Part shown: positions 1 through 24,667 of the stretch, piece after piece | Layout of the letters: each line of letters opens with the position of its first letter | Position numbering within the stretch: the stretch's first letter is position 1 | Origin: a virus | Lineage: Duplodnaviria; Caudoviricetes | Virus record (IMG/VR): IMGVR_UViG_3300033144_000866 | Coordinates: 1-24,667 of that record | Length of the DNA stretch: 24,667 nucleotides | Direction: 5' to 3' (one strand) | Notes under the pieces: generated by a model | Database searches by the model: none | The model's input: only the letters and a program-made list of their open reading frames with translations | What the model was told of the DNA's origin: nothing | Position numbers and translations under genes: made by a program

Positions 1-34
1 CCTTGAAAAAGGGACTATTGGGAGAATAAAGCGT

Positions 35-634
35 ATGGACACAAAAGAGAGAGCGACAGAACAGGAAGTGAAGGAAGTGGTAAAACCGAAGAAGAAACTG
101 CCGGACATCAAGTTCCGGAAGGCAACCGTGCATGACACTCAGCAGGCCAAGGAACTGATTGATATGTTCCACAAGGAATATCTGTCTGACCTTGGATTTG
201 AGATGAGTGATCTTGTCTTCAAGAAGATCGCAACGACCAATGTGCTTGAAACGACATGGGTCGCGACTCTCCCGGACGAGATCATACCGGCTCAGTTCGA
301 GGACTATCACGATGAAGCCGGTAAGCTTCGGAAGCGAATGATCGCTGCACAGGACAAGAAGTTCGGTCGCGTGGTTGGCATCTTCAGCGGTTACTTCACG
401 ACCTACATCATGAACAACGAGAAACTATTTAACGAGATCGTGTGGTATGTCCATCCGGATTTCAGATTCATCGGCATGAAGCTGTATGAGCATTGCATGC
501 AATCGGTGAAGCTGTCCGGTGCGAAGAAAATGATTATGATCCACATGGCAACGGATCAATCAGATCGCCTTGCGAAGATGTACACGAAGATGGGTTTCAA
601 ACCCCTCGAGACTCATTACTGCAAGGATCTATAA
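35..634 (+). CDS. GNAT-fold acetyltransferase-like protein
   Basis: IKFRKATVHD start, GRVVGIFSG strand, EIVWYVHPDFRFIGMKL (degenerate acetyl-CoA motif A) and LAKMYTKMGFKPLETHY (motif B). GGAG at 21-24. The frame is also open back to the window start. Confidence 0.8.
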   Translation: MDTKERATEQEVKEVVKPKKKLPDIKFRKATVHDTQQAKELIDMFHKEYLSDLGFEMSDLVFKKIATTNVLETTWVATLPDEIIPAQFEDYHDEAGKLRKRMIAAQDKKFGRVVGIFSGYFTTYIMNNEKLFNEIVWYVHPDFRFIGMKLYEHCMQSVKLSGAKKMIMIHMATDQSDRLAKMYTKMGFKPLETHYCKDL

Positions 635-643
635 GGAGAAAAC

Positions 644-2299
644 ATGGAAGATCTGCAAAGGATTCTCACTCAGTTCAAGGAGGTCAAGTCGGCTCGAATG
701 AACTTCGATACCTACTATCAGACCTTGCACGACATTTATTATGTCGAAGCCGAGAACATCAACAAGGCTTATTATCCCGGGACTGAGTTAGATTTCACGG
801 ATCTCTATGACACTCAGACTCTTCAGGCCGCGGATGTGTTGGCAGCCGGGATCACGAACTATCTGACACCAAGCACAGGCAAATGGTTCGCACTCCGGAC
901 GAAGAATCCCCTGAAGATGGAATCGAAGCCGGTCAATACATACCTGAAGGATGTTGAGGCAGAGGTCTATCATGTCCTGAACAACTCCAACTTTTACAAC
1001 ATCATCCCGGAGTTCTTCAAAGGATCAGGCGTGTACGGCACTCAGACGATGCTGACTGAGGACGATATCAAGGACACTCTCAGATTCTATTGTCTGCCGA
1101 TCAAGCGTGTGTGGCATGTCATTGACGGTGCAGGCCGGGTGGGTGAGTATTACCTTGGCTTTGAATACACCGCGTATGAAGCCGTGACGAAGTTCGGTGA
1201 AGAGAAGCTGTCCAAGGGTTTGCTTGAGGACTTCAAAGAACACCGGAACCCGGACAAGAAGTATGACTTCCTCCTGTACATCTACCCGAGACATGTCCGG
1301 GAGGCCGGGAAGAAAGACAAGCGGAACATGCCAATCGGTGCGAAGTGGATCGAGACAGCCGGTAAAGATCAGAGCGGTGGCACGGTCGTTGACGAGTCAG
1401 GATACTTTGAGATGCCGGCTTTCACGCACAGATTCTACACGCGACCGGGAGTGGCCCAAGGCTATTCACCGGCGATGAAGGCGTTACCGAATGCACGGTA
1501 TCTCAATGTCATGGCAGAAACGATTCTCAGGTCAGGCATGAAGCAAGCGGATCCGGCGTATGCAATCCCGGACAATGCGTTTGTGATCCCGTTCAATCAG
1601 AACCCGGGAGCGAACAATTATTACAACAGGAACAAACTGAAGTCTGAAGACATCTTCCCACTTGGCACAGGCGGCAATGTGAAGCTGAACATGGAGATGA
1701 TGCAGTATCAAGCGGAGCAGCTTCGTGGGATCATGTTCACGGATGTGTTCCTCGCGTTTCAGAACCTGACAAAGCAAATGACCGTCCCGGAAGTTCAGGA
1801 GCGGATCGCAGAGAAGATGACCCTACTTGGCCCGGCTGTTGGACGGTATCTTTCCGATGTGCTGAGTCCGGCGATCCACCGCGTGATCTTTGCGTTGGAC
1901 AGAGCAGAGAAGCTTCCACCGTTGCCGCTTGAACTGCAACAGGATCCGCGGTATGAACTCGAGTTCGTGTCCGCTCTTGCGAAGGCACAGAAGATGGGTG
2001 AGTTGAATACGCTCACGACCGCGTTGCAGATCGGATCACAGGTCGCACAGATCAAACCGGAAGTGCTTGATAAGATTGACGGTGACGCAGCGATGGATGT
2101 CATATGGGGCATCACCGGTGCAGACACATCGATCCTCCGGGACTCTAAGGAAGTGCAGAAGATCCGGGAAGCAAGGATGAAGGCACAGCAGATTGAGGAT
2201 GAAGTACAAGTCGCGGCTGCCGGTGCAGAGATTGGTGAGAAGGTTGCGTCAACTGAGCAGAAGATCGCTCAAGCAAGATCGGCAGGGGTTGGAGTGTAA
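644..2299 (+). CDS. Portal (head-to-tail connector) protein, T7 gp8/BPP-1-type
   Basis: 551 aa with LAAGITNYLTPSTGKWF, VLNNSNFY, GYSPAMKALP, MTVPEVQERIAEKMTLLGP and FVSALAKAQK, all typical of this portal family. AAGGAG RBS just upstream. Confidence 0.92.
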   Translation: MEDLQRILTQFKEVKSARMNFDTYYQTLHDIYYVEAENINKAYYPGTELDFTDLYDTQTLQAADVLAAGITNYLTPSTGKWFALRTKNPLKMESKPVNTYLKDVEAEVYHVLNNSNFYNIIPEFFKGSGVYGTQTMLTEDDIKDTLRFYCLPIKRVWHVIDGAGRVGEYYLGFEYTAYEAVTKFGEEKLSKGLLEDFKEHRNPDKKYDFLLYIYPRHVREAGKKDKRNMPIGAKWIETAGKDQSGGTVVDESGYFEMPAFTHRFYTRPGVAQGYSPAMKALPNARYLNVMAETILRSGMKQADPAYAIPDNAFVIPFNQNPGANNYYNRNKLKSEDIFPLGTGGNVKLNMEMMQYQAEQLRGIMFTDVFLAFQNLTKQMTVPEVQERIAEKMTLLGPAVGRYLSDVLSPAIHRVIFALDRAEKLPPLPLELQQDPRYELEFVSALAKAQKMGELNTLTTALQIGSQVAQIKPEVLDKIDGDAAMDVIWGITGADTSILRDSKEVQKIREARMKAQQIEDEVQVAAAGAEIGEKVASTEQKIAQARSAGVGV

Positions 2300-2448
2300 T
2301 GGCAACATGTCCGGACTGCGGTCAAGAGTATGATGAGCAGGGCAAGCATATCTGTCCGCATGAAGTTGTGACCGGGACGAATTCAAGCGACACGGTCAAG
2401 TTCACGACCGCGGAAGGTGATTTCGATATCACGGAGACAAAGCCATGA
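2299..2448 (+). CDS. Small 49-aa putative zinc-knuckle protein (absent from ORF track)
   Basis: MATCPDCGQEYDEQGKHICPHEVVTGTNSSDTVKFTTAEGDFDITETKP*. The start overlaps the portal stop (TAATG) and the stop overlaps the next start (ATGA), filling the gap exactly. Contains CxxC-x9-HxC. Confidence 0.7.
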   Translation: MATCPDCGQEYDEQGKHICPHEVVTGTNSSDTVKFTTAEGDFDITETKP

Positions 2449-2690
2449 GTATGGATTTAGCAAAAGCGAAAAACATTAAGGTGGCGGTTCAGAGGATGAT
2501 GGCTGACCCGGATGCCAAAGCGTTCCTTGAAGCTGTGTGTCACTTCAGGAAACCTTTGTGGATAGGCAACACGGAAGGTGCATTAGTTGCTGAAGGGCAG
2601 AGGCAAATATTCTTGACACTTTTAACCATCAACGAAGTAGAGCCGGATGTTATTGTCAGGCTATACGAAGAAAAAGGAGATCAACCATGA
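2445..2690 (+). CDS. Small portal-to-scaffold protein (Bbp19-like)
   Basis: 81 aa with DPDAKAFLEAVC and ALVAEGQRQIFL, matching the EGxR-type motif of small genes found between portal and scaffold. GGAG RBS and ATGA overlaps at both ends. Confidence 0.7.
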   Translation: MSMDLAKAKNIKVAVQRMMADPDAKAFLEAVCHFRKPLWIGNTEGALVAEGQRQIFLTLLTINEVEPDVIVRLYEEKGDQP

Positions 2691-3589
2691 CAGAGGGCAA
2701 TCAGGATCCGAATGCCGGGGCCGGAGCAGCAGGCCAAGGCGGTACGGGTAATCCCGATCCAAATCAGGGTGGGGCAGGGGCCGGCGAAGGTGCAGGGGCC
2801 GGTGCAGCAGGCGGTGAAGCAAAATGGTATTCAACGCTTGAAGGTGAATTAGCGACACACCCGGCGATTCAGAAGTTTGAGTCACCGACAGCGTTGGCGA
2901 AGGGATACATCGAGGCTGAGAAGTTCGTCAGCTACGATAAGGTCGTGAAACCTAAAGGCCCGGAGGATTCTCAGGGTTGGCAGAAGCATAACTCTGCAAT
3001 GGGTGTTCCCGGGGATGCAACAGGGTACAACGAAGTGCTGATGGATCCGAAGGAAGTTCCGCAAGGGATGACCTTTGACAAAGGCAAGTTTGCGACCGCG
3101 ATTCATCAGATGGGACTCAGGCCGGATCAAGCCGCGAAGGCTTACGGCATGTACACAACCGAGTTCATCGAAGGTCACAAAGCAACTGAAGAAGCGTATC
3201 AAACATCGTTGAACGCATCGGAAACCGAATTGAGGCGTGAGTGGGGATCTGCTTATGATCAAAACCTCGAGATGGGAACCCGGTTCGTCAGACATCAGAT
3301 CAAGGATGACGCAGAGTTCAATCGTATCAATGCGATCTATTCCGCTGATCCCGGTGTGATGAAGTTGTTTGCTCAAGCCGGTCGCGAGTTCAGCGAGAAC
3401 TCAATCGGTGGTTTCAAAGATTCGGGGGGAAGCAAGATGACCCCGGCTCAAGCACAGGAAGAGTATGACAACATCGTGGGTAATCCGAAGGACGATTACT
3501 ACAACGATACCAATTCTGTGCGTCAGCGAAGAATCAAGTATGTGGAAAGTTTAGTCGAACAGGGTGCAGACCCGGCGAAGATGGGATAA
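2687..3589 (+). CDS. Capsid scaffolding protein
   Basis: Gly/Ala/Pro-rich N-terminus, then KFESPTALAKGYIEAEK, MGVPGDATGY and ELRREWGSAYDQNL. Located directly before the capsid gene, with an AGGAG RBS. Confidence 0.85.
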   Translation: MTEGNQDPNAGAGAAGQGGTGNPDPNQGGAGAGEGAGAGAAGGEAKWYSTLEGELATHPAIQKFESPTALAKGYIEAEKFVSYDKVVKPKGPEDSQGWQKHNSAMGVPGDATGYNEVLMDPKEVPQGMTFDKGKFATAIHQMGLRPDQAAKAYGMYTTEFIEGHKATEEAYQTSLNASETELRREWGSAYDQNLEMGTRFVRHQIKDDAEFNRINAIYSADPGVMKLFAQAGREFSENSIGGFKDSGGSKMTPAQAQEEYDNIVGNPKDDYYNDTNSVRQRRIKYVESLVEQGADPAKMG

Positions 3590-3597
3590 TTCAAAAG

Positions 3598-3622
3598 GTA
3601 TACATTGTCATCTAATGTATAC
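3598..3622. promoter_or_regulatory. Perfect 9-bp inverted repeat GTATACATT-N7-AATGTATAC (operator-like or hairpin)
   Basis: Arms at 3598-3606 and 3614-3622. GTATACATTGT also recurs as a direct repeat at 3598 and 3617. Confidence 0.45.
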
Positions 3623-3655
3623 ATTGTGAACCTCGTCTGAGTCAGACTGAAGTTG

Positions 3656-3737
3656 TGCAGGCAATCTCTTAGCAGATCTGCAAAAGAGTTGTCGTGTAGC
3701 GTGATCCTCCGGTTGGAGGGCAATCAAGTGCTTACGA
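3656..3737 (+). promoter_or_regulatory. Structured capsid mRNA leader: two hairpins sharing a GCA-bulge motif
   Basis: TGCAG-GCA-ATCT-cttagc-AGAT-CTGCA (3656-3682) and TGAT-CCTCC-ggtt-GGAGG-GCA-ATCA (3702-3726, extendable to 3692-3737). Confidence 0.6.
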
Positions 3738-3780
3738 TGATAAGTGAGTAATTTGATAACTTTAACCGGAGGATACTACA

Positions 3781-4656
3781 ATGGCAGCTAACACACAGTT
3801 AGAACTGCGGAGTCAGCAATATGGTAGAAATATCATGATGTTGGCTCAACAGCAGTACAGTAAGCTTTTCCCGAATGTTGTCCTGAAGACGGACATCAAC
3901 GGGAAGACCTTTTTCCAAGATCAGATTGGGGAATGGTCGATGGCAACAAAGGGCAGTCTGAATCCTGACACGCCCGAGAACGATCCCAACTTCGCTCGAA
4001 GAATGGGAACCATCATCACGAAGAACGATAACCGGTTCTTGGATCGGTCTATCAATCTTCAAATCATGAGCGATCCGAAAGCACCTATGGCGATGTCTGC
4101 CGGCGGTTCTATCGGTCGTGCCATTGATGACGAAGTGATTTCAGCGTTAGTGGGCAACTCGTACTCCGGCGAAACCGGTGGTACGGCTGTTCCTCTTCCG
4201 GGAAGTCAGATCATTCTCAACGGTGGAACGAACCTCACATTCCTTAAAGTCAAAGAAGCAAAGCAGAAATTTGACGATGCGAATGTGGAAGAGAATGATC
4301 GTTACTTCGTGATCAGCCCTGATGGCGTGACGAAGCTGTTAAGTGACACCAACTTGACATCTTCAGATTTCAACACCATCAATGCAATCAACAGCGGAAC
4401 GATGCCGAAAGATGGCATTTGGATGGGCTTCAAGTGGATCATCTCCACTCGTCTGACCACCGCTGCGAACATCACGCAGGGTATCGCTTTTCAGAAAAGC
4501 GGTATTTGCTTGGGTATGACTGAAATGCCTTTCGTCAGAACAGACGAGAGAAGTGACAAGTCTTACTCTTGGCAGATTTACTACGAGTTGAACCTTGGAG
4601 CCATCCGGCTTGAAGAGGTTCGCGTAGTGCGTTGCGATTACGACATAACTGCGTAA
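3781..4656 (+). CDS. Major capsid protein
   Basis: 291 aa with MLAQQQYSKL, FFQDQIG, SIGRAIDDEVISAL, DRYFVISP, WMGFKWIISTRL and LGAIRLEEVRVV, typical of podovirus capsid proteins. GGAGG RBS at 3768-3772. Confidence 0.92.
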   Translation: MAANTQLELRSQQYGRNIMMLAQQQYSKLFPNVVLKTDINGKTFFQDQIGEWSMATKGSLNPDTPENDPNFARRMGTIITKNDNRFLDRSINLQIMSDPKAPMAMSAGGSIGRAIDDEVISALVGNSYSGETGGTAVPLPGSQIILNGGTNLTFLKVKEAKQKFDDANVEENDRYFVISPDGVTKLLSDTNLTSSDFNTINAINSGTMPKDGIWMGFKWIISTRLTTAANITQGIAFQKSGICLGMTEMPFVRTDERSDKSYSWQIYYELNLGAIRLEEVRVVRCDYDITA

Positions 4657-4670
4657 TCGAATTTTAACAG

Positions 4671-4701
4671 AGGTTACGGGGGGCTAAAACCCCCCTGACC
4701 T
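4671..4701 (+). terminator. GC-rich hairpin after the capsid gene (weak terminator or mRNA-stabilising stem)
   Basis: AGGTTA-c-GGGGGG-ctaaaa-CCCCCC-TGACCT. There is no U-tract after it, so termination is uncertain. Confidence 0.5.
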
Positions 4702-4722
4702 ATAACTTGGAGGCTATAAACC

Positions 4723-5136
4723 ATGGCTCAAGTACTTGCAGATAATGTAACAATCATGCAGTCTCGCAGCGGTTCCAAAGTTGCGGACGGTTTGATTATC
4801 ACGAAACAACGGGTTTGGAGTGACGAGTACGAAGCTGCCGCTTTAGCAGCCGGTACTATTGTCATTGCAGATCTCCCGGTCGGTGCGAAGGTTCAGAGCG
4901 TTTCTGTTTATCATGACGCTCTTGGTGCTGAAACCCTTGCAGCAGGGGCCAGCACGACAGCGGATCGCTATTTCGCAGCGGTTTCTGCGAATGATGTGCT
5001 GAAGAATGAATCCGGTTTGGTTGACGGATTCAATTATGTAATCGGAACCAACAGCGGTGACAACCTCATCCTGTTGACCAACTCCGGTGCGATCACAGGA
5101 ACGATCAAAACGGAAGTGAAATACACCCTGTCTTAA
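4723..5136 (+). CDS. Capsid decoration/cement protein (beta-sandwich)
   Basis: 137 aa, beta-rich (IADLPVGAKVQSVSVYHDALG...RYFAA), directly after the capsid gene. GGAGG RBS. Confidence 0.65.
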   Translation: MAQVLADNVTIMQSRSGSKVADGLIITKQRVWSDEYEAAALAAGTIVIADLPVGAKVQSVSVYHDALGAETLAAGASTTADRYFAAVSANDVLKNESGLVDGFNYVIGTNSGDNLILLTNSGAITGTIKTEVKYTLS

Positions 5137-5149
5137 AAAACAGGATTAG

Positions 5150-5740
5150 GTGGTGGGGTGGGGGCTTTTGTCGCTTTTTGTCGGACTCGACAAGATTACA
5201 AGCCTCACGGATATCTCCCCGGAGTCCGAGATCGCGGATCTCATCTATCCTACTTCGTTGCGTACTCTCCTTGAGGAATGCATGTGGTCATTTGCAACAA
5301 AAAGAGTCAACCTTTCACAGACCACCATTGAACCGGCGTGGGTCACGCGGTCGATGAACAAGGTGTACACGAAGCCGGCAGACATGGTGAAGATCTTTAA
5401 GACCAATCCTCCTAATGCGTTCTACCGGGTCGAGGGCGATTACATCCTCTCCGATCAGCTTGGGTTGGGATTGATTTATGTTTATTTGAACGAGACTGCA
5501 TCGAGTTACCCGGCGAAGTTTGTCGAGGCGTTGTCAGCTAAGTTCGCCGCGGACATTGCATACTTCACTCTGAACGATCCGAAGAGAACGCAGCAGCTTG
5601 TAGAGAACTACGAAGGCGTGATTCTTCCGAAGGCAATGAGTTCAGATTCACAGGTCGGCACTCCGTATCTGACCGATGATAATTATTGGGTTGATGCAAA
5701 GAACACCAACGGATCGAGGAAGACTCAATATGGTTTATAG
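5150..5740 (+). CDS. Tail tubular protein A / adaptor (T7 gp11-like); N-terminus atypical, start uncertain
   Basis: KITSLTD, LLEECMWSFATKR, YTKPADMVKI and FVEALSAKFAADIAY motifs. The first ~10 residues come from a G-rich tract and look abnormal. Confidence 0.8.
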   Translation: MVGWGLLSLFVGLDKITSLTDISPESEIADLIYPTSLRTLLEECMWSFATKRVNLSQTTIEPAWVTRSMNKVYTKPADMVKIFKTNPPNAFYRVEGDYILSDQLGLGLIYVYLNETASSYPAKFVEALSAKFAADIAYFTLNDPKRTQQLVENYEGVILPKAMSSDSQVGTPYLTDDNYWVDAKNTNGSRKTQYGL

Positions 5741-8114
5741 TGCATTGTACTCGAGTTGGGCGAAGGGTGAATTAAGTCCTCAACTTATTGGGAGATCTGA
5801 TGTCGAGCAGTACGCGACAGCAGCCAAGGAGATGACCAACTGTCTCGTCCGGCCTTACGGCAATGTCCTGAACAAGCCGGGATCACAGTATCTCGCTCCT
5901 ACGAAGTATCAGGACAAGAACACCCGGCTGCTTGAGTTCGTGTTCTCTGAAACAGATGCCTATGTCATTGAGATGGGTGAGTATTATTTCCGATTCTTCA
6001 AGAACACCGCCAAGGTGCTGATCGATGGGCCGGCAGGGTGGATCACCGCAACTCCTTACATCGTAGGGGATTTCGTCACGGAATCGGCCTTGGAATATTA
6101 TTGCATCGAGGATCACACATCGGGAACTTTCGCTGTTGACCTCGCAGCGAACAAGTGGGTTTTGCAAAGTGTTTATGAAGCACCGCATGTTTATCCGGAG
6201 TCAGTCCTCCGGGGGGTTCAGTATGTTCAGAACAAAGATGTCACATGGATGGTGCAAGGGGATTACCCGGTCAACAAGCTGAGTCGATACGCACCGGACG
6301 ATTGGTCATTTGGGGAAGTGGATATTCTTGGTGGGCCGTTTATCGATGACAACACCGATGACACAGCGACCTTGAACCCATCGGCAACAACGGGTAGCAT
6401 AACGGTCACGGCAGTCGGTCACACGCCATTCCTCGCGGAGCATGTCGGCAGCTATTGGAAGATCGCAGGCACGGTCGGCACGGATCCTGTCATTCAGGGA
6501 TATGTGATCATGACCGGGTACACGAGTCCGACTGTTATGAGTGCGGATGTGATCGAGGATCTTTCTGCGACCGGAGCGACAGAGGATTGGGCAGAAGGAG
6601 CGTGGTCAGAGGTTCGTGGATATCCGCAGACCGTGACCTTTGACAAAAGACGATTGGCGTTTGGGGCAACGGAGTATGAGCCACAGAAGCTTTGGGAATC
6701 GAAACCATTTATTTACGATGACTTCACAGTCGGAGATTTAGCAGATGACTCAATTAACATTGAAGTATCCTCTGATCAATCTAACACCTTCAGATGGATG
6801 TCACCGGGGAATGTCCTCGCTGTCGGTACATTCGGTGGGGAGTTTGTCGTGTCGAGTGGTACTGCCGGTGAAACTCTCACTCCCGACAATGTCAATGCAC
6901 AGCCTCAGTCTTCGTGGGGATCCGAAGCGATCCAACCAAGACGCATCTCAAACTTTACATATTATGTTCAACGCGGTGGAAGAAAAGTCCGCGAACTTTT
7001 TTATTATTGGGATCTCGATACATACAAATCTGCGGATGTTACAATCTATAGTGAGCATATCACCAAGAGTGGTATCGTTGAATTAGTCTATCAGCAGAAC
7101 CCGGACAGCGTTGTTTGGGCCGTTTTGAATAACGGTGACATCGCGTGTCTGACCCGGGAGACTGATCAGCTTATTCAGGCGTGGACTCGCCTCGAGACAT
7201 CCGGCACTTACAAATCCCTCGCCGCGGTTCCCCATGTGACAGAGCCATACGATCAGGTGTATTGCATCGTTGACCGCGAGATCGATGGATCGACCGCGAA
7301 GTATGTCGAGGTGTTTCATAATCAGGTTCCTCCGGACGATCAACAGGAATGTTTCTATGTTGACTCCGGTCTTACATACGCCGCCTATAATCTAACTTCA
7401 GGCGTTTCCCTTACATTAAGTGCTGTGACCGGGATTGGAATCACCATCACAGCCGGCTCCGCGTACTTCAACTCCAACATGGTCGGTAGAAGAATCAAAG
7501 CATACTCAGAAGGAGTGGTGCTTGGTGATGTCTTAATTACCGCCTATACATCCACCACAGAGGTGACAGGAACAGTTCGGAAGGACTTCACATCCTTGAC
7601 ATACGCCGGTGGCCTATGGGGCGTTTCTGTCACTACCCTCTCCGGTCTTTCTCATTTGGAAGCCGAAGAGATTGTGTACCTCGCGGACGGTGGCGTGGAG
7701 AACTTCGATGACCGGCTGACGGTTGCAAGCGGTGCGATCACTATGAACTCAGATTACTTTTACATATCGGTGGGGATCCCTTACGAGACATATCTCGTGA
7801 CTCTTCCGATGGCGATTGAAACGAAGTCAGGAACATCGGTTGGACAGAAGAAGAGAATCAATCAGATCGGGGCGAAGGTTTACAGAACGCTTGGTCTTGA
7901 ATACGGAAAGAACAAAACAAGTCTCTATAAATTTTCAACTCGAAGCGTGGCAACTGATATGGGAACGCCGGAGCCTCTGTACACCGGGGAATATAACGGC
8001 AAGCTATTCAACATGAGTGCTGATTACTTGGCTCAGATCACGATTGCACAGCGAAGGCCGTTGCCTATGAACTTGCTTGCGATCATGCCCATCGAACAGT
8101 CATTCAATAAGTGA
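5730..8114 (+). CDS. Tail tubular protein B / nozzle (T7 gp12-like); start revised to ATG 5730
   Basis: SWAKGELSPQLIGRSD, NCLVRPYGNVLNKPGS, GYPQTVTFDKRRLAFG and FYVDSG motifs. GAGGA RBS at 5716-5720, overlapping the upstream gene by 11 nt. Confidence 0.9.
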   Translation: MVYSALYSSWAKGELSPQLIGRSDVEQYATAAKEMTNCLVRPYGNVLNKPGSQYLAPTKYQDKNTRLLEFVFSETDAYVIEMGEYYFRFFKNTAKVLIDGPAGWITATPYIVGDFVTESALEYYCIEDHTSGTFAVDLAANKWVLQSVYEAPHVYPESVLRGVQYVQNKDVTWMVQGDYPVNKLSRYAPDDWSFGEVDILGGPFIDDNTDDTATLNPSATTGSITVTAVGHTPFLAEHVGSYWKIAGTVGTDPVIQGYVIMTGYTSPTVMSADVIEDLSATGATEDWAEGAWSEVRGYPQTVTFDKRRLAFGATEYEPQKLWESKPFIYDDFTVGDLADDSINIEVSSDQSNTFRWMSPGNVLAVGTFGGEFVVSSGTAGETLTPDNVNAQPQSSWGSEAIQPRRISNFTYYVQRGGRKVRELFYYWDLDTYKSADVTIYSEHITKSGIVELVYQQNPDSVVWAVLNNGDIACLTRETDQLIQAWTRLETSGTYKSLAAVPHVTEPYDQVYCIVDREIDGSTAKYVEVFHNQVPPDDQQECFYVDSGLTYAAYNLTSGVSLTLSAVTGIGITITAGSAYFNSNMVGRRIKAYSEGVVLGDVLITAYTSTTEVTGTVRKDFTSLTYAGGLWGVSVTTLSGLSHLEAEEIVYLADGGVENFDDRLTVASGAITMNSDYFYISVGIPYETYLVTLPMAIETKSGTSVGQKKRINQIGAKVYRTLGLEYGKNKTSLYKFSTRSVATDMGTPEPLYTGEYNGKLFNMSADYLAQITIAQRRPLPMNLLAIMPIEQSFNK

Positions 8115-8122
8115 GGTAAATT

Positions 8123-8617
8123 ATGGGAGTCGGAGCAGCGTTAATAGCCACAACCGCAGTATCCGTAGGTGCGAAGTATATCGCGGCGAGGCAAGAGCAG
8201 AGAGCCTACGAATATAACGCTGACATCATGCAAGGGCAGATGTCCAATGTCGAGGCTGCCCGTAAAGTTCAGGAGATGCGGAATCAGGCGAACCGCGATC
8301 AGATGTTAGCCGAGCAGACAGTCGCTGTCGCATCCTCCGGCATCGAGATGACCGGCAGTCCGCTTGAAGTCATGAGTGCGGACTTAGCGAAAGCAGAGTT
8401 TGATATTGCGATTGACAATTACAATTTCGAGCAAGAGAAGACAAGGATCTATAACGAGGCGAACATGATGAGATATCAAGGGAAACAAACGGCCCGAGCC
8501 GGACTCCTGAACGCAATCGGTTCCGGCGTTGGTGGGATGACCGCAGCTTATAAGTACCGCGGTGCAACCTCATCGACCCCGACTGAGGCTCCTCTTGGAA
8601 AGATGGGGGGGAAATAA
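8123..8617 (+). CDS. Small ejection/internal virion protein (T7 gp14-like position)
   Basis: Hydrophobic Gly/Ala N-terminus, helical QRAYEYNA region, ASSGIEMTGSPLEV motif and Gly-rich C-terminus. GAGG RBS. Confidence 0.75.
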   Translation: MGVGAALIATTAVSVGAKYIAARQEQRAYEYNADIMQGQMSNVEAARKVQEMRNQANRDQMLAEQTVAVASSGIEMTGSPLEVMSADLAKAEFDIAIDNYNFEQEKTRIYNEANMMRYQGKQTARAGLLNAIGSGVGGMTAAYKYRGATSSTPTEAPLGKMGGK

Positions 8618-8619
8618 TC

Positions 8620-10098
8620 ATGCCTGATCTACCGAGATACCAACAGCGTGGCACTCTTCCCGATCAGAAGACTTCCATGGCGAGTAAAGATATTAAGACG
8701 GAATCATCCGTTTCTACGGCGGTTGGCACATTAGCGGATAAGGTCGCAGTCGGGATGGAGCAGTTCGCTAAGATCAAGATGGCGAATGAAGAGTCAACGG
8801 CGAAGATCCGGGCCGCGGAAGGCATCGCCAAGTTCAATGAAGATCTCACGAACAATCCCACGAAGTACACACCTCAAGAGATCACAAACCAACTGACGGA
8901 TATAGGGATGAGTGCGTCAGAGGGGATGACCTTTGAGATCGGGAAGAACGAATTCATGGCAGAGTACGGGATCATGAAGATTCAGGCACAGGTGAGGGCT
9001 AACGCCGCGGTCAGAGGATTTCAGATCACGCAATATCAGGAACTCACGAAGGTGAACCGGAAAGCTTATCAGGAATTAGCCCCGGCGGTACGGGAGGCCA
9101 AACTCGATGTGGAGTTAGCGGAAGGTCGAGATCTTGGAGCGTATGGATCCGATGAGATGGTTAAGAATGTTAAGACGCTTCAGATGCGTGAGTACGAGAA
9201 GAATGATGTCTACAACACCGCACCGTCTGATGTAAAAAAAGCTTTGAAGATGGTTGACGAGATGGAATGGATCACAGACGAGAAAGAGAAGGCAACGCTT
9301 AAAGCCCAAGCCAAGGACATCTACGACCGGCATCAGAAGATGGCAAACATCGACTCGCAGTTGATGTCTGACAAAGCATCGACTGATCTTCTAAAGGTTG
9401 TGAATGATCCCAAGGTTCCTATTGCGTCTGTCATTGAAGACATAAGCGGTCTTCAGCTTCAGCAGACCATCGATGCGAAGGAAGCGAAAGCGTACATCAA
9501 TCTCGCGACAAGTGCGAGAGGGGTTGCCCCAAAGACAAATCCTCGCATTCTTGCAAGCTTGGGATCGGACATGGCGTATTTGGCACAGATAGATAAAGCC
9601 ACGGCGATAGATGATCCGGTCGAGCATCTCCGGAAGATCCGGGACATCAAGTTGCGAATAGTTAATGCCTCGAATGGAGAACTGAGTCCGGCGATTGTAT
9701 CTCAGCTTATGCTTCAGCAACAGGGTTTAATCAAGGGTTTTAAGAATATCAGAGTGACAGCCCACGCGGCAACACAGAAACTTACGAAGGGTGGAATATG
9801 GGGGCATTACGGTTATAACGATGCCAATGACGATATCAAGAAAGGATTACCGCCTTCTCAATGGGGTGATGCATTCTTGGATTATTACACGAGTTCGGCG
9901 GTGGACAAGGAAACCGGCGAGATCGATATGAAGGGCGTTGATAAAAAAGCCTTAGTTCAGTTGATCATTCAGAAGAAGAAAGCCTCGGTGCTTGGTTCAT
10001 CAATCAAGACATTAACAGATGAGAAGACCGGAAGAGCATCATTTTACAAACGAGTACGGTTGGACAACGGAGAGGTCGTATGGGATCTGTTAGATTAA
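8620..10098 (+). CDS. Medium ejection/internal virion protein (gp15-like position)
   Basis: 492-aa helical, charged protein starting MPDLPRYQ, between the small and giant internal proteins. Assigned mainly by synteny. Confidence 0.6.
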   Translation: MPDLPRYQQRGTLPDQKTSMASKDIKTESSVSTAVGTLADKVAVGMEQFAKIKMANEESTAKIRAAEGIAKFNEDLTNNPTKYTPQEITNQLTDIGMSASEGMTFEIGKNEFMAEYGIMKIQAQVRANAAVRGFQITQYQELTKVNRKAYQELAPAVREAKLDVELAEGRDLGAYGSDEMVKNVKTLQMREYEKNDVYNTAPSDVKKALKMVDEMEWITDEKEKATLKAQAKDIYDRHQKMANIDSQLMSDKASTDLLKVVNDPKVPIASVIEDISGLQLQQTIDAKEAKAYINLATSARGVAPKTNPRILASLGSDMAYLAQIDKATAIDDPVEHLRKIRDIKLRIVNASNGELSPAIVSQLMLQQQGLIKGFKNIRVTAHAATQKLTKGGIWGHYGYNDANDDIKKGLPPSQWGDAFLDYYTSSAVDKETGEIDMKGVDKKALVQLIIQKKKASVLGSSIKTLTDEKTGRASFYKRVRLDNGEVVWDLLD

Positions 10099-13000
10099 CC
10101 GATGCACAAATGACAGAGGTGGAAGCCCAACAGGCTCCCTCTGCCGAGCCGGTTATGGGTCAGGTTGGTGACAAGCGATTGAGTTCAAAATCGATGGCAC
10201 GAATCTCCGCTTATAGCGATGTCGCCGGATTGCTTACGACAGATGACTCAGGAAAAACTCCGTTCACATTATCGCAACAGGGTCGTGGGCTTGGTCAGGG
10301 GATCATTGGAATTCCGGAAAGTATCTCAGGTCTTCCGATCATATTGGGCGAGAACATCCGAGAGTACGCCCCGGAGATGGTGGACGCATCACAGAGTCCA
10401 TTGCTTTTCGCTTCACGGATGGGAAGAGACACGGCACTTAAAGGCGATACTGCATACATTGCAAATCCTCTTGCGTATATCGCGTCAAAGATTGGATTGA
10501 GTCCGGAGCGAAAAGAGTCTTTGAAAAGAATGGGTTACGAAGAAGCGGTGATCAATCAGGTTGATAAGATCGGTGAAACGCTCGTGGAGTGGGGCGATGT
10601 TGCCCGGGACTATTACACGAATGCACGAAACGCAAGTTTTCTTGAACTCGATGAGGAAACATTCCGCGGTGGGTTCTTGGATAATCCGTCATGGACACGG
10701 GCTACAACCCTTGTGGCACAGGCGATCCCGAGTCTTGGAGCGGCGGCGATCATCACGGGCATGAGCGGTGGTAATCCGTTCCCGGCAGCGGTGTTCCTTG
10801 GCGTGATTGAGTCTGAACCGGTTTATGATCGGGCGAGAGAGATGGGGCTACCACAGGCTCAGAAGAATGTTTTATTTGGAGTGACCGCAGCCGGAACAAC
10901 CGCCCTTGAGTTCATGGCATTAAGTAGGATCATGAAAGGCCCGGGCAAGTCCCGGATCATCATGGCAACGGTTGGCGATAGATTGCTTCCGATGGAGGTT
11001 AGCAAGCAAGGCGTGAAGGTTGTGGGTCGCGGTCTTGTGGCGAGGCTTGGACGATCCCGGTTCGGGCATATTGTTTCCGGGATGATGACTGAGGGCGGTC
11101 AGGAAGCAACACAGCAGTTTTGGCAGAACCTTGTGGTGAAGGCAGGCATGGATGCCACTCAGGATCTCTTTGAGGGCGTTATTGATTCTCTCATTGCCGG
11201 AGCCGGTAGCGGTGGTGGCGTGTCCGCATTCGTTTCGGGACGCAAAAATTATCTGAAGCAGTTCAGTCAGGAAGAGATCGATGGTGCGATTGAGACATTG
11301 TCGAAGACGCTTGCGGACAACGGCGGTGATCTCGATGCCGTGATCAAGAAGAGTGTCGATGAGATCCACAAGCAGCCCATCGATATCCCCGGGCCTGAGA
11401 CAGGCTACGCTTCTGAGGAAGATATCAAAGCTGAGAACCGTGTCATGAAATTGGCAGAGGATCTTGGTGTGAAGATCGATAAGATTGAATACATCGATGA
11501 AGAAAAACACGCGAAGTGGGATGATGTTGAAGGTCGAAAAATTATTGAAAAAGCAGGCTACAACGAGGAGGAATACAATGCCGCAATCAAACGAGGGGAA
11601 CGGTTCGTCATCACCGGTGAACACGAGGTATCGTCTGAGCCGGGTAGACAAGGACGGTCAAGTATTAGACTCTTCCGTGGTCACACTACCCGGGACATCT
11701 ACCATGAGTTCGCCCACGCAGTCGAAGAGCAAGGCGGCCTCCCCGGGTGGGCAGGGACAAAAGAGCAACACGCCCAATACTTAGAACGCTCTCTCCAAGC
11801 CGAAGACGAGGGGGCGATCTCTGAGTTCACCTCTGAAGGCTCGAAGGTGATGGCTGAGAATGTCGCGGACAATCCTGAGATCGTCATCACGGATGGAGCC
11901 GCGGCGGTGGATGTTAATGACTCAGTCAGGACTGTTGCAGCAACGAAAGAAGATTTCATAAAAGCGAACAAGAAAGCAAAGCTGTTCTCCACCGGGGAGA
12001 TCAATAAGTTTTTCAAGGATGTCGATAATGTCACGAATTTTATCATCAACAATCCTGATCTCCTTGATTACGAAGCATCGCCTTTTTTCTCAGCGGTGAA
12101 AAAGAATTCCGATCCTCAGTACAAAAGATCTTTGGATTTCACAACGATGTGCATCAAGCGGTATGTGATGCAGAAGACTATTGATGAAGTTCAGTTACGC
12201 CTTAATCGTCCGCTCAACGCTGATGAGTTCATGCAGATCCGGGAGAGCCTCCGGGCGAAGGGCATCGATACAGCATGCGGTGCGTGTTATGTCGAGACTC
12301 GCCGGATGTACACGGAGACAGTTATTCAGAAAGCACTCGAAGGATATGTCCGCGTTGAGAACCGTGGCAAGAAAAATGAGAAGGCAATTTTCATGAAGCC
12401 TCTCAAAGTTCCACGGTCGTATCTCCTTTCTATGGAAGGACTTGCGAGAATGCAGAATGAGTTCCCGGCAGAGTACAAGAAGTTCCGGAAGATCTACGCC
12501 GGCACTCAGATGAAAGCACACGAACCAAGAACGGAATACCGCGGTGAGATCTTGAAGTTCTCAAAGGCACTTGTCGAGAGTTTTAATTCCGCGTCCGGCA
12601 TGAGGTGGCAGTCGTGGTCTGACTTTGAACTCCCTCATTTACTTGATGGGATGCAAGCGATCATGGACATGTCGGTCAAGAAATTAAAAGGGCATGCGTA
12701 CACGAAGGTGACGAATTTTGTTTTGTCATATGGGCCGACCGGCCTCTCGATCAACATGAGTCTGATCCCTAAAGGAACCGGGTTTGATAAAAACGGGAAT
12801 CTTGTTTTCGATAAGGAGCAATCCTTTGATTTTAAGGAAGGTTTGAAACTCCGGGACAAATACGACAATGTTGGATTCGTTGCCATTGGAATTTCTGATG
12901 AGCATATCAAAGCACTCCTCGCGGATCCTCGCATTGATTATGTGATCCCGTATCATGCGTCCGGACTGAGCAAGGACTTTCAGAAACGGATCGGCATGGA

Positions 13001-16000
13001 AGGTTGGACAGATTATTCCAAGAAGCAGATGTATCGTGGCAAGGACGGGAAGCCCCGGGCGAAGCATCCCTACATCGCGGACTTCAAAGGAGATCTTGCC
13101 GTGTTCGATAAGCTGATGAAGAAAGCCGGGCTGACTCCTCCTTTTAAGGATATGAGGGAATGGAAAGGCTACGAGAAGCTTTTGACGGATCGCCGGATAT
13201 GGGACAAGAAGGGGAAGTACATCGAGCAGAAAGCGGTACGCCCGGACTTCGATATGCGTCAGATCAATAAGATGCTCAAGGATTACAAGGGTGGTGCGGT
13301 TGAGGCTGATGCAACAACGGTTGGTGACATGGTCGGAAAGCTTAGTACTCAAGCCTCTGTCCGGACGGTTAAGGCCGACAAGAATTTTATGAATTGGTTT
13401 GAGGGATCTAAGGTTGTTGACAAGAACGGTGATCCTTTAGTTGTTTATCATGGAACGACTAAAGACTTTAAAAAATTCAGCTTGGGAGACAAAGGGAATG
13501 TTCATGCGGAGTCTCTGAACATGGATATGTTTTTCTTTACCGATAACCCGGATGTGGCAGACACCTATGCAAAAAACGAATGGAAAGACGATGGTGATAT
13601 CGGTGGAAACATAATGCCTGTCTTCCTATCTCTCAAGAACCCTCTGATCATTGATGCAAACGGCAAAGGGTGGCAAGACGCATACAGCGATGTCGTTGAC
13701 GAGTTGAATCCTCATTACTCAAAAGCGGAGGTTTCGTTTAGAAAATTCAGAGATTCTTTGATCGAGAAATACGGAGAGACAAAGATAAGGCATGAGTTTG
13801 AAGAGACTTTAACGGTAGCAGAGAAGAAAAAAATTGATGCTTTGCAAGAAAAGGCTAATGAGACAAGCCGATTTCCGGGGAAAGCTGTGGGTGCATATCC
13901 GCACGATGGCGTGATTATAAAGGGCGTAAATGATCCCGGCGGTGAGTTTAGATCCGAAGAAGAATACACTCCATTCTCAGATGTGTATGTTGCATTTGAT
14001 TCAACGCAAATCAAATCAGCGACAGGGAATATTGGAACTTACAGCCCGACAAACAAAAATATAAATGCATCCGTCAAGCGTGTGAAGTCCGTCACGAAAT
14101 ATTATCAAACGCTCACCGCTCTCACCGAAGAGATCGGCATGAAAAAGGGATGGCTCATCGGCCTGAAGAACGAAGAGGAAGTCGTGAACGCTTTGTCTCA
14201 GATGAGGCAGCAGTACCGGGATGAATTTGAAGATACCAAAGATCCGGAGCGTAAGAAGAAGCTGAAGGCATGGATCAAGGAGCAGACCACGCAGATCAAG
14301 AAGGTGCGTCAGACGATGATCGAGACTCGCAAGGAATCGAAGTATGGGGATGTCCAAGCCAAGCTGCGAAACCTACAGCAAGGGTTCCGGATCGGTGTCG
14401 TTGAAGGCAAGACTGATGTGAAGGCCACTCAGGAGAAGCTGATCGAGATCCTGACGGAATCAGAACTCCCGGCGAAGGATTACAAGAAGTTCCTTCCCAC
14501 CATCAAAAATACGAACACGCACGAGAAGCTGATCGAAGGACTGCCCGGGATCGTCAACCGGATCAACAAACTTGTAGAGGCTCATTACAAGAACATCCTG
14601 AAAGATAAGATCAAGGCTGAACTGAAAGCTACGAAGCCGATCAAGCAGGGATCAATGCGTAAGGGGAAATACGACTACACGACAAACAAGTATTTCCAAG
14701 ATCTTCTGAAGGCAACCAAGCTGAATCAAGATGAAGCGGAGTCATTGCTTCAGGCGTTGGATGTTCCCACTACAGAAAAAGAAGCCATGATCAAACGCTT
14801 CTTGATGCTAAAAGCAAATGGAATGTCCGCGTCACTTGACCTTCACCTGAATGTGCTTATGGATATCGTCCGGGCGAAGAAGGTCGGACAGGACGCGAAG
14901 GATGAGGCATCTTTCGATAAAGCGTTGGAACGCGAGATCCGCATCAAAGAACTTGAGGAATCCATCGCAGACATGAAAGGCGATCCGGACAAGATCAGAA
15001 CCAAGATCGTCAATGCCTACACTCAGGGCATGGGCAACATTTGGTCGATGCTCAACGCTCTTTACGGCAAGCAGATCGCGGATGATCTTAACCCGGAACT
15101 CTACGAGAACCGCCGGGACACAGCGATGTATTACAAGACAACCGAAACCGTTGCCGGATCCGCGAAGCTTCTTGGCATCAAGGGGCATGGCGAGTTTCTA
15201 TCGTGGCTCACGGATATGGTGAATGAGGAACACGAACTGATCGACATCATTTACAACAAGCCCCGGAAGATCAACATGCTTGACATCATGGACATCTATA
15301 ACGCGGTCAAGAACGATGCTATCCGGGAGCGGTACTATAACAACTTCGGCGAACCGCAAGTCAAAGAGATGATCGCGAAATTAAGCACCCGGCAAAAAGC
15401 GGTCGCGGATTATTGGCAGGCTGTTGTTCAGGGTTATATGGGGATCCTCAACGCAAGCAATATTGAGATCAAAGGAATCGATCTTGGGCGTGTCGATAAC
15501 TATTGGCCTGCCACGAGCGAGAGAACGATCATTGAAATCTATGACGATATGAAGGTGCAAAGCAATACTCCCGGCTCGATGAAGGAGAGATCCAAGTCCA
15601 CGAAGATCATGCCGAAGCCGAAAAATGCGTGGTTCAAGCTTCAGAAGCACATTGCAGAGGGTGAGCATGTGAACCATTTGTCTAAAAAACACGCTGATTT
15701 AAGCCGGCTGTTCTTAGACTATCGTGTGCGACAGGACATCCACAACAAGTTCGGGGAGGAAGTTTATAATACTCTGCTCGACATGATAGAAAATATTAGT
15801 CTTCATAAACAGACCACGAACCTCGACAAGGTCGAGAAGTGGTTCGGTAAGGGTTTGAATAATTGGGTCATTGCAAAGATCGCTCTTAACCCATCTGTCT
15901 TCGTGAAACAGTTGATCTCGATGGGCAACTACATGGAAGTAATGTCCACGGCAGAATGGGGTAAGTATTGGGCAGAGGGAATAGCGGATCCCCAAAAGAC

Positions 16001-16814
16001 TTGGAAATTTATGATGGAGAATGTGCCGTATCTTAAAGCCCGGTACGCTCGTGGTATGACAGAGGCGATCTCCGCGGCGATCACGGAAGCCAATAAGATG
16101 AGTAAGTTGAAACACAATTGGACGAAGGCGATGAGTTCTCTTGTCCGTGGTGGTGATATGATGGCAATCATTTATGGTGGTTACCCAATGATCAGGTCTT
16201 TGATGGCGAAGGGTTTGTCCATGCAAGACGCGGTCGATCAGTTTGAATCAGCGACATTGAAGTCACAGCAGTCCGGTTTGTCTACAAGCAGATCGCAATG
16301 GCAGAACAACCCAAGTGCATTCGCCCGGTTATTTCTTGCGTTTAAGAACACGCCGGCACAGTATTTTAGAAAGCAGATGGATGCGTTTATCAGCTTTGGG
16401 CATGGTGACATTTCAAAGACACAGCTTGCGAAAACGATTACGATCTATGGAGTGATACAGCCGGCACTTTATGGTCTTGCCGGGACTATGATGAGGGCTG
16501 CGTTATACGGCGATGACGATTGGGAAGAGACATGGTTCATGGATATGCTCGCCGCGATTGCACTTAATCCGTTTAATGCGATCCCGGTGCTTGATGATGT
16601 TATCGCCGGATCAATACGAATGATGCAGGGCAAATATGTTTGGAAGATGATGAGTACTCCAATGCTTGATGACATCTCTTCATCGTTTGAAGTTTGGGGA
16701 AAGAAAGACATCGACTTCATCGATGTTGTTAATAGTTTTGGAGTCATAGGCGAAGTTGGAGCCGGAGTTCCCGTCAAGCTGTTCACAAGAATTATCAATC
16801 GCTTTACTGATTAA
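10080..16814 (+). CDS. Giant polyvalent ejection protein: hydrophobic Gly-rich N-region, HExxH peptidase-like, Gp88/radical-SAM-like and ART-PolyVal-like modules, helical C-region
   Basis: 2244 aa in the gp16-like position. Motifs: EGGQEATQQ, YHEFAHAVE (aa 541-549), C691/CGACYVE/MRWQSWSDF/HAYTK, and WFEGSKVVDKNGDPLVVYHGT...FFFTDN...VFLSLKNP...YVAFDSTQIKSATGN. Confidence 0.85.
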   Translation: MGSVRLTDAQMTEVEAQQAPSAEPVMGQVGDKRLSSKSMARISAYSDVAGLLTTDDSGKTPFTLSQQGRGLGQGIIGIPESISGLPIILGENIREYAPEMVDASQSPLLFASRMGRDTALKGDTAYIANPLAYIASKIGLSPERKESLKRMGYEEAVINQVDKIGETLVEWGDVARDYYTNARNASFLELDEETFRGGFLDNPSWTRATTLVAQAIPSLGAAAIITGMSGGNPFPAAVFLGVIESEPVYDRAREMGLPQAQKNVLFGVTAAGTTALEFMALSRIMKGPGKSRIIMATVGDRLLPMEVSKQGVKVVGRGLVARLGRSRFGHIVSGMMTEGGQEATQQFWQNLVVKAGMDATQDLFEGVIDSLIAGAGSGGGVSAFVSGRKNYLKQFSQEEIDGAIETLSKTLADNGGDLDAVIKKSVDEIHKQPIDIPGPETGYASEEDIKAENRVMKLAEDLGVKIDKIEYIDEEKHAKWDDVEGRKIIEKAGYNEEEYNAAIKRGERFVITGEHEVSSEPGRQGRSSIRLFRGHTTRDIYHEFAHAVEEQGGLPGWAGTKEQHAQYLERSLQAEDEGAISEFTSEGSKVMAENVADNPEIVITDGAAAVDVNDSVRTVAATKEDFIKANKKAKLFSTGEINKFFKDVDNVTNFIINNPDLLDYEASPFFSAVKKNSDPQYKRSLDFTTMCIKRYVMQKTIDEVQLRLNRPLNADEFMQIRESLRAKGIDTACGACYVETRRMYTETVIQKALEGYVRVENRGKKNEKAIFMKPLKVPRSYLLSMEGLARMQNEFPAEYKKFRKIYAGTQMKAHEPRTEYRGEILKFSKALVESFNSASGMRWQSWSDFELPHLLDGMQAIMDMSVKKLKGHAYTKVTNFVLSYGPTGLSINMSLIPKGTGFDKNGNLVFDKEQSFDFKEGLKLRDKYDNVGFVAIGISDEHIKALLADPRIDYVIPYHASGLSKDFQKRIGMEGWTDYSKKQMYRGKDGKPRAKHPYIADFKGDLAVFDKLMKKAGLTPPFKDMREWKGYEKLLTDRRIWDKKGKYIEQKAVRPDFDMRQINKMLKDYKGGAVEADATTVGDMVGKLSTQASVRTVKADKNFMNWFEGSKVVDKNGDPLVVYHGTTKDFKKFSLGDKGNVHAESLNMDMFFFTDNPDVADTYAKNEWKDDGDIGGNIMPVFLSLKNPLIIDANGKGWQDAYSDVVDELNPHYSKAEVSFRKFRDSLIEKYGETKIRHEFEETLTVAEKKKIDALQEKANETSRFPGKAVGAYPHDGVIIKGVNDPGGEFRSEEEYTPFSDVYVAFDSTQIKSATGNIGTYSPTNKNINASVKRVKSVTKYYQTLTALTEEIGMKKGWLIGLKNEEEVVNALSQMRQQYRDEFEDTKDPERKKKLKAWIKEQTTQIKKVRQTMIETRKESKYGDVQAKLRNLQQGFRIGVVEGKTDVKATQEKLIEILTESELPAKDYKKFLPTIKNTNTHEKLIEGLPGIVNRINKLVEAHYKNILKDKIKAELKATKPIKQGSMRKGKYDYTTNKYFQDLLKATKLNQDEAESLLQALDVPTTEKEAMIKRFLMLKANGMSASLDLHLNVLMDIVRAKKVGQDAKDEASFDKALEREIRIKELEESIADMKGDPDKIRTKIVNAYTQGMGNIWSMLNALYGKQIADDLNPELYENRRDTAMYYKTTETVAGSAKLLGIKGHGEFLSWLTDMVNEEHELIDIIYNKPRKINMLDIMDIYNAVKNDAIRERYYNNFGEPQVKEMIAKLSTRQKAVADYWQAVVQGYMGILNASNIEIKGIDLGRVDNYWPATSERTIIEIYDDMKVQSNTPGSMKERSKSTKIMPKPKNAWFKLQKHIAEGEHVNHLSKKHADLSRLFLDYRVRQDIHNKFGEEVYNTLLDMIENISLHKQTTNLDKVEKWFGKGLNNWVIAKIALNPSVFVKQLISMGNYMEVMSTAEWGKYWAEGIADPQKTWKFMMENVPYLKARYARGMTEAISAAITEANKMSKLKHNWTKAMSSLVRGGDMMAIIYGGYPMIRSLMAKGLSMQDAVDQFESATLKSQQSGLSTSRSQWQNNPSAFARLFLAFKNTPAQYFRKQMDAFISFGHGDISKTQLAKTITIYGVIQPALYGLAGTMMRAALYGDDDWEETWFMDMLAAIALNPFNAIPVLDDVIAGSIRMMQGKYVWKMMSTPMLDDISSSFEVWGKKDIDFIDVVNSFGVIGEVGAGVPVKLFTRIINRFTD

Positions 16815-16824
16815 GGAGGCCGTC

Positions 16825-18171
16825 ATGGCAGTAGAAAATAATAAGGTAGATGAAACATTTGCAATGAACGGGGTGCTGTTGGAGTTCAGCGTGACGGGTA
16901 TGCGTGTCACGACAAGGGACACCATCAAGGCTTATGTCCTTGATAACACCGACCCGGATGCTCCCATTCAGACTGATCTCGTCTTGGATGACGCAGGCAC
17001 AGATGGCTATTCAGTTGAACTCGTGACTGAAAACTCTGTCAATGTGACAGTCATTTCTGCGAGGACGGCTGACTTTGAACTCGTGGTGTACCGCGAACTC
17101 GATCTCCTTCAGGAATCAGATTACACGGACTACGGGAAGTTCCCGGCTGAGACAGTCGAGGATGACTTCGATGAGGGAATCTTAATTGATCAGCAGATCG
17201 ATGACAAAGCGAATCGTGCTTTGAAGCTTGGGATCGGTGTCACCGGCGTGTCGGTTGCTTTTCCTAATCCGGCAGCGGATTCTGTCATCGGTTGGAATGC
17301 AGCCTTAGACGCTCTTGAGAATAAGCCCGATCTTGCGACTCAGGTCGCAGCAGCGGAAGCGGCCCAAGCGGCAGCGGAAGCAGCGGAAACGGCAGCAGCG
17401 AACTCAGCAGCAGCAGCGTTAGCTTCACAAACGGCAGCCGGTGTTTCTCAGGCAGCAGCACTTGTCAGCGAGAACGCAGCAGCAGCCGATTTGGTTTTAA
17501 CAAATGCTGATGTTGTTACGACAAATGCGGATGTCGTTTTGACTGCCCTTGATGTTGTTGCAACAAACGCTGATGTTATTGCATCGGCAGCGTCCGCAGC
17601 AGCGGCCCTCGTTTCTGAGAATAACGCAGCAGCCTATGCGACTCAGCTTGTTGGAACATCGGTCACGAGTCTTGCGGTTGGTGTTGGAGCGAAGGTGTTC
17701 ACGACTCAGACCGGGAAGTTTTTCGATGCCGGGAATTATCTTCTGATCACTTCAGACGCTGATCCCACGAACTTCATGCACGGACAGGTCACGACCTACG
17801 CAGCCGGAGTTCTTACGATGGCGATTACAGACATCGGTGGAGCCGGGACGCTTGCGGATTGGACGATTCGTTTGTCCGGTACTCAAGGAACGGATGCAGC
17901 CGGTTCTTCATTCTTGTCGCTTGATGACACTCCCGGCGGTTATGGTGGTGCAGCATTGCAAGTCGTAAGAGTGAATGGGGCAGCAAATGCACTTGAGTTT
18001 TCGGCAGCAGCCCCCGGAACATTCATCGGACAGTCAGACACACCCGGAGTTTATGCCGGAGCAGCACTTTACAAACTGAGGGTGAACGGAGCAGCAAACG
18101 CTGTTGAGTTCGTTTTAGACGAAAGTTCCGGTGGCGGTGAAGAATTTTCTAACTTGTTAATGGGAGGATAA
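16825..18171 (+). CDS. Tail fibre with T7 gp17-like N-terminal anchor and Ala-rich coiled coil; start revised to ATG 16825
   Basis: AAGGAGG RBS at 16813-16819. VVYRELDLLQESDY...FPAETVEDDFD...QQ...RAL anchor motif, Ala-rich stalk, GTSVTSLAVGVGAKVFTTQTG domain and two C-terminal repeats. Confidence 0.85.
   Translation: MAVENNKVDETFAMNGVLLEFSVTGMRVTTRDTIKAYVLDNTDPDAPIQTDLVLDDAGTDGYSVELVTENSVNVTVISARTADFELVVYRELDLLQESDYTDYGKFPAETVEDDFDEGILIDQQIDDKANRALKLGIGVTGVSVAFPNPAADSVIGWNAALDALENKPDLATQVAAAEAAQAAAEAAETAAANSAAAALASQTAAGVSQAAALVSENAAAADLVLTNADVVTTNADVVLTALDVVATNADVIASAASAAAALVSENNAAAYATQLVGTSVTSLAVGVGAKVFTTQTGKFFDAGNYLLITSDADPTNFMHGQVTTYAAGVLTMAITDIGGAGTLADWTIRLSGTQGTDAAGSSFLSLDDTPGGYGGAALQVVRVNGAANALEFSAAAPGTFIGQSDTPGVYAGAALYKLRVNGAANAVEFVLDESSGGGEEFSNLLMGG
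17340..17640 (+). repeat. Ala-rich coiled coil with 7-aa TNADVV-type repeats
   Basis: AADLVL-TNADVVT-TNADVVL-TALDVVA-TNADVIA, flanked by duplicated AALVSEN(A/N)AAA. Confidence 0.75.
17911..18111 (+). repeat. Two copies of a ~30-aa fibre repeat (111-nt period)
   Basis: FLSLDDTPGGYGGAALQVVRVNGAANALEF (17911-18000) and FIGQSDTPGVYAGAALYKLRVNGAANAVEF (18022-18111). Confidence 0.85.
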
Positions 18172-18175
18172 GACA

Positions 18176-18502
18176 ATGGCTATAGCTACAATAATCAAAC
18201 AATCAGCACCGGGTGCAACGACCGAAGATGATCTTTACACCGTTCCGGGTGCAACGAGAGCGACTTGCTCAAGCATCGTGGTTTGTAACCGCGGAGCAAC
18301 GGATGCGACATTTCGGCTTTATGTTGCAATCGCCGGGGCTGCTGCGACAAATGCTCAGTATCTTTATTATGACTTGGCGATCCAAGCGAATGATACTTTC
18401 ACGGCTACGCTTGGCTTTGCAATGGCTACCACGGATGTGTTCCGGGTCTTTGCAAGCAATGCGAGTCTTTCTTTCAACTTGTTCGTACTCGAAACCACAT
18501 AA
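18176..18502 (+). CDS. Small beta-sandwich virion protein (putative fibre adaptor)
   Basis: 108 aa with QSAPGATT...LYTVPGAT...SSIVVCNR...YLYYD and SFNLF, a pattern common in fibre-associated small phage proteins. GGAGG RBS. Confidence 0.7.
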   Translation: MAIATIIKQSAPGATTEDDLYTVPGATRATCSSIVVCNRGATDATFRLYVAIAGAAATNAQYLYYDLAIQANDTFTATLGFAMATTDVFRVFASNASLSFNLFVLETT

Positions 18503-18513
18503 GGGGGATAGTC

Positions 18514-18882
18514 ATGGCTCAAGGATATACAGGAGCATCAACATTTAATACTGCAAGGGTTAAGGCTTTAATTGATGGGGCTACCGTTGCAACCGATGTG
18601 AGTCTTGGGTCTGTCTTTACTTTGACCACGACTCAGATCTTCACGCTTTCCAATCCGACCAACTCCTTTGACGGAGCGAAGATCGTTTGGAGAATCAAGC
18701 AGGGTGGGGCCGGTAGTTTTACGATCACGCTCGGTGCAGATTTCCGGGTGGCTTCGGATATTAACGCAGGGGTGATCACGCTTTCGACTGCGGTCGGAAC
18801 GATTGATTATCTCGGTGCAATCTATAATGCGGATGATTCTAAATGGGACATCATCTCATTTACCAAAGGAATCACCACATAA
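18514..18882 (+). CDS. Small fibre-tip/adaptor protein
   Basis: 122 aa with LIDGATVATDVSLG, TLSNPTN, RIKQGGAGSFTI, TLSTAVGTIDYLGAIYN and KWD, a recurring small fibre C-terminal domain pattern. Confidence 0.7.
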   Translation: MAQGYTGASTFNTARVKALIDGATVATDVSLGSVFTLTTTQIFTLSNPTNSFDGAKIVWRIKQGGAGSFTITLGADFRVASDINAGVITLSTAVGTIDYLGAIYNADDSKWDIISFTKGITT

Positions 18883-18892
18883 GGAGGAAGTC

Positions 18893-21800
18893 ATGGCATC
18901 ACCGACACTTTATAGACCGGATTCAATCCCGACAGGGCTTGCTGTGTATTACAAGTTTGATGGCGATGCCACGGATAGTTCTTCGTCCGGGTTCGATCTT
19001 ACTCCTGTTGCTTCTCCAACCTATGCTGCCATTGACTTTTGGAACTCAGGAGAGGATTCTGTAGACCTAAATGGGACTACTCAGTATTTTACAGGTGGAG
19101 ACAACTTAGACCTAAATGGGAAAAGTTATTCTGTTGCTTTTTGGGTGAAGGCTGATGCTGCTGTTGATTATTACATCATAGGCAAAGGGGTTGCAGGGTC
19201 AACAGGATACTATCTGCGGAGGGAATCAACAGGTTATCTTAGCCTTTATATGGGGGCTATAACAAACACAGGGACAGGGGTTGTTATCCCGGATAAGTGG
19301 CATCATGTCGTTGTGACTTATAACAACAGTTCAACTTTGGTTAATATCTATGTTGATGGAAATTTAGTAACTTCTGCTACTAATGCAGGGGTTATTGCTG
19401 ATGTTGCTGGTGATTTTACTGTCGGTTCACGCCCAAATGTTCCTCCACAACTTCCCCTTAATGGTCGTTTGAAAGACCTCGCTATGTGGGTTACGGCTGA
19501 CACTTCTGCCGTTCTCACTCCGATCCAAGCCAAATCCCTTGCTATGGGTGTTGATATGGATTCCCTTGCCTATCGTCCGGGGAACACGACCGTTCCACCT
19601 GATGCGTGGTATCCATGTAACGAATTGAGCGGTCTAAGGGCTGATGCTATTGGATCTTTGGACTTAACGCCTACTGCAACCCCCGGAGTGCTTGGTGGAT
19701 TCGTTGAGGGCGTTGCTCCTGATTTCAATGGGTCAACTCAGTACCTTACATCCGCATCAAATGCAATCTTCTCAGCCGGTACAAGTGATTTCACTCTTTG
19801 TGCTTGGGCATTTTTTGAAACGCTTGGCTCTCAGCATGCCATTGTTTCAACAGGGCATACCACGAACAACATTTCTATGACTTGGTTCAATAGTGGGAAT
19901 CTCTATGTCTATATGCAAGGAAGTGCGAGGCAATTCTCTTGGACTCCGGTAATAGGAACTTGGTATCACATTCTTCTCAAGAGAACGAGTGGTGAATTGC
20001 AAGCCTTTGTTGATGGTGTTGAGATTGGTGCTGCTATCACTTCGACTGAAACCCTCTCAGGGGTTCAACAGTTTGGCGTTGCTTTTGATGGGGCTGTTGG
20101 AAAGCTGAATGGTAGGGCTTGTGATGCCGGATGGTGGAATGGTCATGCTGTGCCTCAAGATGAGATTTCAGCACTCGCCTCTGCCTTCCCGATCCAACAA
20201 CAGGGCATCTCATCTTATTGGAAGCATGATGAGCCGAAGGGTGGGAAAGATGTCACCGCGGTTGGGAATGCAAAGCAGGTTCCTTACAAGATCAATAAGT
20301 CGGCAGCGTTTTTCGATGGCACGACCGGAAATTATTTGTTAGTTCCGCAATCAACAGATTGGGATTTAGGATCAGGAGATTATTCCATCGAAGTATATTT
20401 CAACATGAGTGAAAACAAAGACTTTTGGTTGTGGGATAGAGGAACAGCACCGGCTAATAGGATCGGTTGCCTTTACCAAACCGGAAGATGGTATTTTTAT
20501 GAGAACGGAGGTCAGATTGTAAACGATTATATTTGGACTCCGACCTTAAACACTTGGTACAAAATGAAACTTGAAAGGTCTTCGGGAACTGCAACGATGT
20601 ATGTTGACGATACAGCTCGTGGCACTCCGGTTGTAACTTCGACTAACATTACAGGAACTACAGAACTTGTCATTGGTGCTGTAGCTACTAAGAACGGAAG
20701 TTATTTCCACGGATGGATGAAGAACTTTGTCATCACCAAAGCCTCCACCGAAGTCCTTAACATGGCGTTTGATACTCCGGCTACGGTTCCGCTTGCTCCG
20801 GCAATTTGGTTTCCTACAGGGGCAACAGATTTTCTTACGGTTGCGGATTCGGCTGATTGGGATTACGGCACAGGTGACTTCACGATTGAATCTTGGGTGT
20901 ATCAAGATGCGGATCACGCCGGGGCGAATGCCATTTACGATAATGGTTATGATGTGAATGGGATTCAATGCCACTTCTATTGGGATAATGCTTCAGCCGG
21001 TTATACAAATATTTATCTCAACAGCGGAGTAGCAGCCTTGGCTGTTACGGGGCTGTCCGTCAAGAGAAACGCTTGGCATCATCTTGCGTGGTGTCGATCG
21101 AGTGGAACCCTAAAGTGTTTCTTGGACGGACGAGAAATTGGGTCTGTTGCAAACAGTACGAACATAAGTGGTTCAACCCAATTACTTACGATTGGGAAGT
21201 ATTACAATTCTACCACCGCAGCCACGATGGGGTATTTGAAGGAGTATCGTGTCAGCGATAATGCAAGATACACGACCGACTTCACGCCTACTCAGGATGG
21301 ATTCACGGCTGATGTGAACACGATGCTTTACCTGAAGGCGTTAGAAGATAATGGCGATGCAACTTTTGTTGATAGCAGCACCGTGCCGAAGGCGATCACT
21401 ACGAATGGGGATTGTGTCATTCGGTATTTTGAGGATTACCGGGCAGGGATTTTTGTGGATGATTCAGCATCAGCCCATTTGCCGTATCCTCAAGGTGCAA
21501 CGAAGGTTGATTTCTTCGTTCCGTTTGGTGATTCGGTTGCTCGATTCGATGGGGTGGTCGATAAACTTACGATCCCAACACACGATGATTGGAATGTGCG
21601 TACCGGGGATTTCACTTGTGAAGGGTATATCCGGAGGATGGCTCCGCAAGTTTTCACGATTTTATTCTCTCGTGGAACGAATGAGATTATGTTCCGCACC
21701 GGGAATGGTGCTGATGAAAACATGATCGTGTATCTCAATTCAGGTCTTGTTGGGCAGACAGGGTATGTGTCCACGCCCCGGCTTGAGTTGAATATTTGGT

Positions 21801-23884
21801 ATCATGTTGCCTTTTCCCGGCAGTCAGGGATCGGGAGAATCTACATCAATGGAAACTTAGGTCTGCAAGCAGCAAGCACTCAGGACTTAAACTCTTCGTC
21901 CGTGATGCAGATAGGTGCTTTGCAGTCCTCTGACATCTCAAACGCCATGATGGATTTGATGCGGTTCTCAAGTGGGCTTGCACGGTACACGGAAGAGTGC
22001 TTTAATCCTCCGTCTGAGATTCCTATCTCGGATGGCTACACAGCGTTGCAGATGGATATGGATAATGCAACCAACTTTGAATCTGCTCCGGCTCTTGATG
22101 GAACAGGGGATGCTATCTTTATCTCCAACGCCAACAAGGGGGGTGGGTTTGAATTTGGCACAGGGGCTTTCACCGTTGAGGGATGGTTTAATTTCTCTTC
22201 CCTTCCAAGCGTTGTTGACCTTTTGAATCTTGGTCAAGGTGGGGCAAGAGGTGTCCGGCTTCAGTACAACACCGGCTCTCTCTATCTCACCGTGCAAGCA
22301 ACCTCCGGGCCTAACTTTGTCTTCGCTCCCGGCTTTGGGTCATGGTATCACCTTGCTGCCGTAAGGGAATCGACTGCTTCAAACAAAACTCACATTTTTA
22401 TAAATGGAGTGAGAGTGGCTTCCGGAACGAATGCCGGGAATGTAGCGACAGCGTCAGATGTAATGAATTTTTGTTCAGACCAAACTTTCGCTAAAGCACT
22501 TCCGGGGTTCGCAAAGAATATCAGAGTGAGTAATGTTGCTCGATACACGGACGCATCGAACTTTGTTCCTGCCACAGATTTCACTTCCGATGGGAACACC
22601 GTAGTCCTCATTAAGGGCAATGAGCCTATGGGATCGGGGCAGACGATTGTTCCGGACATGACATCCGCTGTGCTTCCTGCTCCGTATGTAGCATCTGCTG
22701 ATTCTGAGTTTTCAGGAACATACGCAGCTTGGAAAGCGTTTGATTCAAGCGGTGCATCAAATTGGGCATCGACAATTACAGCGTTTCCTCATTGGCTTAA
22801 ACTTGACCTCGGAACTGCTGTAGCAATAGACGAGTATCGAGTTACCGGGAATGTAGGAAATGGGCCGAAGGATTGGACATTCGAGGGGTCGAATACCGGA
22901 GCATTTGGAGGGGAAGAAATAACACTTGATACTGTGGTAGGGCAACCTGCATCCGGTTTAGAAGTTCCTTACCAATTCACAAACTCAACAGCCTATCGTT
23001 ATTACAGGTTGAATATCTCAGCCGGCCAAGCAGTCAACGAAGTTGATGTGTTCAACTTGGTTCTTTGTCGCAAGATCGCTGATTCTTCTTCGTCAGCTTT
23101 GACTCTAAACATCAATGGAGATTTAGCCATTAAGGGATGTCCGGGCAACTCCGCTGCGTTCCAAGATGATGGTGGGGCAGGATCAGGGCTTGCCGTGACT
23201 CTTGCTGATGAGATCGGAACAAATAATCTAACCACGATCAATGATCCTGTTCAGTCGGTTGGCAAGGTTGGGAACTCCACGAACTTTGAGCAGTTGAGTC
23301 AGCAATCCGCACAGGTGGGTTCGGTGAATGGGTTGCGACCGGGAACCGGGGATTTTGCTTATAGTGCTTGGGTGAAGAAGGAAACAACGATTGGGGCACA
23401 AGAGATGACGCTCTGCGGAACAGGCAGGGGAAATCTTGCCAATGGGGATTGGAGTTGCTATTGGTACTTGAATCAGATGCGTTTCCGGCATTCCAACCAA
23501 TCCACTTGGACTTTCGTCATGGCCGATGGTATTTGGTATCACATCATTGTCATGAGAGATGTTTCGACAACGGCAGGGATGAAGTTCTATCTGAATGGGG
23601 TTTTGATAACTCCGGTTGCAGCAAACACTAACTTGAACCTGTCAAGCGTCAATGACTTCTCCATTGCGACTCATTTGTATAATGGATCTACGGCTGAGTC
23701 ATGGTGGGATGGTCTGATGGATGAGACAACTTTTGCCCTGCGGTATTACAGACCGGAAGAGGCAAAAACGCTCTACATCAAGGGTCACAATGAACTCGAT
23801 GTCGATTCAGATCCAACGCCTACACCGCCCGTGCCACCTATCGATGATGGTGTCCGGGGAATGTTTTTAAATTTCAATCTTTAA
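18893..23884 (+). CDS. Giant receptor-binding/adhesin protein with seven LamG (ConA-like) domains and one F5/8 type C (discoidin) domain; start revised to ATG 18893
   Basis: AAGGAGG RBS at 18881-18887. Seven copies of (D/A)F(T/S)xxxW...W(Y/H)H...YxNG-type cores, and a discoidin signature AWKAFD...PHWLKLDLG...PKDWTFEGSN...YRYYRLNI. Confidence 0.88.
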   Translation: MASPTLYRPDSIPTGLAVYYKFDGDATDSSSSGFDLTPVASPTYAAIDFWNSGEDSVDLNGTTQYFTGGDNLDLNGKSYSVAFWVKADAAVDYYIIGKGVAGSTGYYLRRESTGYLSLYMGAITNTGTGVVIPDKWHHVVVTYNNSSTLVNIYVDGNLVTSATNAGVIADVAGDFTVGSRPNVPPQLPLNGRLKDLAMWVTADTSAVLTPIQAKSLAMGVDMDSLAYRPGNTTVPPDAWYPCNELSGLRADAIGSLDLTPTATPGVLGGFVEGVAPDFNGSTQYLTSASNAIFSAGTSDFTLCAWAFFETLGSQHAIVSTGHTTNNISMTWFNSGNLYVYMQGSARQFSWTPVIGTWYHILLKRTSGELQAFVDGVEIGAAITSTETLSGVQQFGVAFDGAVGKLNGRACDAGWWNGHAVPQDEISALASAFPIQQQGISSYWKHDEPKGGKDVTAVGNAKQVPYKINKSAAFFDGTTGNYLLVPQSTDWDLGSGDYSIEVYFNMSENKDFWLWDRGTAPANRIGCLYQTGRWYFYENGGQIVNDYIWTPTLNTWYKMKLERSSGTATMYVDDTARGTPVVTSTNITGTTELVIGAVATKNGSYFHGWMKNFVITKASTEVLNMAFDTPATVPLAPAIWFPTGATDFLTVADSADWDYGTGDFTIESWVYQDADHAGANAIYDNGYDVNGIQCHFYWDNASAGYTNIYLNSGVAALAVTGLSVKRNAWHHLAWCRSSGTLKCFLDGREIGSVANSTNISGSTQLLTIGKYYNSTTAATMGYLKEYRVSDNARYTTDFTPTQDGFTADVNTMLYLKALEDNGDATFVDSSTVPKAITTNGDCVIRYFEDYRAGIFVDDSASAHLPYPQGATKVDFFVPFGDSVARFDGVVDKLTIPTHDDWNVRTGDFTCEGYIRRMAPQVFTILFSRGTNEIMFRTGNGADENMIVYLNSGLVGQTGYVSTPRLELNIWYHVAFSRQSGIGRIYINGNLGLQAASTQDLNSSSVMQIGALQSSDISNAMMDLMRFSSGLARYTEECFNPPSEIPISDGYTALQMDMDNATNFESAPALDGTGDAIFISNANKGGGFEFGTGAFTVEGWFNFSSLPSVVDLLNLGQGGARGVRLQYNTGSLYLTVQATSGPNFVFAPGFGSWYHLAAVRESTASNKTHIFINGVRVASGTNAGNVATASDVMNFCSDQTFAKALPGFAKNIRVSNVARYTDASNFVPATDFTSDGNTVVLIKGNEPMGSGQTIVPDMTSAVLPAPYVASADSEFSGTYAAWKAFDSSGASNWASTITAFPHWLKLDLGTAVAIDEYRVTGNVGNGPKDWTFEGSNTGAFGGEEITLDTVVGQPASGLEVPYQFTNSTAYRYYRLNISAGQAVNEVDVFNLVLCRKIADSSSSALTLNINGDLAIKGCPGNSAAFQDDGGAGSGLAVTLADEIGTNNLTTINDPVQSVGKVGNSTNFEQLSQQSAQVGSVNGLRPGTGDFAYSAWVKKETTIGAQEMTLCGTGRGNLANGDWSCYWYLNQMRFRHSNQSTWTFVMADGIWYHIIVMRDVSTTAGMKFYLNGVLITPVAANTNLNLSSVNDFSIATHLYNGSTAESWWDGLMDETTFALRYYRPEEAKTLYIKGHNELDVDSDPTPTPPVPPIDDGVRGMFLNFNL

Positions 23885-23901
23885 AACAAGGAGGCAATAC
23901 A

Positions 23902-24339
23902 ATGGAAGATGTTCTCAGAAAGTGCAATGAAATGTATGACGAGTTGGTGAAGGAAAAGCAAGAGGTCGCTGCTGTCCGGCTTCAGCAAGGGGAAGCTGCC
24001 AAGGGTCTTGAAACGGTTGGCAACTCTTTGAAGCAGATGGATGCGGATCTCAAGGAGAAGGCCGAGAGATTCAAGGTCTATGAGGACATCGAGCATTGTG
24101 AGAAAGCAAACAAGGCTGAGATGGTGAAGATCGAGCAAGCGTCTGCGGTGCTTCAGAAGGCACAGTCTCAACTCGCGGAAGCACAGAAAGAATGGGCGAA
24201 GCAGCTTGCTTCTCAGAAACTTGAAGTCGGTCAGGCGAAGGAAGCCTACGAGAATGAACTCAAAGCCGTGAAGAAAACTCAGGCTGAACTCAAGGTGAAA
24301 CAGGACAAGGTTGACAAGTTCTTAGCACAGGTGAAGTAA
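23902..24339 (+). CDS. Coiled-coil protein of unknown function
   Basis: 145 aa, K/E/Q/A-rich heptad character with no hydrophobic anchor. AAGGAGG RBS. Confidence 0.75.
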   Translation: MEDVLRKCNEMYDELVKEKQEVAAVRLQQGEAAKGLETVGNSLKQMDADLKEKAERFKVYEDIEHCEKANKAEMVKIEQASAVLQKAQSQLAEAQKEWAKQLASQKLEVGQAKEAYENELKAVKKTQAELKVKQDKVDKFLAQVK

Positions 24340-24667
24340 ATGGTAGAAAAGGTTGGGGTAACTCAGACAACCCTTGCAAACCCACGATCAGAGGACGGTC
24401 ACGGTTCAGAGTTTACGAACCCGACTTATGTCACTTTAGTTGAGGGTACGCCGGGGAATCCACCGGTTCAGGTTGCTCTTTCACCAACGAGGGTGACTGA
24501 GATTTACACGGGAGTGACTCCGGGTGCAACACAGGATGTCTCTGACTATCCGCATAAATACTTTACGCTCCAAGTTGTCAGCGTTGGTGGCGTTGCAACG
24601 ACATGGACTGTAAAGATTCAGGGGAGTCTCGATGGTGTGAACTTCTCTGATATTGCAGAACACACGC
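24340..24667 (+). CDS. Beta-rich virion-type protein, truncated by the window end (absent from ORF track)
   Basis: ATG directly follows the previous TAA and the frame is open to the end: MVEKVGVTQTTLANP...YFTLQVVSVGGVATTWTVKIQGSLDGVNFSDIAEHT. QGSLDGxNF is typical of small jelly-roll phage proteins. Confidence 0.7.
   Translation, partial: MVEKVGVTQTTLANPRSEDGHGSEFTNPTYVTLVEGTPGNPPVQVALSPTRVTEIYTGVTPGATQDVSDYPHKYFTLQVVSVGGVATTWTVKIQGSLDGVNFSDIAEHT

What the first reader, a model, noticed from the sequence alone, without database searches (positions are those of the whole stretch)
11919..14090. Repeated [D/A]SV[R/K]xV linker delimits enzyme cassettes in the injected protein: a possible self-processing polyprotein
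Seen: DSVRTV (11919-11936), ASVRTV (13353-13370) and ASVKRV (14067-14084) fall at the boundaries peptidase | radical-SAM-like | ART-like | helical C-region. The protein also starts MGSVRL. Known: phage polyvalent proteins combine MPTase, ART and other anti-host domains, and autoproteolytic release has been proposed for them. Inference: the motif is either a cleavage site for the upstream HExxH peptidase, freeing effectors after injection, or a junction for swapping cassettes.
Basis: partly seen in the sequence, partly recalled or inferred. Interest (0 to 1): 0.8.

Follow-up and report, generated by a model that had tools for sequence, protein, structure and literature searches.

The report
Peptidase-tracking cut tag in phage polyprotein
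A 2,244-residue protein that this phage likely packs and injects carries a short Ser-Val-Arg/Lys tag at each joint between its swappable enzyme-like modules, and across relatives the tag goes with the protein's built-in zinc-protease-like domain rather than with the rest of the protein, so it is probably where that domain cuts, though no cutting has been shown.

Summary
The three motifs are real and sit at module edges of ORF 10080-16814, a phage polyvalent protein (N-region | zincin-like HExxH domain | radical-SAM-like | ART-PolyVal | helical C-region). Recurrence alone is weak evidence; position and homologues carry the case. In 30 proteins sharing this peptidase clade but almost never its scaffold, xS[VIL][RK] is enriched in the cassette region (3.5 vs 1.5 per 1000 aa) and falls at homology breaks (25/40 vs 37/121). 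The preceding residue is homogenised within each protein (33/137 pairs vs 9.5). Relatives sharing the query's scaffold but carrying another peptidase clade use a Gln tag instead (4.65 vs 0.72 per 1000). Tag copies show no codon-level similarity, so this is a protein tag, not a DNA repeat. Best reading (0.6): cleavage sites for the built-in peptidase, likely freeing 55 and 27 kDa modules. Against: no cleavage data; patterns chosen post hoc; 7/30 clade members lack the strict tag; N4 vRNAP keeps its HExxH domain attached. The N-terminal MGSVRL is unsupported. Autoproteolysis was proposed in 2017 without sites; similar tags are already noted in other genomes of this scan.

The parts
10080..16814 (+). 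Giant polyvalent protein, 2244 aa, in the position of the largest ejection protein of a podovirus-type structural cluster
   Evidence: neighbours portal, capsid, tail tubular, internal virion protein
10080..11399 (+). N-region (aa 1-440), shared with part of the scaffold family; weak match to the N-terminal part of a virion RNA polymerase family
   Evidence: phrog_2206 aa 199-390, E 1.5e-9; 25-35% BLAST matches in several C-region homologues
11415..11804 (+). Zincin-like metallopeptidase domain (aa ~446-575): H542, E543, H546 (11703-11717) and candidate third ligand E562 (11763-11765)
   Evidence: E543 and H546 in 48 of 48 rows, E562 47 of 48, H542 45 of 48; 25 of top 50 fold matches are zinc peptidase folds on model residues 1-165, best ERAP1 Z 7.0, rmsd 3.4, 101 aligned
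11832..11918 (+). Low-confidence linker (aa 585-613)
   Evidence: pLDDT under 50
11919..11936 (+). Junction tag 1, (VN)DSVRTV
11922..13334 (+). Radical-SAM-like (GP88-like) cassette with split cysteine motif C691-x41-C733-x2-C736
   Evidence: three Cys in 82 of 82 rows; 25 of top 50 fold matches are radical SAM enzymes, best spore photoproduct lyase Z 8.1, rmsd 4.8, 239 aligned; Atlas GP88 0.94
13353..13370 (+). Junction tag 2, (TQ)ASVRTV
13419..14039 (+). ART-PolyVal cassette (aa 1114-1320)
   Evidence: PF18760, E 8e-25, 88.7 bits against cut-off 31.2
14067..14084 (+). Junction tag 3, (IN)ASVKRV, in the slot that follows the ART domain in homologues
14070..16811 (+). Conserved C-region (scaffold), no Pfam or PHROG match, 61 homologues at 22-47% identity
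8123..10098 (+). Two upstream genes in the ejection-protein position (164 aa and 492 aa)
   Evidence: 164-aa protein matches phrog_418 internal virion protein, E 1.7e-13; the 492-aa protein has no match
2687..3589 (+). Scaffold-position gene between portal and capsid; only other protease candidate in the window
   Evidence: phrog_3742 unknown, E 1e-36; phrog_18242 'protease' weak, E 3e-4

Best explanation
The gene encodes a phage polyvalent protein that is likely packed in the virion and ejected, whose swappable cassettes are joined by a short xS[VIL][RK] tag that is kept at the protein level and is probably the recognition and cleavage site of the protein's own zincin-like domain. Shown: the tag sits at the three cassette edges; it recurs at edges of unrelated cassettes in relatives with the same peptidase clade; it changes with the peptidase clade, not with the scaffold; it is not a DNA repeat. 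Inferred: the peptidase cuts at x|S or S|V, giving about 66 kDa (N-region plus peptidase), 55 kDa (radical-SAM-like), 27 kDa (ART) and 105 kDa (C-region) pieces; this would free the enzymes from the ejection scaffold, more likely when the chain unfolds or refolds during ejection than before packaging. Newly acquired cassettes would be selected to carry the resident peptidase's tag.
For: Peptidase clade: 47 relatives, catalytic residues near-invariant, zincin fold. S[VIL][RK] lies 35-125 aa after HExxH in 17 of 32 clade proteins, about 4 expected, five control patterns 3-9. Cassette regions of 30 clade proteins: 70 sites, 3.51 per 1000 aa against 1.54 elsewhere; four controls 1.10/1.56, 3.11/3.27, 1.81/1.42, 2.31/1.82. 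Residue before Ser identical within a protein in 33 of 137 pairs, null 9.5; still 13 of 60 against 3.4 after removing the site-richest protein, three close relatives and the query. 25 of 40 scorable sites at homology breaks against 37 of 121 controls, p 6e-4. Double dissociation: 9 non-redundant scaffold relatives with the sister peptidase clade have Gln-tag 4.65 and Ser-tag 0.72 per 1000 aa; the query's peptidase clade has Ser-tag 3.46 and Gln-tag 1.31; of the 33 other clade proteins none shares the query's N-region and 1 shares its C-region. After the ART domain, 10 of 13 non-redundant Gln-slot proteins carry that sister clade. The same slot holds Glu- or Lys-type motifs in other proteins; prohead proteases of T4-like phages cut after Glu (PMC5694885) and the P1 capsid is cut at E120/S121 (PMC9024508). 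Codons at tag copies are no more alike than gene codon usage predicts.
Against: No cleavage was observed or could be. Both tag patterns were read off the same data they were tested on, and no test corrects for shared ancestry; the peptidase tree is mostly unresolved (2 of 27 branches starred). 7 of 30 clade proteins have no strict tag in the cassette region. The Ser of tag 1 is largely a property of the cassette: 95 of 115 homologues have Ser there, including 5 proteins with the Gln-associated peptidase clade. A cross-family concordance test with noisy anchors gave 11 of 40 against 8.9, p 0.08; an anchor-free dipeptide count showed little; peptidase-bearing against peptidase-less scaffolds was not significant, p 0.17, and that matrix missed two of the query's three tags. 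Tag 1 is modelled as the start of a helix. N4 virion RNA polymerase carries an HExxH domain and is packaged unprocessed (PMC5512222); its cryo-EM structure shows the domain attached to its neighbours (PMC13434306).
Confidence: 0.6

Rival explanations
1. The tag is bound but not cut: a docking or threading signal read by the peptidase-like domain or the ejection machinery, spacing modules as beads on a string.
For: Explains co-variation with the peptidase clade equally well. N4 vRNAP with its HExxH domain is packaged unprocessed and described as linked subdomains.
Against: The catalytic Glu is invariant in 48 of 48 clade rows, as expected of an active enzyme; the same slot holds Glu- and Lys-type motifs in other proteins, resembling known head-protease sites.
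Confidence: 0.17
2. The tag is a cleavage site, but for another protease (a phage gene outside this partial contig, the scaffold-position gene, or a host protease); the built-in zincin attacks host proteins.
For: The contig is 24.7 kb and incomplete; the scaffold-position protein has a weak 'protease' match, E 3e-4; Iyer 2017 allows an effector role for these peptidases.
Against: The tag follows the built-in peptidase across unrelated scaffolds. Portal and capsid have no S[VIL][RK]; the scaffold-position protein has one.
Confidence: 0.1
3. The tag is a structural feature of module starts (Ser helix N-cap, often S-x-x-E) or a relic of module duplication, with no reader.
For: Tag 1 starts a helix in the model; many relatives read S[IL]RE; one relative shows a short tandem duplication of peptidase tail plus tag (P0307).
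Against: Thr, also a good N-cap (recalled), is not enriched: 1.10 against 1.56 per 1000; Gln replaces Ser with the sister peptidase clade; copies flank unrelated cassettes and share no codon excess.
Confidence: 0.08
4. The tag is a DNA microhomology at which cassettes are recombined.
For: Cassettes do change at these joints.
Against: The query's three Ser codons are TCA, TCT, TCC. In 62 non-redundant genes with two or more wide-pattern sites, Ser codons were identical in 231 of 874 pairs against 220.6 expected, and 336 pairs mixed TCN and AGY codons; strict pattern 1 of 11 against 3.5. The wide pattern includes chance sites, and these genes are mostly from other lineages than the query's clade.
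Confidence: 0.05

Closest known systems
Phage-type polyvalent proteins with zincin-like MPTase (Iyer, Burroughs, Anand, de Souza, Aravind 2017, PMC5512222)
   Same: Large virion-cluster protein joining an HExxH zincin, ART-PolyVal and other unrelated domains; autoproteolytic release proposed there, with the analogy to RNA-virus polyproteins.
   Different: The main text names no junction motif or site: 'linker', 'radical SAM' and 'gp88' occur 0 times, 'cleavage site' only in a reference title; its FTP supplements were not seen. This peptidase clade has no Pfam match.
Coliphage N4 virion RNA polymerase gp50 (PMC13434306; PMC5512222)
   Same: Ejected multidomain protein with an HExxH zincin-like subdomain and flexible linkers.
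   Different: Packaged unprocessed; a polymerase rather than a row of swappable cassettes; no repeated tag described in the passages read.
Prohead-protease processing of head and ejection proteins in T4, phiKZ, SPN3US and P1 (PMC5694885, PMC9024508)
   Same: Short repeated motif marks cut sites in packaged proteins.
   Different: A separate serine protease cutting after Glu during head maturation; here the candidate enzyme is a zincin inside the substrate.
Phage P1 DdrB (as described in PMC5512222)
   Same: MPTase-bearing packaged protein reported as processed to 76 kDa.
   Different: Site and enzyme not mapped in the text read; myovirus context; no tag array.
Radical SAM superfamily, GP88 family (PF17338) and spore photoproduct lyase
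   Same: Three invariant Cys and a matching predicted fold; Atlas neighbours are GP88.
   Different: First Cys is 41 residues from the CxxC pair instead of 3; no Pfam match; profile comparison with 7 GP88-like segments was weak, probability 0.6%.

Membership tests
Phage polyvalent proteins (Iyer 2017) | Several biochemically unrelated domains in one large polypeptide, variable between relatives | tested here: met
Phage polyvalent proteins (Iyer 2017) | Hallmark domains (MPTase, ART-PolyVal) | tested here: met
   PF18760 above cut-off; zincin-like domain
Phage polyvalent proteins (Iyer 2017) | Gene among virion structural and ejection genes | tested here: met
   portal, capsid, tail tubular, internal virion protein upstream, tail fibre downstream
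Phage polyvalent proteins (Iyer 2017) | Packaged and injected with the DNA | not testable with these tools
   inferred from gene position
Zincin-like MPTase | HExxH helix plus Glu on the next helix | tested here: met
   H542, E543, H546, E562 conserved; helices 537-550 and 561-573 in the model
Zincin-like MPTase | Three-stranded sheet with an N-terminal and two C-terminal helices | tested here: met
   model topology; 25 zinc-peptidase-fold rows at Z 5.2-7.0, each below the tool's trust level of 8
Zincin-like MPTase | Match to a curated Pfam MPTase model | tested here: inconclusive
   no match for the query; profile match to the sister clade, probability 95%
Zincin-like MPTase | Proteolytic activity | not testable with these tools
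   needs protein
Radical SAM superfamily | Canonical CxxxCxxC spacing | tested here: not met
   no match; C691-x41-C733-x2-C736
Radical SAM superfamily | Three conserved Cys and partial barrel fold | tested here: met
   82 of 82 rows; 25 radical SAM rows, best Z 8.1
Radical SAM superfamily | 4Fe-4S cluster and SAM cleavage | not testable with these tools
   needs protein
Self-processing polyprotein | Conserved short sites at module joints | tested here: met
Self-processing polyprotein | Cleavage at those sites by the embedded protease | not testable with these tools
   no proteomic or in vitro data

The most novel reading that the evidence does not exclude
Short-tailed phages run a self-processing polyprotein code: each zincin clade embedded in the giant ejection protein has its own tag (Ser-Val/Ile/Leu-Arg/Lys here, aromatic-Gln in the sister clade), peptidase and tag move together between unrelated scaffolds, and any captured enzyme becomes a releasable injected effector once it is flanked by the tag; here one cargo is a split-motif radical SAM enzyme most like spore photoproduct lyase, delivered with the DNA.
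Probability: 0.5. Interest if true: 0.8.

Novelty: new variant of a known kind. Interest (0 to 1): 0.6.

Why it matters
Self-cleavage of polyvalent proteins has been a proposal since 2017 with no sites named in the text read. This protein gives a small (130-aa) candidate enzyme, three predicted sites, four predicted product sizes and a sister clade with a different tag, so enzyme-tag swap tests become possible. If true, tags give a rule for reading domain boundaries in thousands of uncharacterised giant phage proteins and a family of compact sequence-specific peptidases. The value is tempered: the same scan has noted comparable tags in several other genomes, so the new part is the peptidase-versus-scaffold dissociation and the DNA-level control.

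Tried and rejected
Recurrence as evidence by itself: rejected (417 of 500 shuffles). MGSVRL as a fourth site: not in 14 homologue N-termini. Anchor-free dipeptide counts over 212 non-redundant proteins: little signal. Motif profile around BLAST end peaks: about two-fold rise for [RKLIYFM][FY][SQ] just before alignment ends, noisy at starts. Cross-family concordance: 11 of 40, p 0.08, many false anchors. Matrix test of peptidase-bearing against peptidase-less scaffolds: p 0.17; the absence of tags in peptidase-less relatives is by eye only. Single-sequence model of the peptidase (pLDDT 52) found no zincin in the fold search; the alignment-based model did. Foldseek on PDB gave nothing at E 0.001 or better; on BFVD one uncharacterised protein, with weak SprT-like and GP88 rows. 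Profile search of solved-structure sequences with the peptidase alignment: none. No relatives of the C-region or ART in viral contigs by single-protein patterns, none of the radical-SAM-like cassette in annotated phages; a peptidase pattern found 1, 3 and 0 loci in the three collections, too few for a clade-specific DNA test. A complex prediction of peptidase with tag peptide was not available, so docking in the active site is untested. Peptidase tree mostly unresolved: no claim on order of events.
Full report
Context. The window is a whole 24,667-base contig holding a podovirus-type structural cluster on the + strand: acetyltransferase, portal (PF12236), small ORF, scaffold-position gene, capsid (PF19821), tail tubular genes, an internal virion protein (phrog_418), a 492-aa gene, the 2244-aa gene 10080-16814, then tail fibre genes. 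The giant gene sits where the largest ejection protein is expected; packaging and injection are inferred from that position.

Observation. The three motifs are at aa 614, 1092 and 1330. Against all fetched proteins, the three named sites fall at homology breaks and the three other S[VIL][RK] of that region lie inside domains. The alignment-based model of aa 440-1107 (25 rows, mean pLDDT 82) has a linker under pLDDT 50 at 585-613, tag 1 at the start of the cassette's first helix, and tag 2 at the start of the last low-confidence stretch. MGSVRL has no counterpart in 14 homologue N-termini.

Domains. Residues 1114-1320 are ART-PolyVal. In a search of 48,161 solved chains the top 50 rows split into 25 zinc-peptidase folds on model residues 1-165 (best ERAP1, Z 7.0, rmsd 3.4, 101 aligned) and 25 radical SAM enzymes on model residues 170-635 (best spore photoproduct lyase, Z 8.1, rmsd 4.8, 239 aligned); single Z values are middling, the uniformity of the list is the evidence. 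The peptidase keeps E543 and H546 in 48 of 48 rows, E562 in 47 and H542 in 45; the radical-SAM-like cassette keeps C691, C733 and C736 in 82 of 82 rows, without the canonical spacing. The Atlas places it next to GP88 (0.94, 192 shared features, low recognition score); my own profile comparison with GP88-like segments was weak.

The tag is general but lineage-specific. The C-region found 61 homologues whose middles carry different cassettes. By eye each has its own repeated joint: FYQ/YYQ/LFQ, or RFR/KFK, or KYS/KMS. Anchoring on the end of the ART domain (119 further proteins listed of 1177 found), the slot where the query has INAS holds Gln-, Ser-, Arg/Lys-, Ala-Ser-, Lys-Ala/Ser- or Glu-type motifs, mostly one type per protein (repeated ART copies in one protein are not independent). 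At the start of the radical-SAM-like cassette 115 of 120 sequences could be anchored: Ser 95, Gln 11, Asn 5, Gly 3, Asp 1, with Tyr or Phe before it in 82.

The tag follows the peptidase. A search of 1.84 billion representatives with the peptidase gave 47 other proteins. Their cassettes differ from the query's, yet for example P0305 has LASVRE, LASLRE, HASIRE, QSSLRE, LASLRE; P0314 KASVRN, QASLRK, QASIRK, LASVRK; P0322 ENSIK, DNSLK, ENSIR; P0307 QKSIR, LRSIR, QRSIR. Counts: S[VIL][RK] in the window after HExxH in 17 of 32 (6 of 38 long proteins dropped because my pattern missed their variant HExxH), about 4 expected; 70 sites in the cassette regions of 30 of 34 clade proteins (4 had no region to score), 3.51 against 1.54 per 1000 aa, controls flat; preceding residue identical within proteins in 33 of 137 pairs against 9.5, and 20 of 82, 14 of 75 and 13 of 60 in three leave-outs; 25 of 40 sites with enough coverage at homology breaks against 37 of 121 control sites. 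None of the 33 other clade proteins shares the query's N-region and one shares its C-region. Conversely, 9 non-redundant proteins that share the query's C-region but carry the sister peptidase clade (profile probability 95%) have the Gln pattern at 4.65 and the Ser pattern at 0.72 per 1000 aa in their cassette regions, against 1.31 and 3.46 in the query's peptidase clade. Among 212 non-redundant proteins, 10 of 13 with Gln after the ART carry that sister clade. These patterns were chosen on the same data and relatedness was not corrected.

Not a DNA repeat. The query's Ser codons are TCA, TCT, TCC. Of 70 non-redundant genes drawn from the fetched loci, 62 had two or more wide-pattern sites: Ser codons matched in 231 of 874 pairs (220.6 expected) and 336 pairs mixed the two Ser codon families (394.6 expected); the strict pattern in 7 genes gave 1 of 11 (3.5 expected). 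Most of these genes are outside the query's peptidase clade.

Results against. Seven of 30 clade proteins have no strict tag. Five proteins with the Gln-associated clade have Ser before the radical-SAM-like cassette, and P0054-P0056 and P0058 of that clade use Ser just before the peptidase, so specificity, if real, is loose. Three tests were weak or null. P0187 carries the peptidase plus radical-SAM-like pair inside a protein otherwise punctuated by Lys-Ala/Ser, which suggests the pair can also move as one unit. N4 vRNAP is a precedent for an uncut HExxH protein.

Mechanism. Most likely (0.6) the zincin recognises xS[VIL][RK] in exposed joints and cuts at x|S or S|V; the bond cannot be fixed from sequence (the first is by analogy with E|S in P1; the second rests on recalled thermolysin-type preference for a hydrophobic residue after the cut). 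Products would be 66.2, 54.9, 26.6 and 104.5 kDa. Internal look-alike sites would be shielded by folding. Rivals: bound but uncut tag (0.17), another protease (0.10), helix cap or relic (0.08), DNA junction (0.05).

Literature. PMC5512222: outline, sections 8 and 29 and passages; it proposes autoproteolysis and the polyprotein analogy and names no junction motif in the main text; its FTP supplementary alignments were not seen and could bear on this. PMC13434306: passages and section 7. bioRxiv 10.64898/2026.04.10.717836: passages; phi24B gp47, a 2811-aa polyvalent protein, is in the virion, with no processing of it mentioned in those passages (supplements closed). PMC5694885, PMC9024508, PMC9503650, PMC7824862: passages. 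Seven full-text searches listed no paper on such tags; the library lacks most subscription journals. Earlier notes of this scan describe comparable tags in other genomes; they are unchecked and not independent support; none matched this sequence.

Verdict. A real feature and a new variant of a known kind: a member of the phage polyvalent proteins with candidate cleavage sites that track the built-in peptidase. Interest 0.6; 0.8 if cleavage and crossed specificity are shown.

Noticed in passing
window 11922-13334: Radical-SAM-like cassette with split Cys motif (C-x41-C-x2-C), 201 homologues in giant proteins, best fold match spore photoproduct lyase; a candidate injected DNA-modifying or repair enzyme; 'radical SAM' and 'gp88' do not occur in the main text of the 2017 polyvalent-protein paper.
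   Followed up: partly
P0012, P0013, P0017, P0022, P0023, P0025, P0049 (middle regions): A second kind of cassette border, roughly EA[RK]KY at the start and IW[NE][KQ]A at the end, in scaffold relatives most of which lack an HExxH domain.
   Followed up: partly
P0066, P0077, P0115, P0126, P0154, P0166, P0174: The slot after the ART domain holds Lys-Ala/Ser or Glu motifs resembling head-protease sites; such proteins less often carry an HExxH candidate (7 of 17 against 51 of 65 for Gln, Ser and Arg types). Genomic context not checked.
   Followed up: partly
L007:6385-12264 (Tunturiibacter phage Tunturi_5 gp272-gp273): Cassette proteins without HExxH, punctuated by K-x-A and L-A-S motifs; the ART ends in SILASLR.
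   Followed up: no
P0187: The query's peptidase plus radical-SAM-like pair sits inside a protein otherwise punctuated by Lys-Ala/Ser and HKYIKR repeats.
   Followed up: no
P0307 aa ~680-945: Short tandem duplication of the peptidase tail plus tag, between two tag copies.
   Followed up: no
P0308, P0317, P0339; P0303, P0320, P0331, P0333; P0186: Peptidase variants with EExxH, HExxxH or HExxE in place of HExxH.
   Followed up: no
window 2687-3589: Scaffold-position protein with a Gly/Ala-rich N-terminus and a weak match to a PHROG labelled protease (E 3e-4).
   Followed up: partly
window 35-634: GNAT acetyltransferase gene directly before the portal gene.
   Followed up: no
window 18803-23884: Large tail-region protein with seven laminin G-like stretches and a galactose-binding-like domain.
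   Followed up: no
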